A stretch of 64,000 nt of DNA from the NCBI GenBank assembly GCA_943371375.1, contig CALRUM020000008.1, forward strand, positions 9,164 through 73,163, in the 5' to 3' direction. The DNA is from Asaia bogorensis. GTDB lineage: Bacteria > Pseudomonadota > Gammaproteobacteria > Burkholderiales > Burkholderiaceae_C. Each line of letters begins with the position of its first letter. Position 1 is the first letter of the stretch. The translations under genes were made by a program, and so were the position numbers. Shown in pieces: positions 1 to 64,000 of this stretch. The notes under the pieces were generated by a model that saw only the letters and a list, made by a program, of their open reading frames with translations, was not told where the DNA came from and searched no databases.

Positions 1-2
1 CC

Positions 3-869
3 AGCTCACCGACAGAAGCCGGCAAGGACTGCCACCGCGTGAAGTTCGTCTGGGACGGCAACGGCACCAACTTTTCGACATCGGTGGTCAAAGGCGCCAT
101 GACCGGATTTGGCCGCAACTGGCTGCTGCTGACCAGCGACTATCTGTGGGGCCACAACACCGCCAGGGGCATACGCAGCATCGTCGAAAACAACGGCGGG
201 CGCATCGTCGAGGAATTGCTGGTGCCGCAGAATACGCGCGACTTCTCGGCCCAACTGAAGAAAATCCAGCAGCTCAACCCCGGCGTGATTGCCACCGCAG
301 TCGGCGGCGAAGACCTCAAGGCGCTGCGCGAACAGGTGCGCAAGGCCGGGCTGGACCGCAGTTTCGGCTGGATCAACAACCAGGCCGACTGGCCCGACGT
401 GTACGGCCTGGGGCGCGAGGCCATGTTCGGCATATTCGGCACGACCTGGTATTGGGGGCTGACCTTGCCGGGTGTCAGGGAGTTTGTGGCGCGCTACCAG
501 CGCGCCAATCCGGGGTATCGCATCAAGGTGCCGGGCAATGTGTTCTACAACGGTTACATGGCCACCCACGAGTTGTTTGGCGCGATGGAGCGGGTGGGAT
601 CCACCAACAACCTGAAAATTATCCGTGAGCTGGAGAGCCTCAAGGTTCCGGCCGCGCGGCGCATGCAACACGAAGACGCCTACATGAACCCCGTGACGCA
701 CCAGTTGCAGCAGAACATCTACATGGCCTCGTACAACTCCTACCCCAAGCAGGATGACGACATCTTCCGCATCCTCGGACGGCTGCGGCCTGATGAGGTG
801 GAGGACAAGGACGCCCTGCAGCAATGCAAACTCGAGTCCTACGCCCTGACGCCAACTTACGAGCCGTAA
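3..869 (+). CDS. ABC transporter periplasmic substrate-binding protein, branched-chain amino acid (Liv/Leu-BP-like) family; 5' truncated by window edge
   Basis: Frame is open from position 3 through ORF 39..869. It carries LTSDYLWGH and VPQNTRDFSAQLKKI motifs typical of Peripla_BP_6 proteins and is followed by a LivH-like permease. Confidence 0.8.
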   Translation, partial: SSPTEAGKDCHRVKFVWDGNGTNFSTSVVKGAMTGFGRNWLLLTSDYLWGHNTARGIRSIVENNGGRIVEELLVPQNTRDFSAQLKKIQQLNPGVIATAVGGEDLKALREQVRKAGLDRSFGWINNQADWPDVYGLGREAMFGIFGTTWYWGLTLPGVREFVARYQRANPGYRIKVPGNVFYNGYMATHELFGAMERVGSTNNLKIIRELESLKVPAARRMQHEDAYMNPVTHQLQQNIYMASYNSYPKQDDDIFRILGRLRPDEVEDKDALQQCKLESYALTPTYEP

Positions 870-910
870 GCAGACCACGCGCAACCCACTCCCACAACGC
901 AAAGACTTTC

Positions 911-1840
911 ATGGATTTCATTTTTCAAATTCTTCCGCATCTCGTCAACGGCGTGTCGCTGGGCCTGCTGTTTGCGCTCATCGCGCTGGGTTTCATGCTG
1001 ATTGTCGGGGTCATGGAGACCATCAACCTCGCGCATGGTTCGCTCTTTGCGCTGGGCATGTATGTCGCGTTGTTTCTGGTGGCGCCGCAACTGGGCATGT
1101 TTCCCGGGCTGCAGGCCTGGTACATGGCTTTTTCGATAGAAACCCGTTACCTGCTGGCCCTGATCCTGGCGCCAATATTTGTCGGTCTGTTTGGCATGCT
1201 GCTGGAGTTGTGCATGCGGCGTACCTACGGCCGCGATCCGCTGTATGGGCTGTTGCTGACCTTCGGCGCGGCGCTGGTGATTGAAGAGGGCATACGGGTG
1301 ATCTGGGGGTCGTCTGAAAAACAACTGGCCTTGCCACAGGCGATTTCCGGCGCTTTCCTGCTGGGTGATCTGATCTACTCGAAGTACCGCTTTTTTGCCA
1401 GCGGTTTTGCCATAGTGATGATTCTGCTGCTCTGGATATTCCTGCAGAAAACGCCTTACGGTGCCATCATCAAGGCAGGCGCGCATGACAGCGAAATGGT
1501 GCGCGCCCTGGGCATCAACCTGTCGCGCCTGCGCCTGTTTGTGTTCGGCCTGGGCGTGGCGCTGGCGGCGATTGCCGGCGTGGTGATGGCGCCCATCTGG
1601 GGCATCCGGCCGCATGTGGGTGTGGACGCGGTGGTGCCGGCCTTCCTGATCATTGTGCTGGGCGGCGTGGGGTCGCTGTGGGGCGCGGTGATCGCCGGAC
1701 TGATGGTCGGCATGGTGGTCGGTCTGACGGGCTCTTATGCCTCCGAGTGGTCGCTGATGTCCATGTACCTGTTGTTTATTGCCGTGGTGACTTTTCGCTC
1801 ACGCGGCCTGTTTGGAAAGAAGAGTGTGCTCGATGTCTGA
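911..1840 (+). CDS. Branched-chain amino acid ABC transporter permease (LivH-like)
   Basis: NGVSLGLLFALIALG...INLAHG and TPYGAIIKAGAHDSEMVRALGIN (EAA-like loop) motifs; many TM segments; ATG at 911. Confidence 0.9.
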   Translation: MDFIFQILPHLVNGVSLGLLFALIALGFMLIVGVMETINLAHGSLFALGMYVALFLVAPQLGMFPGLQAWYMAFSIETRYLLALILAPIFVGLFGMLLELCMRRTYGRDPLYGLLLTFGAALVIEEGIRVIWGSSEKQLALPQAISGAFLLGDLIYSKYRFFASGFAIVMILLLWIFLQKTPYGAIIKAGAHDSEMVRALGINLSRLRLFVFGLGVALAAIAGVVMAPIWGIRPHVGVDAVVPAFLIIVLGGVGSLWGAVIAGLMVGMVVGLTGSYASEWSLMSMYLLFIAVVTFRSRGLFGKKSVLDV

Positions 1841-2588
1841 CACCCGACAAGCCTTGCAGGGAAAGGTGGCCCTGGTCACCGGCGCCGCAGGCACCATGGG
1901 CCTGGCGGTCACACGCGCGCTGCTGGCAGACGGTTGCCAGGTGGCGATGGTGGATGTCAGCCGCGAGCGCAACAGCGCGCTGGCCGCCGAACTGGGTTCC
2001 TGTGCCTTGCCTTTTTCCTTTGATATCAGCGATGCGGCTGCAGTGGCCGCAGGCCATGCCGGGGTGGTGAAAAAACTGGGCCCCATCGACATTCTGGTGA
2101 ACAACGCCGGCATCCTGTCCAACAACAAGGTAGAAGCCACCAGCGCTGATGAGTGGCGGCGCGTGATGGGGGCCAATCTGGACGGCGCTTTTTACCTGGC
2201 ACAACAAGTGGTGCCGGGCATGAAGGCCAGGCGCTACGGACGCATCATCAACACCAGCTCACTGGCCGCCAAAACCGGTGGACTGACCGCGGGCACGGCG
2301 TATTCGGTGTCCAAGGGGGCCATGAGTTCGCTGACTTTTTCACTGGCGCGCGAGCTGGCATCGTTCGGTGTGACGGTCAACGCGATCGCACCGGCCTATG
2401 TCAAAACGCCGATGATCACCGAGCAGCTCACTGAAGAGCAGCGCCAGAAGCTGCTGCGCGATATCCCGGTAGGCCGTTTTTGCGAACCGGAAGAGTTTGC
2501 GCATGTGGTGCGCTTTCTGGCCTCGCCGCTGGCTGGCTTCATCACGGGTGAGATCATTGACCTGAACGGCGGGCTGCTGATGGACTGA
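1833..2588 (+). CDS. SDR family oxidoreductase (FabG-like)
   Basis: TGAAGTMG Rossmann motif, VNNAG, YSVSK catalytic motif, NAIAPA, ITGEIIDLNGG; start overlaps the upstream stop. Confidence 0.9.
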   Translation: MSDTRQALQGKVALVTGAAGTMGLAVTRALLADGCQVAMVDVSRERNSALAAELGSCALPFSFDISDAAAVAAGHAGVVKKLGPIDILVNNAGILSNNKVEATSADEWRRVMGANLDGAFYLAQQVVPGMKARRYGRIINTSSLAAKTGGLTAGTAYSVSKGAMSSLTFSLARELASFGVTVNAIAPAYVKTPMITEQLTEEQRQKLLRDIPVGRFCEPEEFAHVVRFLASPLAGFITGEIIDLNGGLLMD

Positions 2589-2634
2589 CCCTGGACGGCG
2601 TCCGCGTATACAAGCATCATTTTTCTGAACACTT

Positions 2635-3444
2635 ATGAGCATCACCCCGCGCATCGATTTCACTTCAGCACTGTCCGGACTTTTTGACCTGCGCGGTAAA
2701 ACGGCCTATGTTCCCGGGGGTTACGGCGGCATAGGCGAGGCCATCGCCTGGGCGCTGGCCCTGGCCGGCGCGCGCGTGGCGGTGTCCGGGCGCGACGAGG
2801 CCAAGGCACTGGCGGTGGCCGCTGCGTTGCGGGCTGCCGGTCATGAGGCCCTGGGCCTGGCGATGGATGCCCACTCGGTGCCGCATATCCAGCAATCGGT
2901 GGATGCGGTAGCGGGGCACTTCGCAGGACTCGACATCCTGGTCAACTGCGTGGGCATGCAGCGTGAGCAGGCGCTGCTGGAGGTCACCGAGGAAGTGTTT
3001 GACGAGGTGCTTGAGGTCAACCTCAAGGCGGCGATGTTTCTGGCCCAGGCGGCTGCGAAAAAACAGATCGATGGCGGCCGCGGCGGTGCGCAGATTCACC
3101 TGCTGTCGGTGCGCGCCCAGCTTGGCCTGCGCGGCCGCGGTTATTCGGCCTACTGCAGCAGCAAGGGCGGGCTGGTGATGATGATTCGCCAGCATGCCAG
3201 TGAGCTGGCCGTGCACGGCATCACGGTCAACGGCATTGCGCCTACGGTGGTTAAAACCGAGATGGCACGCCATTGGCTGGAAAATCCGGACACCCGCAAA
3301 CAGGTGTTGGAGCGCATTCCGCTGGGCCGCGTGGCCGATCCCCAGGATGTGGCGGGCGCTGCCGTGTTTTTTGCTGCGCCGGCAGCGTCTTTCATCACCG
3401 GTCAGGTGCTGTACCTGGACGGCGGCATCACGGCGTCGCAGTGA
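2635..3444 (+). CDS. SDR family oxidoreductase (gluconate 5-dehydrogenase/KduD-like)
   Basis: PGGYGGIG, YCSSK catalytic motif, VNGIAPT, ITGQVLYLDGG. Confidence 0.85.
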   Translation: MSITPRIDFTSALSGLFDLRGKTAYVPGGYGGIGEAIAWALALAGARVAVSGRDEAKALAVAAALRAAGHEALGLAMDAHSVPHIQQSVDAVAGHFAGLDILVNCVGMQREQALLEVTEEVFDEVLEVNLKAAMFLAQAAAKKQIDGGRGGAQIHLLSVRAQLGLRGRGYSAYCSSKGGLVMMIRQHASELAVHGITVNGIAPTVVKTEMARHWLENPDTRKQVLERIPLGRVADPQDVAGAAVFFAAPAASFITGQVLYLDGGITASQ

Positions 3445-3459
3445 GGCGCCAACTGGCTG

Positions 3460-4356
3460 CTATCCGCCCGGTTTGCGGTTCACCAGCACAATGCCCACAG
3501 CCACCAGCACCAGTGCGGCCATCAGGCTCGGCGTGACGTTTTCGTGGAGCCACAGTGCGCCGAAGACCAGCGCAAACAGCGGCGTCAAAAACACAAACAC
3601 GGAAATTTTGGTGGCCGGATACCGCCCCAGCATCCACATCCAGGCCAGATAGCTGGCGAAGGCGCCGACCACCGTCTGCAGCAGCAGCGAGGTGACGGCA
3701 AAAGGGCTGAAAGTCCAGACCCACTGCTCCCCCAGCGCCAGGGAAAGGCAAGGCAGGGCAGCCGTGCTCACTGCCACCTGATAGAACAACAGTTTTTCGG
3801 CCGACACCCGGGCCAGCGAGGAGCCGCGTATCACCACCGTGGTCAGGCCCCAGAACATGCCGGCGGCCAGCGCCAGCAGGTCTCCGGGCCAGGTGGAGGC
3901 CGCACCGGCGCTGAAACCTTCGCGCAGCGCAAACACCACGGCGGCGAAAGCACAGGCCAGACCGCCCCATTGCACGGCACTGAGTTTTTCCGCTTGCACC
4001 CAGAGCGGCAACAGGGCCGCCACCCAGAACGGTGAGGTGTAGAGAAACACCGTGAGCCGTGAAGCGCTGGTGTACTGCAGGCCCACATACAGGCAGGCAA
4101 ACTCCAGCGCGAACAGCCCGCCCGCCAGCAGCCCCGCAGCCAGCGACCCGTCTGCGGCAAACAGCCGCACCCGGCGCCAGGCGCACCACAGCAGCAGCAG
4201 CAAGGTGGCACCGGCAAACCGGAGAGAGGCCTGAAACACCGGCGGCAGCTCGGCCAGCGTGGCTTTCACCAGCACCTGCTGGAAGCCCCAGAACAGGCAA
4301 CAGGCCAGCAGCAGGGAGATGGCCGGCGCGTCGAGATGGGTTTTACGGATAGGCAT
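3460..4356 (-). CDS. DMT/EamA family transporter
   Basis: About 10 hydrophobic segments in two EamA repeats; FWGFQQVLVK and GLQYTSASRLTVFLYTSPFW motifs. Confidence 0.9.
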   Translation of the reverse strand: MPIRKTHLDAPAISLLLACCLFWGFQQVLVKATLAELPPVFQASLRFAGATLLLLLWCAWRRVRLFAADGSLAAGLLAGGLFALEFACLYVGLQYTSASRLTVFLYTSPFWVAALLPLWVQAEKLSAVQWGGLACAFAAVVFALREGFSAGAASTWPGDLLALAAGMFWGLTTVVIRGSSLARVSAEKLLFYQVAVSTAALPCLSLALGEQWVWTFSPFAVTSLLLQTVVGAFASYLAWMWMLGRYPATKISVFVFLTPLFALVFGALWLHENVTPSLMAALVLVAVGIVLVNRKPGG

Positions 4357-4442
4357 ACAGGCATGGTAGTGGAGGCGCGCGGGTTTTCCGCGAGCCGCGC
4401 AGAACGAATACCATGGGAGGCATTCTTCAACAAGGCAGTGCT

Positions 4443-5345
4443 GTGGACCACAAATGGCTTGAAGACTTTATTGCACTGGCAAGAGAGCGCAGTTTTTCGC
4501 GCGCCGCAGAGCTTCGCCATGTGACCCAGCCGCAGTTCTCGCGGCGCATACGCGCGCTGGAGCTCTGGGCGGGTGCCGATCTGATCAATCGCGCGGTCAC
4601 GCCCCTGGTGCTGACCAGTGCGGGTGAGGAGTTGCTGCCGGTAGCCAGGCGGGCCGCAGTCAGCCTGGCGGACGTCCGCGCCCGCATCCGCCATGCGCGC
4701 GGCGGGCTGGACTGGGTGACGCTTGCAACCGGGCGCACGCTCTCACGCACCGCAGTTCCCGGCTGGCTCGCGCGTGTCAAGCGGGAAGCCGGGGAGTTCC
4801 GCTTGCGCATGCTGACGGGCTCCATCCATGAAGGCGCCACGGCGCTGGAGCAGGGGGCGGCGGATTTTCTGCTGTCATTCACGCACCCCCGCCTGCCGCT
4901 GCTGCTGGACGAGCAGACGTTTGAAGGCTTTACGCTGGGCACCGACGAGCTGGTGGCGGTAAGCGCCCCCCGGCCTGACGGTCGAGCCCTGCATGAGCTT
5001 CCCGGCAGCGCGCGCAAACCTGCCCGGGTGCTGGGTTATGCACCCACCCTTGCGCTCAGCCAGATTCTCCAGGACGGACTGGGGCGCAGCCGGCGCGAGC
5101 TGCACCTGCACACGGTGACCGAGTCGGATTTTGCCGAGTCCCTGCACGAGCAGGCGGTGCAGGGGGTAGGCCTGGCATGGTTGCCCCGGGGACTGGTGGG
5201 CGCAGACCTGCACAGTGGCCGGCTGGTTGAGGTGGACGCTGAGGGGACGGTGCGTTTTGAAATCCGCCTGTACCGCTCACGCAGCCCGCGTAACGAGCTG
5301 GTGCAACGCATCTGGGCGGCAAGCACAGAGCCACTGCCCGCCTGA
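4443..5345 (+). CDS. LysR-family transcriptional regulator (YjiE/HypT-like clade)
   Basis: N-terminal HTH WLEDFIALARERSFSRAAELRHVTQPQFSRRIRALE; GTG start at 4443. Confidence 0.92.
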   Translation: MDHKWLEDFIALARERSFSRAAELRHVTQPQFSRRIRALELWAGADLINRAVTPLVLTSAGEELLPVARRAAVSLADVRARIRHARGGLDWVTLATGRTLSRTAVPGWLARVKREAGEFRLRMLTGSIHEGATALEQGAADFLLSFTHPRLPLLLDEQTFEGFTLGTDELVAVSAPRPDGRALHELPGSARKPARVLGYAPTLALSQILQDGLGRSRRELHLHTVTESDFAESLHEQAVQGVGLAWLPRGLVGADLHSGRLVEVDAEGTVRFEIRLYRSRSPRNELVQRIWAASTEPLPA

Positions 5346-5359
5346 GCTCGCATGTGCCC

Positions 5360-5374
5360 ATGCGTGATGCGCAT
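5360..5374. promoter_or_regulatory. Candidate LysR box (T-N11-A) upstream of the Bug/M14 peptidase genes
   Basis: ATGCGTGATGCGCAT is an ATGCG/CGCAT inverted repeat with T-N11-A spacing, between the LysR gene and the Bug gene. Confidence 0.45.
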
Positions 5375-5425
5375 GCCTGGCCGGGGGGCGGCTTCTAGAC
5401 TGGCGCGACCAACCAGGAGTCCATC

Positions 5426-6433
5426 ATGTCTGAACTGTCCACCTTTACCCGCCGCAGCGCGCTACGCACGCTGGGGCTTGCAGCAACCGGGCTGCTGAGC
5501 CTGCCGCTTGTGTTTGCCCAGTCGTGGCCCACGGCCAAACCCATTACCCTGATCGTGGGTTACCCCGCCGGCGGCAGTGTGGACCTGGTGGCCCGCATCG
5601 TGGCCGAGCCCTTGTCCAGGCGCCTGGGCACGCCCGTGGTGGTTGAAAATATAGGCGGCGCGGGCGGAACCATAGGAGCGCAAAAGGTGGTGAACGCGGC
5701 GCCTGACGGCCATACCCTGCTGCTGGGGTCGGGCAGTGAAGTTTCCATCGCCAGGCTGTTCAACACGGCGGTGAAGTACAACGGCGAGACCGATCTGGCG
5801 CCGATTGGCCTGATCGGCATCACACCCATGGTGTTTGTGGCCGGCCCCAAGGCGGGCGTGAAGACCATGGAGGAAGCACTGGCCAAATCCAGGCGTGAGC
5901 CCAACCGGCTCAACTTTGCCTCATCGGGCATAGGCACTCCCCTGCATGTGTCGGGTGAACTCATCAACTTGCTGGGGGGTACCAGTTTCCGGCATGTGCC
6001 TTACCGCGGCGCAGCGCAGATGGTGCAGGACATATTGGGCAGCAACGTGGAATTCAGTGTGTTTGTGCTGTCATCGGCCTTGCCACACATCGAGGCCGGC
6101 AAGATGACGGCGCTGGGTGTGACCACGCCCACACGTTCGCGCGCCGCGCCGCAAATTCCTGCGCTCGGTGAAAACCCGCGCCTCAAGGGTTACGACATGA
6201 ATGTCTGGTTTGGCCTGTTCGGACCGGCCAAACTCCCGTCGCCCATGACCGCGCGCCTGAACAAGGAGCTCAATGAAATTCTCCGTGAGCAGGAGGTCTG
6301 GCAGAAACTGCAAAAAGCCGGCATCTCGAATGACGGCGGCACGCCGCAGGCGCTGAGCGCTTTCATCAAGGCCGAGACCCTGCGGGTTCGCAGCGTGGTC
6401 AACAAGGCGGTCGCGACGGGATCAACTTCGTGA
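5426..6433 (+). CDS. Bug/TctC tripartite tricarboxylate transporter substrate-binding protein
   Basis: KPITLIVGYPAGGSVDLVAR, VVENIGGAGG, VPYRGAA motifs; Tat-like RRSAL signal; AGGAG RBS. Confidence 0.93.
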   Translation: MSELSTFTRRSALRTLGLAATGLLSLPLVFAQSWPTAKPITLIVGYPAGGSVDLVARIVAEPLSRRLGTPVVVENIGGAGGTIGAQKVVNAAPDGHTLLLGSGSEVSIARLFNTAVKYNGETDLAPIGLIGITPMVFVAGPKAGVKTMEEALAKSRREPNRLNFASSGIGTPLHVSGELINLLGGTSFRHVPYRGAAQMVQDILGSNVEFSVFVLSSALPHIEAGKMTALGVTTPTRSRAAPQIPALGENPRLKGYDMNVWFGLFGPAKLPSPMTARLNKELNEILREQEVWQKLQKAGISNDGGTPQALSAFIKAETLRVRSVVNKAVATGSTS

Positions 6434-6455
6434 AGGCCAGGGCGTTCGCGGCCCT

Positions 6456-7442
6456 GTGTGGCCGGGCGTGAGAACCGCGCCGCCAGCGCATCCCCTGCAG
6501 ATCGCGGCCCCGGAGTTGGCGTGCTGGGCCGTCAGCGGTTCTGGTGTGCCCTATGTTCTGGAGGGGGCCGGGCAGGCGCCTGGGCCGGAGGTTCTGATCA
6601 CGGCCCTGGTGCATGGCAACGAATATTCGGGTGCGGTGGCGCTGGACGCCTTTTTGCGCTGTAGCGCGCAGCCCCGGCGCGGTCGCGTCACTGCGATTTT
6701 TTGCAACATGGCTGCATTTTCGGCCTTCGATCCGCGTGCGCCCGACAACTCGCGCTTTCTCGAAGAGGATTTCAACCGCGTGTGGGCCACGGCGCAGCTC
6801 GACGGGCTGCGCCACAGTGCCGAATTGGGGCGCGCCCGGGAAATCCGCCATTTTGTGGACCGCGCCACCCACTTGCTGGACCTGCATTCGATGCATGAAC
6901 CTTGTTCGCCGCTGCTGGTCACCGGCTTGCTGCCGCGCAATATCGCGTTTGCCCAAAGCCTGGGGACGGTCTGCCAGGTGGTGGCGGACAGCGGACATGC
7001 GGACGGCGTTCGCATGCGCGACTATGGGCCTTTTGGCGACGCGGCCAGCTCGCGCATCGCCCTGCTGCTGGAGGCCGGACAGCACTGGGAGCTGTCGTCC
7101 GTGCAAACGTCCCGCAACGTGCTGATGCGTTTCCTCGTTCGTGCGGGGGTGTTTGACCGGGATCAGGTCGCGCCTGGCTGGTTGTTGCCGGACATGGCGC
7201 CACCGGCGCCGGTCGAGGTCACGCACCGTGTGGTGGCGAAATCGATGGATTTCGAATTTGTGCAGGACTTCCGGGGTGGAGAAACCCTGGGCCGTGCCGG
7301 CACGCTGATTGCGCGTGATGCAGGCGAACCGGTGTTCACACCCTATGACAATTGCGTGCTGGTCATGCCCTCGGTCCGGCAGCTGCGGCCGGGCGTCACC
7401 ACGGTCAGGCTGGGGCGCCGGGTACATGCCGAAATGGAATGA
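6456..7442 (+). CDS. Succinylglutamate desuccinylase/aspartoacylase family (M14-like Zn hydrolase)
   Basis: HGNE Zn motif, DFNR, DLHSM, LLLEAG; exact start codon uncertain. Confidence 0.85.
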   Translation: MWPGVRTAPPAHPLQIAAPELACWAVSGSGVPYVLEGAGQAPGPEVLITALVHGNEYSGAVALDAFLRCSAQPRRGRVTAIFCNMAAFSAFDPRAPDNSRFLEEDFNRVWATAQLDGLRHSAELGRAREIRHFVDRATHLLDLHSMHEPCSPLLVTGLLPRNIAFAQSLGTVCQVVADSGHADGVRMRDYGPFGDAASSRIALLLEAGQHWELSSVQTSRNVLMRFLVRAGVFDRDQVAPGWLLPDMAPPAPVEVTHRVVAKSMDFEFVQDFRGGETLGRAGTLIARDAGEPVFTPYDNCVLVMPSVRQLRPGVTTVRLGRRVHAEME

Positions 7443-7512
7443 ACCGAGTCCAAAATTTCCCACCACACCCGGCCGCGCCTTTTACAGTTCCTTATCCACC
7501 ACGGAGCTCCCC

Positions 7513-8469
7513 ATGAAGCTGATCACGCGATGTTTTCCCGGCCTGATGGTCACTGTCTTGCTGGCCGCCTGCGTCAGCGCGCCGCCCAAGCCGGGCCTGA
7601 CACAGGTCGGTATTTACGCCGCAGGGCCGGGCAGCGCGTTTTTGCCCTATGCGCAGGGCCTCGCTGCCTACCTCAGCGCGCAAGGCCTCCAGGCGGAAGC
7701 GCTGGAGTCCAAAGGCTCGATTGAAAACCTGGGCCGGGTTGAGCAGGAGCCGGGCAAGCTGGGCACCGCTTTTCTGGGCACGGCCTTTGAGGCGGTCCAT
7801 GGCAGCGCGGCCTGGACCCAGGGCAAAAAGCATGGCCATGTGCGCGCACTGTTTCCGATGTACCAAACCTCGTTCCAGGTGGTGGCGCTGCGCGCGTCGG
7901 GCATACGCAATCTCGCGCAACTTGCGGGCAAACGCGTGGGTGTTGGCCCTGCGGGCGGACCGGCGGAGAGTTTTTTCAGGGGCCTGGCCGAAGCCACCGG
8001 CCTTCAGGTGCAAACCGTGGCCGGAACCCCGGCCGCATTGGCCACTGACTTGCAGGCGGGCCGCATAGATGCGCTCTGGCAGGGTGCGGCACTTCCGATA
8101 CCTGCCATCAAGCAGGTGGCAGATGCGGCGGACGCTGTGGTTTTCGGCCTTACGGACGCAGAGCTGGCTGCCATGCTCAAACGCTTCCCCTTTCTCAGTC
8201 CGGCCAGCGTGGCGTCCAACACCTACCGGGGCCAGGGCGCGCCGCTCCAGAGTGTGGCTGCGTGGAATTTTGTGATGGCACACAAGGACATGTCCGAAGC
8301 CGATGCCTACTGGATCACGCGCACCGCGCTGTCGGCCGCCGACCCGCAGCTGATTCACCCCAGTGCCGGGCCGACCCGCGCGGCCAATGCGCCGAACAAC
8401 ACCGTCGTGCCCTTCCATCCGGGCGCCTTGAAGTTTTACCGCGAGCGCGGCATCGCCGGTTTGAAGTAG
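7513..8469 (+). CDS. TAXI-family TRAP transporter solute-binding protein (probable lipoprotein)
   Basis: ESKGSIENL, LAGKRVGVGPAGG, VPFHPGALKFYRERG motifs; LLAAC lipobox; ATG at 7513 after GGAG. Confidence 0.88.
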   Translation: MKLITRCFPGLMVTVLLAACVSAPPKPGLTQVGIYAAGPGSAFLPYAQGLAAYLSAQGLQAEALESKGSIENLGRVEQEPGKLGTAFLGTAFEAVHGSAAWTQGKKHGHVRALFPMYQTSFQVVALRASGIRNLAQLAGKRVGVGPAGGPAESFFRGLAEATGLQVQTVAGTPAALATDLQAGRIDALWQGAALPIPAIKQVADAADAVVFGLTDAELAAMLKRFPFLSPASVASNTYRGQGAPLQSVAAWNFVMAHKDMSEADAYWITRTALSAADPQLIHPSAGPTRAANAPNNTVVPFHPGALKFYRERGIAGLK

Positions 8470-8517
8470 CGCTGCGGCCGCCGGACTCGAAGGCAACATC
8501 CCGCGTAAAATCGGGTC

Positions 8518-9363
8518 ATGCATTTTGCCTGTGCCGTCGCCGTTCTGGCGGCCTCCTTGTCCATGGGGGTTCTCGCCCAGCCGGCGGGCCCCTGCGACGA
8601 GTTTGTTCGCCGTTTGCCGAATGTGAAGCGCCATCTGTGCGAATCCGTAAAGCTGCAGGCGACCACTGCCCGTTCGGTCCGGGGCCAGACGCTCTGGAAG
8701 CGCGATGTGAAACCCGATGACGTGCGCCAGCGTGTGCTGGTGATTGGTGCCATCCATGGGGATGAGTTGTCGTCCGCTTCGGTGGCCTTGCACTGGATCA
8801 GGCTGGCCGAGGAAACCACCGCGCCATGGTCGCAGGCGATCCACTGGCGCTTTATCCCTGCGCTCAATCCCGACGGCTTGCTGGCCACTCCACCGCGCCG
8901 GGTCAACGGACGCGGTGTTGATCTGAATCGCAACTTCCCCACACCCAACTGGACGCGCGACGCCGGTGTCTACTGGGAAAAACGCACACGCAAAGACCCG
9001 CGCCGATGGCCTGGCCCGGCACCACTGTCAGAGCCTGAATCGCGGTTCTTGCATGAAGAGATGCAGCGCTTCAAGCCGGACCTGATCGTCAGCATCCATG
9101 CGCCCTATGGCGTGCTTGATTTTGACGGCCCATCGGTTCCGCCGTCCCGATTGGGGCGGCTGTATCTGGACCAGGTCGGCATTTTTCCGGGTTCGCTCGG
9201 CAACTACGGCGGCGTGCACAAGGGGGTGCCGGTGGTCACGATCGAACTGCCGAACGCCATGCGCACACCGCTGGATGCCGAGATGCGCCAGATGTGGCTG
9301 GACTTGCTGCGCTGGATGAGCGAGCGCATGGGTCCTGCCCTGCCAGGGCCCCGGGTGCCGTGA
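8518..9363 (+). CDS. mpaA: Murein peptide amidase A-like M14 Zn carboxypeptidase with signal peptide
   Basis: IHGDE, LNPDG, RVNGRGVDLNRNF, SIHAP, TIELP motifs. Confidence 0.75.
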   Translation: MHFACAVAVLAASLSMGVLAQPAGPCDEFVRRLPNVKRHLCESVKLQATTARSVRGQTLWKRDVKPDDVRQRVLVIGAIHGDELSSASVALHWIRLAEETTAPWSQAIHWRFIPALNPDGLLATPPRRVNGRGVDLNRNFPTPNWTRDAGVYWEKRTRKDPRRWPGPAPLSEPESRFLHEEMQRFKPDLIVSIHAPYGVLDFDGPSVPPSRLGRLYLDQVGIFPGSLGNYGGVHKGVPVVTIELPNAMRTPLDAEMRQMWLDLLRWMSERMGPALPGPRVP

Positions 9364-9386
9364 CCGCCCGGCCGCGTGAGGCATCA

Positions 9387-9445
9387 AGTAAAATTGGATC
9401 GCAGCCCTTATCTAACGGGCGCCAGTAGCTATCAATAACATAGCA
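9387..9445 (-). repeat. REP-like repeat family A, intergenic copy (17-nt palindromic head + ~40-nt body)
   Basis: Head GCTATCAATAACATAGC at 9429-9445; body aligns with the copies at 14511, 21745, 37659, 44469 and 49681. Confidence 0.8.
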
Positions 9446-9468
9446 AGCGGTGGCCCGGTGGGCCAGCA

Positions 9469-9813
9469 TCAAGGGCGCTTGAGCTTCTGATAGGCCTGGT
9501 CCATGGCGGCGCTTTTGCCGGTGTCCTGCAAATTCTGCTTCAGGTCGCGCGCGGCCTGCCGGATCTGCGGGTCCGGCTGTGCGGCGGTCATGCGGCTGGT
9601 CTGGTCGCGCTCATGGGGCAAGGCCAGACTGCTCTCATCCGATGCGTCTTGCGGCGTCACGTTTTGGCCCGGACGCGACCGCCCCGCTGCCGGCGTTTGG
9701 GCCGGCATGCCTTCGCTGCTGCCCGGCTCGGCAGACGCTAGCGCCGGTGGGTGCTGCGCCGCTGCAGCTTTAGCGGGCGGCCGGGGTGCCTGTGATGGAC
9801 GCGGACTGCGCAT
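9469..9813 (-). CDS. Hypothetical protein (Pro/Ala-rich N-terminus, DESSLALPHERDQ...DLKQNLQDT C-terminus)
   Basis: ATG at 9813 preceded by AAGGAG; low-complexity N-terminus with an ordered-looking C-terminus. Confidence 0.65.
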   Translation of the reverse strand: MRSPRPSQAPRPPAKAAAAQHPPALASAEPGSSEGMPAQTPAAGRSRPGQNVTPQDASDESSLALPHERDQTSRMTAAQPDPQIRQAARDLKQNLQDTGKSAAMDQAYQKLKRP

Positions 9814-10040
9814 GGGTTTTCTCCTTGAAGTTAGGCGGTGCCTGCCTGCACGATCGCGCCTGGCCACCCCCGCGTCTGTCAGCGCATGGCATGGTGCCCT
9901 GTAGGAAGGCCTGCTCTCGAAGCCCGGATTCGCCCTGAGCCAGGCAAAGGGCTACGATGTCACCTGCGGCGTGGGCGTTGGGGCCTGGGCAGTCAGCCGC
10001 TGGATGGCCGGTCAAAAAATGGGACACAGGGGCTTATGGC

Positions 10041-12998
10041 ATGCTGACTTCGTGGGGGCTTCGTTCTCGTCTGGTGGCGCTGATTCTGGTCGCCATGCTG
10101 CCCCTGCTTGGCCTGCTGGTGTGGGCCCTGGTGGACCTGCAAGCGGACGCAGCCACACTGGTGCTGCAGGCGCTTGTCCTGCTGGCTGCCGCGCTGGCAG
10201 GCCTTGCCGTCGCCTGGTTCATGGGCCAGCGCATGATCGTCGATCCGGCGGCTGCCATTTTGCGCGAAGCCCGGGAGCTGGCGCGAGGCAACCTTGCGGC
10301 GCGGGTGGCCACCGTCACCGTGGACCGGGGCGAGCTGGGGCAGCTTGCCAGCACATTCAACAGCATGGCCGAATCCCTTCAGATGCGCCAGCGCGCGCTG
10401 GACCAGACGCTGCTGGAGGTCGGCAAAGAGCGCGCCATGCTGGACCTGATCATCAACAGCATGAGTGAAGGCGTGATTGCGGTGGATCTGCAGGACCGCT
10501 TTCTGCTGTTCAACGCGGCCGCGAGAAAAACCTTTGTAGAGCATCAGGCCGGCATGACGCTGACGCAATGGCGCCAGTGCCACGAGTTGCTGGTGCTCGG
10601 CCAGGAGCGGGTGTGTGAATCGCAGGACAGGCCCTTGAGCCGCGCGCTGCGCGGAGAGAGTGTGGACGGCCTGGACATGGTGCTGCGCCTGCCGTATCAG
10701 GAGGACCGGGTGCTGCGCAACAACGTGCGGCCGCTGCATGATGAAAGCGGCAGCCTGGTGGGGGCCCTGGCGGTGTTCACCGACATCACCGAGCGTCAGG
10801 CGGCCAAGGACTTTGCCCGCGACCAGGAGCAGGTGCTGGAGCTGATGGCTGGTGGCGTGCCCCTGCAGGAATCGCTGGACGCCATCGTGCGGCTGATCGA
10901 AGGCCGCGCACCGGGCAGCCTGTGCGCCATCATGTTGCGAGTGGGCGCGCAGCTGCGGCATGGCGCGGCGCCCAGTCTGCCGGCAGAACTGAACCGCCGC
11001 CTCGACGGGCTGGAAATTGCCGAAGGTGCGAGTGCCTGTGGAACCGCAGCTGCGCGAAAAAAAGCCGTAGTGGTCAGCGACATCGAACACGACCCCCTGA
11101 TGCGCAACTACCTGGCGCTGGCGCACGAGTTTGACCTGCAGGCGTGCTGGTCCACGCCGGTGCTCTCGGCCAGCGGCGCGGTGCTGGCCACCTTTGCGAT
11201 ATACCACCGCGCACCGTATGAGCCGCAAGCGCGCGACCACACCCTGGTGGAGTCCGCCGTCAGGCTGGCGCGTATTGCGATCGAAAGTGCCCGCGCCGGC
11301 CAAGCCCTGCTGGTCAGTGAGGCGCGGTTTCGCGAGCTTGCGGAGAACGTCGAGTCGGTGTTTTACAACCGTGACTTCGCCAGCGGCCGGTTTCTGTATG
11401 TCAGTCCCGCTTACGAAGAGCTTTGGGGCCGCAGCATAGCCAGCCTGGCTGACCAGCCCGATTCCTTCGGGCGCGGCATCCACCCGGACGATCAGGCCCA
11501 GCAGGCGCAGGGTGCACAGGCGCAGGCCAGTGGCGTCAGCACGCACCTGGAATACCGCATCATTCGCCCTGATGGCGCGGTGCGCTGGATTCGGGACCAT
11601 GCCTATCCGGTGACCAATTCTGCGGGTGTGGTGGAGCGGGTGGTGGGCACCGCGCGCGACATCACCGATCGCAAGCTGGCCGACCTGGAACTGGCGCGCA
11701 CCCACCGCGCGCTGCAAATGCTCAGCCGCTGCAATGAAACCGTGATCCGCGTGGACGACGAAGCCGGTTTGCTCAACGAGGTCTGCCGGCTGGCGGTTGA
11801 TCTGGGCGGTTACCGCATGGCCTGGGTCGGGTTTGCGCTCGACGACGAGGCCGGCAGCATTGTGCCCATGGCGCGCGCCGGACATGATGAGGGCTACCTG
11901 GCCAGCATCAAGCTCAGCTGGCACGACAGCGAAGAGATCGGACGCGGCCCCGCCGGCGAGGCCATCCGCAGCGGCCAGCCGCAGCAGCGCAGCGACATCA
12001 GCCAGCCGGACGCACATTTCAACTGGCATGTCCCGGCGATGGAGCGCGGTTACCGCAGCGCATTGATGCTGCCGCTGCGCGATGGCGCCCAGACCTTCGG
12101 CCTGTTGGGGCTGTATGCATCCGAGGTTCAGCTTTTCGCCGCTGAAGAGGTCAAGCTGTTGCAGGACATGGCCGATAACCTGGCGTTCGGCATCGGCAAC
12201 GTGCGCGCACGCCTGGAGCGAAAGCGCGCGCAGGAAGAAGTGCTGCGCCTGAACGCCAGCCTGGAAGACCGGGTGCAACAGCGCACCGCGCAGCTGGAGT
12301 TTGCCAACAAGCAGCTCGAGGCCTTTTCGTACTCCGTGTCGCACGATCTGCGCACGCCGCTCAGTGCTGTCGACGGGTTCAGCAACCTGCTGGCCCGCGA
12401 TCTGGACAACGCTGCAGCAACCGAGCGCAGCCGGCACTACCTGGCACGCATACGGGCCGGGGTCGCGCAGATGGGCGAGCTGATTGACGCCCTGCTGTCG
12501 CTGGCCCAGGTCTCACGCACCAGCCTGCGCTGGGACCAGGTGGACCTCAGCGCGATGGCCGATGCCATCTTCGCTGCGCTGCGCGAGCGTGAGCCCGAGC
12601 GCGATGTTGTGCTCGATATCCAGCCGGGACTGCGGGCCAGAGGCGACGCGCGCCTGTTGCAGCAGGTGCTCGCCAACCTGCTCGGCAACGCCTGGAAGTT
12701 CTGCGGAAAACAGCCGCAGACCCTGATTTCGTTCCGGCGCGAAAGTGCGTCGGACGCCGAAGACCTGTACGCCGTGCAGGACAACGGCGCCGGCTTCGAC
12801 ATGAGTTATTCGGACAAGCTGTTTGGCGCATTCCAGCGCCTGCACACGGTCTCAGAGTTCAGTGGGACCGGCGTCGGGCTGGCCACGGTTCACCGCATCA
12901 TCACGCGCCACGGCGGCAGGGTCTGGGCGACCTCCGAGCCGGGACAGGGTGCGACCTTTTATTTCACACTCGGCAACGCACCCAGCGACGAGGGCTGA
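10041..12998 (+). CDS. Multi-sensor histidine kinase (TM-HAMP-PAS-GAF-PAS/PAC-GAF-HisKA-HATPase)
   Basis: H-box FSYSVSHDLRTPL, N-box NLLGNAWKF, G1 DNGAGF, G2 GTGVGL; HAMP DELGQLASTFNSM; PAS/PAC IHPDD...EYRIIRPDGAVRWI. Confidence 0.93.
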   Translation: MLTSWGLRSRLVALILVAMLPLLGLLVWALVDLQADAATLVLQALVLLAAALAGLAVAWFMGQRMIVDPAAAILREARELARGNLAARVATVTVDRGELGQLASTFNSMAESLQMRQRALDQTLLEVGKERAMLDLIINSMSEGVIAVDLQDRFLLFNAAARKTFVEHQAGMTLTQWRQCHELLVLGQERVCESQDRPLSRALRGESVDGLDMVLRLPYQEDRVLRNNVRPLHDESGSLVGALAVFTDITERQAAKDFARDQEQVLELMAGGVPLQESLDAIVRLIEGRAPGSLCAIMLRVGAQLRHGAAPSLPAELNRRLDGLEIAEGASACGTAAARKKAVVVSDIEHDPLMRNYLALAHEFDLQACWSTPVLSASGAVLATFAIYHRAPYEPQARDHTLVESAVRLARIAIESARAGQALLVSEARFRELAENVESVFYNRDFASGRFLYVSPAYEELWGRSIASLADQPDSFGRGIHPDDQAQQAQGAQAQASGVSTHLEYRIIRPDGAVRWIRDHAYPVTNSAGVVERVVGTARDITDRKLADLELARTHRALQMLSRCNETVIRVDDEAGLLNEVCRLAVDLGGYRMAWVGFALDDEAGSIVPMARAGHDEGYLASIKLSWHDSEEIGRGPAGEAIRSGQPQQRSDISQPDAHFNWHVPAMERGYRSALMLPLRDGAQTFGLLGLYASEVQLFAAEEVKLLQDMADNLAFGIGNVRARLERKRAQEEVLRLNASLEDRVQQRTAQLEFANKQLEAFSYSVSHDLRTPLSAVDGFSNLLARDLDNAAATERSRHYLARIRAGVAQMGELIDALLSLAQVSRTSLRWDQVDLSAMADAIFAALREREPERDVVLDIQPGLRARGDARLLQQVLANLLGNAWKFCGKQPQTLISFRRESASDAEDLYAVQDNGAGFDMSYSDKLFGAFQRLHTVSEFSGTGVGLATVHRIITRHGGRVWATSEPGQGATFYFTLGNAPSDEG

Positions 12999-13019
12999 GC
13001 GGGCAATGATCGAAGACGC

Positions 13020-13574
13020 TCAATAAAACCCGCGCTGCAGCAGGGTTTCGCGCAAGCTCGTGGCCTTGTTGGCATCAAAAGCGCCAGCGGCGCGGGCCAG
13101 TACCTCGCCATCCCGGTTGATGACCACGGCATACACCTGGTCGGTGCCGTCCAGGCCGGCCGAGCGGACAAACCGCTCCCGGTCGGTGAACACCGGCAGC
13201 AGCCGGGCGCGCTCTGCACCTTCGGGGTAGTGGCGCAAAAGCCGGGTTTCTATCAGCCCGCGTGCGTCGGGGTTGCCCGGGTCATTGAGTATCGGCATGC
13301 GCATCCAGGCTATCGACGGGTCGGCGCGCAGGTTCAGGCCCTGGATCCAGCCTTCAATGTGTTCCCGCTGGGTGCTGCGGAACGCAATCAGCGCCAGCGT
13401 GCGTTCGGCCGGCAGGCCGCCGGGTACGGTGATGGCTTGCTGGGTCAGGGTGCGCGCCATGAATGCCGGCAACTGGCCCATGACGCTGCTTTCGCTGGGC
13501 GCTGCGGCCGCAAGCAGCACAGCAGTGGAGACAGCCAGCAGCCATGCTGCAATTCCGGGCCAGGGCGTGGTCAT
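13020..13574 (-). CDS. Exported hypothetical protein, possible thioredoxin-like/ATP10-like fold
   Basis: Signal-peptide-like N-terminus; TLALIAFRSTQREHIEGW and VYAVVINRDGEVLARAAG resemble a thioredoxin-fold pattern without CxxC. Fold is an inference. Confidence 0.6.
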   Translation of the reverse strand: MTTPWPGIAAWLLAVSTAVLLAAAAPSESSVMGQLPAFMARTLTQQAITVPGGLPAERTLALIAFRSTQREHIEGWIQGLNLRADPSIAWMRMPILNDPGNPDARGLIETRLLRHYPEGAERARLLPVFTDRERFVRSAGLDGTDQVYAVVINRDGEVLARAAGAFDANKATSLRETLLQRGFY

Positions 13575-13749
13575 GTTGAGCTCCCAAAAGCGAAACCAGA
13601 AATCCGGTGAATGCAAGATACCTGCCTGCCAGAACCGGGCGGCGCTATTTGGGAACAAACTGTTTATTACTGTTCGGTAATATTTTGACTTTATGGTTGA
13701 AAATAACTCAAAGGCTTTGCGTTTTGACGTGACTGGCTAAAATAAGAGC

Positions 13750-14418
13750 ATGAGCACCACCATCACCTCCCCCACCCAGGCGCGTACTGAGCAGGCGGCC
13801 GAGCGCCCGGCCAAGGTCTCTTTCAAGGCGCAAATGCTGGCAGCGCGGGAAGACGCGATTGTGCGGGCGGTCAATCGCCTGCTCGCAGAAAAGGGGTTTG
13901 ATCTGATGACGGTGGACGAGGTGGCGGCGGATGTCGGCATTGCCAAAGCCAGTCTTTACAAACATTTCCCCAGCAAGGAAGACCTGGCCGCTGCGGCCAT
14001 GGTGCGGGTGGTGGAGCTGGCGCAGGCCTTTCTGGCTGGTCTGCCGGCAGACGCGGAGCCGCTGCAGCAGCTCAAGGCCATGGTGCGCTGGATGCTGAAG
14101 CTGCAGCTGGCCGGCGAGATGCCGTCGCTGCCGCACCAGAACTCCAGCCTGCGCACCACGCTGGTCAACAACAAGGCGTATCTGGACGGCCTGGTGCGCA
14201 TCAGCGACCAGATCGGTGCCTGGATAGAACGCGCGCAAAAGGCCGGATCGCTGGACCCCAGCCTGCCGCCCCTTCTGGTGCTGTACACGCTCTACGCCAG
14301 GGCTTGCGACTCGGTGCTCGAGTTTTTGCGGGCCAGTGGTTTGTACAGCGACGAAGAAATCGTCGAGCTGGTGATCCGCACCTGCTTTGATGGCCTGAAC
14401 GCCAGATCGGCCCGGTAG
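13750..14418 (+). CDS. TetR/AcrR-family transcriptional regulator
   Basis: HTH LLAEKGFDLMTVDEVAADVGIAKASLYKHFPSKEDL. Confidence 0.93.
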   Translation: MSTTITSPTQARTEQAAERPAKVSFKAQMLAAREDAIVRAVNRLLAEKGFDLMTVDEVAADVGIAKASLYKHFPSKEDLAAAAMVRVVELAQAFLAGLPADAEPLQQLKAMVRWMLKLQLAGEMPSLPHQNSSLRTTLVNNKAYLDGLVRISDQIGAWIERAQKAGSLDPSLPPLLVLYTLYARACDSVLEFLRASGLYSDEEIVELVIRTCFDGLNARSAR

Positions 14419-14510
14419 CGGCGCGCTGGCGTGGGCGCCGATTACATGGCGTAACCATTTGGTGGCGCTGCCCCCGCGCCATGCAGGGGCCGGGGCTGCA
14501 GCCTGGATAA

Positions 14511-14568
14511 GCTATCGATACGATAGCTGCTGACGCCCGCCCAGCAAGGGCTAGAGCCCGATTTTGAT
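14511..14568 (+). repeat. REP-like repeat family A, copy overlapping the 3' end of the metallophosphoesterase gene
   Basis: Head GCTATCGATACGATAGC at 14511-14527, body TGCTGACGCCCGCCCAGCAAGGGCTAGAGCCCGATTTTGAT. Confidence 0.8.
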
Positions 14569-15405
14569 CAGCAAATCGGGCTGAAAGCCGTCCTGCTCGC
14601 CCTTGCGCGCGTAGCCCAGGGGGTTGGCCACCACCCGGCAGCCGTTTTGCACATAGTCGCTGGGGCAATGCAGATGGCCATGCAGCCACAGCTGCGCCTG
14701 GGCCAGCAGCTCATCGAGGGCATTGCAAAAACCCGCTGTGCCCGGTGCCCGGCCGTAACGCGGGTCGGCACTCAGCAGGCTGGGCGCAAAGTGCGTCACC
14801 ACCACGGTCGGGCCGGCAAAAGGCCGGGCCAGCGCCTGGCGCAGCCAGGCCTGGCTTTGCACACCCTGGGCGCGCACCGCGTCGGCCAGCATGGGCTCGC
14901 CGTTCTGCAATGCATGGTGTTTGCGCAGGTAAAAGTTGGCGGCGCGAAAGGCCTTTTCCCTGGCCTTCAGCTGCCCGGCCAGCGTCTGGGCGGGGTCCGT
15001 GACCGGGTCGGGTGCCAGCGCATCAAAGTCGGTCCACAGCGTGCTGCCGACAAAACGCACACCAGCGATTTCCAGCACCTCGCGCTCCAGCCAGATCAGC
15101 CCCAGGCGCTGGCAGACCTCGCGCAGGCGCGCGCCTGCGGCGGCAAAATCCAGGCCGTCGTATTCATGGTTGCCGGGCAAAAAAAGCACGGGAGTCGGCC
15201 AGCCAGCCCCACCTTGCGCCACCGGCAAGGGTGAAAAACGGGCCAGCCCGAAGTCGCTGTCGTGCAGCAGGTCGGCCAGCAGGGAGCCGGGCTGGTAAGA
15301 GCCGATGTCGCCGGCCAGCACCAGCAGGTCAGCGCCGGGGACCGGGCGGGCGACAAAATGCGGGTTTGATTCAAGGTGCAGATCGGACAGGAGCTGGATG
15401 TTCAC
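14551..15405 (-). CDS. Calcineurin-like metallophosphoesterase
   Basis: SDLHLE, LAGDIG, PGNHEY, VVTHFAP, WLHGHLH motifs; GTG start at 15405. Confidence 0.9.
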   Translation of the reverse strand: MNIQLLSDLHLESNPHFVARPVPGADLLVLAGDIGSYQPGSLLADLLHDSDFGLARFSPLPVAQGGAGWPTPVLFLPGNHEYDGLDFAAAGARLREVCQRLGLIWLEREVLEIAGVRFVGSTLWTDFDALAPDPVTDPAQTLAGQLKAREKAFRAANFYLRKHHALQNGEPMLADAVRAQGVQSQAWLRQALARPFAGPTVVVTHFAPSLLSADPRYGRAPGTAGFCNALDELLAQAQLWLHGHLHCPSDYVQNGCRVVANPLGYARKGEQDGFQPDLLIKIGL

Positions 15406-15588
15406 CGGTCGATTGTGCAGGAAGGCCTGGGCGCGCCGGATGCACAGGGCTTGCCAGGACCCCATGCCCGCTTTTCGCCAAACTATGCGGTTTGTGCATG
15501 GCAAAAGCGCGGTTTTGGGCTTGCAACCCTAGGGAAAACCCTTAATCTGGAGGTATTGCAACTCTGGACGCCGAACCGGCGACCTTCC

Positions 15589-15765
15589 ATGTATCAACTT
15601 TTGAATCAGGTTTTCCGTTTTCTTCCCCGCCTGAAGCGTGTGGCGCCGGTCAATGGCGTGGCCCACAACCTGCTGGAGCGCGCCGAGGCCCGCGCCGGAC
15701 GAAATCCCCACCAGGCGCAAGAGCTGCGCCGCGCAGCCTTTGCCTACCTCAGCGTGGTCCGCTGA
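15589..15765 (+). CDS. Small hypothetical protein (58 aa)
   Basis: MYQLLNQVFRFLPRLKRV...AHNLLERAEARAGRNPHQAQELRRAAFAYLSVVR; fills the gap between flanking genes with plausible codon use. Confidence 0.55.
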   Translation: MYQLLNQVFRFLPRLKRVAPVNGVAHNLLERAEARAGRNPHQAQELRRAAFAYLSVVR

Positions 15766-15789
15766 TCGGCTGGCAGGTCAGGCCGGTCC

Positions 15790-16785
15790 CTAAAGCTTCA
15801 CGCCCGCCCCTTTGACGGTGGGTGCCAGCAGCGCGACCTGTTCCTTCACGAAGCCGGCAAAGGCGGTGGGGCTGGTCGGGCTGGTCGTGATGCCGAGATC
15901 GAGCATGCGTTTTTTGATGTCCTTGCCCGCCAGGATGTCGTTGCAGGCTGCGTTGAGCCGTGCCACCACCTCGGGCGGCATTTTGGCCGGACCGCTGAGC
16001 CCGAAAAAGTTCTCCAGCACCAGCTTGCGGTAGCCAAACTCCAGCACGCTGGGCACTTCGGGCACCAGCGCGGAGCGGCTGGCCGAGGTGACAGCCAGCG
16101 GCACCAGCTGGCCGCTCTTGAAGTAGGGCACAAACGCCGTCAGCACATCAATACCCACGGGGATCACGCCGGCGATCAGATCCGTCGTCATCGGTGCGCC
16201 GCCCCGGTAGGGGATGTGCACCAGGCTCACACCCATGTTTTTTTTCATGAGCTCGCCGTAAATGTGCCCGATCGACGCCGGCCCCCCCGAGCCAAAGTCG
16301 AGCCGCCCGAGTTTGCGCGCCTGTGACTCCAGGTCGGGCAGGGTTTTGATTGGTGCAGCCGGATTCGCCATCACCACGCAAGGTGCGTTGCCGATCAGCG
16401 CAATGTGGGTGAAACTTTCGACCGGGTCGTAGGGCTGCTTCTCGAGGGCAAAAGGACCGATTGAAATCGGCGTGGAGTTGCTCAGCATCAGGGTGTAGCC
16501 GTCGGCGGGCGCCTGTGCGACCAGCAGGCCGCCCACACTGCCGCCGGCGCCGGGCCGGTTGTCGACCACCACCGCCTGTCCGAGTTTTTTTCCGAGCTGC
16601 TCGGCCATGACCCTGGCCACAATGTCACTGGCGCCGCCGGCTGGAAAGGTCACCACGATGCGGACCGGTTTGTCCGGCCAGGCCGCCAGCGCTGGCAGGG
16701 CCACGGAAGCGGCGCCCAGGGTCAGCGCCTTCAAGGCGCTGCGGCGGCGCAGCAGGAGGGGAGAAAGCGTGGTGTCGTTTGGCAT
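15790..16785 (-). CDS. Bug/TctC tripartite tricarboxylate transporter substrate-binding protein
   Basis: WPDKPVRIVVTFPAGGASDIVAR, DNRPGAGG, HIPYRGGAP motifs; Tat-like RRRSALK. Confidence 0.93.
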   Translation of the reverse strand: MPNDTTLSPLLLRRRSALKALTLGAASVALPALAAWPDKPVRIVVTFPAGGASDIVARVMAEQLGKKLGQAVVVDNRPGAGGSVGGLLVAQAPADGYTLMLSNSTPISIGPFALEKQPYDPVESFTHIALIGNAPCVVMANPAAPIKTLPDLESQARKLGRLDFGSGGPASIGHIYGELMKKNMGVSLVHIPYRGGAPMTTDLIAGVIPVGIDVLTAFVPYFKSGQLVPLAVTSASRSALVPEVPSVLEFGYRKLVLENFFGLSGPAKMPPEVVARLNAACNDILAGKDIKKRMLDLGITTSPTSPTAFAGFVKEQVALLAPTVKGAGVKL

Positions 16786-16883
16786 GCCGGATCCTTCGTG
16801 ATGAGTCTGCCGGGGGATGCAAATAACATGCCTTGGCGCCATGGCGCCCTCGTCCCGCGGCCTGGAACAGGCCGCGTTCCGGC

Positions 16884-17840
16884 TCAGCTGGAAAAGGCCT
16901 TGTCGGCGGCCCGAACCAGCGCCTGGCGCAACCAGACATGCCCGCTGTGCTGCTGCGCGCGGCGGTGCCACACGGCATCCACATGCACGGGCGACACGTC
17001 AAATGGCAAGGGCCGGAGCAGCAGCTGATCGGCGATACCCGTGACCCGCACAAAGTGGCGCGGCAGCACGGTCAGCAGGTTGGAGTTGGCCACCACCCGG
17101 CCCGCGGTGAAAAACTGGTTGACGGTCAGCACCACCTTGCGCTCGCGGCCCAGCGAGGCCAGCGACTCGTCGATAAAACCATAGGGCCGGCCGGAAAAAC
17201 TCACCAGCATGTGACGCGCTGCGCAGAAACGGTTCAGCGTCAGCGGGCCGCTGGCCAGCGGGTGGCCGGCCCGCATCACACACACATACTCGCCGTCGTA
17301 CAGCCGCAGGTGGTTAAACGGCATGGCCTCGCCGCTCTGGGCCCGGGCGGTGATGTCGGCCAGCACCGAGGGAAAGTGACCAACCGCCAGGTCACAGCTT
17401 TCTTCATCCAGCAGGCGGCGCGGATCGCGCGTGGTCAGGGGCACCACCCGGACGGAGACGCCCGGGGCTTCGAGCTCCAGGGTTTCAACCAGCCCGGGGA
17501 TCAGCTCAGCGGCGGTGGCATCGGCCATGGCCAGCACAAAGGTGGTGCTGGCGCTGGCCGGGACAAACTCGCTGGGCGTCAAGGACTCCTGCAACTGTTG
17601 CAGCGCTTCGCGCACCGAGGGCCAGATGGCCAGCGCACGTGGCGTGGGCGCCATGGCCTGGCCGCTGCGCTGCACCAGCTCATCGCCCAGGGTGTCGCGC
17701 AGCCGGCGCAATGCATTGCTGACGGCGGGCTGGGTCAGTGACAGGTTGCGTGCTGCCCGTGTGAGGCTGCGCTCGGCCATGACTTCATCAAAAACCCGAA
17801 GCAGGTTCAGGTCCAGGGTGCGAAAGTTGGGCGGTTTCAA
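16884..17840 (-). CDS. LysR-family transcriptional regulator (NodD/LeuO-like clade)
   Basis: LDLNLLRVFDEVMAERSLTRAARNLSLTQPAVSNALRRLR; TTG start. Confidence 0.92.
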   Translation of the reverse strand: MKPPNFRTLDLNLLRVFDEVMAERSLTRAARNLSLTQPAVSNALRRLRDTLGDELVQRSGQAMAPTPRALAIWPSVREALQQLQESLTPSEFVPASASTTFVLAMADATAAELIPGLVETLELEAPGVSVRVVPLTTRDPRRLLDEESCDLAVGHFPSVLADITARAQSGEAMPFNHLRLYDGEYVCVMRAGHPLASGPLTLNRFCAARHMLVSFSGRPYGFIDESLASLGRERKVVLTVNQFFTAGRVVANSNLLTVLPRHFVRVTGIADQLLLRPLPFDVSPVHVDAVWHRRAQQHSGHVWLRQALVRAADKAFSS

Positions 17841-17861
17841 GAGAGCAGCTTCCTGTGGCTA

Positions 17862-17935
17862 GGTCAATTATCACCAGTATGAATAACTAACATCATAAAG
17901 ATAAAGTTGAATAGCATAAGTATTAACCCTAGTAT
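17862..17935. promoter_or_regulatory. AT-rich divergent promoter region with LysR-type T-N11-A site
   Basis: Strongly AT-rich island (ATTATCACCAGTATGAATAACTAACATCATAAAGATAAAG) between the divergent LysR gene and a hypothetical gene. Confidence 0.5.
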
Positions 17936-17985
17936 CTGTCTGTGCCCAGCCAATATCGGTGGTGGCACTCATCAGGGGAAGCACC

Positions 17986-18519
17986 ATGACCAGTTTCATC
18001 AATGTCAAACATCCCGCCGAACATCCCGGCGTCGTTCGCGTCGAGGCCGCGCTGGCTGCCGCCGGGCAGCTGAAGAAGCAGGTCTCCGGCACACGTGGCC
18101 TGGCCACGCTGCTGCTGTCGGCCATGGTGGCCGCTGCCACGGTGGTGGCCTATCAGGTGATGGACAGCGTCGCCGAGGGCCATTTGCTGGTGGTCTGGAT
18201 CGCATTGTGGGCGGTGGCTTTTGCCGCATTGGCCCTGTTTGCCGGTGCCGCCCGCCGCCTGGCGACCCGCACCTTGAGCGGTCTGAACGACTGGTCGCAG
18301 GCGATTGCCCAGGCGCGCGCCGATGTGCGGCTCTGGGAAGCCGCCAAAGCGGACCCGCGTGTCATGGCCGACCTGCAAGTGGCGATGGCCCGCCAGGAAA
18401 GCAGCACTGAGGCTGCCGACGGCGCTGCTGCCCGGCCAGAGGGGGCTGCCAGGCCTGAGCCGCGCGGTCCATGGGACTTCGGGCGTGTGCTGCGCGGCTA
18501 CCCCAGCTACCGTCTCTGA
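17986..18519 (+). CDS. Hypothetical membrane protein (two TM helices)
   Basis: ATG at 17986 after GGGGA; hydrophobic ATLLLSAMVAAATVVAY and LLVVWIALWAVAFAALALF segments. Confidence 0.7.
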   Translation: MTSFINVKHPAEHPGVVRVEAALAAAGQLKKQVSGTRGLATLLLSAMVAAATVVAYQVMDSVAEGHLLVVWIALWAVAFAALALFAGAARRLATRTLSGLNDWSQAIAQARADVRLWEAAKADPRVMADLQVAMARQESSTEAADGAAARPEGAARPEPRGPWDFGRVLRGYPSYRL

Positions 18520-18542
18520 ACCGGCGCCTGCCGCAAGCTGAA

Positions 18543-18570
18543 AAAAAGCCACCTGGTCAGGTGGCTTTTT
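18543..18570. terminator. Bidirectional intrinsic terminator
   Basis: AAAAAGCCACCT-GGTC-AGGTGGCTTTTT perfect hairpin with A/T tracts on both sides, between convergent genes. Confidence 0.85.
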
Positions 18571-18648
18571 GCATTCCGGCGGCTGGCCGGAGATGTGTCT
18601 GGCGCGGCGCAGATCGTGCGCCCCGCCGAAACTCTTTCCGGTCGCCGG

Positions 18649-20511
18649 TCAGGCAGCCAGTCGGCGCTCAATCGCGGCTTTGGTCTCCCCCAGCTCTTTC
18701 GGCAGGTGATGTTCGAGTTGTTTGAACAGTTCGGTGTGCAACTCCAGCTCTTTGAGCCAGGCCGCCTTGTCAATGCTGGTGACGGTGCTGTACTGCTCGG
18801 CGCTGAAGTCGAGACCGGTCCAGTTCAGGTCTTCGTAGGCCGGGCTCACGCCGGTGAGGTGCTCGGCGCCTTTGCCTGTGCCTTCAATGCGGTCAATCAT
18901 CCACTTGAGCACGCGCATGTTCTCGCCATAACCGGGCCAGACAAACTTGCCGTCCGCGCCCTTGCGGAACCAGTTGGTGGTGTAGATTTTTGGCAAGGCG
19001 GCGCCGGTGGCGGCGAGTTTTTTGCCCATGTCCAGCCAGTGCTGGAAATAGTCGCTCATGTTGTAGCCGGCAAAAGGCAGCATGGCAAACGGGTCACGCC
19101 GCACCACACCGGCTTGCCCGGTGGCGGCGGCGGTGGTTTCCGAGCCCATGGTGGCGGCCATGTACACACCTTCGACCCAGTTGCGCGCTTCGGTCACCAG
19201 CGGCACGGTGGTCGAGCGGCGGCCGCCGAAGATGAAGGCGTCAATCGCCACACCTTTCGGGTCATCCCAGGCGCTGTCGAGAGCCGGGTTGTTGGTGGCA
19301 GCCACGGTGAAACGGGCATTGGGATGGGCGGCTTTGGCGCCAGTGTCTTTGGCGATCTGCGGCGTCCAGTCCTTGCCCTGCCAGTCGATCAGGTGCGCGG
19401 GCAGGCTGCCGCTGTCTTTTTCCATGCCTTCCCACCACACATCACCGTCGTCGGTGAGGGCGACATTGGTGAAGATGACGTCCTTGTCCAGGCTGGCCAT
19501 GCAGTTCGGGTTGGTGTGGAAGTTGGTGCCCGGGGCCACGCCAAAATAACCGGCTTCCGGGTTGATCGCGTAGAGTTTGCCGTCGCTGCCGGGTTTGATC
19601 CAGGCGATGTCGTCCCCAATGGTGGTGACCTTCCAGCCGTCAAAACCGGCAGGCGGAACCAGCATGGAAAAATTGGTCTTGCCGCAGGCCGACGGGAAGG
19701 CCGCCGCCACATGGTATTTTTTGCCCTGGGGGTTGCTGACGCCGAGGATCAGCATGTGTTCGGCCAGCCAGCCTTCGTCGCGTCCCATGTTGGAGGCGAT
19801 GCGCAGCGCAAAACATTTTTTGCCCAGCAGCGCATTGCCGCCGTAACCGGAACCGTAAGACCAGATCTCGCGCGTTTCGGGGTAATGCACGATGTATTTG
19901 GTCTTGTTGCAGGGCCACTTCACGTCTTTCTCGCCGGTCGCCAGCGGCGCGCCCACCGTGTGCACGCAGGGCACAAATTCACCGTTGACGCCCAGTACGT
20001 CAAACACCGGCTTGCCCATGCGTGTCATGATTTTCATGTTGACCGCGACATAGGGGCTGTCAGACAGCTCGATGCCGATGTGCGCAATCGGCGAACCCAG
20101 CGGGCCCATGCTGAAAGGCACGACATACATGGTGCGTCCCTGCATGCAACCGTCAAACAGCGGCTCCAGCGTGGCGCGCATCTGCTCGGGCGCCATCCAG
20201 TTGTTGGTCGGGCCGGCGTCTTCCTTGTTGGCCGAGCAGATGAAGGTGCGGTCTTCGACGCGCGCCACATCGGTTGGGTCGCTTTGCGCCAGAAAGCTGT
20301 TGGGCCGCTTGGCCTCATTGAGTTTCTTGAACGTGCCGGCATCCACAAGTTGCTGGCACAGGCGCTGGTATTCGGCCTCGCTGCCATCACACCAGTACAC
20401 GGTATCGGGTTTGCACAGGGCCGCCATGTCGGCCACCCAGGCGATCAGCCGGGCGTTCCTGACGTAACTCGGCGCATTGAGCTTGAGTCCTTGCATCGCA
20501 GGGTGGTTCAT
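18649..20511 (-). CDS. pckG: Phosphoenolpyruvate carboxykinase (GTP)
   Basis: [47 protein letters not shown] motifs. Confidence 0.97.
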
Positions 20512-20803
20512 CGAAAAACTCCAAAGTTAAAAAGCGTGATTTCGACAAATGTCCGATGGCAGGCAGCGCAGTGCGGCAAGGGCTGAGGCATCGAGACATC
20601 TGTCGAAATGGCGCTGCTCGCGGCCCGGTGTCTGGCCGCGATGGGCCGGAAGCCGGGCAGAAACTGCCATCGGACAAGTCCCGGTCGGCGGGCGGGGCCA
20701 CAGCCGGATGTGCTGCGGCGCTGCGGCTGAAAAAACGGCGGATAGCTTGTTTTTTCGGCTTCCACGGGTCGGCCAGAAAGCCCATTTTAAGAAGATCGCT
20801 GTC

Positions 20804-20858
20804 GGTTACAGGCAGGTTACAGGCAAAGTTCATGCATAACTTGCATGAGGTTATGCAT
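20804..20858. promoter_or_regulatory. Candidate operators in the pckG/modA divergent region
   Basis: Tandem 11-bp direct repeat GGTTACAGGCA x2 (20804-20825) and inverted repeat ATGCATAAC-N9-GTTATGCAT (20832-20858). Confidence 0.5.
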
Positions 20859-20940
20859 AGCTTGCCCCCGGGTTCTGACAGTCATGACATGCGGGTGTGG
20901 AATGCCGCAATAATGAAGTTTTCAGATGGCAGGTTTGATC

Positions 20941-21732
20941 ATGGGTATGCAGAGGCCGGGCATCCAGCGCTGGCGCCGGATCGTGACCGCCTCGTTGTGG
21001 CTGCTGCTGACGGGCGCGGTTCTGGCGCAAGCCGACACCCGGCCAAAACCGGTGCTGGTCGCGGCCGCCGCCAATATGCAGTCGGCACTCACCGAGCTGG
21101 TGCCGCTGTTCGAAAGCGGGCACTCAGCCCGCGTCAGCCTGACACTGGGCTCGTCGGCGACGCTGGTCCGGCAGATCCAGCAAGGCTTGCCGGCGCAGCT
21201 GTTTTTATCGGCCGATGAAGATTTTGTTTTCCGCCTGGCCGATGCCGGGCTGACGCAGGACCGGGGCGCGGTATACGCCACCGGCCGTCTGGTGCTGCTG
21301 GTGCCAGCGGGCTCGCCCCTGGTGCTGGACCCCGGGCTGGTCGGGCTCAAAGCCGGTTTGCCCGGGCTGCGCAAACTGGCCATTGCCAACCCGGAGCTGG
21401 CGCCTTATGGCAAGGCGGCGGTGCAGGTCCTGCAGCAGCAGGCGCTCTGGCCCGCACTGCAGGGCAAGCTGGTGCTGGGGGACAACATCGCGCAAACCAC
21501 GCAGTTTGTCAGCAGCGGCGCGGCCGACGCGGGCATCACCGCCTTGTCGCTGGCGCTGGCGCCCGAAGTGGCGGCGCGCACGCGTTTTGTGCTGATCTCC
21601 GAGGCGCTGCATGCGCCGGTCCGGCAACGCATGGTGTTGCTGAAAAATGCCGGTCCGGGCGCACGGGCCTTCCATGATTTTCTGCAGTCGCCCGAAGCAA
21701 AGGCGGTGTTGCTGCGTTACGGCTTTCGGTAA
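20941..21732 (+). CDS. modA: Molybdate ABC transporter substrate-binding protein
   Basis: VAAAANM, LGSSATLVRQI, FLSADE, IANPELAPYG, LGDNIAQT motifs; start could be 20926-20947. Confidence 0.92.
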   Translation: MGMQRPGIQRWRRIVTASLWLLLTGAVLAQADTRPKPVLVAAAANMQSALTELVPLFESGHSARVSLTLGSSATLVRQIQQGLPAQLFLSADEDFVFRLADAGLTQDRGAVYATGRLVLLVPAGSPLVLDPGLVGLKAGLPGLRKLAIANPELAPYGKAAVQVLQQQALWPALQGKLVLGDNIAQTTQFVSSGAADAGITALSLALAPEVAARTRFVLISEALHAPVRQRMVLLKNAGPGARAFHDFLQSPEAKAVLLRYGFR

Positions 21733-21744
21733 AGCGGCCACAAC

Positions 21745-21803
21745 GCTCCTGAAATAATAGCTGCTGGTGCCTGCTGTGTCTGGGCTGATGGCCGATTTGG
21801 CTT
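21745..21803 (+). repeat. REP-like repeat family A, copy between modA and modB
   Basis: Head GCTCCTGAAATAATAGC at 21745-21761, body TGCTGGTGCCTGCTGTGTCTGGGCTGATGGCCGATTTGGCTT. Confidence 0.75.
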
Positions 21804-22007
21804 TACAGCAAGGATTTCCGCAGCCAGGTACGGGGCTGCGCGGTACAGTCGGAGCCGTCACCTGCTTTTGCCGCCCGGTCTCCGTGCGGAAGAAAACCCC
21901 ATGAACCTGACCGCCCCATGTCCGCCCGCCGCACCGACCAAGGTGTACATCGCCGCCTGCTTGCGCGGTCGGCGTGTGCGGCCTGCTGCCTGGTGGCCAG
22001 GCTGAGC

Positions 22008-22676
22008 ATGGATTGGCAGGCCGCCCGCGTATCCCTGCTGCTGGCCCTGTGCACGGCGGCCTTGCTGCTGCCATTTGGCTTGTGGCTGGCGCGCTGGCTG
22101 GCCACCACGGCCTGGCGTGGCCGGCCGGCGGTGGAGGCCCTGCTGATGCTGCCCTTGCTGCTGCCACCCACGGTGGTGGGCTTTTACCTCCTGTCCACGC
22201 TGGGGCAGGGCTCGCCGCTGGGGGCATGGCTGGCCCGCAGTTTCAATCTCCGCCTGGTGTTCAGTTTTGAAGGTTTGCTGCTGGCCAGCCTGCTGGTGAA
22301 CCTGCCTTTCATGGTGCAGCCTTTGCAGCGTGCCTTTGCGGCCATTCCCGTCAGCTTGCGTGAGGCGGCCTGGGTCTGTGGCCTGAGCCCCTGGCGGGCG
22401 TTCTGGAAGATTGAGCTGCCCCTGGTCTGGCCCGGGCTGCTGGCCGGGGTGGCGCTGACCGTCGCGCACACCCTCGGTGAGTTCGGCGTGGTGTTGATGG
22501 TGGGTGGCAGCATCGCGGGCGAAACCCGTACCCTGTCGATTGCCATTTATGACCGGGTGCAAGCCTTTGATCTGGCCGGGGCCCATGTCATGGCGCTGGT
22601 GCTGGTGCTGTGTTCGCTGGTGGCGCTGGGGCTGGTGTTTGCCGCCGGCAGGGCGCGGCCCTTGCAGGAGCGTTAG
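22008..22676 (+). CDS. modB: Molybdate ABC transporter permease
   Basis: LPLLLPPTVVGFYLL, NLPFMV, LREAA (EAA), AHTLGEFGVVLMVGGSIAGETRTLSIAIY. Confidence 0.95.
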   Translation: MDWQAARVSLLLALCTAALLLPFGLWLARWLATTAWRGRPAVEALLMLPLLLPPTVVGFYLLSTLGQGSPLGAWLARSFNLRLVFSFEGLLLASLLVNLPFMVQPLQRAFAAIPVSLREAAWVCGLSPWRAFWKIELPLVWPGLLAGVALTVAHTLGEFGVVLMVGGSIAGETRTLSIAIYDRVQAFDLAGAHVMALVLVLCSLVALGLVFAAGRARPLQER

Positions 22677-22680
22677 AGCG

Positions 22681-23835
22681 ATGCTGCAGGTGTCCCTCCA
22701 GAGTGCTGGCCCGATCCGGCTGAACGCCAGCTTTGATTGCCAGCCCGGCGAGTTGCTGTGCCTGGTGGGTCCGTCGGGCAGTGGCAAGACCAGTGTGCTG
22801 CGGGCGCTGGCCGGGTTGCTCAAAAGTCCGGGTCTGCGCGGCCGGGTCAGCATCAGCGGCGCGGGCGGCGATGCGCTCTGGTTTGACAGCGACCAGGGCC
22901 ACTGGCTGCCACCGCAGCGCCGCCGTGTGGGCCTGGTGTTCCAGAACTACGCCTTGTTTCCGCACCTGACTGCTATCGAAAACGTAGCTATTGCCGCAGA
23001 CCCCGAAAGGGCTGAAGGCGCACTGGATGCCTTGTTTGAACGCATGGGGCTGACCGGCCTGCAACAGCGCCGGCCGGCGCAGCTCTCGGGCGGCCAGCAG
23101 CAACGAGTGGCCCTGGCCCGCGCGCTGGCCCGCGAGCCGCAGGTGCTGCTGCTGGACGAGCCGTTTTCCGCGGTGGATGCGCCCACGCGCCAGACCCTGT
23201 ACCACGAGCTGGCGGCGCTGCGCCAGCGGGTCGCCATCCCGATGGTGCTGGTGACACATGACCTGAACGAGGCACGGCGGCTGGCGGATCGTGTCGTGAT
23301 CCTGGACGCCGGCGAGTCGCTGCAGGTGGGCACGCCGGCGCGTGTATTTGCCAGCCCGCGCAATGCGCGTGTGGCCGAGCTGGTGGGTATCCAGAACCAT
23401 TTCAGCGGCCAGTTTTTCAAAAATCAGCCACAGGACCCGGCCGGTTACGGTCGGCTGGCCTGGCACGATGTGGCGGCTGCGCAGCAGGCTGGTGCAGGCG
23501 CGCCCGTTTGGCTGCAGGTGCCCGACAAAGGGCGCCTGGACGATGGCGTCGCCGTCTCCTGGGTACTGAGCGGTGAGCTGGTGGACGTCGCCGTGGCTGC
23601 GGGCGCGGGCGCGGCGGGCAACAGCCTGCGCTGCACCCTCTCGGAGGTGCTGCCGCTGGGCGAAATCAGTCTGTGCACGCTGGTACCGCTGGCCTTGCCC
23701 GGTCAGCGCCTGACGCTGAACCTGTCCACCGCTGCGCTGCGCCAGCTGGGTGCGGTGGCCGGTGCGGCGCTGGATCTGCAGATACCGCCGCAGGCGGTGC
23801 ATGTCATGCCGGTGCGGCAAAACCAGGCCGGCTAG
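22681..23835 (+). CDS. modC: Molybdate ABC transporter ATP-binding protein
   Basis: GPSGSGKT Walker A, LSGGQQQR signature, LLLDEPF Walker B, VTHD; follows modAB. Confidence 0.9.
   Translation: MLQVSLQSAGPIRLNASFDCQPGELLCLVGPSGSGKTSVLRALAGLLKSPGLRGRVSISGAGGDALWFDSDQGHWLPPQRRRVGLVFQNYALFPHLTAIENVAIAADPERAEGALDALFERMGLTGLQQRRPAQLSGGQQQRVALARALAREPQVLLLDEPFSAVDAPTRQTLYHELAALRQRVAIPMVLVTHDLNEARRLADRVVILDAGESLQVGTPARVFASPRNARVAELVGIQNHFSGQFFKNQPQDPAGYGRLAWHDVAAAQQAGAGAPVWLQVPDKGRLDDGVAVSWVLSGELVDVAVAAGAGAAGNSLRCTLSEVLPLGEISLCTLVPLALPGQRLTLNLSTAALRQLGAVAGAALDLQIPPQAVHVMPVRQNQAG
22972..23020 (+). repeat. Family A repeat-derived segment embedded in frame in modC
   Basis: Head GCTATCGAAAACGTAGC; 20 of the next 31 nt match the 14528 body without gaps; atypical A/T-ending codons. 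Confidence 0.6.
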
Positions 23836-23836
23836 C

Positions 23837-25369
23837 TTACTGCTTGGCAAACGCCGCCACGTTGCCGGCCACATTTGGCTGGGACGTCGTCAGCTGGGTG
23901 TTGCCGACCGTGATGGCGGCGGTATAGCCCTGCAATGCGGCGCCTACAAACCGGCCGTTGATGGAGCCGGTGGTGCTGCCGCTGCAGCCGCTGCTGCAGC
24001 TGGTGCCGGCCAGCGGGTGTGGGCCACCGCCCACAGGCCAGACGGTGTTGGCCGGAATGACGTACACGGTGGCGGCCGCTTGCAGCGCACTGCTGCCAAA
24101 GTTCATGCTCATCGCGCTGGTGGTTTTGATCTGCCGGGCGCCGAAGTCCATCAGCAGGTTGCTGCCGCTGAAGCTGCCCACCCGGCCAAAATTGTCGGTG
24201 GGCGCGGTACCGCCCACATAGTTGTACTGGGCAGTGCCTGCGCCCGGCAGCTGGATCTGCGGTGAGTCGCCCCAGGCGTGGTGCGAGCCCAGGCGCGAGC
24301 TCGTTCCGGATTCGGGCGGCTCGTACATCCAGAAGGCCGCAGCGGCGGCGCTGGCACCCACGGTCCGGCCTACCGAGCGCAAAGCGGTGGCCAGGGAGGC
24401 CGCGTCAATAAAGTGGATGCCGCTGACTTCGGAGACTTCGCTGCGCAGCTGCAACACGCTGTAGTTCCTGGCGTTGGCCTCGAGCTTGTTCAATGCGCCG
24501 ACCTGCGTTTCAACGACGGTGATCTGGTTGGTATTGCCATCGCTGGAGATGCTGGGCTGCTCGGTGGCGGCAACGTTGGTCAGTGGCGACAGCAGCTGCG
24601 TGGCCGGTGCGGTTTGCACCGTCAGCTGTGGTGAGGTCGAGGTCTGGGGGCCTGAGCTGCTGTCGGCCGCGGTTTCCCCGCCCGCCGCCGTGCCGCCGGC
24701 GCCGCTGGCCGGGGCAGCCGCTGCGCTGCGTCCGCGCGCGCCGGCGCTGCGGTCGTTCAGTATGGCGGGCGGCGCAAGCAGCCGCACCGGCGCGGCGTCT
24801 GCGCCTGGCACATGAAAATAATCCTGCTGCCCGAACTCGTGCTGGCCGCTGCTGTTGGAGACGGTGATGCGACCGTCGGTGACCCCGCCGAAGGTGCCAT
24901 TAGGCCCCGGCGTGCCATCGGTATTGCGGCAGTCGTTGCTGCAGGACACCACGGTGAAATGGGTGCCGCGTATGCCTATGGTCGAGGTGGCGGTGCGGAC
25001 CATGTAGTTTTTCTGGTTGCCTTTGCCGATCAGGCCGGTGATGGTGCGCATGCCGCCTTTGAGCAAACCCATGACAGAGCGGTCCTGCACCGCGTTGTTG
25101 TCAAAGCGGTAGTCTTCTATCCGGAACTCGCTGTTGGCCCGCAGGGCCACCACCGACTCGTCGGTAAAACGCACTTGCAGGGCGCTGCGTTCTCCGACCG
25201 CCAGCACATCGCCGCTTTGCACCATGACGCCGGCCCGCAGGGGCAATTGCTGCCCGGCGCGCGACAGGGTGGCGTCTCCGGCCAGCGCCAGCACCCGGCC
25301 CGCCGGCTGGGCGCTGGCAGCACCCAGGCCAAGCAGCGCCAGCCAGGCAATCATCAGGACGGTTTTCAT
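23837..25369 (-). CDS. Secreted FecR-domain protein with low-complexity linker and C-terminal beta-rich (TbpB/HupA barrel-like) domain
   Basis: Signal peptide; FecR pattern GDVLAVGERSALQVRFTDESVVALRANS...LLKGGMR...TIGIRGT; C-terminal SINGRFVG...VAAFAKQ. Confidence 0.8.
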   Translation of the reverse strand: MKTVLMIAWLALLGLGAASAQPAGRVLALAGDATLSRAGQQLPLRAGVMVQSGDVLAVGERSALQVRFTDESVVALRANSEFRIEDYRFDNNAVQDRSVMGLLKGGMRTITGLIGKGNQKNYMVRTATSTIGIRGTHFTVVSCSNDCRNTDGTPGPNGTFGGVTDGRITVSNSSGQHEFGQQDYFHVPGADAAPVRLLAPPAILNDRSAGARGRSAAAAPASGAGGTAAGGETAADSSSGPQTSTSPQLTVQTAPATQLLSPLTNVAATEQPSISSDGNTNQITVVETQVGALNKLEANARNYSVLQLRSEVSEVSGIHFIDAASLATALRSVGRTVGASAAAAAFWMYEPPESGTSSRLGSHHAWGDSPQIQLPGAGTAQYNYVGGTAPTDNFGRVGSFSGSNLLMDFGARQIKTTSAMSMNFGSSALQAAATVYVIPANTVWPVGGGPHPLAGTSCSSGCSGSTTGSINGRFVGAALQGYTAAITVGNTQLTTSQPNVAGNVAAFAKQ

Positions 25370-25380
25370 GGGGCCTCCCT

Positions 25381-26736
25381 TCATTTGAAGTCGTAACGCA
25401 GTTTCAGTGCCAGTGAGCGGCGGGTGTAGTCAAAAAAACCTATGCTGGACTGCTGCTCCACATGCTGGTACTCGCCGCGCAAGGACCAGTTCCGGTCCCA
25501 GGCGTAGGCGGCGGACAGGTCCAGCGCGTAATACTGGTCGCTGCGCGCCGGGATGCCGACGGCAAAGTCGCTGGCATAACGGCTGCCCTGGTAGCTCAGG
25601 GCACTGCCTAGGGTCCATTTGGGCAAGGGTTGCGCCGTGAGCGCCAGCCTGGCACCCCACAGATCGCGTGACAGGTCGGGCCGGTTTTTGCGGTTTCTTT
25701 CGCTGCCTGCATTCACACTGGTCGTGAAAACCGGATTCCAGCGGTGCGCGAGTGTGCGCGTCCAGGCGCCGGTCAGGCTGCTCAGGCTGCTGTCCCGGAT
25801 GTCGGCGCCGGAGCTCACGGCCGAGGTCTTGTTGATGTCAAGAAAGCTGTTGATGTTCTGGTAGCTTTGGCGCGAATGCTGTACCGACAGCGCAAAGCGG
25901 TTGTACTGGTCGTTCTGGTATTGCCACTCGCCCACCAGGGTGTTGAGCGACAGGTACTTCTGGCTGTCCACCCCCAGCCTGAGCACATCGACACCCAGCC
26001 GGTACAGGCTGCGGCCTTCGAGCATGGAGATGCCGCCCTGCAAGGCAAGCAGCTGCTGGTCAAACACGTCGTTCTGGCTGCGGCGGTGGCTGCGTGTCAT
26101 CAGCATGGCGCCGCCGTACAGGGACAGGCCGGGGGCAAACGGATACGCCCCCTGCACCCCGGCCAGCACGCTGTGGAAGGAGTCGGCCTGGCGCTCCGAC
26201 GACTGGCCAGGCGCGACGATAAAGCCCAGCGGCAGGCCGCCCACCTGGCCGCTGCGGATGCCGCTGTTGATGTTGCTGTCGTAGCCGGCGCCCAGCTCCA
26301 CAAAGGCGCTGGAAGTGGGCTTGTAACGCGATTCACGGGCGCGGATCGCATCGAGAAAGCGCGTGATATGGTCCAGCTCCACCCCGGCGGCCCCTGGGGC
26401 CAGGCTGGAAAACTCCTCGCGGGCACGCTGGTCTTCACCGAGGATGAAGTAGCCGCGTGCCAGCTGGAATTGCGCCGACCGGTTCTCCGGAAACTGGAGC
26501 AGATAACGCTCCAGCGCCAGCACCCCTTCGCCGGGCACCCCGCCATTGAGTGCGGCAATGCCGAAGTAAAAATCAAACAAGGGTGTGCCCAGCGCGTCGG
26601 GCGCGGCTTTGCCCAGCTCGTAAGCCTGCCGGTCCTGGCCTTGTTCCAGCAGAGCCTTGAGTTCATCGGCGGGCGCAGCCGCAGCCAGTGTGCAGGCCAG
26701 GCACAGCAGTGAACCCCATCCGCCAGCTTTCCTCAT
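25381..26736 (-). CDS. TPR + outer-membrane beta-barrel protein, Slam/DUF560-like
   Basis: Signal peptide, TPR (LALERYLLQFPENRSAQFQLARGYF), GAGYDSNIN barrel-start motif, alternating beta-strands, C-terminal LRYDFK. Confidence 0.75.
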   Translation of the reverse strand: MRKAGGWGSLLCLACTLAAAAPADELKALLEQGQDRQAYELGKAAPDALGTPLFDFYFGIAALNGGVPGEGVLALERYLLQFPENRSAQFQLARGYFILGEDQRAREEFSSLAPGAAGVELDHITRFLDAIRARESRYKPTSSAFVELGAGYDSNINSGIRSGQVGGLPLGFIVAPGQSSERQADSFHSVLAGVQGAYPFAPGLSLYGGAMLMTRSHRRSQNDVFDQQLLALQGGISMLEGRSLYRLGVDVLRLGVDSQKYLSLNTLVGEWQYQNDQYNRFALSVQHSRQSYQNINSFLDINKTSAVSSGADIRDSSLSSLTGAWTRTLAHRWNPVFTTSVNAGSERNRKNRPDLSRDLWGARLALTAQPLPKWTLGSALSYQGSRYASDFAVGIPARSDQYYALDLSAAYAWDRNWSLRGEYQHVEQQSSIGFFDYTRRSLALKLRYDFK

Positions 26737-26958
26737 CGTGAACCCCTGCTTGTCCGCAGACTTGTAAGCAAAAGGTTAGCATGCGCTCCGATTTCTGTAA
26801 CGAAAAGAATCCATCTTCGGCGTGACGGGGCCGGCGATTGTTGTTTGGCCGCTGCCTTCCTGGCAGGAGCGGGCCCAGACCCGTGGCGGCGTGTCATCTA
26901 GAATTCAGGGTTGCAGGTCCTGTCGCACCTGCCAGCCCTGCCCACTTCCAGAGTTTCC

Positions 26959-27705
26959 ATGCCCCTTGAACCGCCAGCCGCGCCGCCGACCCAGGTTTTG
27001 CCACAGGGGCTGGATGCGATATTTGTGATCCACGCCAGCCCCTATGTCGAAAGGCGGGTATTCATTGAGGCCCAGATGCGGGCCCTGGGCCTGCCGTTTG
27101 AGTTTGTGCTCGATTTCGACATTCCCGCCATTCCTGAAGCCCTGCGGCAGCGGCTGTTCCGGGGAAACGGTCTTTCTCCGGCGCAGCAGTCATGTGCCCT
27201 GAAACACTGGCAGGCGCATCAGCTGATGCTGCAGAGAAACATCGCGCGCGCCCTGATTCTGGAAGACGACGTGATTCTTTCCGAGGCTTTTTTGCCGGCG
27301 CTCAGGGGCTTGATGCACGAGGAGCTGGTGCTGGGCGACCCGCACGTGACTTTCCTGGGTTGCGGCGGCCACTACTACGTGCCGCATGAGCAAATCCGTG
27401 CTGGCCAATGGCTGTATCCGCGCAACCAGGGCAAGTTTGCTGACTCCTACATCCTCTCGCTGGCCACCGCCAAAAGGCGGCTGGACTGGATTGACGAACA
27501 TGGCATCACGCTGCCGATTGACCACACCTTCGAGCACATAGACCGGACCCTGGCCACGCCGATGTTCTGGCTGGAGCCGCCCGTCGTCGAGCAGGGCAGC
27601 CACAACGGAAAGTTCTCCTCCACACTGGACAAGTCGCATCCGCTGTGGTTCCAGGCGCTGCAGTTTCGCTGGAAGAAACTGTGGCGCAGGCGCCGGCATG
27701 AATAA
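26959..27705 (+). CDS. Glycosyltransferase family 25 (LPS biosynthesis)
   Basis: IFVIH...ERR, SCALKH, ALILEDDV, DSYILS, LPID motifs. Confidence 0.88.
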   Translation: MPLEPPAAPPTQVLPQGLDAIFVIHASPYVERRVFIEAQMRALGLPFEFVLDFDIPAIPEALRQRLFRGNGLSPAQQSCALKHWQAHQLMLQRNIARALILEDDVILSEAFLPALRGLMHEELVLGDPHVTFLGCGGHYYVPHEQIRAGQWLYPRNQGKFADSYILSLATAKRRLDWIDEHGITLPIDHTFEHIDRTLATPMFWLEPPVVEQGSHNGKFSSTLDKSHPLWFQALQFRWKKLWRRRRHE

Positions 27706-27738
27706 ACAGACCGCCCCAGAATCCGGAAACACCCACCG

Positions 27739-28998
27739 ATGATTGCCCTTCGCAAGCTGCGCCACGCCGCACCGCCGGCGCTGATGACCTGGACGCAGAA
27801 CGCGGCGATATTTGCCGCCTGTGCCAATCTTTTTTCAACCGCACTGGCGAATGTCGGCTTTGTCGTTTTCCTGTTTCTGTTTGCCTGGGTCTGCGCGTCG
27901 AACCAGCGGCGCCAGCTCGATACCGACAATTTCCCGATGGGCGTCGCGTACGCGATTGGCCTGTACATCGCCTGGCAAGTGATTGGCCTGAGTTACACCG
28001 ATGCCCCCCTGTCGTACGGACTCAAGAACATTTTCAGCGAGCGGAAAATCTGCTACATCCTGCCGCTGGCGCTGATTTTTTCCGCTGAGGGCCCGAAGAG
28101 AAAATTCCTGGCCGCCTTCATGGCGACCAGTGTGGTGGGTTTGGCGCTGTCTTTCGCAGTCATCAACCAGTACCTCCATGTGCACCTGCGTCTGAACCCT
28201 CCCGCCGTGTTCCGCTCGCATGCCACCCAGGGAATGGTTTTTGCGGTCTGCGTCTTTCTGGCCCTCTGGTATGGCTTCAGGCAGAAAGTACCGGCATGGC
28301 GCTGGGGCTTTTATGGCCTGGCGGGGGCTTTTTTCCTGAACCTGGCACTGGTCACGCCAGGCCGCAGTGGCTACGTGGTTTTTCTGGTGTTGACCGTGTC
28401 GGCGTTTTCGATGTGGCGCGGATTCAAGGGCGTGGCGATTGGGGTGCTCGTGGCCTCGGTCCTGGGTGTGGGGGCCTTCTATGCCTCATCATCGGTGCGC
28501 AGCCGGGTGATGGAAGGGGTCAACGAAGTGCGCAGTTATGAAACCAACCCCTATGAAACATCGCTGGGGCGCAGGATGGTCCAGTATGAAACAACCTGGG
28601 GGATGATCAAGGAAAGCCCGGTCTTTGGCGTCGGGACGGGGGCCTACAAGAAACATTTCAGCGGGATCGCCGAGCAGAAGTACACCGGCTGGCGGGCTGC
28701 TCCCTTTGACGACCCGCACAACCAGTACCTTTTTGTCCTGGCCGAAAACGGCATCATCGGCTTGCTCACCTTCCTGGGCATGATCGGCATGCTGCTCAGG
28801 CATTGCCTGCAAAGCGGCAGCATCTACGGAAAAATGGCGGCGGGCTGTGTGCTGGCCTGGTGTGCCACCAGCCTGTTCAGCGGCCACTTCCGGACCTTTC
28901 CGGAGGGCCACCTGATCGCCTTTATTGTGGGTATCCTGATGGTCAGCCGCCGCGCTGGTACGGCTACGGCGACCCCAACCGGGACCACGGCGGCCTGA
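27739..28998 (+). CDS. O-antigen ligase (WaaL/Wzy_C) family protein
   Basis: About 12 TM segments, TPGRSG, PVFGVGTG, DPHNQYLFVLAENGIIG. Confidence 0.88.
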   Translation: MIALRKLRHAAPPALMTWTQNAAIFAACANLFSTALANVGFVVFLFLFAWVCASNQRRQLDTDNFPMGVAYAIGLYIAWQVIGLSYTDAPLSYGLKNIFSERKICYILPLALIFSAEGPKRKFLAAFMATSVVGLALSFAVINQYLHVHLRLNPPAVFRSHATQGMVFAVCVFLALWYGFRQKVPAWRWGFYGLAGAFFLNLALVTPGRSGYVVFLVLTVSAFSMWRGFKGVAIGVLVASVLGVGAFYASSSVRSRVMEGVNEVRSYETNPYETSLGRRMVQYETTWGMIKESPVFGVGTGAYKKHFSGIAEQKYTGWRAAPFDDPHNQYLFVLAENGIIGLLTFLGMIGMLLRHCLQSGSIYGKMAAGCVLAWCATSLFSGHFRTFPEGHLIAFIVGILMVSRRAGTATATPTGTTAA

Positions 28999-29032
28999 GT
29001 GCCGTCATGGCTGTCCTGCCGGGCGACTGCCC

Positions 29033-29200
29033 TCAAGCCATGTAGATGGCGATAAAAGCCAGCAAAAACATCAGCACACCGCCGGCCAGTGGCAGCACCA
29101 GCGGCATCAGCGGAACAATCGCTTCGACGACGTCCTGTTCGTGGGCGGGCGTGGGGCTGCTGTGTGCGGCATTGGTGGTGTGATCGGCTGGGCTAGACAT
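29033..29200 (-). CDS. Small membrane protein, 55 aa (absent from the ORF track)
   Basis: Manual translation MSSPADHTTNAAHSSPTPAHEQDVVEAIVPLMPLVLPLAGGVLMFLLAFIAIYMA*; AGGA RBS; single C-terminal TM helix. Confidence 0.7.
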   Translation of the reverse strand: MSSPADHTTNAAHSSPTPAHEQDVVEAIVPLMPLVLPLAGGVLMFLLAFIAIYMA

Positions 29201-29264
29201 GGCGATTCCTGCAAACGGGGATTAAGCCGCGATTTTACCTTCTCGGCCCTTGACCGGGCAAACC

Positions 29265-29672
29265 TCAGAGCAGCGCGTAAGTGGTCGTGAAGCGGCTGAC
29301 ACTTTTGCCGTCGCCGGCACCGAGCAGGTCGATCTCGCCAAACGCCAGGGACTTGCCGGCGCGAATCACGCGGGCCTTGAGCAGCGCATCCTGACCCGAC
29401 AGGGGTTTGAGGAAGCTGCTGCTCATCTGCACCGTGGTGCAAGGCCGGAATTCGCCAAAATGGTTGATCAGTGCCAGCACCATGGCGCTGTCCGCCGCGG
29501 CCATCATGGCCTGGCCGCAGAGCATGCCGCCGGTGCGCGAGAGCTCGGTATTTTGCGGCAGGCGCAGGGTCACGCTCTGGCTGTCAAAGCTGTCCACCTG
29601 AAGCTTCAGTGCCTGCACCCAGGGCGCAAAATAGGCTGGCAGGGCCGCCTGCAAGGTTTCAATGGTCATCAT
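29265..29672 (-). CDS. PaaI-family thioesterase (hotdog fold)
   Basis: GGMLCGQAMMAAADSAM, TVQMSSSFLKP, VIRAGKSLAFGEI. Confidence 0.88.
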   Translation of the reverse strand: MMTIETLQAALPAYFAPWVQALKLQVDSFDSQSVTLRLPQNTELSRTGGMLCGQAMMAAADSAMVLALINHFGEFRPCTTVQMSSSFLKPLSGQDALLKARVIRAGKSLAFGEIDLLGAGDGKSVSRFTTTYALL

Positions 29673-30874
29673 CAGTGTTGCTCCATCGCTTCAAAACCTG
29701 CCGCCTGCAGCACGGCCAGTACCTGGCCAATGTGTTCCCGGCCACGGGTCTGGATCACCAGCTCGATATCCACATTCTGCGCGGCCAGCATGGTGAAGGC
29801 CCGCTGGTGATGGACCTCGTCGATGTTGGCGCCGGCATCGGCCACGGTGGCCGTGATTCTGGCCAGTGAACCCGGCACGTCGCGCGCACTCACGCGAATG
29901 CGCGCCAGCCGGCCCGCGCGCACCATGCCGCGCTCGATGATGGCCGCCAGCAGCAGCGGGTCAATGTTGCCGCCACACAGCACCAGACCGACTTTTTTGC
30001 CTTTGAAGCGCTCCGGGTATTTCAGCAGCGCGGCCAGGCCCGCCGCGCCGGCGCCCTCGACCAGGGTTTTTTCAATTTCCAGCAGCATCACCATGGCCTG
30101 CTCGATGTCGCCTTCGTCCACCAGCACCAGATCATCGACCAGGCGCCGGATGATGGCCAGCGGGATCACGCCGGGTGTGCCGACCGCAATACCCTCGGCA
30201 ATCGTGCTGCTGCCCTGGGGGTGGTGGGTACCCTTGATGGCGTTGACCATGGCCGGGAAACGCGAGGTTTGCACGCCAATGATTTCGATCCCTGGCTTGA
30301 TGGCCTTCGCCGCTGTGGCCATGCCGGCAATCAGGCCGCCGCCGCCGATCGCGACGATCAGCGTATCCAGATCGGGCACGGCGCGCAGCATTTCCAGGCC
30401 CACCGTCCCCTGGCCGGCCACAATGGCTTCGTCGTCGTACGGGTGGATGAACACCAGGCCTTCGCGCTCGGCCAGGCCCAGCGCGTGGGTGCGCGACTCC
30501 TCCAGTGTGTCGCCGTGCAGCACCACCTCGGCGCCAAAGCCGCGCGTGCGCTCAATTTTCACACCGGGGGTGAAACGCGGCATCACAATCACCGCGCGCA
30601 GGCCCAGACGCTGCGCATGGTAGGCCACGCCCTGGGCATGGTTGCCGGCGCTCATGGCGACCACGCCGCGCCGGCCCTCCTCTGCAGACAGTTGCACCAG
30701 CTTGTTGCAGGCGCCGCGCTCCTTGAAAGAGGCGGTGTACTGCAAATTCTCGAACTTCAGAAAAACCTCTGCGCCGGTGATCTGCGACAGGGTTTTGGAC
30801 GCCACACAAGGCGTATCCAGCAACTGGCCTTGCAACCGCTGTGCGGCGGCCTGGATATCAGTGAAAGCGAGCAT
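29672..30874 (-). CDS. ilvA: Threonine ammonia-lyase with C-terminal ACT domain
   Basis: KFENLQYTASFKERG (PLP lysine), SAGNHAQG, IGGGGL, EGAGAAG, DVPGSL ACT domain. Confidence 0.9.
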   Translation of the reverse strand: MLAFTDIQAAAQRLQGQLLDTPCVASKTLSQITGAEVFLKFENLQYTASFKERGACNKLVQLSAEEGRRGVVAMSAGNHAQGVAYHAQRLGLRAVIVMPRFTPGVKIERTRGFGAEVVLHGDTLEESRTHALGLAEREGLVFIHPYDDEAIVAGQGTVGLEMLRAVPDLDTLIVAIGGGGLIAGMATAAKAIKPGIEIIGVQTSRFPAMVNAIKGTHHPQGSSTIAEGIAVGTPGVIPLAIIRRLVDDLVLVDEGDIEQAMVMLLEIEKTLVEGAGAAGLAALLKYPERFKGKKVGLVLCGGNIDPLLLAAIIERGMVRAGRLARIRVSARDVPGSLARITATVADAGANIDEVHHQRAFTMLAAQNVDIELVIQTRGREHIGQVLAVLQAAGFEAMEQH

Positions 30875-31087
30875 CTTGCCTCCGGCCGGACGGCGTGCAG
30901 TGGTGGGTGTGCGGGTTCATGGGTTCCTCTGGGCGAAGTGGCGATTGTGGCGCGGATTTGTGGCGCAATTCACACGGCCCCCCTGGATTAGCGTCTTCCA
31001 TCAGGCATAAACCTGCGTTATGGTGAGGTGTGTGCATATCGGGGTTCATGTGCAAAGGTTGTTGTCTTCCAGACCGGAGGTCCTTCA

Positions 31088-33445
31088 ATGAGCAAGCGTT
31101 CAGGTGCGGATAAGCAGGGGCAGCTGCTGCTGTCGCCGGGCCTCAAAGAGGCGCCGGTGCTGGACCTGATGTGTTCGCATTTTGTCCTGACCCTGGCCGC
31201 CCGGCAGGGCGCCAAGTTCAATGTGCGGCGTGACCTCAACAGCCTGCTGTCGCTGTCGGGCCGGCACCTGGTGTGGCCCTTGCCCGCGCTGCAGCGCTTG
31301 CGCGAATTCCTGGGCCGGCGTTGCCGTGACAACGAATTCTGGCGCGGCCATGAAGCCCTCAGCGATACCGAGTTCATGAACCGCCATGGCGCCTGGCGCG
31401 GCCCTTACGAAGAAGGCACGCTGTTTTTTTACCTCGATGAACACGCCAAGGACCAGCCCAAAGACCTGTTGTCGGTGCTGGGCGCCACCGGCGAGTGGCT
31501 GACCCAGGCGCTGAAAAAGCAATCCACGCTGGTGGAGAAAAACATTGCCGCGCTGGCCAATTTGCTGCAGCTCAACCAGGCCGAACGTGCGCTGCTGCTG
31601 TACGGAACGCTGGCGCGTTACCAGCGCGACCTGCGCTCCCTGCTGGTCGAGTTCAAGGTCAACAATGCGCCCGAAGCCTATGCCGCGATTGCCGAAGTGG
31701 CCGGCGTCAAGGCCAGCGAGGTGGCCGAAGCCTTGCGCGCCGGCTCGCGGCTGGAGCGCATCGGCATGGTGGAAAACCTGATTTCCGAGCACAACATCAC
31801 CGACCTGGCCGACCTGATGAAAGTCAGCGAAAAACTGCCACCGGTGCTGATGCGCGAGTACCGCGACCAGAACGAGCTGATGGCGGTGTTCACCCGGCCG
31901 GTGGACCGCAGCAGCCTGGGGCTGGCCGATTTTGCCTTTGCCCGCGACGATGTGCAGGTGCTGGTGGCGCTGCTGCGTCATGCGGTGCAGGGCAAGGAGC
32001 TGGGTGTCAATGTGCTGCTCTACGGCCCACCGGGCACCGGCAAGACCGAGCTGGCCAAGGTGGTGGCCCAGGCCGCCGGGCTCGATCTGTTCGAGGTCGA
32101 ATACGCGGACCGTGACGGCAACTCCCTGAGCGGCAGGGACCGCTACCGCTCGCTGCAGATTGCCCAGGTCTTTCTCAAGGGCAGCGCCCATGCCGCCCTG
32201 CTGTTTGACGAGGTCGAAGACGTGTTTCCGGCGATTTCCAGCGAGGCCGCGCAACTGCTCGCGCGTTCTGAGCAAATGGCGGCGCCGGCCACCGGTTCCG
32301 TCAACGGCAAAGCCTGGGTCAACCAGATTCTCGAGTCGAACACCGTTCCCACGCTGTGGGTCACGAACCGCATCGAGCAGATCGACCCGGCCTTTCGCCG
32401 CCGTTTTGCCTACCACCTGGAGCTCCAGTCCCCGCCGCCCGGCGCGCGTGAGGCGCTGGTGCGCAAGACACTCGAAGGGGTGCCGGTCAGCGAGGCCTTT
32501 CTCGCCAAACTGACCGGGCGCAAGGGCCTGACCCCGGCGCAGATTCGCACCGCAGTGCGTTTTGCCAAACTTGCCGGCAGTCCGGGCTTTGAGCCCGATG
32601 GCACGGACATGGCCGCCATGCTGCCGGGTGGCCAGGCCGCCTTGACCGAATCGCTGATTGAACGACAACTCAAAAACGCCGACCTGGCGTTGGGCAACAA
32701 GGCCGACGCCGCGGGGCGCCGCAGTGTCACCACCTACGACCTGGCCATGCTCAACGTTGAGTCGCGCTTTGAAGTCACACGCATCGTGGCGGCGCTCAAG
32801 GCCCGTGGCCATGGCACCCTGTGTTTTTACGGTGCGCCGGGCACCGGCAAGACGGCGCTGGCCGAGCACCTGGCCAAGGCGCTGGAGCGTCCGCTGCTGA
32901 TCAAGCAGGCGAGCGACCTGATGAGCAAATACGTGGGCGAAACCGAGCAGAACATGGCGGCGATGTTTGCCGAGGCCGAAGCCGAGAAAGCCGTGTTGCT
33001 GCTTGACGAGGCCGACAGCTTTTTGCAGGACAGGCGCGGCGCACAGCGCACCTACGAGGTGACCGAAGTCAATGAAATGTTGCAGGGCATGGAGCGTTTC
33101 AACGGCATTTTTGTCTGCACCACGAATCTGCTGGAAAGCCTGGACCAGGCGGCCTTGCGGCGCTTTACCTTCAAGATCAAGTTCATGCCCCTGACCGCCG
33201 TGCAACGGGAAAAAATGTTTGTCACTGAAGCGCTGGCCGGCAATGCCAGCCTGCTCGACGCCGGGCTGAGCCTGCGCCTGGCCAGGCTGGCGCAGCTGTG
33301 CCCTGGTGACTTTGCCGCAGTCAGGCGGCAGACCGACATCCTGGCGGTGGACTTCACGGCCGACGAGTTTTTAAGCCAGCTCGAAGCCGAGCACCGGATC
33401 AAGCCGGAAGTGCGGGAGGCACGGGGCATGGGGTTTATGCAGTAG
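31088..33445 (+). CDS. Tandem-AAA+ ATPase with uncharacterised N-terminal domain
   Basis: Two Walker A (GPPGTGKT, GAPGTGKT) and Walker B (LLFDEVED, LLLDEADS) motifs with IDPAFRRRF and LDQAALRRF arginine fingers. Confidence 0.88.
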   Translation: MSKRSGADKQGQLLLSPGLKEAPVLDLMCSHFVLTLAARQGAKFNVRRDLNSLLSLSGRHLVWPLPALQRLREFLGRRCRDNEFWRGHEALSDTEFMNRHGAWRGPYEEGTLFFYLDEHAKDQPKDLLSVLGATGEWLTQALKKQSTLVEKNIAALANLLQLNQAERALLLYGTLARYQRDLRSLLVEFKVNNAPEAYAAIAEVAGVKASEVAEALRAGSRLERIGMVENLISEHNITDLADLMKVSEKLPPVLMREYRDQNELMAVFTRPVDRSSLGLADFAFARDDVQVLVALLRHAVQGKELGVNVLLYGPPGTGKTELAKVVAQAAGLDLFEVEYADRDGNSLSGRDRYRSLQIAQVFLKGSAHAALLFDEVEDVFPAISSEAAQLLARSEQMAAPATGSVNGKAWVNQILESNTVPTLWVTNRIEQIDPAFRRRFAYHLELQSPPPGAREALVRKTLEGVPVSEAFLAKLTGRKGLTPAQIRTAVRFAKLAGSPGFEPDGTDMAAMLPGGQAALTESLIERQLKNADLALGNKADAAGRRSVTTYDLAMLNVESRFEVTRIVAALKARGHGTLCFYGAPGTGKTALAEHLAKALERPLLIKQASDLMSKYVGETEQNMAAMFAEAEAEKAVLLLDEADSFLQDRRGAQRTYEVTEVNEMLQGMERFNGIFVCTTNLLESLDQAALRRFTFKIKFMPLTAVQREKMFVTEALAGNASLLDAGLSLRLARLAQLCPGDFAAVRRQTDILAVDFTADEFLSQLEAEHRIKPEVREARGMGFMQ

Positions 33446-33451
33446 CCGTTT

Positions 33452-33478
33452 GTCATCCCGGACCTGATCCGGGATCCA
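33452..33478. repeat. Short GTCATCCCG-type palindromic repeat (REP/RPE-like)
   Basis: GTCATCCCGGACCTGATCCGGGATCCA with 8-bp stem ATCCCGGA/TCCGGGAT, just after the AAA stop codon. Confidence 0.6.
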
Positions 33479-33523
33479 TGTGTGCTGACTACTTTGCTCC
33501 ACTGTTTAGTGGTGCGCCTGCAA

Positions 33524-33944
33524 GCCGGGGGTTGCCCGGCGGCAAGTAACTTTCTTTTGCGTCGCCAAAAGAAAGTCACCAAAGAAAAGGCGACCCGATG
33601 GTCTGGGTCCCTCCGCTGCGCTACGGGCAACCTGCGGTGCTCGCCGAAAACGGGGTCTCGCTCGAACTCGCTGCGCTCAGACAATCGCTCGCCCTGATCC
33701 GTTTTCGGCTGCGCTCTTCGGCCCAGCCCGACGGGTGGGAGACCGAACGCGGGTGCGGGGAGCCTTGACGCGCTCCGCGCGTCAAGGCGTATTTCAGTTG
33801 GCCGCCATGTTTGCACGCGGGAGCAGCGCACGTGGCCAAATGAGGTCCCCCTCCATCGCCCAGCGGGGGCGAGGGAGGGGTTAGGGGTGGGAGTGGGGAG
33901 TTAGACCCTACTGCCCCGAGCAGACCTCAGGCGCAGCGTGATGC
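33524..33944. mobile_element. Composite non-coding repeat family B, copy 1 (non-autonomous element or structured RNA)
   Basis: Collinear with 39320-39749 over ~420 bp with long identical blocks and compensatory changes in stems; no transposase ORF. Confidence 0.75.
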
Positions 33945-33967
33945 TCCAAACGCTGGCCGGTCAACCC

Positions 33968-35728
33968 TCAGAGCTGAATCAGCCGGATCGCCTTGCGCGA
34001 ACCGTCGTTCATTTCCCTGGCCACCTGCATCATGCGGTCCAGACAGGCCGGTGCCTGCTCGGGGGCCAGGCGTACCGGCCCCGCCAGGTAGCCGATGGCG
34101 ATGTGGAACAGCAGCGGATCGGCATCCGGCAATTCAGAGGTGGTTCGCAGGCCGCTGGCCAGGATTTTGGTGGCCAGCCGGTTCACCGAATCGCTGCTCA
34201 TCGGCCCCTCCAGCAACAGCGCAAAGTGGCTGTCACCGACACGCGCCACGGTGTCGGTCGGCTTGGTCACGGCCAGTATGCGGGCGGCGGCCAGCACCAT
34301 GGCGCGGTCGCCAGTTTCGCGGCCATGTTTGAGCTGCAGGCTGGTCTGGTTGCTCAGGTCGATGATCATCAGAGCGCAGGGCTGCTGGTAACGTTCGGCG
34401 GTACTCAGCGCCTGGCGCAGCTTGCCCAGCAGCGGCCGGGTGGTGAGCAGACCGGTCAGCGGGTCGGTGGTGCGCAGGGTACTGGCCCGCGTGCTGGGCT
34501 CTTCACGCCGGGTGATGCGGCGCAGCAGACCGTAAAAAAGAATCGGCGCCTCGATGGCCGAGCCCAGAATCAGCGCGTTCTGGGTCAGAAAGCTGGAGGC
34601 GATCAGCCCGAAGTTGCGCAGCAAGGGGAACAGGGTGGCCAGGATAATCGGCAAAAACCCCAGCGCAATCCAGCGTGCGTGGCGGTCGCCTTCCACCAGC
34701 GAGACCCCGACCACCATCAGCAGCACCACCATGCCGGCGCTGACCAGGATGTTGATCAGCGCAAAACTCTCGGGCGTCGGAAAGGCGGCATCGAGCAGGC
34801 CGACCAGCGGCGCAAGCCACATCAATGCCAGGATCAGCCAGTCCAGTGCCCGGAAAAAACGCCCCGGCGTGGTCACGGTGCGCACAAACCACAGCGCAGC
34901 AGCCGCGGCCAGCAGCGGCAGCAGCACAATCGCCATGTTGTTGAGCTGCGGCAGCTCCGGCCACAGGTACAGGCCGGCGATACCCTTGAAGGCGGCCTGG
35001 GAGCCGGCAAAGGTGCCGAGGTAGACCGCGTAACTTGCAAAACCACGGTCGCGGTAGGCCACTGCATTGAGCAGCGCGAGAACCGTCACCAGCAGCGCCA
35101 GCCCGAAATAGGCACCGAGGAACAGGTGTTCCAGCTGGCGCGAGGTCGTCACCCCCTCGGCGCTGAGCACCCTCGGCAGGGCTGAAAAAGGAACACGCGC
35201 ATGCTCCACCCGCAGGTAATAACGAACGCTGGCCCCGGCCTCATGGCTCAGGGAAAAAATCGGGTAACGCGCAGGCTGGGGCCAAACGCTGATGGGCAGG
35301 CTGTCACCGGCTTGCTGTACCACCCAGCGGCCCAGGCTGTCCCGGTAATAAAGCGCGATTTTGTCCACGCCGGACATCGGCAGTTCAAGTTTCCAGTGAA
35401 CTCCGGGGTCCTGCACCGTCGCGTCAAAACGCAGCCAGAGCGCCGCGTCGTCAAGCGGGTACTTTTTATCGGCGACAACGGCAGCAAAAGGCAGGCGCCC
35501 GGCATCGGCTTCAACCTTTTCCAAAGTAGTTTTGCCGCCCACATCGACCCAGAAATCCAGCGCCTGTGTCAGCGCCACCGGACCGTTGTCGCGGCTCAGG
35601 GTCAGTGAATCGCCGCCCCATGCGGGGCCAGCCAGCAGCAGCGCCGGTAAAAACACGAGGCCCGCAAGCGCCCGCACAGCGCGTGCCAGGGCGGCACGCC
35701 GGGGGGTGAGGGATGGGACGACGGACAC
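33968..35728 (-). CDS. 7TMR-DISM sensor protein with degenerate GGDEF domain
   Basis: Periplasmic 7TMR-DISMED2-like region, 7 TM helices, TDPLTGL, and VARVGDSHF in place of GG(D/E)EF; start is approximate. Confidence 0.85.
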   Translation of the reverse strand: MSVVPSLTPRRAALARAVRALAGLVFLPALLLAGPAWGGDSLTLSRDNGPVALTQALDFWVDVGGKTTLEKVEADAGRLPFAAVVADKKYPLDDAALWLRFDATVQDPGVHWKLELPMSGVDKIALYYRDSLGRWVVQQAGDSLPISVWPQPARYPIFSLSHEAGASVRYYLRVEHARVPFSALPRVLSAEGVTTSRQLEHLFLGAYFGLALLVTVLALLNAVAYRDRGFASYAVYLGTFAGSQAAFKGIAGLYLWPELPQLNNMAIVLLPLLAAAAALWFVRTVTTPGRFFRALDWLILALMWLAPLVGLLDAAFPTPESFALINILVSAGMVVLLMVVGVSLVEGDRHARWIALGFLPIILATLFPLLRNFGLIASSFLTQNALILGSAIEAPILFYGLLRRITRREEPSTRASTLRTTDPLTGLLTTRPLLGKLRQALSTAERYQQPCALMIIDLSNQTSLQLKHGRETGDRAMVLAAARILAVTKPTDTVARVGDSHFALLLEGPMSSDSVNRLATKILASGLRTTSELPDADPLLFHIAIGYLAGPVRLAPEQAPACLDRMMQVAREMNDGSRKAIRLIQL

Positions 35729-35765
35729 GCGCCTATTGTGCCGCAGCAGACCGGATTTTCCGGGC

Positions 35766-37643
<1,878 letters not shown>

Positions 37644-37658
37644 GATGGCGGGGACAAT

Positions 37659-37714
37659 GCTATGAAATAGTGAGCTGACTACGCAGATGAGACAAGGGTT
37701 GCAAGCGATATTTG
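37659..37714 (+). repeat. REP-like repeat family A, copy upstream of recQ
   Basis: Head GCTATGAAATAGTGAGC, body TGACTACGCAGATGAGACAAGGGTTGCAAGCGATATTTG. Confidence 0.65.
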
Positions 37715-37729
37715 CCAGAAAGAAAACGG

Positions 37730-38122
37730 CTACATCTGCTCCCAGGGCAAACCGTCAAAGCGCCAGCCGCTCAGGCTGGAGCGCTGAAACTGCTCGTCGA
37801 GTTCACCCTCGAAGCCATGCACGATGTTGATCACTTCGGTAAAACCTGCTGCCTCCAGCGCCTGGCCGGCATCGAGTGTGCGTTTGCCCGAGCGGCAGAT
37901 CAGCAAGACCGGCTGCTCCTTGCTGCTGGCTTCGCTTTCCACCGCCGCCGCAAACTTTTGCGCATCGGGCGTCAGATCCGGGTATTCGTACCAGGGCACG
38001 TTGACCACGCCGGGCGGCCGACCCACATACAGTGACTCGATTTCCATGCGCACGTCCACAAACAGCGCGTCGGGGCGCTGCTGCAGGTAGTCCCAGGCTT
38101 CTTTGGGTTGAAGGTGTTTCAT
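37730..38122 (-). CDS. Rhodanese-like domain protein
   Basis: [16 protein letters not shown] active-site loop, IVHGFEG, GW. Confidence 0.9.
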
Positions 38123-38214
38123 GCGTGGGCCTCGGGCGGTGAGCGGTCCGGCTATTGTCCAGGGAAATCAGCATGATTCTGGCAGGCAAATGGCGGCCAC
38201 CTTAAAATGCGGCC

Positions 38215-39261
38215 ATGAAGCAAGCCATCTACACCCGCGGAGCCGCGCTCCCTGCCGTACTTGAACAACGCATCGCCATTCTTGACGGCGCCATGGGCAC
38301 CATGATCCAGCGCTTCAAACTCAATGAAGCGCAGTACCGCGGCGAACGTTTCAGGGACTTCCACAAGGACGTCAAGGGCAACAACGAGTTGCTGAGCCTG
38401 ACACGGCCCGACGTGATCCAGGACATCCACGAAGGCTATCTGGCCGCTGGCGCCGACATGATAGAGACCAACACCTTCGGCGCCACCACCGTGGCCCAGG
38501 CCGACTACGACATGGCCGAGCTCGCGGTCGAAATGAATTACGAGTCCGCCCGCATAGCGCGCGCCGCCTGCGACAAGTTTTCCACACCCGACAAGCCGCG
38601 TTTTGTCGTTGGCGCCCTGGGCCCCACACCCAAAACCGCCAGCATCAGCCCCGACGTCAACGACCCCGGCGCGCGCAACACCAGCTTTGAAGAGCTGCGC
38701 AAGGCCTATTACGAGCAGACCGAAGCCCTGGTCAAGGGCGGCGCCGACGTGTTGCTGGTCGAGACGATTTTCGACACGCTCAACGCCAAGGCCGCGCTGT
38801 TTGCGATTGACGAGTACTTCGACAACAGCGGCGAGCGCCTGCCGCTGATCATCAGCGGCACGGTCACCGACGCCTCGGGCCGTATCCTGAGCGGCCAGAC
38901 CGTCACGGCGTTCTGGCACAGCATCCGCCATGCCCAGCCGCTGGCCGTGGGCCTGAACTGCGCACTCGGCGCGACGTTGATGCGCCCCTACATCCAGGAG
39001 CTGGCGCGGGTGGCGGGTGACACCTTCATCAGCTGTTATCCGAACGCCGGTTTGCCCAACCCCATGAGCGACACCGGCTTTGACGAAACGCCGGACGTGA
39101 CCTCGCGCCTGCTGCGCGAGTTTGCCGCCGAAGGGCTGGTGAATATCGTCGGCGGTTGCTGCGGGACGACGCCGGAGCATATTGGGGCGATTCATGAGGC
39201 CGTCAAACCGCTGGCGCCGCGCGGGATTCAACGCGGGTTTTTCTACAAGGAAGCGGCCTGA
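38215..39261 (+). CDS. metH: Methionine synthase, stand-alone homocysteine-binding (N-terminal) domain
   Basis: [41 protein letters not shown]; ends after ~348 aa with no folate or cobalamin domains. Confidence 0.88.
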
Positions 39262-39319
39262 ATAGCTGACGGGTCTCAGCAGAGCCAGTTTGATTCAACC
39301 GGCAGTGGGTTGCCAGCTG

Positions 39320-39749
39320 GCCGGGTCTCGCCCCGGCGGGCGACTCACTTTCTCTTGCGTCGCCAAGAGAAAGTAAGCAAAGAGAAGGCGACCCGATGGT
39401 CAGGGTCCTTCCGCTTTGCTCCAGGCAACCTGCGGTGCTCGCCGTTAACGGGGGCTAGCTCGAACTCGCCTTCGGCTCAGACAATCGCTCGCCCTGATCC
39501 GTTTTCGGCTGCGCTCCTCGGCCCAGCCCGACGGGTGGGGGAAACAAATGCGGGTTCGGATGCGGGGAGACGATGACGCGGAGAGCGCGTCATCGTCGGA
39601 CTACGCGGCGGTCATGTTTGCACGCGGGGGCAGCACACGCGGCCAAATGAGGTCCCCCTCCATCGCCCAGCGGGGCGAGGGAGGGGTTAGGGGTGGGAGT
39701 GGGGAGTTAGTCCTACTGTCTAACGCAAGCCCGAGACGCAGCGTGATGC
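39320..39749. mobile_element. Composite non-coding repeat family B, copy 2
   Basis: Same orientation and module order as 33524-33944; also lies between convergent genes. Confidence 0.75.
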
Positions 39750-39759
39750 CGGCAACACC

Positions 39760-40659
39760 TCAGCTCAGCACCACACTGCTCAAGCGCCGCCGGTAAGTCG
39801 CCACCACCGGATCATCCGGCGGAATCTGGCCGTCGGCGACCTTGACCCGGGGCGGCTCGATGATTTCCAGGATGGACACAAAGGTCTTGCGTGCCAGTTC
39901 CCCGTTCCAGGATTTGTCGCGCATCAGGATTTCCAGCAACTCGTCCATCGCCGCCACCCACTGCTGCTGGCTCATGTGCAGTTGTGCCAGCGCGTAACGT
40001 GTGTCGAAGTCCCGCTTGTTGCCTGCAAGTTTTGCATCGAATCCGGCTTTGGCCAGCGCCGCATCTGCGTGAGCAGCTCCTGATTCAATAGCGTTGAGCC
40101 AGTGTTGCAGGGCCTCCAGCTTGCGCACCACCGGCGCTTTGCTGGCTACGGGCGCAAAAGCGGTTTTGGCGTGTTCGACCTGGCCGTGCTGCAGCAGCAG
40201 GCGGATGTAATCGAAGCGTGCGTTGTCGTTGGCCGGGTCGGTGGCAACGGCTGCCTGCAGTTTTTCCAGCACCGCTGCCGGGCTGCTGTCTTCCGGCTCC
40301 GCCATTTCTTCTTCGGCCGGTGGCAACTCTTCGGCCGGCGGCAGGTGTTTGTCGAGAAACTCCTTGACCTTGCCTTCGGGCAGCGCGCCCTGAAAACCGT
40401 CCACCGGCTGGCCGTTGACCATCAGTATGCAGGTCGGAATGCTGCGAATGCCAAAGGCGGCGCCCAGTTGCTGCTCCTGGTCGGAGTCGATCTTGACCAG
40501 CTTGAAGCGTCCGCCGTAGGCGATTTCCACTTTCTCCAGGATGGGCCCCAGAGATTTGCAGGGTCCGCACCAGGGCGCCCAGAAATCAATCAGCACGGGG
40601 GTGGTCATGGAAGCCGCAATGACTTCCTCCTCAAAATTGGCAATGGTGGCGTCGATCAT
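39760..40659 (-). CDS. ybbN: Thioredoxin/TPR co-chaperone YbbN (CnoX)
   Basis: DFWAPWCGPCK, FGIRSIP, C-terminal TPR ELLEILMRDKSWN...YRRRLSS. Confidence 0.9.
   Translation of the reverse strand: MIDATIANFEEEVIAASMTTPVLIDFWAPWCGPCKSLGPILEKVEIAYGGRFKLVKIDSDQEQQLGAAFGIRSIPTCILMVNGQPVDGFQGALPEGKVKEFLDKHLPPAEELPPAEEEMAEPEDSSPAAVLEKLQAAVATDPANDNARFDYIRLLLQHGQVEHAKTAFAPVASKAPVVRKLEALQHWLNAIESGAAHADAALAKAGFDAKLAGNKRDFDTRYALAQLHMSQQQWVAAMDELLEILMRDKSWNGELARKTFVSILEIIEPPRVKVADGQIPPDDPVVATYRRRLSSVVLS
40036..40092 (-). repeat. Family A repeat-derived segment embedded in frame in ybbN
   Basis: Minus strand reads GCTATTGAATCAGGAGC-TGCTCACGCAGATGCGGCGCTGGCCAAAGCCGGATTCGAT, encoding AIESGAAHADAALAKAGFD. Confidence 0.65.
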
Positions 40660-40772
40660 GATGCTGGGCAAATAGGGGTGGATCAGGAAGTTTTCAACCG
40701 GCTGGCGGGCAAGGACGGGACGATAGCACGCTGGCCCGTAAAATCGGCGATGGCAGCTAACCGAAGGTACAC

Positions 40773-41279
40773 ATGACAACGCAAGATCAAAATGCGCCCC
40801 TCATCGGCGTGGTGATGGGCTCCAGCAGCGACTGGAGCACCATGCAGCATGCGGTGCAGATCCTCCAGCAGTTCGGCGTGGCGCATGAGGCGCGCGTGGT
40901 TTCGGCGCACCGCATGCCGGACGAGCTGTTTGCCTATGCCGAGCAGGCCGCCGGGCGCGGTCTCCAGGCCATCATTGCCGGCGCTGGCGGCGCCGCCCAT
41001 CTGCCGGGCATGCTGGCGGCCAAAACCGCCGTGCCGATACTCGGCGTTCCGGTGGCCAGCAACCATTTGCAGGGTGTCGATTCGCTGCACAGTATTGTGC
41101 AGATGCCCAAGGGTGTGCCGGTCGCGACTTTTGCCATTGGCAACGCCGGCGCTGCCAATGCCGCCCTGTTTGCTGTGGCCATGCTGGCCACCCACGACAA
41201 AACGCTGGCCGACAAGCTGCAGGCCTTCCGCGCCGAACAGACCGCCGCTGCGCGCGCCATGACACTTCCTCCCGCATGA
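40773..41279 (+). CDS. purE: N5-CAIR mutase
   Basis: [37 protein letters not shown]. Confidence 0.97.
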
Positions 41280-42496
41280 GCCTTCCGATCTTTCCGGGCG
41301 CTTTGGATGCCTTGGGCCAGCCAGCCACCCTGGGTGTGATGGGCGGCGGGCAGCTGGGCCGCATGTTTGTGCATGCTGCGCAGCGCCTCGGTTATTTCAC
41401 GGCGGTGCTCGACCCCGATGCAGACAGCCCGGCGGGCCGCGTCAGCCATCACCACATCCAGGCCGGTTACAGCGATGCGGCTGGCCTGGCGCAACTGGCA
41501 TCGCTGTGCGCCGCCATCACCACCGAATTTGAAAACGTGCCGGCTGAGGCCCTGCAGGCGCTGGCCGCCAGCCGGCCGGTGGCGCCTGGCGCAGCGGCGG
41601 TGGCGATTGCGCAGGATCGCATCGAGGAAAAAGCCCACTTCAGCGCCAGCGCCGGTGTCGCAGGTGTCAGCTGCGCGCCTTATGCGGTCATCAGGACTGC
41701 GCAACAGCTGCGCGCCGTGCCGGCCGATCTGCTGCCCGGCATCCTGAAAACCGCACGTTTGGGTTACGACGGCAAGGGCCAGCTGCGTGTGGGCAACATG
41801 GCCGAACTGGCGGTGGCCTGGGCGGATTTGAAGGGTGTGCCCTGCGTGCTGGAAAAGCGGCTGCCGCTGAAGGCCGAGTGTTCGGTCATTGTGGCGCGCG
41901 GCTGGGACGGTGCGGTGGTGGGTTTTGCGCCGCAGTACAACCTGCATGTGGACGGCATTCTGGCCGTCACTGCCGCCCACGAAGGAAATATACCGCCAGC
42001 CCTTGCACAGCGGGCGCGAGCAGCTACTGAATCCATAGCAAGCCACATCGGCTATGTCGGTGTGTTGTGTGTCGAGTTTTTTGTCATCGACGACGGCAGT
42101 GCCGATGGCGCGCTGGTGGTCAACGAAATGGCGCCACGCCCCCACAACAGCGGCCACTACACGCTGGACGCCTGCGATGTCTCGCAGTTTGACCTGCAGG
42201 TGCACGCCATGGCGGGCTTGCCGCTGCCGCTGCCGCGCCAGCATTCACCGGCCATCATGCTCAATCTGCTGGGCGATGTGTGGCTCGATGCCGCAGGCCA
42301 GGCGCGCACGCCCGACTGGCAAGCCGTGCTGGCCCTGCCCGGCACACACCTGCATCTGTACGGCAAGCTCGAAGCCCGCCCCGGCCGCAAAATGGGCCAC
42401 CTGACCATCACCGGCGCCGATGTGGCGTCGGTGCAGGCGGTGGCGCGCCAGGCCGCTCGGGTTCTGCGGCTGCCGGGGCTGGACGCGCTGGGATGA
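41276..42496 (+). CDS. purK: N5-CAIR synthetase
   Basis: [46 protein letters not shown]. Confidence 0.96.
41986..42039 (-). repeat. Family A repeat-derived segment embedded in frame in purK (body first, head last on the coding strand)
   Basis: AAATATACCGCCAGCCCTTGCACAGCGGGCGCGAGCA-GCTACTGAATCCATAGC closely parallels the 9390-9445 copy. Confidence 0.7.
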
Positions 42497-43473
42497 TTCG
42501 CGCTGGCAGCGATCCTGCGGCGATTGCCGAGGCGGCGCGGGTGATCCGCTCTGGCGGCCTGGTCGGCTTTGCGACTGAAACCGTCTACGGCCTGGGCGCC
42601 GATGCGTCCAGCGACAGCGCGGTCGCCGGCATCTTCGCCGCCAAGGGCAGGCCCAGCAACCATCCGCTGATCGTGCATGTGGCTGAGTCCGTCCAGGTGC
42701 CCGATTACGCGGCCAGCGTGCCGCTTTTTGCCAGCCGCCTGATGCAGGCGTTCTGGCCCGGGCCTTTGACGGTGATCCTGCCACGCAAGCCCGGCGTGGC
42801 CGCCGCAGCGGCCGGCGGACAGGACTCGATTGGCCTGCGCTGCCCGGCGCACCCGGTGGCGCGCGCCCTGCTCAAGGCCTGTGCCACGGGCCTGGCCGCA
42901 CCCAGCGCCAACCGTTTCGGTCGCGTCAGCCCGACCACCGCACAACATGTGGCCCAGGAGTTTGGCGAGGACTTGCTGGTGCTCGACGGCGGACCGTGCG
43001 AGGTCGGCATCGAGTCCAGCATTGTGGATTGCACACGCAGCCGCCCGGTGCTGCTGCGCCCCGGTGTGCTGTCGCGCGCGCAGCTGGAGGCAGCGTGTGG
43101 CGAGGCAGTACTCAGCAACGAAGAGTTCATGGGAAGCGACGCCCCGCGCGCCTCCGGCACCCTCGAATCGCACTACGCGCCCGATGCCCGGGTGCGGCTG
43201 ATGGACGCGCAGGCGATACAGACGGCACTCGACCTGCTGGGCCCGGACGCCGCACACATTGCGGTGTATGCGCGTGCGATTGTGCGTATCCAGTCCACGC
43301 AGGTGGTGTACCGGCGCATGCCCGACGACGCGGCGGCCGCCGCGCAGCAGCTGTTTGCGGTGCTGCGCGGCTTTGATGCGCAGGGCGTCAAGCTGATCTG
43401 GATTGAACACCCGCCGGCCGATGTGTCCTGGGACGGTGTGCGGGACCGGCTGCTGCGGGCGGCTGCGGATTGA
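42493..43473 (+). CDS. tsaC: L-threonylcarbamoyladenylate synthase (SUA5-type TsaC)
   Basis: FATETVYGLG, KGRPSNHPLIVH, FWPGPLT, APSANRFG, GIESSIVD, SUA5 C-domain SHYAP. Confidence 0.92.
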   Translation: MIRAGSDPAAIAEAARVIRSGGLVGFATETVYGLGADASSDSAVAGIFAAKGRPSNHPLIVHVAESVQVPDYAASVPLFASRLMQAFWPGPLTVILPRKPGVAAAAAGGQDSIGLRCPAHPVARALLKACATGLAAPSANRFGRVSPTTAQHVAQEFGEDLLVLDGGPCEVGIESSIVDCTRSRPVLLRPGVLSRAQLEAACGEAVLSNEEFMGSDAPRASGTLESHYAPDARVRLMDAQAIQTALDLLGPDAAHIAVYARAIVRIQSTQVVYRRMPDDAAAAAQQLFAVLRGFDAQGVKLIWIEHPPADVSWDGVRDRLLRAAAD

Positions 43474-43578
43474 CGGGTGTCCATGGCGCAGTGCATAGTG
43501 ACCCATTGACCCATTGACGCGTTGCGAGCAAAGGACAACGATGACATTTCCTTCCATGGCAGCCGGCCCCGCATCCGC

Positions 43579-44448
43579 ATGAGCCTTGATCCCGAATTCC
43601 CCAGGGTCAGCGCTGTACCGGCCATGGCCGCGTTGCTGGCGCAATTGCGTGCAGGCGGCGACGCCGCCGCGACAGAGCAGGAAATCCTGCGCATCACCGG
43701 CTTCCTGGAGGCTGAACTGAAGCAGCGCAGCGCCGAGCTGGCCGCTGCAAACAGCGAGCTGGAGAATTTTTCCTATTCGGTCTCGCACGACCTGCGCGCG
43801 CCGCTGAGCACCATAGACGGCTTCAGCCGTCTGCTGGAGGGCGCGGTGGCCAAGGGCAATGCGGAACGCAGCACGCACTACCTGCAGCGCATACGCCTGG
43901 GTGTGGCCAATATCAATGAGCTGATTGCTGCCCTGCTGGCAGTGTCGCGCCTGCTGCGTGCGCCCATGACGCTGCAGACGGTGGATCTGGCTGCGCTGGC
44001 TGCCGAGGTATTTGCAGCGCTGCAGCAGGCCGAGCCGGAGCGGGTGCTGCAGCTCAGCATCCAGCCCGGGCTGCAGGTGCGTGGTGACCCGGCCCTGATC
44101 CGGCAACTGGTTGAGCATCTGGCCGGCAACGCCTGGAAGTTCAGCGCCAAAAAAGACCGCGTACAGATTGCGGTGGGCAGCCAGCCGGGGCCGGCTGGCG
44201 AGACGGTTTATTTTTTCCGCGACAACGGCGCAGGTTTCGACATGGCGCATGCGGACAAGCTGTTTGGCATCTTTCAGCGCCTGCATGTGTCGTCGGACTT
44301 TCCGGGCATAGGCGCGGGCCTGAGCGCGGTGCAGCGCATCGTGCTTCGCCATGGCGGGCGTGTCTGGGCGCAGGCGCTGCCGGAGCAGGGGGCCACGATT
44401 TATTTCACGCTGGCAGCGTCGGCGCCCGGTCTTGCCGCTGCTGCCTGA
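43579..44448 (+). CDS. Minimal histidine kinase (HisKA-HATPase with almost no sensor region)
   Basis: FSYSVSHDLRAPL, HLAGNAWKF, DNGAGF, GIGAGL; only ~60 aa precede the H-box; start uncertain (43522-43624). Confidence 0.8.
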   Translation: MSLDPEFPRVSAVPAMAALLAQLRAGGDAAATEQEILRITGFLEAELKQRSAELAAANSELENFSYSVSHDLRAPLSTIDGFSRLLEGAVAKGNAERSTHYLQRIRLGVANINELIAALLAVSRLLRAPMTLQTVDLAALAAEVFAALQQAEPERVLQLSIQPGLQVRGDPALIRQLVEHLAGNAWKFSAKKDRVQIAVGSQPGPAGETVYFFRDNGAGFDMAHADKLFGIFQRLHVSSDFPGIGAGLSAVQRIVLRHGGRVWAQALPEQGATIYFTLAASAPGLAAAA

Positions 44449-44468
44449 GCACCAGGCCAAGGCAATTA

Positions 44469-44521
44469 GCTATTGTTTTGATAGCTGTTGATGCGGGTCC
44501 GGCAAGGGCAAGGTGATTTTT
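44469..44521 (+). repeat. REP-like repeat family A, copy between convergent genes
   Basis: Head GCTATTGTTTTGATAGC is the exact reverse complement of the head at 49721-49737. Confidence 0.8.
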
Positions 44522-44540
44522 GCTTCAGGCCGGCGACAAC

Positions 44541-45332
44541 TCAGGCGGTTAGCCGCCTTTTGGCGGCAGCCACCGCCGACAGAAAATCTTCGAGCACCGC
44601 CGCGTCGTCAATCGTGTCCGAGCCCGGTTGGTGAAACTCGGGGTGCCATTGCAGCGCCGCGATATAGGTTTTGGCCGGGTCTTTGCGGCGTATCGCTTCC
44701 ACAATGCCGTCGGGCACACTGAAGGCTTCGGCCTCGAACTCGGGCGCCAGGTCCTTGATGCCCTGGTGGTGAATGCTGTTGACCCGGACCCGCTCCACCC
44801 CGGGGTACAGGCGTGAGAGTTGCGAGCCTTGCACGATCTCCACACTGTGGAAGTTCTGGTCGTAACTCACCGCGTCGCGGTGCACATGCGATTCGGGCAC
44901 CTGGGTTTCAATGTCCTGGTACAGCGTGCCGCCGTAGGCCACGTTGAGCAGTTGCAGGCCACGGCAGATGCCAAACACCGGTTTGCCGGCTTTTTCAAAC
45001 GACGCCACCAGCGCCTTGTCGTAGTCGTCGCGCACCCGGTCGCCGGACCAGCGTTCCTCCAGCGGGTCTTCGCCATAACTGCCAGGCCAGACATCGGCGC
45101 CGCCGTGTAGCACCAGCCCGTCCAGCCACTGGGCGTAGTCGTCAAAACCCACATCGCCGCGCTGGGTGGCGCCGGTTGGGCAAGGCACCATGACCACCAT
45201 GGCGCCGGAAGACATGATCCAGTGCGCGACGGTCTGCTCCACATACTGCAGGGTTTTGCCGGTGAACAGCGAACGTGCCGGGTCGGCATGGGAAAAGCAG
45301 GCCGACAGGCCAATTTTCAGGCGGGTGCGCAT
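44541..45332 (-). CDS. Gamma-glutamyl-gamma-aminobutyrate hydrolase-like glutamine amidotransferase (peptidase C26)
   Basis: LVLHGGADV, FGICRGLQ (nucleophile Cys), VNSIHHQG, LQWHPE. Confidence 0.9.
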   Translation of the reverse strand: MRTRLKIGLSACFSHADPARSLFTGKTLQYVEQTVAHWIMSSGAMVVMVPCPTGATQRGDVGFDDYAQWLDGLVLHGGADVWPGSYGEDPLEERWSGDRVRDDYDKALVASFEKAGKPVFGICRGLQLLNVAYGGTLYQDIETQVPESHVHRDAVSYDQNFHSVEIVQGSQLSRLYPGVERVRVNSIHHQGIKDLAPEFEAEAFSVPDGIVEAIRRKDPAKTYIAALQWHPEFHQPGSDTIDDAAVLEDFLSAVAAAKRRLTA

Positions 45333-45419
45333 GTGGCGCCGGCTGTTCGAGTCTGTGGTTTTGCGCATCGCGGTGGGGACGTTCAGGCCTGAAGCTGCAG
45401 TGTAGTGATGCGACCGGAA

Positions 45420-46862
45420 TTATTCCTGCGCCAGCTCGGCAAACCCCATGAAGCGAACGGTCACGCGCGCACCTGGCGGCGTGTGCCCGGGCAGCGCGTC
45501 TTCAACCGAGACCGTGGCGCCATGCTGGCGTGCAATTTCCTGCACGATGGCCAGCCCCAGGCCGGAGCCGTCGACATTGGTTCCCAGGGCACGGTAAAAA
45601 GGCTGAAACACCAGTTCACGCTCGGCTGCCGCAATACCCGGCCCCGAGTCTTCGACCAGCAGCACAATCACGCCGCTGAAGCGGTCGGTCAGCAGCCGCA
45701 CCGTGACCTGCCCGCCGTCGGGTGTGTAGTTCAGCGCGTTGTCCAGCAGGTTGCGCACCAGCTCCTTGAGCAGGGTCGGATTCGCCTCCAGCATGCTGGC
45801 GGCTTCGCCGGGGGGCGGGCCGTCGTAGCCCAGGTCTATGTGTTTTTCCAGCGCGCGTGGCACCGAGTCCTGAATCGCCTCGGACAGGATCTGGACCAGG
45901 TCCAGCCGCTGCTTGGCCAGGCTGCGGCCGGTGGCCTCGGCCCGCGCCAGTGCCAGCAACTGATTCACGGTGTGGGTGGCACGTATGCTGGCGCGGCCTA
46001 TGTGTTTGAGCGACTTTTTGAGCTCGTCGGCGTCGGTTTCGCGCTGCGCCAGGTCGGCCTGCATGCGCAGCCCGGCCAGCGGCGTTTTGAGCTGGTGCGC
46101 GGCGTCGGCCAGAAAGCGTTTCTGGGTGGTCAGCAAGACCTTGAGCCGGCCCAGCAAGTCGTTGATGGACGAGACCAGCGGCGCGACTTCTTCCGGCACG
46201 ATGGTTTCGTCCAGCGGGCTCATGTCGTCGGACTTGCGCGCGCGTATGCGTTTTTCCAGCTGGTCCAGCGGCTTGATGCCGCGCACCAGCGCCAGCCAGA
46301 CCAGCAGCACCGCCAGCGGCAGCGTGACGAACTGCGGCACCATCACGCCCTTGACAATTTCTGTGGCCAGCGTCTTGCGTTTTTCCAGTGTTTCGGCCAC
46401 CTGCACCAGCACCGGATGGCCGCCCGGCGCATCGACCTTGATCCAGGTGTGGGCAATGCGCACCTCCTGTCCCTGCATGGTTTCCTCGCGCAGCCGTACT
46501 TCGCCGTCAAAGGCCATCTCCTCGTCCGTCGGCAGGGGCAGGTCGTGCTCACCACTGATGAATTCGCCACGCGCGCCCAGCACCTGGTAAAACACCAGGT
46601 CGGTGTCGTCGGCCCGCAGGATTTCACGTGCTGGTGCGGTCAGGTTGAACTGCACCTGCCGGTTTTTGACAACAATCAGTTTGGCCAGCGCCTGCACGTT
46701 GTATTCAAGCGCGCGGTCAAACGGCTTGCCGGCAATGTTCTGGGCCACCAGCCAGGTCAGCGCCAGGCTGATCGGCCACAGCAGCAGCAGCGGCGTGAGC
46801 ATCCAGTCGAGGATTTCCCCGAACAGGCTGCGGCGCTCGCGCTGGAAAAGTCTTAAAGCCAC
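45420..46862 (-). CDS. Sensor histidine kinase, TctE/QseC-like
   Basis: 2CSK_N-type periplasmic region, HAMP, ADAAHQLKTPL H-box, NLLDNA, EDSGPG, GSGLGL. Confidence 0.92.
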   Translation of the reverse strand: MALRLFQRERRSLFGEILDWMLTPLLLLWPISLALTWLVAQNIAGKPFDRALEYNVQALAKLIVVKNRQVQFNLTAPAREILRADDTDLVFYQVLGARGEFISGEHDLPLPTDEEMAFDGEVRLREETMQGQEVRIAHTWIKVDAPGGHPVLVQVAETLEKRKTLATEIVKGVMVPQFVTLPLAVLLVWLALVRGIKPLDQLEKRIRARKSDDMSPLDETIVPEEVAPLVSSINDLLGRLKVLLTTQKRFLADAAHQLKTPLAGLRMQADLAQRETDADELKKSLKHIGRASIRATHTVNQLLALARAEATGRSLAKQRLDLVQILSEAIQDSVPRALEKHIDLGYDGPPPGEAASMLEANPTLLKELVRNLLDNALNYTPDGGQVTVRLLTDRFSGVIVLLVEDSGPGIAAAERELVFQPFYRALGTNVDGSGLGLAIVQEIARQHGATVSVEDALPGHTPPGARVTVRFMGFAELAQE

Positions 46863-46897
46863 AATTCGACAAGCGCAGGCGCCATGCCTTCATCCAA

Positions 46898-46992
46898 GCA
46901 GGGGCCGCGGAACCGGCTTAGCCGGGCCGCAGGCGCAGCGGCCCCCCCGGGGCTGGTGCCTGCGGCTCCGAACCTGCTTGAGCAGGTTCGGA
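46898..46992 (+). repeat. GC-rich palindromic repeat family C, copy 1 (within the 214-bp gap of a two-component operon)
   Basis: GCAGGGGCCGCGGAACCGGCTTAGCCGGGCCGCAGGCGC matches the reverse complement of the 50266-50321 copy at 35 of 39 nt; adjacent TCCGAACCTGCT/AGCAGGTTCGGA hairpin. Confidence 0.7.
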
Positions 46993-47076
46993 CAGGCGCC
47001 AGAAGCGAAGCCTCCGGCGAGCGGTGGCCTGCAAGGTGCAGGGAGCTGCGCGCAGCGAGCGACCGTGGGGGCAACA

Positions 47077-47751
47077 TCAACCAGGAATCTTTTCCAGGCA
47101 ATAACCGAGTCCGCGCACCGTGGCAATTCGCACCGGGCCTTTCTCGATTTTTTTGCGCAGCCGGTGGATATAGACCTCAATCGCATTGTTGCTGACCTCT
47201 TCGCCCCATTCACACAGGCGCTCGACCAGCTGGTCCTTGCTGACGAGGCGGCCGGCGCGTTGCAGCAAGACCTCGAGCAGGCCGAGTTCGCGCGCCGACA
47301 GCTCCACCATCTGGCCGTCTATGGTGGCCACACGCCCGGCCTGGTCATACACCAGCGGCCCGTGTTTGATGGTGCTGCTGGCGCCGCCCATGCCGCGGCG
47401 TATCAGGGCGCGCACACGCGCTTCGAGTTCCTGCAGCGAAAAAGGTTTGGCCATGTAGTCGTCGGCGCCATAGTCCAGGCCCTTGACGCGTTCTTCGACG
47501 CTGTCGGCGGCGGTCAGGATCAGCACCGGCATGGCCGAGCCGCGTGCGCGCAGGCGCTTGAGCACTTCGAGCCCGTGCATGCGCGGCAGGCCCAGGTCCA
47601 GGATCAGCAGGTCGAACTCGGTGTTGGTCATCAGCGCGGCGTCGGCCTCGGTGCCGCTGGCCACATGGTCGGCCGCAGCGCCGGAGTTGCGCAAGGTGCG
47701 CAGCAAGCCGTCGGCCAGGACCTGGTCATCTTCTGCAATCAAAATACGCAT
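47077..47751 (-). CDS. OmpR-family response regulator, TctD/QseB-like
   Basis: MRILIAEDD, ILDLGLPRMHG, GADDYMAKPF, NAIEVYIHRLRKK, TVRGLGY. Confidence 0.94.
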   Translation of the reverse strand: MRILIAEDDQVLADGLLRTLRNSGAAADHVASGTEADAALMTNTEFDLLILDLGLPRMHGLEVLKRLRARGSAMPVLILTAADSVEERVKGLDYGADDYMAKPFSLQELEARVRALIRRGMGGASSTIKHGPLVYDQAGRVATIDGQMVELSARELGLLEVLLQRAGRLVSKDQLVERLCEWGEEVSNNAIEVYIHRLRKKIEKGPVRIATVRGLGYCLEKIPG

Positions 47752-47864
47752 GCTTGTCTCCTGAGGGGATGACTGCACGCTCCGGCGGAGGCGCAGGCTG
47801 AAACGGCTCTGGGGGCTGTTTTTCAAATTTTAGGCTTTTATCGCCCTTGAGTTGCTGACAGACA

Positions 47865-48368
47865 TCAAGCGCCGGCATAGGCTTCCAGACCGAGCGCCAC
47901 CACGGTCGCCACGTCGGTGCCGACAGCCTGGCGGAACTCGGCCTCCGCCTGGGCCACGGCTGCGCGAAAGGCCTGCAGCCAGTCCAGGCCGGACGCGGTG
48001 AACAGCACCACGCGGGCGCGTTTGTCGTGGGGGTCGGGCTCGCGCGTGACCAGGCCCCAGGCCTCGCACTGGTCCACCAGGTCGCCCATGGCCTGCTTGC
48101 TCATGCCGGCGCTTTGCGCCAGGTCGGTCAGGCGCGAGCCGCCCACCGCCAGATGCCGCGTGATGTGGATGTGTGCCGCGCCCACCTGCGCGCGCGCGGC
48201 CAGGTTGGCCAGCGCCAGCGGGACGTCCACATTGCGCGCCATCAGTACCAGCACGCGTTCATCAAAACGCCGCAAAGCGTGTCCGAGCAGGCGGCCCAGG
48301 TGTGTGAGACGCCAGTTTTCCTCGTCGGCGGGCGTGCTGCCGGGTGAGGCGACAGGGGCGGAATCCAT
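47865..48368 (-). CDS. MarR-family transcriptional regulator
   Basis: SRLTDLAQSAGMSKQAMGDLVDQCEAWGLVTREPDPHDKRARVVLFT. Confidence 0.88.
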   Translation of the reverse strand: MDSAPVASPGSTPADEENWRLTHLGRLLGHALRRFDERVLVLMARNVDVPLALANLAARAQVGAAHIHITRHLAVGGSRLTDLAQSAGMSKQAMGDLVDQCEAWGLVTREPDPHDKRARVVLFTASGLDWLQAFRAAVAQAEAEFRQAVGTDVATVVALGLEAYAGA

Positions 48369-48446
48369 GGGGGCATGATAAGTCCAATTGATCAGGCAAA
48401 CTGACTAAAAATAGGGTTTACTTATTTATATGCTGCTCATAAAGTA

Positions 48447-48462
48447 CTGGTCATGTACCCAG
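48447..48462. promoter_or_regulatory. LexA (SOS) box 1 upstream of recA
   Basis: CTGGTCATGTACCCAG = CTG-N10-CAG, flanked by TA on each side. Confidence 0.7.
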
Positions 48463-48464
48463 TA

Positions 48465-48480
48465 CTGTGATTAAAAGCAG
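48465..48480. promoter_or_regulatory. LexA (SOS) box 2 upstream of recA
   Basis: CTGTGATTAAAAGCAG = CTG-N10-CAG with AT-rich spacer. Confidence 0.7.
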
Positions 48481-48532
48481 AGCTGAAATTCGAAGCCAAA
48501 AGTTTTCCCTACTGACATTCAAGGAGTTTTCC

Positions 48533-49657
48533 ATGGACATGCCGAACAAAAGCAACCCCGCCCTGAACACCGAAAAAGCCAAAGCCCTGCAGGCCGCGCT
48601 GGCCCAGATCGAAAAACAGTTCGGCAAAGGCACCATCATGAAACTGGGTGCGGGCGAAGTGATCGAGGACATCCAGGTGGTCTCCACCGGCTCGCTGGGT
48701 CTGGACATCGCGCTCGGCGTAGGCGGCCTGCCGCGCGGCCGCGTGGTGGAGATCTACGGCCCGGAATCGTCCGGCAAAACCAAGCTGACCCTGCAGGTGA
48801 TTGCCGAAATGCAGAAACTCGGCGGCACCTGCGCGTTTGTCGATGCCGAACACGCGCTGGACATCCAGTACGCGCAAAAACTCGGCGTGAACCTGCAGGA
48901 CCTCTTGATCAGCCAGCCCGACACCGGCGAGCAAGCGCTGGAAATTGTCGATTCGCTGACCCGCTCCGGCGCGGTGGATTTGATCGTGATCGACTCGGTG
49001 GCGGCGCTGACACCCAAGGCCGAGCTTGAAGGCGAAATGGGCGACTCGCTGCCCGGCCTGCAGGCCCGCCTGATGAGCCAGGCCCTGCGCAAGCTGACGG
49101 CCCACATCAAGAAGGCCAACTGCATGGTCATCTTCATCAACCAGATCCGCATGAAGATCGGCGTGATGTTCGGCAGCCCCGAAACCACCACCGGCGGCAA
49201 TGCGCTGAAGTTCTACGCCTCGGTGCGCCTGGACATCCGCCGCATCGGCTCGATCAAGAAGGGTGAAGAGGTGGTCGGCAACGAAACCCGCGTCAAGGTG
49301 GTCAAGAACAAGGTCGCCTCACCGTTCAAGATGGCGGAGTTCGACATCCTCTACGGCGAGGGCATCAGCCGGCTCGGCGAGGTGCTGGACCTCGGTGTGG
49401 CCGGCCACATCGTCGAAAAAGCCGGCGCCTGGTATGCCTTCAACGGCGAAAAAATTGGCCAGGGCCGCGACAACTCGCGCGAATTCCTGAAAGAAAACCC
49501 GGAGCTCGCGATGGAAATTGAAAACAAGGTGCGTGAGTCGCTGGGCATTCCGCTGATCCAGGAGGCTGTGGGCAACAAGCCGGAGAAGGCCGAGAAGGTG
49601 GAGAAGGCCGAAAAAGCCGAAAAAGCCGAAAAAACGCCGAAAGTTCTGGCCGTCTGA
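48533..49657 (+). CDS. recA: Recombinase RecA
   Basis: [59 protein letters not shown]; AAGGAG RBS. Confidence 0.98.
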
Positions 49658-49680
49658 GGCTGCCAGCCCGGGGCGTGTGA

Positions 49681-49737
49681 ATCAAATCGGCCCCCAGACA
49701 ATATCCAGCAAGCATGAGCAGCTATCAAAACAATAGC
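49681..49737 (-). repeat. REP-like repeat family A, copy between recA and recX
   Basis: Head GCTATCAAAACAATAGC at 49721-49737 with body ATCAAATCGGCCCCCAGACAATATCCAGCAAGCATGAGCA. Confidence 0.8.
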
Positions 49738-49752
49738 GACCGGGGGCCGGGC

Positions 49753-50229
49753 ATGGGCCGGACGGCGGACCAGGCGCTGCCCGCGGCGGGCTTGGGCCTG
49801 TCGCTCAAGGGCCGGGCCCTGCGTTACCTGGCGGCGCGTGAACACTCACGCGCCGAACTCGAGCGCAAGCTCGCGACCCATGCCGAGTCGCCAGCGCAAC
49901 TGGCCCAGGTGCTCGACGAGCTGCAGGCCAAGGACTTCATCAGCGAGGCCCGGGTCGTCGAGTCGGTGCTCAACCGGCGCGCCGGGCGTTTTGGTGCGGC
50001 GCGTATCCGCCATGAGCTGCAGGGCAAGGGGCTGGCGCCAGAAGCGGTGGCCGAGGCTGTGAGCGGCCTGAAGCTCAGTGAAGTGGAGCGCGCACGCGAG
50101 GTCTGGCGCAAGAAATTTGGCGAACCGGCGGCAGACGCGGCTGCCCGCGGCAAACAGATGCGCTTTCTGGCGGCACGCGGTTTCGGGTCGGAGGCGATAC
50201 GGCGGGTGGTGTCGCAGACCGAAGATTGA
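49753..50229 (+). CDS. recX: Regulatory protein RecX
   Basis: ALRYLAAREHSRAELERKL, GAARIRHELQGKG, RFLAARGF; directly downstream of recA. Confidence 0.93.
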   Translation: MGRTADQALPAAGLGLSLKGRALRYLAAREHSRAELERKLATHAESPAQLAQVLDELQAKDFISEARVVESVLNRRAGRFGAARIRHELQGKGLAPEAVAEAVSGLKLSEVERAREVWRKKFGEPAADAAARGKQMRFLAARGFGSEAIRRVVSQTED

Positions 50230-50265
50230 CCCGCCCCTGTCCAGGCTCACTGCGTGTAGCCTGTT

Positions 50266-50321
50266 CCCCCCTCGAGGGGGCGGCGCCTGCGGTCTGGCTA
50301 AGCCAGTCCCGCGGCCCCTGC
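50266..50321 (-). repeat. GC-rich palindromic repeat family C, copy 2
   Basis: Reverse complement GCAGGGGCCGCGGGACTGGCTTAGCCAGACCGCAGGCGC; lies between convergent recX and argC. Confidence 0.7.
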
Positions 50322-50343
50322 TGGCGAAGAGGAGTGCGTGGGG

Positions 50344-51267
50344 CTACAAACCCAGCATCAACTCGAGGTTTTGCACGGCCGCGCCGGAAGCGCCTTTTCC
50401 AAGGTTGTCCAGCCGGGCGATCAGCACGGCATGGCGGAATTCCTCGTTGCCGAAGACCCGCAGTTCCATCTTGTTGGTACCGTTCAGGGCTTGGGCATCC
50501 AGCGTACCGCTGTCGCCGGCGGCCTCCACCGTGACCCATTGGCTGCCAGCGTAATGTTTCATCAGTGCCCCCAGCAGCTCTGTAGCAAGGGGCTTGCCTG
50601 GCAGCAGGTCCAGGTGCAGGGGGAGTTGTACGAGCATGCCCTGCTTGAAGTTGCCCACCGAAGGCGTGAATACCGGACGGCGCGTCAAGCCGGTGTATTT
50701 CATGATTTCCGGCAGGTGCTTGTGTTTCAGATTCAGTCCGTAGACCTCGTACAGGGGCGCCGTCCCGGCTTCGTGCGCCTCGATCATGCTCCGTCCACCG
50801 CCGGAGTAACCACTCACCGCTGGAATGGCCAGCGGGAAATCGACGGGTAACAGTCCGGCGTCTATCAGGGGGCGGATCAGGGCAATGGCGCCGGTGGAAT
50901 AACAGCCGGGGTTGGACACCCGGTCGGCACTGGCAATCGCCTCTTTTTGGCCGGCGGCCAATTCGGCAAAACCGAAAACCCAGCCTGGTGCGGTGCGGTG
51001 CGCGGTGGAGGCGTCGATGATCTTCGGGCCTTTTTTGCCGCTGGTACGCGCCAGGTCGTCGATCATGGCCACGGATTCGCGCGCCGCGTCATCGTGCAGG
51101 CACAGCACGACCAGATCGACCGTGCCCATCAATGCGCGCTTGGCGGCGGCATCCTTGCGCAGCTCGGGTGCAATGCTGACCAGTTCGATGGCGGGCATGG
51201 CTTGCAGGCGCTCGCGGATCTGCAGCCCCGTGGTTCCCGCTTCGCCATCTATAAACACCTTGGCCAT
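50344..51267 (-). CDS. argC: N-acetyl-gamma-glutamyl-phosphate reductase (type 2)
   Basis: [47 protein letters not shown]. Confidence 0.95.
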
Positions 51268-51465
51268 GTGACATCGTCCTCTTGAGCAGCTTCCAAATGC
51301 GCTGTAAGTCACGCACAAGAATTGTGCATCGCAACATGATACAGTTCTGCGCTGCTGCGTGCAGTGACCGAAGGCGTTACATTTTGGTGAATTCGGCCGG
51401 ATGTTGCAGACAAACATCAGCTTGAGCGCCAGCGCCCCTTTTTACCGACTCCTGGAAGTAATTTC

Positions 51466-52626
<1,161 letters not shown>

Positions 52627-52642
52627 GCCCGGAGCCAAGAAC

Positions 52643-53536
52643 ATGTCCATCTACATCAACAAAAACACCAAAGTCATCACGCAGGGCATCACCGGCAAGA
52701 CCGGCCAGTTCCACACGCGCATGTGCCGCGACTACGCCAACGGCAAGGAGTGTTTTGTCGCCGGCGTGAACCCGAAAAAAGCCGGCGAAGACTTCGAAGG
52801 CATTCCGATTTTTGCCAATGTGACCGAGGCCGCCAAGGCCACCGGCGCCACGGTGTCGGTGATTTACGTGCCGCCAGCCGGCGCTGCCGCAGCGATCTGG
52901 GAGGCTGTGGAAGCCAACCTCGACCTGGCGATCTGCATCACCGAAGGCATCCCGGTCCGGGACATGCTGGAGGTGCGCAACCGCATGAAGGCCAAGGAAG
53001 CGGCCGGCGGCAAGAAAACCCTGCTGCTGGGCCCCAATTGCCCCGGCCTGATCACGCCGGAGGAAATCAAGATCGGCATCATGCCCGGCCACATCCACCG
53101 CAAGGGCCGCATCGGCGTGGTCAGCCGCTCCGGCACGCTGACTTATGAAGCCGTCGCGCAACTGACCGAAATCGGCCTGGGCCAGTCCAGTGCCGTGGGT
53201 ATTGGCGGTGACCCGATCAATGGCCTCAAGCACATCGACGTGATGCGTGCCTTCAACGACGACCCGGATACCGACGCCGTCATCATGATTGGCGAAATCG
53301 GCGGACCCGATGAAGCGGAAGCCGCCATGTGGTGCAAAGCCCACATGAAAAAACCGATTGTGGGTTTTATCGCCGGTGTGACCGCGCCGGCCGGCAAACG
53401 CATGGGCCATGCCGGTGCGCTGATCTCCGGCGGCGCCGACACGGCAGACGCCAAGCTGGAAATCATGGAAGCCTGCGGCTTTACCGTGACGCGCAACCCG
53501 TCGGAAATGGCCAAACTGCTCAAGGCTTTGCTGTAA
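52643..53536 (+). CDS. sucD: Succinyl-CoA synthetase alpha subunit
   Basis: [27 protein letters not shown] (phospho-His). Confidence 0.97.
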
Positions 53537-53569
53537 ATCCCCTGGATATTGCGGTTAGCCACAACATAC

Positions 53570-53603
53570 AGACCGGTTGTCATCGCTGACAATCGGTCTT
53601 TTT
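53570..53603 (+). terminator. Intrinsic terminator after sucCD
   Basis: AGACCGGTTGTCA-TCGC-TGACAATCGGTCT stem (one G-U pair) followed by TTTT. Confidence 0.75.
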
Positions 53604-53623
53604 GATTTCTTCGAGAGGTTTCC

Positions 53624-54325
53624 ATGGAAGAGTTCATGACGGCAAGCTTCTGGCTTGCAGTGGGCCAGATCATCATGATCGACATCCTGCTGGGTGGCGA
53701 TAACGCGGTGGTGATTGCCCTGGCTTGCCGCAACCTGCCTCCCAAGCAGCGTACGCAGGGCATTATTTATGGAACCCTGGGCGCGATTGTGCTGCGGGTG
53801 ATCCTGATTGCCTTCGCTTTGGCCCTTCTGGCCGTTCCTTACCTCAAGATAGTCGGCGCCATTTTGCTGCTGTGGATTGGTGTCAAGCTGCTGCAGCCCG
53901 AAGGCGAGGACGCGCACAACATCAGCTCCAGCGACAAGCTCTGGGGTGCTGTCAAAACCGTGATCATTGCCGACCTGGTGATGAGCGTGGACAACGTGCT
54001 GGCGATTGCCGGTGCCGCGCAGGGCGCCGGTCAGCAGCATCAATTGCCGCTGGTGATTTTTGGTCTGCTCGTGAGCATTCCCATCATTGTCTGGGGCAGC
54101 CAGATCGTGCTCAAACTGATGGGCCGCTTCCCCATCATCATCACTGCGGGCGCCATGTTGCTGGGCTGGATTGCCGGCCAGATGGCTTATACCGACCCCG
54201 CGATCAAACCCTATCTGCCGGCATCTGCGGTCTGGAGCTACGCGGCGGCGGCGGCGGGTGCGCTGCTGGTGCTGGTGGCGGGCAAGGTGATGCAGGCGCG
54301 CCAGAAACCGGCTGACCCGGCCTGA
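53624..54325 (+). CDS. TerC-family (YjbE-like) membrane protein
   Basis: IDILLGGDNAVVIALACR and IIADLVMSVDNVLAIA motifs. Confidence 0.92.
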   Translation: MEEFMTASFWLAVGQIIMIDILLGGDNAVVIALACRNLPPKQRTQGIIYGTLGAIVLRVILIAFALALLAVPYLKIVGAILLLWIGVKLLQPEGEDAHNISSSDKLWGAVKTVIIADLVMSVDNVLAIAGAAQGAGQQHQLPLVIFGLLVSIPIIVWGSQIVLKLMGRFPIIITAGAMLLGWIAGQMAYTDPAIKPYLPASAVWSYAAAAAGALLVLVAGKVMQARQKPADPA

Positions 54326-54552
54326 GTGCCGCGGCCCGGCGTGTACCGCGGCGCTGGCGCCGTTGTTCACACGGGCATTTGCGGATCAAGCCACACTGGT
54401 TTGTGTAAAAGTCCCTTGTCCGGCTTGGAGCTGTCTGTTAATGTCCGCAGTCGAGGATTTGTAACTGGCCGGTAACGCTGGCGGGTGCAAGTGCGCACAA
54501 AAAATGCCGGCATGCGGGCGGACAGGTAGCAAACCAGGACAAAGGGCGGGAC

Positions 54553-57225
54553 GTGGCCACATCATCAAGTAAACGCGGGCAATTCTGGCGGGCAGACTGG
54601 TTTGTTGGCGTTCTTGTGGTGCTGGCAGTATTGGCGCTGCACAGTGCCAGTGATTTTTTTGCCACCCTGGAGCGCCGTTATTACGACTTTGCGAGCACCA
54701 GCACCTCGCGCCAGCCCTCTGACCGAATCGCCATCATTGCCATTGACGACCAGAGCATTGCCAACATAGGCCGCTGGCCCTGGCCGCGCGATGTGCACGC
54801 ACAGCTGATAGACCAGCTGGCCGCAGCCAAAGCCAAAACGATTGCACACACGGCCTTCTTTTTTGAGCCCCAAACCGACCGGGGGCTGGTGTTCATCCGG
54901 AAGATCAAGGAAGCCCTGGGCCCGGCAGGCGACCCGGCCTTGTCCCAGGGTGGGCTCAGCGATCAGCTCGGCAAGGTGATTGCAGATGCCGAGGTGGCGC
55001 TGGATACCGACGCCAAGCTGGCCGCCAGCATGGGCAAAGCCGGCAATGTGCTGGTTCCTTCCGTGTTTGTGCTGGGTGAGCCGCAGGGCAAGGCGGACAA
55101 TCCGCTGCCGGCCTACGCCCTGAAAAGCGCGGTCGAGGAGCCGGGCGGCTTTTCCCTGCCGGCCATTCGCGGACAGCAGCCGATTGAGATCATCGGCAGC
55201 AGCGCAGCGGGTGTTGCACACCTGAACCAGCTGACCGATGTGGACGGGGCGGTGCGTCAGGAGCCCCTGCTGATCAACTACTACGGCAAGGCGGTGCCCT
55301 CCATGGGGTTGCTGGCGGCCGCCAAAAGCCTGAACCTGTCGGCCGCCGATATCCGGCTCAACGGCGGTGAATCGGTCCAGCTTGGCAAGCTGCGTATCGC
55401 CACCGATGAATCTGCGTTGATGCTGCCCCAGTTCTACAAGGGCCGCGACGGCAAACCAGCCTTTGCGGTGGACTCCTTTTACGACGTGTTGACCGGAAAA
55501 ATTCCGGCCAGCAAGTACACCGACAAGATCGTGATCATAGGCGCCACGGCCGCAGGTGTCGGCACGCAGTTCCCGACGCCGGCCGGTGCCGGTCTGTCGC
55601 CGGCGGAGACCATTGCCCACATCACTTCGAGCATTCTGAGCGAGCACTTCATCGTCCAGCCCGCCTGGGGTATCTGGGCCATGCTGGTGGTTTTGCTGGT
55701 GGTGGCGGCCTATCTGATTGCCGGCCTGCCGCGCCTGTCTGCCGGCAAGGCGGCGGTGGTGACGCTGCTGATGTTTGTGCTGTTGCTGGTGCTGGAGTTC
55801 GGCCTGTTGTCGGCAGCGGCAACCTGGCTCAAGCTGGTATTTCCGGCCGCGCTGCTGGTGATAGGGCATCTGGCGCTGACCACCAAGCGCTTCCTCATGA
55901 CCGAGGCCGGAAAACTCAAGTCGGACGAGGAGTCGGCCGAAACCAACCGCATGATGGGTTTGGCCCTGCAAGGGCAGGGGCAGCTGGACATGGCGTTTGA
56001 CCGTTTTCGCCGCGTGCCTTTTACCGATGCGCTGATGGACAACATGAACAACCTGGCGCTCGATTTTGAGCGCAAGCGCCAGTTCAACAAGGCCCAGGCC
56101 GTGTATGAATACATGGCCACTTACAACAAGAACCACAAAGACCTTCAGTCCAAACTCAACCGCGCCAGGAACCTGTCTGAAACCGTCATTCTGGGTGGCG
56201 GTGGCGCACATCCGGGCGGGACCATGCTGCTCGACGGCGGCGGGGTTGAAAAGCCGATGCTCGGGCGCTATCAGGTCGAAAAAGAACTTGGCAAGGGTGC
56301 GATGGGCGTGGTCTATCTGGGTAAAGACCCGAAGATTGGGCGGGTGGTGGCGATCAAGACCATGGCCTTGAGCCAGGAGTTTGAAGGTGATGAGCTGACG
56401 GACGCCCGGGAACGGTTTTTCCGGGAAGCCGAAACCGCCGGGCGCCTGCAACACCAGAACATCGTGACCATTTTTGATGCCGGCGAGGAGCATGACCTGG
56501 CTTATATCGCCATGGAGTTTCTCAAGGGCAAGGATCTGGCAGATGTGACCAAAGACGGCCACTTGTTGCCCATTCCCAAGGTGTTGTCGATTGTGGCGCG
56601 TGTGGCCGAGGCGCTGGCTTACGCTCACAAGCAAAATGTGGTGCACCGGGACATCAAACCCGCCAATATCATGTACGACCCTGACAGTGACACCGTCAAA
56701 GTCACCGATTTCGGCATTGCGCGCATCACCGATTCGAGCAAAACCAAAACCGGCCTGGTGCTGGGCACGCCGAGTTTCATGTCGCCCGAGCAGATTGCCG
56801 GCAAAAAAGTGGATGGACGCTCTGACCTGTATTCGCTGGGCGTGATGCTGTTCCAGATGCTGGCGGGTGTATTGCCTTTCCGGGGCGACTCCATGGCCGA
56901 GTTGATGTACAAAATTGCCAACGAAGCCGGGCCTGATATCCGCATCATCCGGCCCGAGCTGCCGGCCAGGCTGGCTGAGATTGTGGCCTTGTCCATCGGC
57001 AAAAAACCGGAGACCCGCTACCAGGATGGCGACCAGTTTGCGGCGGACCTGCGGGCCGTTGTTGCGGCATGGGCTGCCGGCCCGGTGGCGGCGGCCGATG
57101 CCGGCACCCCGGCGCCTGGTGCCCCGCTTGCAGACTCTGAAAAGACAGTGGCATTTTCCACGGCCGGGCAGCCTTCATTTGAAAAAACAGTAGCCGCCCA
57201 GACCTCCACAGATTCAAAGCCATAA
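54553..57225 (+). CDS. CHASE2-domain membrane Ser/Thr protein kinase (Hanks type, RD class)
   Basis: CHASE2 IAIIAIDDQSIANIGRWPWPRDVHA...DVDGAVR; 3 TM helices; TPR-like segment; LGKGAMGVVY, VAIK, HRDIKPAN, DFG, GTPSFMSPE. Confidence 0.93.
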   Translation: MATSSSKRGQFWRADWFVGVLVVLAVLALHSASDFFATLERRYYDFASTSTSRQPSDRIAIIAIDDQSIANIGRWPWPRDVHAQLIDQLAAAKAKTIAHTAFFFEPQTDRGLVFIRKIKEALGPAGDPALSQGGLSDQLGKVIADAEVALDTDAKLAASMGKAGNVLVPSVFVLGEPQGKADNPLPAYALKSAVEEPGGFSLPAIRGQQPIEIIGSSAAGVAHLNQLTDVDGAVRQEPLLINYYGKAVPSMGLLAAAKSLNLSAADIRLNGGESVQLGKLRIATDESALMLPQFYKGRDGKPAFAVDSFYDVLTGKIPASKYTDKIVIIGATAAGVGTQFPTPAGAGLSPAETIAHITSSILSEHFIVQPAWGIWAMLVVLLVVAAYLIAGLPRLSAGKAAVVTLLMFVLLLVLEFGLLSAAATWLKLVFPAALLVIGHLALTTKRFLMTEAGKLKSDEESAETNRMMGLALQGQGQLDMAFDRFRRVPFTDALMDNMNNLALDFERKRQFNKAQAVYEYMATYNKNHKDLQSKLNRARNLSETVILGGGGAHPGGTMLLDGGGVEKPMLGRYQVEKELGKGAMGVVYLGKDPKIGRVVAIKTMALSQEFEGDELTDARERFFREAETAGRLQHQNIVTIFDAGEEHDLAYIAMEFLKGKDLADVTKDGHLLPIPKVLSIVARVAEALAYAHKQNVVHRDIKPANIMYDPDSDTVKVTDFGIARITDSSKTKTGLVLGTPSFMSPEQIAGKKVDGRSDLYSLGVMLFQMLAGVLPFRGDSMAELMYKIANEAGPDIRIIRPELPARLAEIVALSIGKKPETRYQDGDQFAADLRAVVAAWAAGPVAAADAGTPAPGAPLADSEKTVAFSTAGQPSFEKTVAAQTSTDSKP

Positions 57226-57235
57226 GAACAACACG

Positions 57236-58021
57236 ATGATTTACGAGATTTGCACCCAGACCGACCCTGGATTGGCGCGGGACAACAACGAAGACTCGGT
57301 GACCTTTGATGCCGCCACCCGGCTCTGCATACTGGCCGACGGAATGGGCGGCTACAACGCAGGCGAGATCGCCAGCGGCATGGCCACGGCTTTCATCAAA
57401 TCCGAGCTCGGACGCTGGCTGTCTCAGGCCGGTAGAAACGCCAACAGCAAGGAAGTCCGGCGCGCCATGGAGATTTGCGTGGAAAACGCCAATCATTCCA
57501 TTTTTAACGCCGCCAATTCCAATCCGCAGTATTCCGGCATGGGTACAACGCTGGTGGTCGGCGTCTTCCAGAACACGCGGCTGATGCTGGGCCATATCGG
57601 GGATTCGCGCTGTTATCGCTGGCGGGCGGGCCAGCTGCAGCAGATCACCAAGGACCACTCCCTGCTGCAAGAGCAGCTCGATGCCGGGCTGATTACCCCG
57701 GAGCAGGCCCTGACCTCCATGAACAAAAACCTGGTGACCCGGGCTTTGGGTGTGGAGGATGCAGTGTTGCTGGAAGTCAACGAACACCGTGTGGAGCTGG
57801 GCGATATTTACCTGATGTGCTCCGACGGCTTGTCGGACATGATCAGTGACGATGCGATTGCGGCTATTCTATTGGGCGCAAGGTCGCTCGATCAGACTGC
57901 CAGGGAACTGGTGATTGCTGCCAACGAGGGCGGCGGCAGGGACAATATTTCGGTTTTGCTGGCGCAGGCCGGTGAAGCTTCGGTCAAACGCGGGCTACTA
58001 TCGAGGATGTTGGGGAAGTAG
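57236..58021 (+). CDS. PP2C-family Ser/Thr phosphatase (Stp1/PrpC-like)
   Basis: RDNNED, ADGMGG, MGTT, HIGDSRCY, TKDHS, CSDGL, GGRDNIS. Confidence 0.93.
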   Translation: MIYEICTQTDPGLARDNNEDSVTFDAATRLCILADGMGGYNAGEIASGMATAFIKSELGRWLSQAGRNANSKEVRRAMEICVENANHSIFNAANSNPQYSGMGTTLVVGVFQNTRLMLGHIGDSRCYRWRAGQLQQITKDHSLLQEQLDAGLITPEQALTSMNKNLVTRALGVEDAVLLEVNEHRVELGDIYLMCSDGLSDMISDDAIAAILLGARSLDQTARELVIAANEGGGRDNISVLLAQAGEASVKRGLLSRMLGK

Positions 58022-58061
58022 CCGGAGCGCGTGCCCCATTAAAAATAGACAGGAGTCGGCC

Positions 58062-58724
58062 ATGCCGAAAATGATCGTCTCGATTGACGGTGTCGTGATC
58101 AAGGAGGTCCAGCTGACCAAGGACCGCACGTCTTTGGGACGCAGGCCTTATAACGACATTGTGATTGACAACCTCGCCGTCAGCGGAGAACACGCTGTTT
58201 TGCAGATGTCCGGCAATGAAGTCTTTGTGGAGGATCTGAACAGCACCAACGGTACCTACCTGAACGGCAAAGCGGTCAAAAAGCAGCAGCTCAGCAACGG
58301 TGACACCGTGGAGATCGGCAAGTACAAGATCAAGTACGTGAACGAGGCTGCAACGCCAGGCTTCGAAAAAACCATGATCATCAAGGCCGGCTCCGCCGGC
58401 TTGGTGGCCCCTGCCGCTGGCGCCGCAGCTGCGAGCGCCCCGGCACCTGCTCCGGGTACAGGCGGCGCTGCGGCGATCAAGGTCATGTCGGGCGCTGCGG
58501 CTGGCCGGGAGGTCGCGCTGGTCAAGGTGGTCACCACGATCGGCAAGCCGGGGGTGGCGGTGGCCGCCATTACCAAGCGGCCCCATGGTTTTGTGGTGGC
58601 GCACGTCGAGGGTGACAACAAACCCACGCTGAACGGCACGCCCATTGGCGTGGAGCCGGTCCCCCTGAAAAATGGTGATCTGCTGGAACTGGCGGGCACC
58701 CAGATGCAATTCGTGCAGCGCTGA
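58062..58724 (+). CDS. FHA-domain protein (canonical N-terminal FHA + degenerate C-terminal FHA-like domain)
   Basis: GRRPYNDIVIDNLAVSGEHA...DLNSTNGT canonical FHA; second unit TTIGKPG...TLNG...LKNGDLLELAG; AGGAG RBS. Confidence 0.9.
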   Translation: MPKMIVSIDGVVIKEVQLTKDRTSLGRRPYNDIVIDNLAVSGEHAVLQMSGNEVFVEDLNSTNGTYLNGKAVKKQQLSNGDTVEIGKYKIKYVNEAATPGFEKTMIIKAGSAGLVAPAAGAAAASAPAPAPGTGGAAAIKVMSGAAAGREVALVKVVTTIGKPGVAVAAITKRPHGFVVAHVEGDNKPTLNGTPIGVEPVPLKNGDLLELAGTQMQFVQR

Positions 58725-58786
58725 CCGGCTGGTTTCCCGCCCCCGGTCGGAAAGCACCCCGCAAGCGCGGCACTTCAAGAGGCCTT

Positions 58787-61036
58787 ATGCGACTTCTTTT
58801 ACGGCACTGGCCCCGCATTGCCGTCACACTGATTCCTCTGCTGTTTGCCCTGCTGCATGCCGGCGGTGTCATGCGCATCGACGTTCTGCAGCGCCTCGAC
58901 GACATCCTGTATGACGCGCGGCTGCGCGCCACGATGCCGCGTACGCTGGACGAGCGTATTGTCATTGTCGACATCGACGAAAAAAGCCTGGCCGAAGTCG
59001 GGCGCTGGCCCTGGGGGCGCGACAAGCTGGCGGTGCTGGTGCAGGAGTTGCTGGACAGGCAGCAAGCGGCCTTGCTGGGCTTTGACGTGGTGTTTGCCGA
59101 GGCCGATGACAGCTCGGGCCTGAAGCGGCTCAAGCAACTTGCACGGGAAGAGCTGAAGGACCAGCCGGCCTTCACCGAGAAGCTGAACCAGCTCCAGGCG
59201 GGCCTTGACTACGACGCGGTATTCGCAAAGTCGATGGAGAAGCGGCCGGTGGTACTGGGCTACTACTTCACCAGTGACAGGGATGGCCGCATCAATGGCA
59301 CCTTGCCGGCGGCGGTGATGGACCGCAATGCGCTCAAGGGAAGGCCGATCCGGTTTACAACCTGGAACGGCTACGGCTCGAACATTGACACCGTTGCAAA
59401 AGCAGCACCGATGGCCGGGTTCTTCAACTCCATCACCGAGGGCGACGGGGTGGTGCGCTCCATACCCCTGCTGGCTGAATACAAAGGCGGCTATTACGAG
59501 TCACTGTCGCTGGCCATGTTCCGCATGCTGGTGGGCCTGCCCGGCATTGAGCCCGGTTTTCCCCAGGAAAGGTTTCTCACGCGCGGGTATCAGGGACTGG
59601 AAAGCATCCTGCTCAAACAGGGCAACAAAACCCTGGCTATCCCGGTCGATGACCGGGTGGCCACGCTGGTGCCTTTCCGGGGACCTGGCGGCGCCAGTGG
59701 CGGCTCCTACAGGTACGTCTCGGCGTCTGACGTGCTGTCCAAGCGCGTACCGGCCGAACAGCTCAAGGGCAAGATTGTCCTGATTGGTACCACCGCGCCG
59801 GGCCTGCTCGATTTGCGTGTGACACCGGTTGGAGAAACCTATCCGGGCGTCGAGACCCACGCCAACGTGATTTCCGGATTTCTCGATGGCAAGGTATTTG
59901 TCAAGCCGGACTATGCGGTTGGCTTTGAAGTGGTCATACTTTTTCTGTCGGGGCTGACCCTTGCATTGGCGTTGCCGATGTTGTCTGCGCCCAAAGCGGT
60001 GGCGACCAGCGTGGCTGTGATTGCGGCGCTTGTCGGTCTCAATTTCTGGCTTTATTCGGCCTACGGTCTGGTGCTGCCGCTTGCCACTGCGCTGGTCATG
60101 GCGTTCACCGCGTTTGCGCTGAACATGAGTTACGGCTATTTTGTCGAGAGCCGTTCCAAGCGGGAGCTGGCCAACCTGTTCGGGACCTATGTGCCGCCCG
60201 AGCTGGTGGATGAAATGGTCAAGGACCCCGACAGCTACACCATGAAGGCGTCGGCCAAGGAGCTGACGGTGATGTTCTGTGACATGCGCGGTTTCACCAA
60301 GATGTCAGAGACCATGGAGCCGACGCAGCTTCAGGCATTGCTCAACAGCGTGTTCAGCCGGCTGACGGATCTGATCCGCGGCAATCGCGGCACGATCGAC
60401 AAATACATGGGTGACTGTGTCATGGCTTTCTGGGGCGCGCCTGTGGAAACGCCCGATCATGCCAGCCTGGCGGTCAAGACCTCGCTGGAGATGGTGCTGG
60501 CCATACGTCAGCTCAACGAAGAGCACCGGGCCAAGGGCCTGCCCGAGATTGGCATTGGCATCGGGCTCAACACCGGCAGCATGTGTGTGGGTGACATGGG
60601 CTCTGACATCCGGCGCAGTTATACCGTCATCGGCGACGCCGTCAATCTGGGCTCCCGCCTGGAGGGACTGTCAAAAACCTACGGGGTTGATACCGTGGTC
60701 AGCGAATCCACCCGCCGGCTTTCCACCGACTTTGCATGGCAGGAGCTCGACAAGGTGCGGGTCAAGGGAAAAGACCAGGCTGTGGCCATCTTTTGCCCTG
60801 TGGCTGCATTGGGCCAGCTCGGCAAGGAACAGGCCGCCGAACTCAAGGAGTGGGGTTTGGCGCTCAAGGCCTACCGCGATCAGGCTTGGGATGCTTGCGA
60901 CGTGCACTTGCTGAATTTACAGCGCATGAATGCGCAAAAGTACCTTTACCGGCTGTATGCTGAGCGGGTAGCCTCCATGAGGCTTTTGCCGTTTGACCCC
61001 GAGTGGGACGGCGCGACCAACTTCGAAACCAAATAA
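58787..61036 (+). CDS. CHASE2-domain class III adenylate cyclase
   Basis: CHASE2 IVIVDIDEKSLAEVGRWPW; 3 TM helices; catalytic FCDMRGFT, IDKYMGD, YTVIGDAVNLGSRLEG (Lys/Thr ATP-specifying residues, Asn/Arg intact). Confidence 0.93.
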   Translation: MRLLLRHWPRIAVTLIPLLFALLHAGGVMRIDVLQRLDDILYDARLRATMPRTLDERIVIVDIDEKSLAEVGRWPWGRDKLAVLVQELLDRQQAALLGFDVVFAEADDSSGLKRLKQLAREELKDQPAFTEKLNQLQAGLDYDAVFAKSMEKRPVVLGYYFTSDRDGRINGTLPAAVMDRNALKGRPIRFTTWNGYGSNIDTVAKAAPMAGFFNSITEGDGVVRSIPLLAEYKGGYYESLSLAMFRMLVGLPGIEPGFPQERFLTRGYQGLESILLKQGNKTLAIPVDDRVATLVPFRGPGGASGGSYRYVSASDVLSKRVPAEQLKGKIVLIGTTAPGLLDLRVTPVGETYPGVETHANVISGFLDGKVFVKPDYAVGFEVVILFLSGLTLALALPMLSAPKAVATSVAVIAALVGLNFWLYSAYGLVLPLATALVMAFTAFALNMSYGYFVESRSKRELANLFGTYVPPELVDEMVKDPDSYTMKASAKELTVMFCDMRGFTKMSETMEPTQLQALLNSVFSRLTDLIRGNRGTIDKYMGDCVMAFWGAPVETPDHASLAVKTSLEMVLAIRQLNEEHRAKGLPEIGIGIGLNTGSMCVGDMGSDIRRSYTVIGDAVNLGSRLEGLSKTYGVDTVVSESTRRLSTDFAWQELDKVRVKGKDQAVAIFCPVAALGQLGKEQAAELKEWGLALKAYRDQAWDACDVHLLNLQRMNAQKYLYRLYAERVASMRLLPFDPEWDGATNFETK

Positions 61037-61068
61037 CAGGCTGCCCGCACATCAGGCCCCCCAAAACG

Positions 61069-61860
61069 ATGAAAGTCCGTGTACTCGGTTGTTCAGGAGC
61101 GATTGCCAAGGGTTGCCGGACAACGTCGTTCCTGCTCGACCACGATGTGCTGGTGGACGCCGGGACCGGCGTGGGAGACCTCACGCTCGATGAGATGCGC
61201 GGCATTGACCACGTTTTGCTCACCCATTCCCATCTGGATCACGTCGCGGCCCTGCCCCTGATGGTGGATGCGATTGCGTCGCAGCGCACCACCCCTATCC
61301 AGATTCACGCCTTGCAGGGCACCATCGATGCGTTGAAGACACATATCTTCAACAACACCATCTGGCCGGACTTTTCGAGAATTCCCACGCCGGAAGCCCC
61401 GTTTGTGAGCTTTCATCCGCTGACCATAGGCCAGACCCTTTTGCTTGCAGGAAAGTATGTCGAGGTATTGCCGGCGGTACACACGGTGCCGGCAGTCGGT
61501 TATGCGGTGGCTGCCGGTGCCGGCTACTGGATATTCACCGGTGACACCGAGCGTAATCCGGCGCTTTGGGCGCGGATCAATCAGCTCAATGTGGCCATGC
61601 TGGTGATTGAAACCGCTTTCAGCAACCGCGAGCGTGATTTGGCCAAGCGCAGCCTGCATCTGTCCCCGCATGCGCTTGCCATTGAGCTGGACTGCATCGA
61701 CAAGGGCAGAAATTACCCGATTTACATCACCCATACCAAGCCGGCAGAGACCGACTTGATCATGGCTGAAATACAGCGTTTCGACCAGACCGCACCGTTT
61801 GGTCCCAACGTCACCCACGACATACGCTGGTTGCGCGCAGGTCAGGAGTTTGAACTATGA
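61069..61860 (+). CDS. Metallo-beta-lactamase-fold 3',5'-cyclic-nucleotide phosphodiesterase (class II-like)
   Basis: LVDAGTG, THSHLDH, HTVP, FTGDT, HLSP, ITHTKP; directly after the cyclase. Confidence 0.8.
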   Translation: MKVRVLGCSGAIAKGCRTTSFLLDHDVLVDAGTGVGDLTLDEMRGIDHVLLTHSHLDHVAALPLMVDAIASQRTTPIQIHALQGTIDALKTHIFNNTIWPDFSRIPTPEAPFVSFHPLTIGQTLLLAGKYVEVLPAVHTVPAVGYAVAAGAGYWIFTGDTERNPALWARINQLNVAMLVIETAFSNRERDLAKRSLHLSPHALAIELDCIDKGRNYPIYITHTKPAETDLIMAEIQRFDQTAPFGPNVTHDIRWLRAGQEFEL

Positions 61861-64000
61861 GTGCCGTTCTCCAGCGCGACCCCGAAGACGAGTTTTTTGA
61901 CTCCCAGATGTTGCCGCCGCAAGAGCGGGGCGTGACCTTTGAAGCGCTGTATTTCCGCCAGCTGCAGCTGGTGACCAACCGCATCCATGAAACTGAAAAC
62001 ATCGACCAGATCATGCTGGAGGCCAGCCAGGACATCTGCAAGCTTTTTAATGCGGACAGGCTGACCCTGTATGCGGTCAACGAAGACCGCAGCTCCATCA
62101 TCTCCAAGGTCAAGACCGGCCTGAACACCAGCCGTGACCTGAAGCTGCCCATCAGCGCGCAAAGCATCGCGGGTTATGTGGCGCTGTCGAAGGCCATGGT
62201 GAACATTGCCGACGTCTATGACGACGAGGCACTCAAGAAAATCCATCCGAACCTGAGTTTCCTTCAGGAAGTGGACAAGCGTTCTGGCTACCGCACCAAA
62301 CAAATGCTGGTCGCGCCGGTGATGGATGGCAACACCTTGTACGGTGTTCTGCAGGTCATCAACAACCGCAGCGATCAGCCGTTTGCCAAGCTTGAGGAAG
62401 ACGGCGCGCAGCAGCTGTGCAAGACACTGGGCATTGCCATACGACAGCGCATGCAAAGGGCCGAGGACGGCCAGCGGCGCCGGGCTACCAAATACGACGG
62501 ACTGGTCGCCGAAGGCGTTCTGTCGCAGGACGAGTTGCAGCAATGCATCCAGAAGGCGCGGGAGGACGGGCAGTCGGTAGAACACCTGCTGATGGCTGAC
62601 TACCGCATACGGCCCGTGCAAATTGGCGCATCGCTGAGCAAATTTTTTGGCGTTCCCTACGAGGGTTTCAATGCCGGACGCATTCGTTCTGAAATGCTGC
62701 ACGGTCTTCTGAAACGCCATTTTGTTGAGCAGCAAAGCTGGATGCCGCTGGAAGAAACACCCGATGGCCTGGTCATCATGTGTGTGGACCCCGAGGCCGT
62801 GCGTGGCGCCAGGGTGGTGCCCCAGGTGTTTCCGAAGATTGGCAAGTTTGCCTATCGCGTCACCACTCAGACAGAATTTGACGAAACACTGGCGCAACTT
62901 TTTGGGGCGGGCAATGACGGCGGCTCCATTGACCAGTTGTTGGCCGACATGGATTCGCCGCTTGAAAACGATGCCGGTGACGACTCGGCACTGGAGTCAG
63001 CCGCTGCGGACAACGAGCTGGTCAAGTTTGTCAACAAAGTCATCATTGATGCGTACAAGCAGAAAGCGTCCGATATCCACATCGAACCGATGCCGGGCAA
63101 GGCCAAGACCGGCATCCGCTTTCGCATTGACGGCACCCTGCTGCCCTATATTGAAGTGCCGGCGCAGTTTCGCCAGGCCATGGTCACGCGCCTCAAGATC
63201 ATGTGTGACCTGGACATTTCTGAAAAACGCAAGCCGCAAGACGGCAAGATCAAGTTCAAGAAATACGGGCCGCTCGACATCGAGCTGCGTGTCGCCACCA
63301 TCCCGTCGGCCGGCGGCGTGGAGGATGTGGTCATGCGTATCCTGGCGGCGGGTGAACCCATACCGCTGGAGAAGTTGGGCCTCACAGCGCATAACAAGGA
63401 GCGTCTGGAGAAAACGGTTTCCAAGCCTTATGGCCTGTTTTATGTGTGCGGCCCGACTGGCTCGGGCAAAACCACCACGCTGCACTCGATCCTGAAGTTT
63501 TTGAACACGCCGGACACCAAAATCTGGACCGCCGAAGATCCGGTGGAGATCACGCAGAAAGGTTTGCGCCAGGTCCAGATCAACAAAAAGGCCGGCATAG
63601 ACTTTGCCCTGGTGATGCGGGCTTTTTTGCGGGCTGACCCGGACATCATCATGGTGGGCGAGTCGCGTGACAAGGAGACGGTTTCGATGGGGGTGGAGGC
63701 GTCGCTCACAGGGCACATGGTGTTTTCCACCCTGCATACCAATTCAGCCCCCGAATCGATCACCCGTCTGCTGGATATGGGCATGGACCCCTTCAACTTT
63801 GCCGATGCCTTGCTCGGCATATTGGCCCAGCGCCTGGCGAAAAAACTGTGTGATTGCAAAGAGGCGTATCAGCCAAATGCCCAGGAAGTCAAAGAGTTCA
63901 TCAAGGAGTATTCGGAAGAACTGCGGCACACGGAAGACTGGAAGGCCGACCCGGGCGGTGAAGCGCAAAAGCTGCTGGATGACTGGATGGCCCGTTACGG
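61857..64000 (+). CDS. GAF-domain-fused GspE/PilB-family secretion/pilus ATPase; 3' truncated by window edge (absent from the ORF track)
   Basis: Manual translation from ATG 61857 (ATGA overlap with the PDE stop): GAF VDKRSGYRTKQMLVAPV...GVLQVINN; RFRIDG, RKPQDG, GPTGSGKT (63450), TAEDPVE, LRADPDIIMVGESRD, GHMVFSTLHTN. Confidence 0.92.
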   Translation, partial: MSAVLQRDPEDEFFDSQMLPPQERGVTFEALYFRQLQLVTNRIHETENIDQIMLEASQDICKLFNADRLTLYAVNEDRSSIISKVKTGLNTSRDLKLPISAQSIAGYVALSKAMVNIADVYDDEALKKIHPNLSFLQEVDKRSGYRTKQMLVAPVMDGNTLYGVLQVINNRSDQPFAKLEEDGAQQLCKTLGIAIRQRMQRAEDGQRRRATKYDGLVAEGVLSQDELQQCIQKAREDGQSVEHLLMADYRIRPVQIGASLSKFFGVPYEGFNAGRIRSEMLHGLLKRHFVEQQSWMPLEETPDGLVIMCVDPEAVRGARVVPQVFPKIGKFAYRVTTQTEFDETLAQLFGAGNDGGSIDQLLADMDSPLENDAGDDSALESAAADNELVKFVNKVIIDAYKQKASDIHIEPMPGKAKTGIRFRIDGTLLPYIEVPAQFRQAMVTRLKIMCDLDISEKRKPQDGKIKFKKYGPLDIELRVATIPSAGGVEDVVMRILAAGEPIPLEKLGLTAHNKERLEKTVSKPYGLFYVCGPTGSGKTTTLHSILKFLNTPDTKIWTAEDPVEITQKGLRQVQINKKAGIDFALVMRAFLRADPDIIMVGESRDKETVSMGVEASLTGHMVFSTLHTNSAPESITRLLDMGMDPFNFADALLGILAQRLAKKLCDCKEAYQPNAQEVKEFIKEYSEELRHTEDWKADPGGEAQKLLDDWMARY

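What the first reader, a model, noticed from the sequence alone, without database searches (positions are those of the whole stretch)
40036..40092. Repeat family A in frame inside ybbN/cnoX
The coding strand reads GCTATTGAATCAGGAGC then TGCTCACGCAGATGCGGCGCTGGCCAAAGCCGGATTCGAT. It shares TGCT.ACGC and GGC.A.AGCC.GATT with the 14511 copy and ACGCAGATG with the 37659 copy. The head starts exactly at codon 190 and gives AIESGA, in the linker between TPR helices.
Basis: partly seen in the sequence, partly recalled or inferred. Interest (0 to 1): 0.65.

Follow-up and report, generated by a model that had tools for sequence, protein, structure and literature searches.

The report
Dispersed repeat written over cnoX helices
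Twenty-four codons of the chaperone-thioredoxin gene ybbN/cnoX in this Polaromonas-like genome are a true copy of a 60-base repeat present about 480 times in the genome, yet the copy adds no residues: it lies codon for codon over an existing helix-turn-helix and its DNA is kept at the same site across related species.

Summary
Window 40020-40093 (minus strand) matches, without gaps, a profile of the genome's ~60-nt GCTAT-N7-ATAGC repeat family that was built without this copy: 33.8 bits, E 4e-8, against 12 bits for the best hit in a reversed-genome decoy. The head starts at codon 190 (AIESGA).

The implied insertion is refuted. All Comamonadaceae sensu stricto orthologues have this segment, and those with ungapped alignment, including ones whose DNA does not resemble the repeat, have it at the same length. 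More distant outgroups are only 4 residues shorter. On an AlphaFold model (pLDDT 93.6) the copy covers the end of helix 179-195, a 4-residue turn and all of helix 200-213.

The match is at DNA level. Codon choice sits 5-8 SD above synonymous resampling in 18 Polaromonas orthologues, although synonymous sites elsewhere are as diverged as against another genus. The signal is gone in three lineages that keep the peptide.

Genome-wide, about 130 copies lie deep inside genes, 75% in one reading frame. purK and modC are also overlays; moeA carries a true 60-nt insertion.

Best reading: the motif was written onto a pre-adapted site and is held by a nucleotide-level force, such as uptake-signal-like drive, biased conversion or binding-site selection.

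The parts
39760..40659 (-). ybbN/cnoX-type gene (299 aa): thioredoxin domain with an intact WCGPC motif, followed by a TPR-like helical domain
   Evidence: ORF and translation. Pfam Thioredoxin 5-103, TPR_19 127-177, TPR_20 206-296. PDB YbbN/chaperedoxin 3qou and 9wcw at E about 7e-29.
40020..40093 (-). Intragenic copy of the dispersed ~60-nt repeat, sense orientation, Ala-first frame; encodes aa 190-213, AIESGAAHADAALAKAGFDAKLAG
   Evidence: nhmmer 33.8 bits, E 4.2e-8, ungapped over model positions 5-78. Ungapped log-odds 51 bits against -1.6 +/- 7.5 for synonymous resampling, z 7.1.
40076..40092 (-). Head palindrome GCTAT-TGAATCA-GGAGC (codons 190-195, GCT ATT GAA TCA GGA GC), built from rare codons
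   Evidence: Sequence. The codon choice falls in the 0.14% tail of all 7-codon windows in the genome. The GGAGC arm is used by 44 of 305 family copies.
40067..40078 (-). Conserved box AGCTGCT-CA-CGC (family consensus AGCTGCTTGCGC)
   Evidence: Information profile of the family; alignment to the model.
40033..40057 (-). Body and tail. The AAGGGCTG.AGGCC box is degraded in this genome to GCTGGCCAAAGCC. The tail GGATTCGATGCA encodes the conserved G-F-D-A
   Evidence: The sister genomes L003 and L004 keep AAGGGCT/AAGCGCT here and score 44 and 41 bits.
41965..42041 (-). Second intragenic copy, antisense inside purK (CDS 41276-42496, plus strand); also no length change
   Evidence: 41.1 bits. Gap-free alignment of this stretch to PDB PurK 10bm_A and 4izo_A.
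22969..23037 (+). Third intragenic copy, sense inside modC. The head lies on the universal ABC-ATPase motif hLT(a/v)xxNva, here AIENVA
   Evidence: 31.9 bits. PDB alignments show no insertion.
14508..14580 (+). Best-scoring family copy in the window; lies outside the listed ORFs as far as read. Other copies scored in the window: 9374-9446(-), 21751-21816(+), 37658-37720(+), 44465-44546(+), 49653-49740(-)
   Evidence: 51.8 bits and the list of window hits; sequences.

Best explanation
Shown: the ybbN segment is a genuine, vertically inherited intragenic member of a ~60-nt dispersed motif family. The family consists of the head GCTAT-N7-ATAGC, then TGCTTGCGC, about 9 variable bases, AAGGGCTG.AGGCC and ATTT. 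The copy did not add residues. Its fixed positions sit on synonymous or tolerant codon positions of a pre-existing helix-turn-helix (A-[IL]-[DE]-F-V-A ... F-D-A-K-I), which is older than the DNA signal. The DNA-level match is kept at the same codons across deeply diverged Polaromonas lineages and decays to ordinary GC-rich codons in a few of them.

Inferred: the motif was written onto a rare pre-adapted site by substitutions or short conversion patches. It is held there by a force acting on the nucleotide motif itself. Candidates are uptake-signal-like biased recombination, biased gene conversion among copies, or selection for a DNA-binding site. The force does not act through the protein or through any need of ybbN. 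For the protein the copy is close to neutral cargo that fixes rare codons and, in one clade, changed DFV to ESG.
For: 1. Family membership is beyond chance: 33.8 bits, E 4e-8, against 12 bits for the decoy maximum.

2. The same CDS position hits the model in orthologues of 65-93% amino-acid identity, up to 44 bits.

3. There is no indel in the Comamonadaceae s.s. orthologues that align without gaps, and outgroups are only 4 aa shorter.

4. The real sequence scores 20-61 bits against -28 to +2 expected from its own amino acids, z 4.1-8.1, close to the synonymous maximum. Variovorax, the Rhodoferax type, L010, L022 and L024 have z about 0.

5. Four-fold sites outside the segment are 0.49-0.66 identical between the two Polaromonas clades, the same as against Variovorax (0.56). 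A/T at third positions is 0.62 inside the segment against 0.23 outside (p 1e-4). The rare GCT codon (7.5% of Ala codons) is kept in 15 of 16 sequences at codon 190.

6. Pre-adaptation: the Variovorax peptide, which has no DNA signal, could reach 37 bits by synonymous choice alone. Only 12 of 968,123 proteome windows can do that.

7. On the ybbN tree L010 and L022 are nested among carriers, so the missing signal there is a secondary loss.

8. The same overlay pattern holds for purK and modC.

9. The family behaves as a constrained motif. Fixed columns carry up to 2 bits next to fully random columns. Nearest-neighbour identity is only 45 of 60. There is no base-pair covariation and no orientation bias relative to genes.
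Against: The family can also make real insertions. moeA carries +20 aa (60 nt) relative to repeat-free relatives, and geranyl-CoA carboxylase beta carries +7 aa. An insertional mechanism therefore exists and could have acted on ybbN long ago.

A 60-nt motif of roughly 50 bits is far larger than any known uptake signal, and writing it by point substitution needs many steps.

Two repeat-rich genomes (G015, G018) have lost the ybbN signal, so the force is not uniform.

No binding protein, uptake bias or conversion tract was shown. No close donor copy exists in this genome; the best is 43 of 60.
Confidence: 0.6

Rival explanations
1. Ancient insertion. One 60-nt unit inserted into ybbN at or before the base of Comamonadaceae sensu stricto, with a compensating deletion of about 48 nt of the old linker. 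The family-wide peptide A[IL][DE]FV..FDAKI is the translated repeat. Polaromonas kept the DNA and the others ameliorated it.
For: The family does insert into genes (moeA +60 nt). Comamonadaceae s.s. are 4 aa longer here than Methylibium, Burkholderia or Thiobacillus. Peptides of repeat-less orthologues are unusually compatible with the motif, about 1e-5 of proteome windows. Simplicispira and a 'Burkholderiaceae' MAG outside the Polaromonas clades also carry the DNA signal, z 5.2 and 4.6.
Against: The end motifs are alignable with the outgroups (ACEAA.. / ..LNAAIAANKRDF), so they predate any insertion. The net change is 12 nt, not 60. Keeping the DNA near its synonymous maximum since family-level divergence would still need the same nucleotide-level force. 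The modC overlay lies on a universal ABC-ATPase motif that certainly predates the repeat, so overlay without insertion does occur.
Confidence: 0.2
2. A locally functional element. The copy serves ybbN itself, for example as an internal regulatory DNA site, a translational pause made of rare codons between helices, or an mRNA processing site. It is conserved by selection on ybbN expression.
For: Rare codons are conserved at the same positions in many species. The position is at a helix-turn boundary.
Against: The match covers the whole 60-nt family consensus, not only rare codons. Three lineages lost the DNA signal while keeping the peptide. About 130 unrelated genes carry copies in either orientation. 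There is no structure covariation and no Rfam family.
Confidence: 0.1
3. Recent mobile-element insertion, as in Rickettsia palindromic elements or intragenic MITEs.
For: It is an in-frame copy of a dispersed repeat. A third of the copies lie in genes.
Against: There are no added residues in any Polaromonas orthologue or in the other ungapped Comamonadaceae s.s. orthologues. The copy is shared by lineages whose synonymous sites are as diverged as between genera. No near-identical copies exist anywhere in the genome.
Confidence: 0.03
4. Chance or compositional resemblance.
For: Ala-rich helices in a GC-rich genome give repetitive codons.
Against: E 4e-8 genome-wide. The decoy maximum is 12 bits. 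z is 7 against synonymous resampling. Orthologues hit independently.
Confidence: 0.01

Closest known systems
Motif pair ATAGCT(N)22CAAAAG of Polaromonas naphthalenivorans CJ2 (Tong & Mrazek-type unsupervised motif survey, BMC Genomics 2017, PMC5217627)
   Same: Same head, and the same register as this genome's ATAGCT-N22-CTGGAG. The paper reports 125 copies, 18 of them in genes and 34 between convergent genes, with function unknown. Here 117 copies lie between convergent genes and 26 between divergent ones.
   Different: The paper lists the motif only as a 'potential novel motif'. It contains nothing on reading frame, orthologue comparison, overlay versus insertion, or ybbN. I inferred that the two families are the same from the register and did not check it on the CJ2 genome.
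DNA uptake signal sequences in coding regions (USS of Pasteurellaceae, DUS of Neisseria; Findlay & Redfield 2009, PMC2817400)
   Same: An over-represented motif on both strands. Many copies lie inside genes without indels, in preferred reading frames and at tolerant positions. Copies accumulate in situ and are lost with the system (abstract read).
   Different: This motif is about 60 nt and about 50 bits, at 1 per 8 kb, against a 9-12 nt core at about 1 per kb. It uses rare rather than preferred codons. Close pairs are avoided. No uptake bias is known. ComEC is present in repeat-free relatives as well.
Rickettsia palindromic elements and other intragenic MITEs (review PMC10969869)
   Same: A dispersed repeat found in frame in many unrelated housekeeping genes and encoding a recurrent peptide. 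The moeA copy is a true unit-length insertion.
   Different: In ybbN, purK and modC no residues are added. The unit is 60 nt, not 100-150. There are no terminal inverted repeats and no whole-length hairpin.
REP/REPIN elements with RAYT transposases
   Same: A short palindrome-containing repeat with an (A/G)TAGC word. It is frequent at the 3' ends of genes and behaves as a constrained family.
   Different: A third of the copies are intragenic. The single Y1_Tnp gene is present in repeat-free relatives as well and is not flanked by copies. Copies do not form clusters or doublets.
YbbN/CnoX chaperedoxin (E. coli 3QOU; 9WCW)
   Same: A thioredoxin fold followed by TPR-like helices.
   Different: This protein keeps a canonical WCGPC active site. 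From my own knowledge E. coli CnoX lacks it and Caulobacter CnoX has it. The host gene is otherwise ordinary.

Membership tests
Comamonadaceae ~60-nt GCTAT-N7-ATAGC dispersed repeat | Profile score above chance over the whole unit, without gaps | tested here: met
   33.8 bits, E 4.2e-8, model positions 5-78 ungapped. The model was built without this copy. The decoy maximum is 12 bits.
Comamonadaceae ~60-nt GCTAT-N7-ATAGC dispersed repeat | 17-nt head GCTAT-N7-(A/G)(T/G)AGC followed by CTGCT..CGC | tested here: met
   GCTATTGAATCAGGAGCTGCTCACGC. The arm variants are ATAGC 52%, GTAGC 26% and GGAGC 14%.
Comamonadaceae ~60-nt GCTAT-N7-ATAGC dispersed repeat | AAGGGCTG.AGGCC box and ATTT tail in register | tested here: inconclusive
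   The tail is present. The box is degraded in this genome (GCTGGCCAAAGCC) but intact in the orthologues L003 and L004.
RPE-like / intragenic MITE insertion | Adds a peptide segment that orthologues without the element lack | tested here: not met
   Same length in Variovorax, Simplicispira, Rhodoferax-type and Polaromonas orthologues without the DNA signal. Outgroups differ by 4 aa.
RPE-like / intragenic MITE insertion | Terminal inverted repeats or a whole-length hairpin | tested here: not met
   No complementary covariation between any columns; maximum mutual information 0.15 bit. No Rfam family matched.
RPE-like / intragenic MITE insertion | In frame, without stop codons, in many unrelated genes | tested here: met
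   130 copies deep inside genes, 98 of them in the Ala-first frame. These counts rest on my own crude gene caller.
DNA uptake signal sequence | Copies in genes arise without indels, in preferred frames, at tolerant sites | tested here: met
   ybbN, purK and modC show no insertion. Frame bias.
DNA uptake signal sequence | Short core (9-12 nt) at roughly one per kb | tested here: not met
   The unit is about 60 nt. 481 copies in 3.95 Mb give a mean spacing of 7.8 kb.
DNA uptake signal sequence | Preferential uptake of motif-bearing DNA by competent cells | not testable with these tools
   This needs a transformation or uptake assay. ComEC is present but also occurs in repeat-free relatives.
REP/RAYT (REPIN) | A cognate RAYT gene flanked by the repeats and co-occurring with them | tested here: not met
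   Y1_Tnp was found in all 17 genomes searched, including those with zero copies. The nearest copies are 3.8 and 6.7 kb from the gene.
REP/RAYT (REPIN) | Extragenic location | tested here: not met
   About a third of the hits lie inside predicted CDSs.
YbbN/CnoX (host protein) | N-terminal thioredoxin fold plus C-terminal TPR-like helical domain | tested here: met
   Pfam, PDB 3qou and 9wcw, AlphaFold model with pLDDT 93.6.

The most novel reading that the evidence does not exclude
A 60-nt DNA motif is actively written onto and maintained in coding DNA without changing protein length. The cause would be a motif-directed drive: a giant uptake-signal-like sequence, or biased conversion seeded at pre-adapted peptides. 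Such a non-coding repeat family would then dictate codon choice, and sometimes amino acids, in more than 100 housekeeping genes of Polaromonas and its relatives. ybbN, purK and modC would be clear cases.
Probability: 0.4. Interest if true: 0.8.

Novelty: new variant of a known kind. Interest (0 to 1): 0.62.

Why it matters
Two ways are known for a repeat family to sit inside genes. One is insertion of extra peptide, as in Rickettsia RPEs. The other is short uptake signals that accumulate by substitution. Here a unit six times longer than any uptake signal lies codon for codon over folded helices of a conserved chaperone. It is kept at DNA level across lineages whose synonymous sites are otherwise saturated, and it vanishes where the force lapses.

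This gives a clean, testable system for asking what nucleotide-level force can override codon bias and shape protein sequence. Candidates are uptake, conversion or a binding protein.

It also warns annotators that such segments are neither indels nor horizontally acquired DNA.

Tried and rejected
- Rfam on the whole window found no family at gathering threshold.
- Mutual information over 433 anchored copies showed no Watson-Crick covariation, only a period-3 signal, so a structured-RNA reading was dropped.
- REP/RAYT link: the Y1_Tnp gene occurs in repeat-free genomes too and is not flanked by copies.
- Competence link: ComEC is present in nearly all genomes, repeat-rich or repeat-free, so it is uninformative.
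- Chi/KOPS-like strand bias: only 54:46 with GC skew.
- Search for a recent donor copy: the best is 43 of 60, which is ordinary for the family.
- The DFV-to-ESG head change as proof of conversion: both head forms are rare variants of a very diverse loop, so this is weak.
- Rare-codon pausing alone does not explain a match to the entire 60-nt consensus.
- The Polaromonas JS666 genome paper (PMC2570305), cited for a Polaromonas MITE, is not held, so I could not check whether that MITE is this family.
- My first orthologue alignment was wrong for minus-strand loci and was redone.

Full report
**1. Observation**

The gene is the 299-aa ORF 39760-40659 on the minus strand. It has a thioredoxin domain (5-103, WCGPC intact) and TPR_19/TPR_20 helices, and its PDB relatives are YbbN/chaperedoxin 3qou and 9wcw. 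AIESGA starts at residue 190.

**2. Is the repeat family real, and is this a member?**

- GCTAT-N9-AGCT[GA] occurs 297 times in the 3.95-Mb, 63% GC genome.
- A DNA profile built from those copies, leaving out the ybbN one, finds 481 hits at E<1e-3.
- The ybbN site scores 33.8 bits (E 4.2e-8). It aligns without a gap to model positions 5-78 and ranks 300th of 481.
- The reversed genome gives one hit of 12 bits.
- The unit is about 60 nt: TGCTAT.AATTtAATAGCTGCTTGCGCaCGTCc..cAAGGGCTGgAGGCCgATTTgaC. Columns of up to 2 bits sit beside columns of 0 bits.
- Nine copies score in the window.

**3. Is it an indel?**

No. I fetched orthologues from 40 related genomes and from named genomes (the closest named one is a Polaromonas MAG at 86%).

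- All same-genus orthologues with full-length sequence have the segment at the same length.
- So do Variovorax (AIDFAA..AEFDAKI), Simplicispira, and the Rhodoferax, Comamonas and Hylemonella types (ALEFVS..QFDALI).
- A few Ramlibacter-type orthologues have small deletions in the segment, and Aalborgiella has a 9-residue insertion.
- The next outgroups (Methylibium, Rhizobacter, Paraburkholderia, Cupriavidus, Thiobacillus) are only 4 residues shorter. Their ends are still alignable: A-C-E-A.. and ..L-N-A-A-I-A-A-N-K-R-D-F.

On an AlphaFold2 model (50-sequence alignment, mean pLDDT 93.6) the copy covers the last six residues of helix 179-195, the turn 196-199 and the whole helix 200-213, all at pLDDT 96-98. 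It is not a free linker.

**4. The resemblance is nevertheless at DNA level and is conserved**

- The same CDS position (nt ~566-640) hits the repeat profile in orthologues of 65-93% amino-acid identity: 44.1 bits (L003), 41.3 (L004), 37.6 (L013) and 34.7 (L008).
- I scored the 72 nt in the fixed register and compared each sequence with 2000 synonymous resamplings of its own peptide under this genome's codon usage. Polaromonas clades A and B give 20-61 bits against an expected -28 to +2 (z 5.3-8.1 for the same-genus set; the Polaromonas MAG L031 has z 4.1). That is close to the maximum their peptides allow, for example L003 at 61.4 of 64.0.
- Variovorax, the Rhodoferax type, and the Polaromonas lineages L010, L022 and L024 give z about 0.
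- Simplicispira (z 5.2) and one 'Burkholderiaceae' MAG (z 4.6) also carry the signal.
- The head uses rare codons: GCT is 7.5% of Ala codons, GGA 3.9% of Gly, TCA 5.3% of Ser and GTA 3% of Val. Its codon choice lies in the 0.14% tail of all 7-codon windows.
- Among 16 carriers, A/T at third positions is 0.62 in the segment against 0.23 elsewhere (p 1e-4). GCT is kept at codon 190 in 15 of 16.
- Four-fold sites outside the segment are only 0.49-0.66 identical between the two clades. This is the same as against Variovorax (0.56). T and A make up 8% and 7% of those sites.

Neutral retention cannot explain the pattern.

On a ybbN tree built without the segment, L010 and L022 are nested among carriers, so the missing signal there is a secondary loss. 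L007 and L010 encode nearly the same peptide, one with repeat-type codons and the other with GC-type codons.

**5. Was the peptide there first?**

The end motifs A-[IL]-[DE]-F-V-A and F-D-A-K-I are shared by lineages without any DNA signal and are recognisable in the outgroups. The Variovorax peptide could reach 37 bits by synonymous choice alone. Only 12 of 968,123 windows of this proteome outside called copies can do that. The site is therefore one of a handful of pre-adapted places.

An alternative is that its peptide was shaped by a very old copy. This second reading (rival 1) cannot be excluded, but it also needs the same maintaining force.

**6. Family context**

These counts come from my own crude gene caller (84% coding).

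- 155 of 481 hits lie wholly inside predicted CDSs.
- 130 lie at least 30 nt from the gene ends, 59 sense and 71 antisense.
- 98 of the 130 (75%) are in the frame that reads the palindromic head as GCT ATx ... ATA GCx.
- Antisense copies encode ..P-A-L-S-G-R-A-Q-A-A-x-E-S-I-A-N.
- Intergenic copies favour convergent gene pairs over divergent ones (117 against 26). They show no orientation preference relative to transcription and only 54:46 with GC skew.
- Copies are seldom closer together than 500 nt.
- There is no base-pair covariation and no Rfam family.
- Nearest-neighbour identity is 45 of 60, so there are no young copies.

Indel tests on other hosts gave mixed results:

| Host gene | Net length change |
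|---|---|
| purK | 0 |
| modC | 0; the head lies on the universal ABC motif hLTaxxNva |
| geranyl-CoA carboxylase beta | +7 aa |
| moeA | +27 aa against E. coli; exactly +20 aa (60 nt) against repeat-free congeners |

Genome G007 has lost the family (2 strict copies). It keeps 'ghost' peptides of the same length without the DNA signal in both moeA and ybbN.

Strict-pattern counts per genome range from 245 to 0 within the genus. The clade with zero copies also has no ybbN signal. However, two repeat-rich genomes (G015, G018) lack it too.

In Simplicispira the ybbN copy carries that genome's own common head variant, GCTCT.

**7. Mechanism**

Shown:
- The segment is a true family member.
- No residues were added.
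- The DNA is conserved beyond what the protein requires.
- The signal has been lost secondarily in some lineages.

Inferred: the motif was written onto a pre-adapted helix-turn-helix and is held by a force acting on the nucleotide motif. I cannot separate three candidate forces:
- uptake-signal-like biased recombination;
- biased conversion among copies;
- selection for a protein-binding site.

The palindromic head and the GGGC-N5-GCC box would suit a DNA-binding protein. Orientation independence argues against an RNA role. The existence of a real unit-length insertion in moeA shows that a second route, insertion, also exists.

**8. Comparison with what is known**

- The family appears in the literature only as a 'potential novel motif' of P. 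naphthalenivorans: ATAGCT(N)22CAAAAG, 125 copies, 18 in genes, function unknown (PMC5217627). The register agrees with this genome's ATAGCT-N22-CTGGAG.
- The behaviour in genes resembles uptake signal sequences (PMC2817400), but the unit is about six times longer, eight times sparser, and uses rare codons.
- It resembles Rickettsia palindromic elements (PMC10969869) in moeA only.
- A REP/RAYT membership fails.

An earlier follow-up in this scan reached the same overlay reading for purK. I had obtained the purK result independently before reading that note.

**9. Verdict**

The insertion reading is refuted. The segment is an actively maintained overlay copy of a dispersed motif.

- Novelty: a new variant of a known kind.
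- Interest: 0.62.

Noticed in passing
window 39300-39750: The long non-coding stretch downstream of ybbN has an unusual modular sequence, for example ctttctcttgcgtcgccaagagaaagtaagcaaagagaaggcgacc and a G-rich block near 39660-39700. Another reader has flagged it as one of two ~420-bp modular elements.
   Followed up: no
genome contig C22:41525-44161 (outside the window): The ComEC/Rec2 competence gene of this genome itself carries an intragenic sense copy of the repeat (45.8 bits, C22:42753-42836).
   Followed up: no
genome contig C1:133511-137560 (outside the window): The purL-like gene (1350 aa) carries two antisense copies (41.8 and 51.5 bits). The second is the nearest neighbour of the ybbN copy in the genome (43 of 60).
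   Followed up: partly
window 40044-40057 against L003/L004: In this genome the AAGGGCT box of the ybbN copy differs from its 91-93%-identical sister genomes by a cluster of changes at most of 8 adjacent bases (GCA AGG GCT to GCG CTG GCC, Arg/Ser/Gly to Leu). This could be a multi-base event or a small conversion patch.
   Followed up: no
L065 (Ca. Aalborgiella) ybbN, same loop: This orthologue has a 9-residue insertion exactly in the turn. It also has a head-like palindrome GCTACATACTTAATAGC a few bases out of register.
   Followed up: no
genomes G007, G015, G018 (relatives): G007 has almost no copies genome-wide but keeps same-length 'ghost' peptides in moeA and ybbN. G015 and G018 are repeat-rich yet lack both the moeA insertion and the ybbN DNA signal; their moeA is the short 29-aa-loop form at 67% identity, possibly a different allele or xenologue.
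   Followed up: partly
same-genus genomes G001, G002, G010, G020 (L018-L021): These four genomes of the same GTDB genus carry a 318-aa ybbN of the Rhodoferax/Hylemonella type, with an extra C-terminal insertion, rather than the 296-309-aa Polaromonas type. They have no copies of the repeat family (one strict-pattern hit in G020).
   Followed up: no
genome contig C5:104281-104976: There is a single ~230-aa Y1_Tnp (IS200/RAYT-like) gene, conserved in single copy in almost every relative searched and not associated with the repeat.
   Followed up: partly

Follow-up and report, generated by a model that had tools for sequence, protein, structure and literature searches.

A dispersed repeat family read in frame within purK of Polaromonas at unchanged protein length

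Described systems and the present family

Coding copies of USS in Pasteurellaceae and of DUS in Neisseriaceae form in place, use preferred frames and fall on tolerant residues (Findlay and Redfield 2009, PMC2817400). The palindromic elements of Rickettsia (RPEs) are, in the account given in PMC10969869, insertions of 100–150 bp that add 30–50 residues (Ogata et al. 2000). In P. naphthalenivorans CJ2, a paired motif, ATAGCT(N)22CAAAAG, occurs in 125 copies, 81% of them intergenic near gene ends and 14% in genes; it was reported solely as an uncharacterised statistical motif, with nothing on frames, overlays or a link between purK and a family (PMC5217627). BRE, a repeat of 75–91 bp and 69% GC, occurs in Bordetella and in Comamonadaceae at a few dozen copies; Polaromonas JS666 has 29 (Hot et al. 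2011, PMC3110155).

The family analyzed here comprises about 520 copies of ~57 nt in a 3.95-Mb Polaromonas genome (nhmmer, E < 0.01). One of them lies in frame inside purK, within the window, by which we mean the whole stretch of 64,000 nucleotides that was analyzed. As in USS and DUS, the copies are hundreds of dispersed singletons in both orientations that related genera share, many are located in genes in a few preferred frames, and they are missing from recently acquired DNA; the intragenic copies in purK, nif3, cnoX and modC are free of indels and occupy tolerant, poorly conserved residues. The differences from these signals lie in the unit, which has ~57 nt and three blocks against a 9–12-nt core, in the placement, since 86% of copies are intergenic and mostly within 60 nt past a stop codon, and in the fact that some copies are net sequence gains. 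To our knowledge, neither Polaromonas nor Rhodoferax is known to be competent or to show an uptake bias, and at 57 nt and ~55 bits the unit is far longer than any uptake or binding signal that we know of.

With the RPEs, the family shares a dispersed repeat in frame in many unrelated housekeeping genes and a recurrent peptide compatible with the host fold. It differs from them in lineage, in its weak folding and in that the copies in purK, nif3, cnoX and modC add no residues. REP and REPIN-RAYT systems of enterobacteria and pseudomonads offer another likeness: there, too, short extragenic elements lie directly 3′ of genes, many copies have a palindromic head with GTAG in it, vertical inheritance persists for long, and some lineages have lost the entire family. 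Unlike REP and REPIN elements, the present copies are singletons and not inverted doublets, and they fold weakly. We know of no description of same-length coding overlays as a REP property. A RAYT-like gene with the Y1_Tnp domain (PF01797) is present in 33 of 34 genomes, all family-free ones included. The RAYT/REPIN reading was rejected, as the Y1 transposase does not track the family and no copies closely flank its gene.

Identity with BRE, which is also a dispersed beta-proteobacterial repeat with some copies wholly within coding sequence, was likewise rejected on its description, the present family having ~57 nt, ~48% GC and hundreds of copies. The CJ2 motif pair, on the other hand, probably represents this family or one of its dialects: it shows the ATAGCT head and the same 14% intragenic fraction, although its second box differs from the present consensus.

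The family and its copy in purK

The nhmmer search was seeded with 11 copies, purK not included, and converged at E < 0.01 over 3.95 Mb. The resulting consensus is approximately AAATCGGCCTCCAGCCCTTG-N8-GCGCAAGCAGCTAY-N7-RTAGCAA, and the unit is laid out in three conserved blocks as AAATCGGCCT-CCAGCCCTTG-(~8 variable)-GCGCAAGCAGCTAY-(7 A/T-rich)-RTAGCAA, with a GC content of ~48%. The consensus extends equally on either side, without a trace of purK flanks. Copies are singletons in both orientations, about one per 7.6 kb, and only four pairs are less than 400 nt apart; ~70% are located at most 60 nt downstream of a stop codon, 86% are intergenic and ~14% intragenic. An 84-kb island of 54% GC has no copies. 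Spacing is marginally even (CV 0.92 vs 0.99 for random placement). A replication-oriented signal of the KOPS or Chi kind was rejected, as just 55% of copies are co-oriented with GC skew, a weak replication-strand bias.

No near-identical pairs were found among the copies, and nearest-neighbour identity at the 20 variable positions is about that of column-shuffled controls; therefore, there is no sign of recent copy-paste bursts. The near-identical copies that recent transposition of a MITE would leave are absent. On folding, the recurrent stem is only the 4–5 bp of the head, and the mean MFE is −16.2 vs −14.0 kcal/mol for shuffles. No covarying pairs were detected by mutual information over 367 in-register copies. 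A structured RNA was thus rejected, given the absence of covariation and folds barely more stable than shuffles. Rfam returned no match at gathering score within the window, and a chance-level one (E 0.45) around an intergenic copy. One intergenic copy recurs at the orthologous position of three further Polaromonas species and is missing in one that is family-free; at the one orthologous site compared, no clean empty site was recovered for the intergenic copy, the flanks being too diverged.

The purK open reading frame codes for 406 residues, and its product, N5-carboxyaminoimidazole ribonucleotide synthase, matches solved N5-CAIR synthases at E 4e-126 in a PDB search. The initial annotation had placed a repeat in frame inside this gene, and the sequence is indeed found there, covering codons 237–256 (Table 1). 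It contains AGCAGCTAC-TGAATCC-ATAGC at 42020–42039, aligns ungapped to the family consensus and has the family signature, namely the head GCTAY-N7-RTAGC after AGCA and the body block CCAGCCCTT at fixed spacing. A typical family member lies no more than 60 nt past a stop codon, but this one is at a distance of 450 nt from the stop of purK. The intergenic copy that had been quoted as its parallel exists at 9390–9448, but the quotation carried one extra A (CGCAAGCCC against the actual CGCAGCCC). The burst of rare codons claimed for the segment is also real: expressed as shares of their own amino acid, in codon usage taken from long ORFs of the genome, CCA accounts for 4%, CTT for 2%, GCA for 7%, CGA for 1%, GCT for 5%, ACT for 3% and ATA for 8%.

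Table 1. Coordinates within the window of purK, of the parts of its embedded copy and of other copies of the family.
Feature	Position	Strand	Evidence
purK	41276..42496	+	ORF; PDB matches E 4e-126; AlphaFold2 pLDDT 92.5
Embedded family copy, purK codons 237–256, loop and helix 241–257	41984..42043	+	nhmmer 49 bits, PWM 55.6, GC3 0.34
Repeat body block CCAGCCCTTG in purK	41996..42005	+	family profile columns 7–15 conserved 62–99%
17-nt head palindrome GCTAC-N7-ATAGC, AGCA directly before	42023..42039	+	GCT and TAGC invariant in 520 copies; only consistently folding stem
Intergenic copy quoted in the initial annotation	9390..9448	+	nhmmer 35.4 bits
Intergenic copy just after a stop codon; site conserved in three other Polaromonas species	14511..14561	-	nhmmer 45.6 bits, alignment
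Family copy	21745..21795	-	nhmmer 27.8 bits, E 9e-6
Family copy in modC, antisense reading TAIENVAIAADPERAEG, same-length overlay	22971..23019	-	nhmmer 27.3 bits, E 1.3e-5
Family copy	37658..37706	-	nhmmer 24.3 bits, E 1.2e-4
Family copy in cnoX/ybbN (gene on - strand), same-length overlay	40045..40092	+	nhmmer 23.7 bits
Family copy	44469..44510	-	nhmmer 28.3 bits, E 6.6e-6
Family copy	49687..49737	+	nhmmer 24.0 bits, E 1.5e-4

Membership of the purK segment in the family does not depend on the segment itself. With purK excluded from the seed profile, the site scores 49 bits (E 1.2e-12), a significant similarity; under the converged profile, it scores 37.5 bits and ranks 188 among 520. On a matrix built without purK, it reaches 55.6, inside the interquartile range of the family (52–65), and the average of random windows of the genome is −98 (sd 19). 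By comparison, the single quoted intergenic copy matches much less well (38/58 ungapped identity) than the family does. Among many short, strong BLAST matches of the purK stretch in its own genome, several are better than the one to this copy, e.g., 30/32 and 33/37. When the peptide is held fixed and recoded by genome codon usage, the mean score is −6.4 (sd 9, maximum 35.9) and none of 200,000 recodings reaches the observed score; uniform synonymous choice gives none in 100,000, and the use of A/T-ending codons only gives eight in 100,000.

Same-length overlays, their distribution and their maintenance

The repeat had been proposed to replace an existing helix and not to add to it, and the alignments agree. 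No indel is observed in comparison with 27 orthologues (20 congeneric, the remaining seven belonging to other families in the order), and two solved PurK structures align gaplessly across the repeat segment. The sole length difference in the vicinity is a one-residue gap just upstream, relative to the seven other-family sequences. None of the ~100 orthologues examined has extra residues at the site, as an intermediate would. In the AlphaFold2 model of PurK (overall pLDDT 92.5, and >90 here), helix 241–257 is followed by strand 262–271 (VGVLCVEFF), which agrees with the helix that had been claimed just ahead of the conserved stretch. From the gapless alignments and the modelled helix, it follows that the repeat encodes a short loop plus the whole helix, with zero residues added. 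The copy can be called “domesticated” in the weak sense that a repeat-encoded peptide serves as a PurK helix, but not in the sense of a new function. Of the parallel drawn with Rickettsia RPEs, the in-frame reading stands, but the defining feature, a residue-adding insertion, fails since purK gains none.

In family-free outgroups (Undibacterium, Limnohabitans, Rhizobacter, Ramlibacter and others), the corresponding purK segments rank, in register, among the top 0.1–5% of genome windows, and ancestral Nif3 (GR.P..LV.G....[IV]AWC) likewise resembles the repeat translation. Thus, copies inside conserved domains sit where the older sequence was already similar. These comparisons indicate that the copy was written over a proto-site, a stretch of purK that was similar to the repeat, in the frame used, before the copy arose. 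The reason for such a pattern may lie in where copies can form, in where they are tolerated, or in both.

purK is not unique: about 74 of the 520 copies are in frame in genes, where a copy was called coding if the long open frame around it had a GC3 of more than 0.75 to either side (an ORF/GC3 heuristic). The sense frame, which is that of purK, reads NRPPALSGRAQAAIxSIAN and is used by 36 of ~74–76 coding copies; two antisense frames, AIxSIAAxAxxxRAxGQ and LLSKxELLAPxxKGLEA, are used by 19 and 12, respectively. Among the genes that carry them are purL (two copies), putA (three copies), hemD, waaC, asparaginase and imuB. The copy in nif3/ybgI (45 bits) leaves a protein equal in length to E. coli YbgI and to the Rhodoferax, Curvibacter and outgroup orthologues, and its segment keeps the repeat-like sequence in ~17 Polaromonas with the family and is eroded in five without it. 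cnoX, too, is free of indels, and its segment is repeat-like in family-bearing relatives and GC-rich in family-free ones. In modC, the orthologue from genome G021 is equally long and has ordinary GC-rich codons; orthologues of this gene were found in three relatives only, with no family-free genome among them.

In loosely constrained linkers, the outcome differs, and at least some copies are net sequence gains. PurL has a 57-nt copy where close relatives have ~24 nt, a net gain of 11 aa. The carboxyltransferase copy is a net gain of 7 aa against paralogues, a weakly grounded figure since the family-free genomes gave paralogues only, and the asparaginase copy is a gain of ~6 aa against a solved homologue. 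Given the net gains in PurL and the carboxyltransferase, some copying mechanism must exist.

Within the genus, about 17 of 23 purK orthologues carry repeat-like DNA (GGAAATATGCC.CCAGCCCTTGC....CGGGCGC..GCAGCTACTGAATC.ATAGCAA), and in the other six a nearly identical peptide is spelled in the usual GC-rich codons. Matches to AGCAGCTAN{8,10}TAGC, the core pattern, number 9–264 in family-bearing genomes and 0–4 in family-free ones; the reversed pattern, used as control, has 1–11 in the family-bearing genomes. Repeat-like nucleotides occur in the purK segment of 29 of the 30 family-bearing genomes and of 0 of the 23 family-free ones, counts that are not independent because loss events are few (~4–5). 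The family-free set takes in nested Polaromonas lineages and Hymenobacter. Orthologues from lineages without the family, which the initial annotation had named as a possible source of refutation, do not show the repeat nucleotide pattern. The exception on the other side is G018, a family-bearing genome whose purK and nif3 copies are eroded.

The same purK codons are repeat-like, and partly eroded, in family-bearing Rhodoferax bucti, Comamonadaceae OS-4, MsE-M22 and a Curvibacter MAG. Since these carry a copy at the same codons, the overlay predates Polaromonas and goes back at least as far as the ancestor that this genus shares with Rhodoferax and Curvibacter-like genera. The event, whose dating had been proposed, is therefore ancient and older than the genus, neither recent nor unique. 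In a purK tree calculated with the segment left out, the repeat-type genomes G014 and G003 come off at the base, with the non-repeat types G007, G001/G002/G010 and G018 nested, an arrangement of a single-gene tree that indicates one gain and at least three losses.

GC3 along purK dips at the repeat: no other window of the gene is as low as the segment in the 16 repeat-type orthologues (0.34 vs a gene median of 0.80), and the same codons have a GC3 of 0.78 in the non-repeat types. Third bases are kept among the repeat-type orthologues at codon 237 (GGA/TCA; A in 16/16), GCT250 (16/16), ATA254 (16/16), codon 252 (A in 15/16), ACT251 (13/16) and GCA255 (13/16), and codons beneath the variable loops of the family vary freely. 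The G/C-ending codons of the segment fall exactly at the G or C positions of the repeat. Overall third-position identity in the segment is average (0.61 vs a median of 0.60), which indicates that the constraint follows the core positions of the family profile and not the whole stretch.

Many species of Hymenobacter (Bacteroidota) have a Polaromonas-type purK, 74–80% identical to the Polaromonas protein and evidently acquired horizontally. Their purK retains the repeat-type peptide GNMPPALATRAR..SIA over decayed nucleotides (PWM −53 to +20), and the core-pattern count found no family copies in their genomes. Judging from these sequence comparisons, the peptide has been kept by selection on PurK, and the rare A/T-ending codons of the repeat have been retained, in the face of a GC3 of ~0.8, only in genomes that carry the family; after family loss, the codons of the segment have drifted to ordinary GC-rich synonyms.

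Explanations of the overlay

The reading that we consider probable is that the repeat was overprinted in place on a site already similar to it and is kept up by a trans-dependent process acting on the whole family. In its behaviour, the family seems to resemble DNA uptake sequences more closely than Rickettsia palindromic elements. We infer trans-dependent maintenance because coding and intergenic copies persist with the family and erode together without it. We hypothesize that the family acts as a signal, recognised as DNA or RNA, and that its copies are held in place by a putative trans-acting factor, either through purifying selection for the bound site or through a biased drive as for DNA uptake sequences. 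The purK copy would be one such site that by happenstance lies in a tolerant part of a core gene. As to origin, stepwise substitutions at the proto-site under bias may have produced the overlay, with a chance that we put only a little short of even; a one-step patch replacement templated by another copy is a possible route too, to which we give about one chance in three. On a more speculative level, this could be a long recognition signal of the Polaromonas–Rhodoferax clade, with a biased, factor-dependent process (drive like that of uptake sequences, homing or conversion) that both creates copies and keeps them in place and that overwrites codons of core enzymes (PurK, Nif3, CnoX and ModC) and with loss of the factor followed by erosion of the whole family, coding copies included; we put this forward tentatively. 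Points that we counted against the in-place overprint are the 57-nt length, the net-gain copies, the eroded G018, the average third-position identity, the single-gene-tree polarity and the small number of losses.

An unlikely alternative is an RPE-like history, in which a 57-nt in-frame insertion added ~19 residues to purK and the original helix was later lost in a deletion of equal size. The family can add sequence, as in PurL (net 11 aa) and the carboxyltransferase (net 7 aa), and its predominantly intergenic placement (86% of copies) is as with REP or MITE elements. However, four genes (purK, nif3, cnoX and modC) display exactly zero net change, no longer intermediate exists among the ~100 orthologues examined, and the ancestral peptide already resembled the repeat translation in register. 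Near-identical copies, doublets and a transposase that tracks the family are all missing.

Convergence, in which the rare A/T-ending codons would have been selected for a reason specific to purK, for instance to make translation pause ahead of the C-domain strand or to serve as a regulatory site within the gene, strikes us as very unlikely. It is true that the segment is located at a domain junction and that the peptide written with A/T-ending codons alone averages 25 on the family matrix; however, only 8 of 100,000 such recodings attain 55.6, and the G/C-ending codons of the segment are found precisely where the repeat has G or C. Moreover, the pattern is gone in exactly the family-free genomes, including Hymenobacter with the same peptide, and the same overlay is present in three unrelated genes (nif3, cnoX and modC).

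Still harder to credit is the possibility that the purK segment was the source from which the family spread, even though no copy seen is older or more widely shared than that in purK (29 of 30 family-bearing genomes) and the purK frame is the commonest coding frame (36/76). A native coding segment is expected to be GC-rich at third positions, as it is in the outgroups, and the A/T-rich signature of purK therefore requires information flow into the gene. The consensus is without purK flanks and there is no similarity beyond the 57-nt unit, and the frame bias is accounted for by the absence of stop codons. Finally, a chance likeness between a GC-rich, alanine-rich helix and a GC-rich repeat, for which speak only the GCN alanine codons that dominate both and a pairwise match of merely 38/58 to the one quoted copy, is practically inconceivable, as it was already refuted by an E of 1.2e-12 genome-wide with purK excluded, by 0 of 300,000 synonymous recodings (genome-usage and uniform) that attain the score and by background windows that average −98 (sd 19).

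If the in-place overprint under trans-dependent maintenance is true, a dispersed non-coding signal would dictate synonymous and some non-synonymous sites of essential genes over the very long term and against strong codon bias, and loss of the signal would leave a datable trace of erosion. The ~30 family-bearing and ~23 family-free genomes, with at least four independent losses and the Hymenobacter transfer, would then constitute a comparative system for finding the putative factor, and the same system could be used to gauge how far DNA-level signals shape protein sequence space. Overlays of this kind would also yield local clusters of rare codons and peaks of amino-acid divergence that might be mistaken for horizontal transfer, recombination or positive selection.

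What is new here is the antiquity of the purK overlay, its co-occurrence with the family, the ~74 in-frame copies with same-length overlays in nif3, cnoX and modC, and the occurrence of copies as dispersed singletons that show neither near-identical pairs nor a RAYT correlation. With regard to breadth, a survey of one genome per genus in the GTDB family detected the core pattern well above control in about 22 of 150 genera.

Coding copies of family A and inserts in the PurL linker

Family A, the dispersed repeat of which one copy lies in purK, also has coding copies in modC and cnoX/ybbN, and some genes hold several copies in differing frames, with two in purL and three in putA (see table). 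The PurL linker 5′ of the glutaminase domain contains a family-A copy in the genome under study, and other, unrelated in-frame inserts are found there in two relatives (loci L124, purL of genome G008, and L127, purL of genome G014). One of these two inserts is G-rich, is translated as PALSPEGRGSNPLALPLPLGEGRGEG, and is similar to a G-rich module present twice in the window. The window also holds two copies of a modular non-coding element of approximately 400 nt, whose blocks are 86–98% identical between the copies and which has no relation to family A.

Features and their locations
Feature	Location	Remark
modC family-A copy	window 22971-23019	antisense Ala-rich frame; same length as orthologues (overlay)
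cnoX/ybbN family-A copy	window 40045-40092	antisense Ala-rich frame; same length as orthologues (overlay)
purL family-A copies	contig C1:134372-134422 and C1:136726-136777
putA family-A copies	contig C13:75018-76976
Modular non-coding element	window 33541-33944 and 39339-39749
G-rich module	window 33866-33907 and 39672-39713
Y1 transposase gene	contig C5:104320-104607	outside the window
Longest family-A-free stretch	contig C6:72872-157166	outside the window
Hymenobacter/Solirubrum purK	loci L036, L043, L045, L046, L049, L054, L055, L058, L062, L064-L071, L074

purK in Bacteroidota and an exceptional relative

Approximately 20 genomes of Hymenobacter and Solirubrum (Bacteroidota) carry a purK whose protein is 74–80% identical to that of Polaromonas, in some cases on megabase contigs. 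The gene was apparently acquired long ago by horizontal transfer, the donor being Polaromonas-like. In these genes the repeat-derived peptide is present and the nucleotides of the repeat are eroded.

G018 (locus L039) is the one genome that departs from the association of coding copies with possession of the family: it is family-bearing, with 114 pattern matches, and yet its purK and nif3 copies are both eroded.

Y1 transposase gene and the longest family-A-free stretch

A single gene for a RAYT-like Y1 transposase (PF01797, ≈240 aa) is found in the genome under study. Such a transposase also occurs in 32 of the 33 relatives searched, family A being present or not, and it may belong to a different repeat family.

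The longest stretch free of family A spans 84 kb and is probably a recently acquired island; its GC content is 54%, versus 63% for the genome.

What the first reader, a model, noticed from the sequence alone, without database searches (positions are those of the whole stretch)
54553..64000. Six-gene signalling operon coupling Ser/Thr phosphorylation and cAMP turnover to a GAF-PilB/GspE motor
Seen in sequence: six co-directional genes with gaps of 10, 40, 62 and 32 bp and a final ATGA overlap. They encode a CHASE2 kinase, PP2C, FHA protein, CHASE2 adenylate cyclase, MBL-fold phosphodiesterase and GAF-ATPase, and the catalytic motifs of all the enzymes look intact. Established: kinase/PP2C/FHA form a writer/eraser/reader set; class III cyclase plus PDE form a cNMP writer/eraser pair; GAF domains of the PDE2/5 and CyaB type bind cNMP. 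Inference: this is a self-contained two-channel circuit in which two CHASE2 receptors control an extension ATPase through pThr and cAMP. I do not know of a characterised system with this composition. It is the best candidate for an undescribed system in this window.
Basis: partly seen in the sequence, partly recalled or inferred. Interest (0 to 1): 0.88.

Follow-up and report, generated by a model that had tools for sequence, protein, structure and literature searches.

The report
Signal-gated spare pilus motor operon
A Polaromonas genome carries, just upstream of its pilin gene, a conserved but unstudied operon. It couples a membrane kinase/phosphatase/FHA set and a cAMP-making/cAMP-degrading enzyme pair to an extra pilus-type motor ATPase with a built-in cAMP-type sensor, so the motor is probably switched directly by cAMP and threonine phosphorylation.

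Summary
There are six co-directional genes with gaps of 10, 40, 62 and 32 bp and an ATGA overlap. They encode a CHASE2 Hanks kinase, a Stp1-type PP2C, an FHA protein, a CHASE2 class IIIb adenylate cyclase, a class II phosphodiesterase and a GAF-MshEN-like-PilB/GspE ATPase (801 aa, ending 262 bp past the window). The catalytic motifs are intact.

The order is kept at 45-62% identity in seven other families of the same GTDB order and in most of 80 Comamonadaceae loci, nearly always beside a type IVa pilin. The genome also has canonical pilBCD, a TfpB-type ATPase, an MshE-like ATPase and PilT/PilU, so this is an extra motor. GAF-ATPases form their own clade.

New here:
- The module is modular and decays. 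Relatives keep only PP2C-FHA-ATPase, PDE-ATPase or other subsets, so it is not self-contained.
- A short (F)[ED]KT motif recurs in the FHA linker and the kinase tail, and tends to be lost where the kinase is lost. It is a candidate phospho-acceptor in a GarA/OdhI-like switch.

No published study was found. Ligand binding, co-transcription and the pilus role remain untested.

The parts
54553..57225 (+). CHASE2 receptor Ser/Thr (Hanks) kinase, 890 aa. CHASE2 is at about 54616-55707 and the kinase domain at about 56269-57072, followed by an unconserved C-terminal tail.
   Evidence: Pfam CHASE2 179 bits and Pkinase 184 bits. VAIK, HRD, DFG and SPE were read. Orthologues are 50-60% identical in other families.
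57145..57189 (+). Two copies of the short motif [SF]EKTV in the kinase tail (Thr865 codon 57145-57147; Thr879 codon 57187-57189). They are candidate autophosphorylation and FHA-docking sites.
   Evidence: 49 of 62 kinase orthologues carry 1-5 [ED][KR]T motifs in the last 110 residues. That is 78 hits in 6820 tail residues against 8 in 48849 other residues.
57236..58021 (+). PP2C-type Ser/Thr phosphatase, 261 aa.
   Evidence: NCBIfam Stp1_PP2C_phos 245.4 bits against a cut-off of 230. Pfam PP2C_2 and PP2C. It is present in every variant of the beta-clade module except PDE-ATPase.
58062..58724 (+). FHA protein, 220 aa. It has an N-terminal FHA domain (residues 1-95), a disordered linker with the FEKTM motif (Thr104 codon 58371-58373) and a conserved all-beta C-terminal domain (residues 136-220).
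   Evidence: Pfam FHA 88 bits. GR, SxxH and NG are invariant in alignment A2. In the AF2 model the linker 98-134 has pLDDT below 50 and both domains are at about 85-90. The nearest folds are GarA and OdhI, TM 0.8-0.9 and 34-35% identity.
58787..61036 (+). CHASE2 receptor class IIIb adenylate cyclase, 749 aa. CHASE2 is at about 58856-59947 and the cyclase domain at about 60251-60781.
   Evidence: Pfam CHASE2 191 bits and Guanylate_cyc 91 bits. Alignment to P. aeruginosa CyaB 3R5G and to Cya2 shows D, K, D, T, N and R in place. These residues are kept in the six distant beta-clade orthologues aligned.
61069..61860 (+). Class II (metallo-beta-lactamase fold) cyclic-nucleotide phosphodiesterase, 263 aa.
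   Evidence: Pfam PDEase_II 48.7 bits against a cut-off of 23.7. It has the HSHLDH motif. The best PDB match is yeast PDE1 4OJV, including the FNxxIWPD stretch.
61857..64000 (+). GAF-MshEN-like-PilB/GspE family ATPase. The first 714 of 801 aa lie in the window, and the gene ends at window-equivalent 64262. GAF is at about 61962-62456, the degenerate MshEN/N1 region at about 62493-62909 and Walker A at 63450-63473.
   Evidence: Pfam T2SSE 383 bits, GAF 46 bits and MshEN 30 bits. It scores 403 bits on PilB TIGR02538 (cut-off 676) and 374 bits on GspE (cut-off 630). The GAF matches 1YKD at E 1e-25. AF2 model and Foldseek. The GAF-ATPases form a monophyletic clade.

Best explanation
The six genes form one signalling module whose output is a fourth PilB-like ATPase of the cell. 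It is an accessory assembly motor that acts on the type IVa pilus, whose major pilin gene lies just downstream.

Shown by sequence analysis:
- All the enzymes look catalytically competent.
- The ATPase carries a cNMP-class GAF domain in front of an N1 region that has lost the c-di-GMP (MshEN) motif.
- The cyclase has ATP-specifying residues, and the PDE is class II.
- The module is conserved across the order.
- Each sub-module (PP2C-FHA, PDE, cyclase-PDE) is found next to the ATPase on its own in some lineage. The ATPase is therefore the hub.

Inferred, channel 1: an unknown periplasmic cue at the CHASE2 cyclase raises cAMP locally and the PDE lowers it. cAMP binds the GAF domain and allosterically sets the activity or hexamer state of the ATPase, in the way c-di-GMP does through MshEN in MshE/PilB/PilF.

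Inferred, channel 2: this would work like GarA/OdhI.
1. The CHASE2 kinase autophosphorylates the (F)EKT threonines of its tail.
2. These recruit the FHA protein.
3. The kinase then phosphorylates the FEKT threonine in the disordered FHA linker.
4. That pThr folds back on the protein's own FHA domain and releases, or engages, the ATPase.
5. PP2C resets the switch.

The pilin itself is transcribed separately from a sigma-54 promoter.
For: Domain content and motifs.

Gene order STK-PP2C-FHA-AC-PDE-ATPase:
- It is conserved at 45-62% identity in 7 of 16 other families of the order and in 13 of 25 genomes of the genus.
- It holds in most of 80 named Comamonadaceae loci (Polaromonas, Rhodoferax, Ramlibacter, Caenimonas, Acidovorax and others), with a pilin following the ATPase.
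- A match to the GAF/N1 region of the ATPase is present in 41 of 197 good genomes of the family.

Hub argument: the variants PP2C-FHA-ATPase, PP2C-FHA-PDE-ATPase, STK-PP2C-FHA-ATPase, PP2C-FHA-AC-PDE-ATPase and PDE-ATPase all exist.

GAF domain:
- The pocket motifs (ADRLT, SKVKTG, SIAG, VDKRSGYRT, GVLQVINN[KR]..PF) are conserved in all variants.
- They align with the CyaB2 and PDE2A ligand-contact stretches.

ATPase identity:
- The GAF-ATPases form one clade, apart from this genome's PilB, TfpB-type and MshE-like paralogues (paralogue identities).
- In another class, a CHASE2 cyclase homologue (33-40% identical over its full length) and a GAF-HD phosphohydrolase lie near the GAF-ATPase.

Phospho-motif:
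- 60 of 61 loci with the cis kinase keep [FYV][ED][KR]T in the FHA linker.
- 7 of 14 loci without the kinase have lost it (Fisher p = 1.3e-5, not corrected for phylogeny).
- The motif is enriched about 70-fold in kinase tails.
- It lies in a predicted disordered linker.
- The FHA fold is closest to GarA/OdhI.

Pilin promoter: sigma-54 promoter TGGCAT-N5-TTGCT upstream of the pilin.
Against: - There is no experimental datum on any component. No ligand binding has been shown.
- Fold comparison alone does not separate cNMP GAFs from the PtsP or phytochrome GAFs.
- GAF pocket residues stay conserved where no cyclase or PDE is adjacent. The local cyclase is therefore not required, and the ligand is not proven to be cAMP.
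- No platform (PilC-like) gene, PilM-type gene or secretin gene lies in the cluster. The ATPase fails the PilB and GspE equivalog cut-offs.
- Its first zinc knuckle reads CxC, not CxxC.
- Within the genus the module is often absent or decayed. One genome keeps PP2C-FHA-PDE without the ATPase, so these three may have a target other than the ATPase.
- Pilin adjacency within Comamonadaceae may partly reflect inherited synteny (sucCD-TerC-pilA).
- The motif-versus-kinase association is not corrected for phylogeny.
- Co-transcription was not tested. The terminator scan is uninformative.
Confidence: 0.5

Rival explanations
1. The ATPase is not an extension motor of the type IVa pilus. Either it serves another filament or secretion process, or it acts as a regulatory paralogue that competes with PilB, TfpB or PilT for the platform and so brakes assembly under signal control.
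For: - It scores below the PilB and GspE equivalog cut-offs.
- It forms a separate, old clade.
- No pilC or pilM genes lie in the cluster, and canonical pilBCD plus a TfpB-type ATPase already exist.
- Its first zinc knuckle is atypical, and the stretch between the Cys pairs is about 30 residues longer.
- Members of the clade in other classes have no pilin nearby.
Against: - The Walker A, Asp, Walker B and His boxes are intact.
- Its best structural relatives by sequence are the extension ATPases PilB and PilF.
- A pilin lies within about 4 kb in most beta-clade families, outside Comamonadaceae too.
Confidence: 0.2
2. These are two or three independent signalling cassettes that merely share a neighbourhood. 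The kinase/PP2C/FHA trio would control something else, for example central metabolism as GarA/OdhI do. The cyclase/PDE pair would feed a general cAMP pool read by other receptors.
For: - The FHA domain is closest to GarA/OdhI, and in Comamonadaceae the cluster sits directly after sucCD.
- One genome keeps PP2C-FHA-PDE after losing the ATPase.
- The genome has many other cyclases and kinases, some of them fused.
Against: - In the other families examined, PP2C-FHA stay glued to the ATPase, in most of them with no sucCD within 10 kb.
- PDE-ATPase pairs exist without the trio.
- The 4-bp PDE/ATPase overlap and the tight spacing argue for one unit.
- The FHA protein scores below the OdhI cut-off and lacks the N-terminal ETTS-type motif.
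Confidence: 0.15
3. The GAF domain binds a ligand other than cAMP (cGMP, another nucleotide or a metabolite), or it serves only as a dimerisation module. The adjacent cyclase/PDE pair would then act on the motor only indirectly.
For: - The GAF is conserved where no cyclase or PDE is adjacent.
- Foldseek gives PtsP and phytochrome GAFs scores similar to those of cNMP GAFs.
- In another class the neighbouring cyclase homologue is degenerate in at least one lineage, and the neighbouring hydrolase is of HD (HD-GYP-like) type.
Against: - Sequence similarity is specific to cNMP-binding GAFs: 1YKD at E 1e-25, against a best non-cNMP match near 1e-3 to 1e-6.
- It has an NKFDE-like motif and IAG / [ST]G[YF]RT contact stretches.
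- The cyclase has Lys/Thr ATP specificity.
Confidence: 0.15

Closest known systems
c-di-GMP-gated assembly ATPases with an MshEN domain (V. cholerae MshE, M. xanthus PilB, T. thermophilus PilF)
   Same: It is a PilB/GspE-family hexameric ATPase whose N-terminal region carries a second-messenger sensor that would set motor activity. PilB and PilF are the best PDB matches of the ATPase part.
   Different: The c-di-GMP motif is degenerate: KYD stands in place of RLG, and there is no hit to the NCBIfam c-di-GMP motif model. An extra cNMP-type GAF domain precedes it. The predicted messenger is cAMP, with its own cyclase and PDE in the operon.
Threonine phosphorylation pathway of the P. aeruginosa H1 type VI secretion system (PpkA, PppA, Fha1)
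   Same: A membrane receptor Hanks kinase, a PP2C phosphatase and an FHA protein are encoded together with a secretion-type nanomachine component and are thought to gate its assembly post-translationally.
   Different: There are no T6SS genes here. The FHA protein scores 40.6 bits against a cut-off of 120 on the TagH/VI_FHA model. The sensor is CHASE2, and the presumed target is a PilB-like ATPase.
GarA/OdhI FHA phospho-switch of Actinobacteria
   Same: It is a small FHA protein whose FHA fold is nearest to GarA/OdhI. It carries a conserved Thr motif in a disordered segment next to the FHA domain, which suits an intramolecular pThr-FHA switch.
   Different: The motif is (F)EKT and lies C-terminal to the FHA domain, rather than ETTS at the N-terminus. 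There is a second all-beta domain. The protein scores below the OdhI cut-off (66 against 200 bits). The targets are unknown.
Accessory extension motor TfpB of Acinetobacter baylyi (two extension ATPases on one pilus)
   Same: It is a precedent for more than one PilB-type motor serving one type IVa pilus. This genome itself has a TfpB-type paralogue (889 bits against a cut-off of 850).
   Different: The GAF-ATPase is neither PilB nor TfpB, and it carries its own signalling genes.
cAMP control of type IV pili in P. aeruginosa (CyaB, CpdA, Vfr, Pil-Chp) and cyanobacteria (Cya1, SYCRP1)
   Same: cAMP from a membrane class III cyclase controls pili. The cyclase here shares the class IIIb Lys/Thr residues with CyaB.
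   Different: In those systems cAMP acts through a CRP-family transcription factor. Here the predicted receptor is the motor ATPase itself.
cAMP-binding GAF domains (Anabaena CyaB1/CyaB2, Leptospira Lcd1, human PDE10A)
   Same: The GAF sequence and model match these best, including an NKFDE-like motif.
   Different: The output domain is a PilB-type ATPase, not a cyclase, a diguanylate cyclase or a PDE.

Membership tests
Type IV-A pilus assembly ATPase PilB (TIGR02538) | Score above the equivalog cut-off (675.65 bits) | tested here: not met
   403.3 bits. This genome's real PilB on contig C5 scores 800.7 bits.
Type IV-A pilus assembly ATPase PilB (TIGR02538) | Walker A, Asp box, Walker B and His box; C-terminal tetracysteine zinc site | tested here: inconclusive
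   The boxes are intact: GPTGSGKT, EDPVE, DPDIIMVGE, LHTN. The Cys pairs read CDC ... CDKC, so the first knuckle is CxC, and the spacer is about 30 residues longer.
Type IV-A pilus assembly ATPase PilB (TIGR02538) | Encoded with pilC/pilD or next to pilA | tested here: inconclusive
   No pilC or pilD is adjacent; they lie with PilB on contig C5. A type IVa pilin lies downstream here and in most relatives.
Type II secretion ATPase GspE (TIGR02533) | Score above the cut-off (630.25 bits) | tested here: not met
   373.7 bits. No gsp genes are adjacent.
MshE-type c-di-GMP receptor (MshEN domain) | Tandem RLGxx(L/V/I)(L/V/I)xxG(L/V/I)(L/V/I)xxxxLxxxLxxQ motifs | tested here: not met
   The region reads KYDGLVAEGVLSQDELQQCIQKA, and the Arg-Leu-Gly is absent in all nine aligned orthologues. 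There is no hit to NF053729. The Pfam MshEN hit covers only residues 264-351.
cNMP-binding GAF domains (PDE2/5/6/10, CyaB1/2) | Specific sequence similarity, an NKFDE-type motif and conserved contact stretches | tested here: met
   1YKD at E 1.2e-25, PDE2A GAF-B at 6e-9 and PDE10A at 3e-8. The motif N-x-[KR]-x4-F-x3-[ED][ED], IAG and [ST]GYRT are conserved.
cNMP-binding GAF domains (PDE2/5/6/10, CyaB1/2) | Binds cAMP or cGMP | not testable with these tools
   This needs a binding assay or a structure.
Class III (IIIb) adenylate cyclase | Two metal Asp, a substrate Lys plus Thr (or Asp), and transition-state Asn and Arg | tested here: met
   FCDMRGFT, IDKYMGD, YTVIGDAVNLGSRLE aligned to CyaB 3R5G. 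Pfam 90.7 bits against a cut-off of 21.9.
Class II cyclic-nucleotide phosphodiesterase (PF02112) | HxHLDH signature on an MBL fold, and a score above the gathering threshold | tested here: met
   HSHLDH is present. 48.7 bits against a cut-off of 23.7. The best PDB match is yeast PDE1.
Stp1/IreP-family PP2C phosphatase (NF033484) | Score above the cut-off (230 bits) | tested here: met
   245.4 bits.
T6SS threonine phosphorylation pathway (TagH/Fha1, TIGR03354) | FHA protein above the cut-off, and T6SS genes in the neighbourhood | tested here: not met
   40.6 bits against a cut-off of 120.25. No T6SS genes lie within 10 kb.
GarA/OdhI (NF041660) | Equivalog score and the N-terminal ETTS phospho-motif | tested here: not met
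   66 bits against a cut-off of 200. The conserved Thr motif is FEKT and lies C-terminal to the FHA domain. The fold is nonetheless nearest to GarA/OdhI.

The most novel reading that the evidence does not exclude
GAF-fused PilB-type ATPases are an old clade found in several classes of Pseudomonadota. On this reading they are direct cAMP receptors, so cAMP rather than c-di-GMP is the allosteric switch of a pilus motor. In Betaproteobacteria a GarA-like FHA phospho-switch, written by a CHASE2 receptor kinase on an (F)EKT motif and erased by PP2C, has been added as a second gate on the same motor.
Probability: 0.4. Interest if true: 0.8.

Novelty: new variant of a known kind. Interest (0 to 1): 0.62.

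Why it matters
Type IV pilus motors are known to be gated by c-di-GMP, through MshEN or FimX-PilZ. cAMP is known to control pili only through transcription factors such as Vfr and SYCRP1. A motor ATPase that reads cAMP itself, and that is also under a receptor kinase/FHA switch, would be a new post-translational route from the envelope to pilus dynamics.

The module is common in environmental Betaproteobacteria. About a fifth of good genomes in this family carry it, among them cultured strains such as Polaromonas sp. JS666, Ramlibacter and Rhodoferax. It would also give CHASE2 sensors a first clear output.

The predictions are concrete: cAMP binding by residues about 36-200 of the ATPase, and phosphorylation of FHA-protein Thr104 and kinase Thr865/Thr879. 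They can be tested with standard biochemistry.

Tried and rejected
1. An 'LEKTV' motif just before the Walker A of the ATPase looked like a third copy of the phospho-motif. It is confined to Polaromonas and absent from the 58-62% identical orthologues, so I dropped it as a conserved site.
2. I asked whether the GAF-ATPase is the only PilB in some genomes. In 8 of 14 genomes that carry it, no hit passes the PilB cut-off. Every one of these nevertheless has another full-length PilB/GspE-type ATPase, in four checked genomes next to a PilC-like gene. The cut-off is too strict outside close relatives to conclude absence.
3. Fold search of the GAF model confirms the GAF fold but does not discriminate ligand class.
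4. Promoter and terminator scans are at background level inside the operon. There is only a weak hairpin after the ATPase.
5. RNA-seq evidence could not be sought.
6. The C-terminal 300 residues of the downstream TPR protein have no Pfam, NCBIfam or PDB match.
7. Six literature searches found no paper on this architecture or operon. The Ramlibacter genome paper only counts 'three PilB paralogs'.
Full report
**Observation**

The region 54553-64000 holds six + strand genes exactly as described. The gaps are 10, 40, 62 and 32 bp. A 4-bp ATGA overlap joins the phosphodiesterase and ATPase genes. Pfam and NCBIfam give the following:
- a CHASE2 + Hanks kinase (890 aa)
- a Stp1-family PP2C (245 bits, cut-off 230)
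- an FHA protein (220 aa)
- a CHASE2 + class III cyclase (749 aa)
- an MBL-fold class II phosphodiesterase (PDEase_II 48.7 bits, cut-off 23.7, motif HSHLDH)
- a GAF + MshEN + T2SSE ATPase

The window is contig C8:9164-73163 of a 3.95-Mb Polaromonas assembly. In the flanking DNA the ATPase runs to 801 aa and ends at window-equivalent 64262.

Upstream lie recA, recX, sucC, sucD and a TerC-family gene. Downstream, in order, lie:
- a 750-aa TPR protein
- a classical type IVa pilin (MKSMQKG/FTLIELM...)
- a 121-aa ORF
- minus-strand methyltransferase and GT8 genes
- a PglL/Wzy_C_2 O-oligosaccharyltransferase

The pilin has its own sigma-54 promoter, TGGCAT-N5-TTGCT.

**The parts**

The cyclase aligns with P. 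aeruginosa CyaB (3R5G) and Synechocystis Cya2. It has both metal Asp, the substrate Lys, a Thr at the second specificity position, and the Asn and Arg. This is a class IIIb adenylate cyclase pattern, and it is kept in distant orthologues.

The phosphodiesterase's only clear solved relative is yeast PDE1, a class II enzyme.

The GAF domain of the ATPase is specifically similar to cyclic-nucleotide-binding GAFs:
- the cAMP-binding tandem GAF of Anabaena CyaB2 (1YKD), E 1.2e-25
- PDE2A GAF-B, 6e-9
- PDE10A GAF-B, 3e-8
- PDE6 and PDE5

The stretches that contact the nucleotide in those proteins (IAG, [ST]G[YF]RT) and an NKFDE-like motif are invariant or nearly so across orthologues. An AF2 model of residues 30-380 (pLDDT 79.5) has a GAF fold. 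Its structural neighbours include PDE10A, cAMP-bound Lcd1 and CyaB2. They also include PtsP and phytochrome GAFs, so fold alone does not settle the ligand.

The helix that binds c-di-GMP in MshE is degenerate here, with KYD in place of RLG.

The ATPase boxes are intact. The first zinc knuckle reads CxC, and the spacer between the Cys pairs is about 30 residues longer than in M. xanthus PilB.

**Which motor is it?**

The genome also encodes:
- a true PilB (800.7 bits on TIGR02538) with pilC and pilD on contig C5
- a TfpB-type ATPase (889 bits, cut-off 850)
- an MshE-like ATPase inside a secretin/GspF-like cluster
- PilT/PilU

The GAF-ATPase is below both the PilB and GspE cut-offs (403 and 374 bits). 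In a maximum-likelihood tree of the ATPase cores, all GAF-fused ATPases form one clade (support 84/80). This covers 11 from this order and 11 from other classes of the phylum. The clade has two well-supported halves (97/99 and 99/97), and this genome's PilB, TfpB-type and MshE-like paralogues fall outside it. The fusion is therefore old, and this is a distinct subfamily.

**Conservation**

Full-length orthologues occur in 13 of 25 genomes of the genus and in 7 of 16 other families of the GTDB order. In those seven families the neighbours, at 45-62% identity, follow the order kinase-PP2C-FHA-cyclase-PDE-ATPase, complete in most and as subsets in the rest. A pilin usually lies within about 4 kb.

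A scan of species genomes found at least 587 loci. The best 80 are all Comamonadaceae (Polaromonas including JS666, Rhodoferax, Ramlibacter, Caenimonas, Acidovorax, Curvibacter, Hylemonella). Most show sucD-TerC-[six genes]-pilin-PglL. In an even sample of the family, 41 of 197 good genomes, from 37 of 166 genera, carry a match to the GAF/N1 region of the ATPase.

**The module is modular**

Clean sub-variants exist:
- PP2C-FHA-ATPase
- PP2C-FHA-PDE-ATPase
- kinase-PP2C-FHA-ATPase
- kinase-PP2C-FHA-PDE-ATPase
- PP2C-FHA-cyclase-PDE-ATPase
- PDE-ATPase alone, in one family

Within the genus there is a decay series:
- an empty site (sucD-TerC-pilin)
- a PP2C plus FHA remnant
- PP2C-FHA-PDE-pilin with the ATPase gone

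Two conclusions follow. First, each sub-module is found alone beside the ATPase, so the ATPase is the common partner. This supports two inputs converging on it. Second, the circuit is not self-contained: the sensors can be lost, and the GAF pocket stays conserved without a local cyclase. This genome has 11 cyclase-domain hits and 7 Hanks-kinase hits that could act in trans.

In another class, the GAF-ATPase lies near a CHASE2 cyclase homologue (33-40% identical over its full length, degenerate in at least one lineage). A GAF-HD phosphohydrolase also lies nearby. The cyclase link therefore looks older than the PP2C-FHA link.

**A candidate phospho-site**

The FHA protein has three parts:
- a canonical FHA domain, with GR, SxxH and NG invariant
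- a linker predicted to be disordered
- a conserved all-beta C-terminal domain

Its FHA fold is nearest to GarA/OdhI (TM 0.8-0.9, 34-35% identity).

Just after the FHA domain lies a short motif, FEKTM, that is at least 90% conserved (Thr104). Of 61 loci with the cis kinase, 60 keep [FYV][ED][KR]T there. Of 14 loci without the kinase, 7 have lost it, by deletion or by Thr-to-Pro/Ser change (Fisher p = 1.3e-5, not corrected for phylogeny).

The same motif recurs 1-5 times in the otherwise unconserved C-terminal tail of the kinase in 49 of 62 orthologues. In this genome the sites are Thr865 and Thr879. The motif is about 70-fold enriched in the tail over the rest of the protein.

I read these threonines as phospho-acceptor and FHA-docking sites of a GarA/OdhI-like switch. 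This is inference.

**Mechanism proposed**

See Best explanation. The shown steps are domain identity, motif integrity, conservation, modularity and the motif statistics. The inferred steps are:
- cAMP binding to the GAF domain
- the effect of cAMP on the motor
- phosphorylation at the EKT threonines
- the FHA-ATPase contact
- the use of the PilA pilus

**Known relatives and novelty**

The nearest known logic is the c-di-GMP-gated MshE/PilB/PilF ATPases, but the defining MshEN motif is not met. The kinase/PP2C/FHA trio resembles the T6SS threonine phosphorylation pathway and GarA/OdhI, and membership in either fails. TfpB of Acinetobacter is a precedent for a second extension motor.

Six full-text searches found no paper on this architecture or operon. 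Earlier notes of this scan on sister genomes reached the same cAMP reading. They are not independent evidence.

I class the finding as a new variant of a known kind: a second-messenger-gated pilus ATPase with a different messenger and an added phospho-switch.

**Limits**

There is no binding or genetic evidence. The motif association needs phylogenetic correction.

Noticed in passing
L009:3519-6736 (window-equivalent 64355-67572, just past the window end): In this genome and a minority of Polaromonas genomes, a TPR protein (750 aa; its C-terminal ~300 aa have no family match), the pilin and a 121-aa ORF travel together as a cassette between the ATPase and the PglL gene. Most relatives have the pilin alone. 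More distant TPR homologues also lie near the cluster in three other families (L040-L042).
   Followed up: partly
L009:5853-5869: There is a near-consensus sigma-54 promoter (TGGCAT-N5-TTGCT) about 65 bp upstream of the pilin start. The pilin is probably transcribed separately from the six-gene operon, as pilA is in Pseudomonas.
   Followed up: no
G000 contigs C5:157796-161633, C2:236223-238070, C23:38735-45076, C13:81037-82996: The genome has four PilB/GspE-class ATPases: PilB with pilC and pilD, a TfpB-type ATPase, an MshE-like ATPase in a secretin/TPR/GspF-like cluster, and the GAF-ATPase. It also has PilT/PilU.
   Followed up: partly
G000 C10:129034-130548, C1:216024-217361, C2:340867-342620: Hanks-kinase and class III cyclase domains occur elsewhere in the genome too. 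They lie in the same long open frame in two places and as neighbours in a third. Kinase-cyclase coupling is therefore a recurring theme in this organism.
   Followed up: no
L183, L184, L185 (same-genus genomes G001, G022, G007): There is a decay series at the same chromosomal site: sucD-TerC-pilin (empty), PP2C plus a C-terminal FHA remnant, and PP2C-FHA-PDE-pilin with the ATPase deleted.
   Followed up: partly
L166:286-4304 and L167:10989-15063 (other class of the phylum): Distant GAF-PilB ATPases (40% identical) lie near a CHASE2 cyclase homologue and a GAF-HD_5 (HD-GYP-like) phosphohydrolase. In L167 the cyclase homologue has lost both metal Asp and the substrate Lys.
   Followed up: partly
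L009:6824-12067 (downstream of the pilin): Two minus-strand methyltransferase-domain genes, a GT8-like gene and a + strand PglL/Wzy_C_2 O-oligosaccharyltransferase lie here. This is probably a pilin glycosylation island.
   Followed up: no
window 63846-63998 and beyond (ATPase residues about 664-730): In the beta-clade GAF-ATPases the first Cys pair of the zinc site reads C-D-C rather than CxxC. The stretch between the two Cys pairs is about 30 residues longer than in M. xanthus PilB.
   Followed up: no
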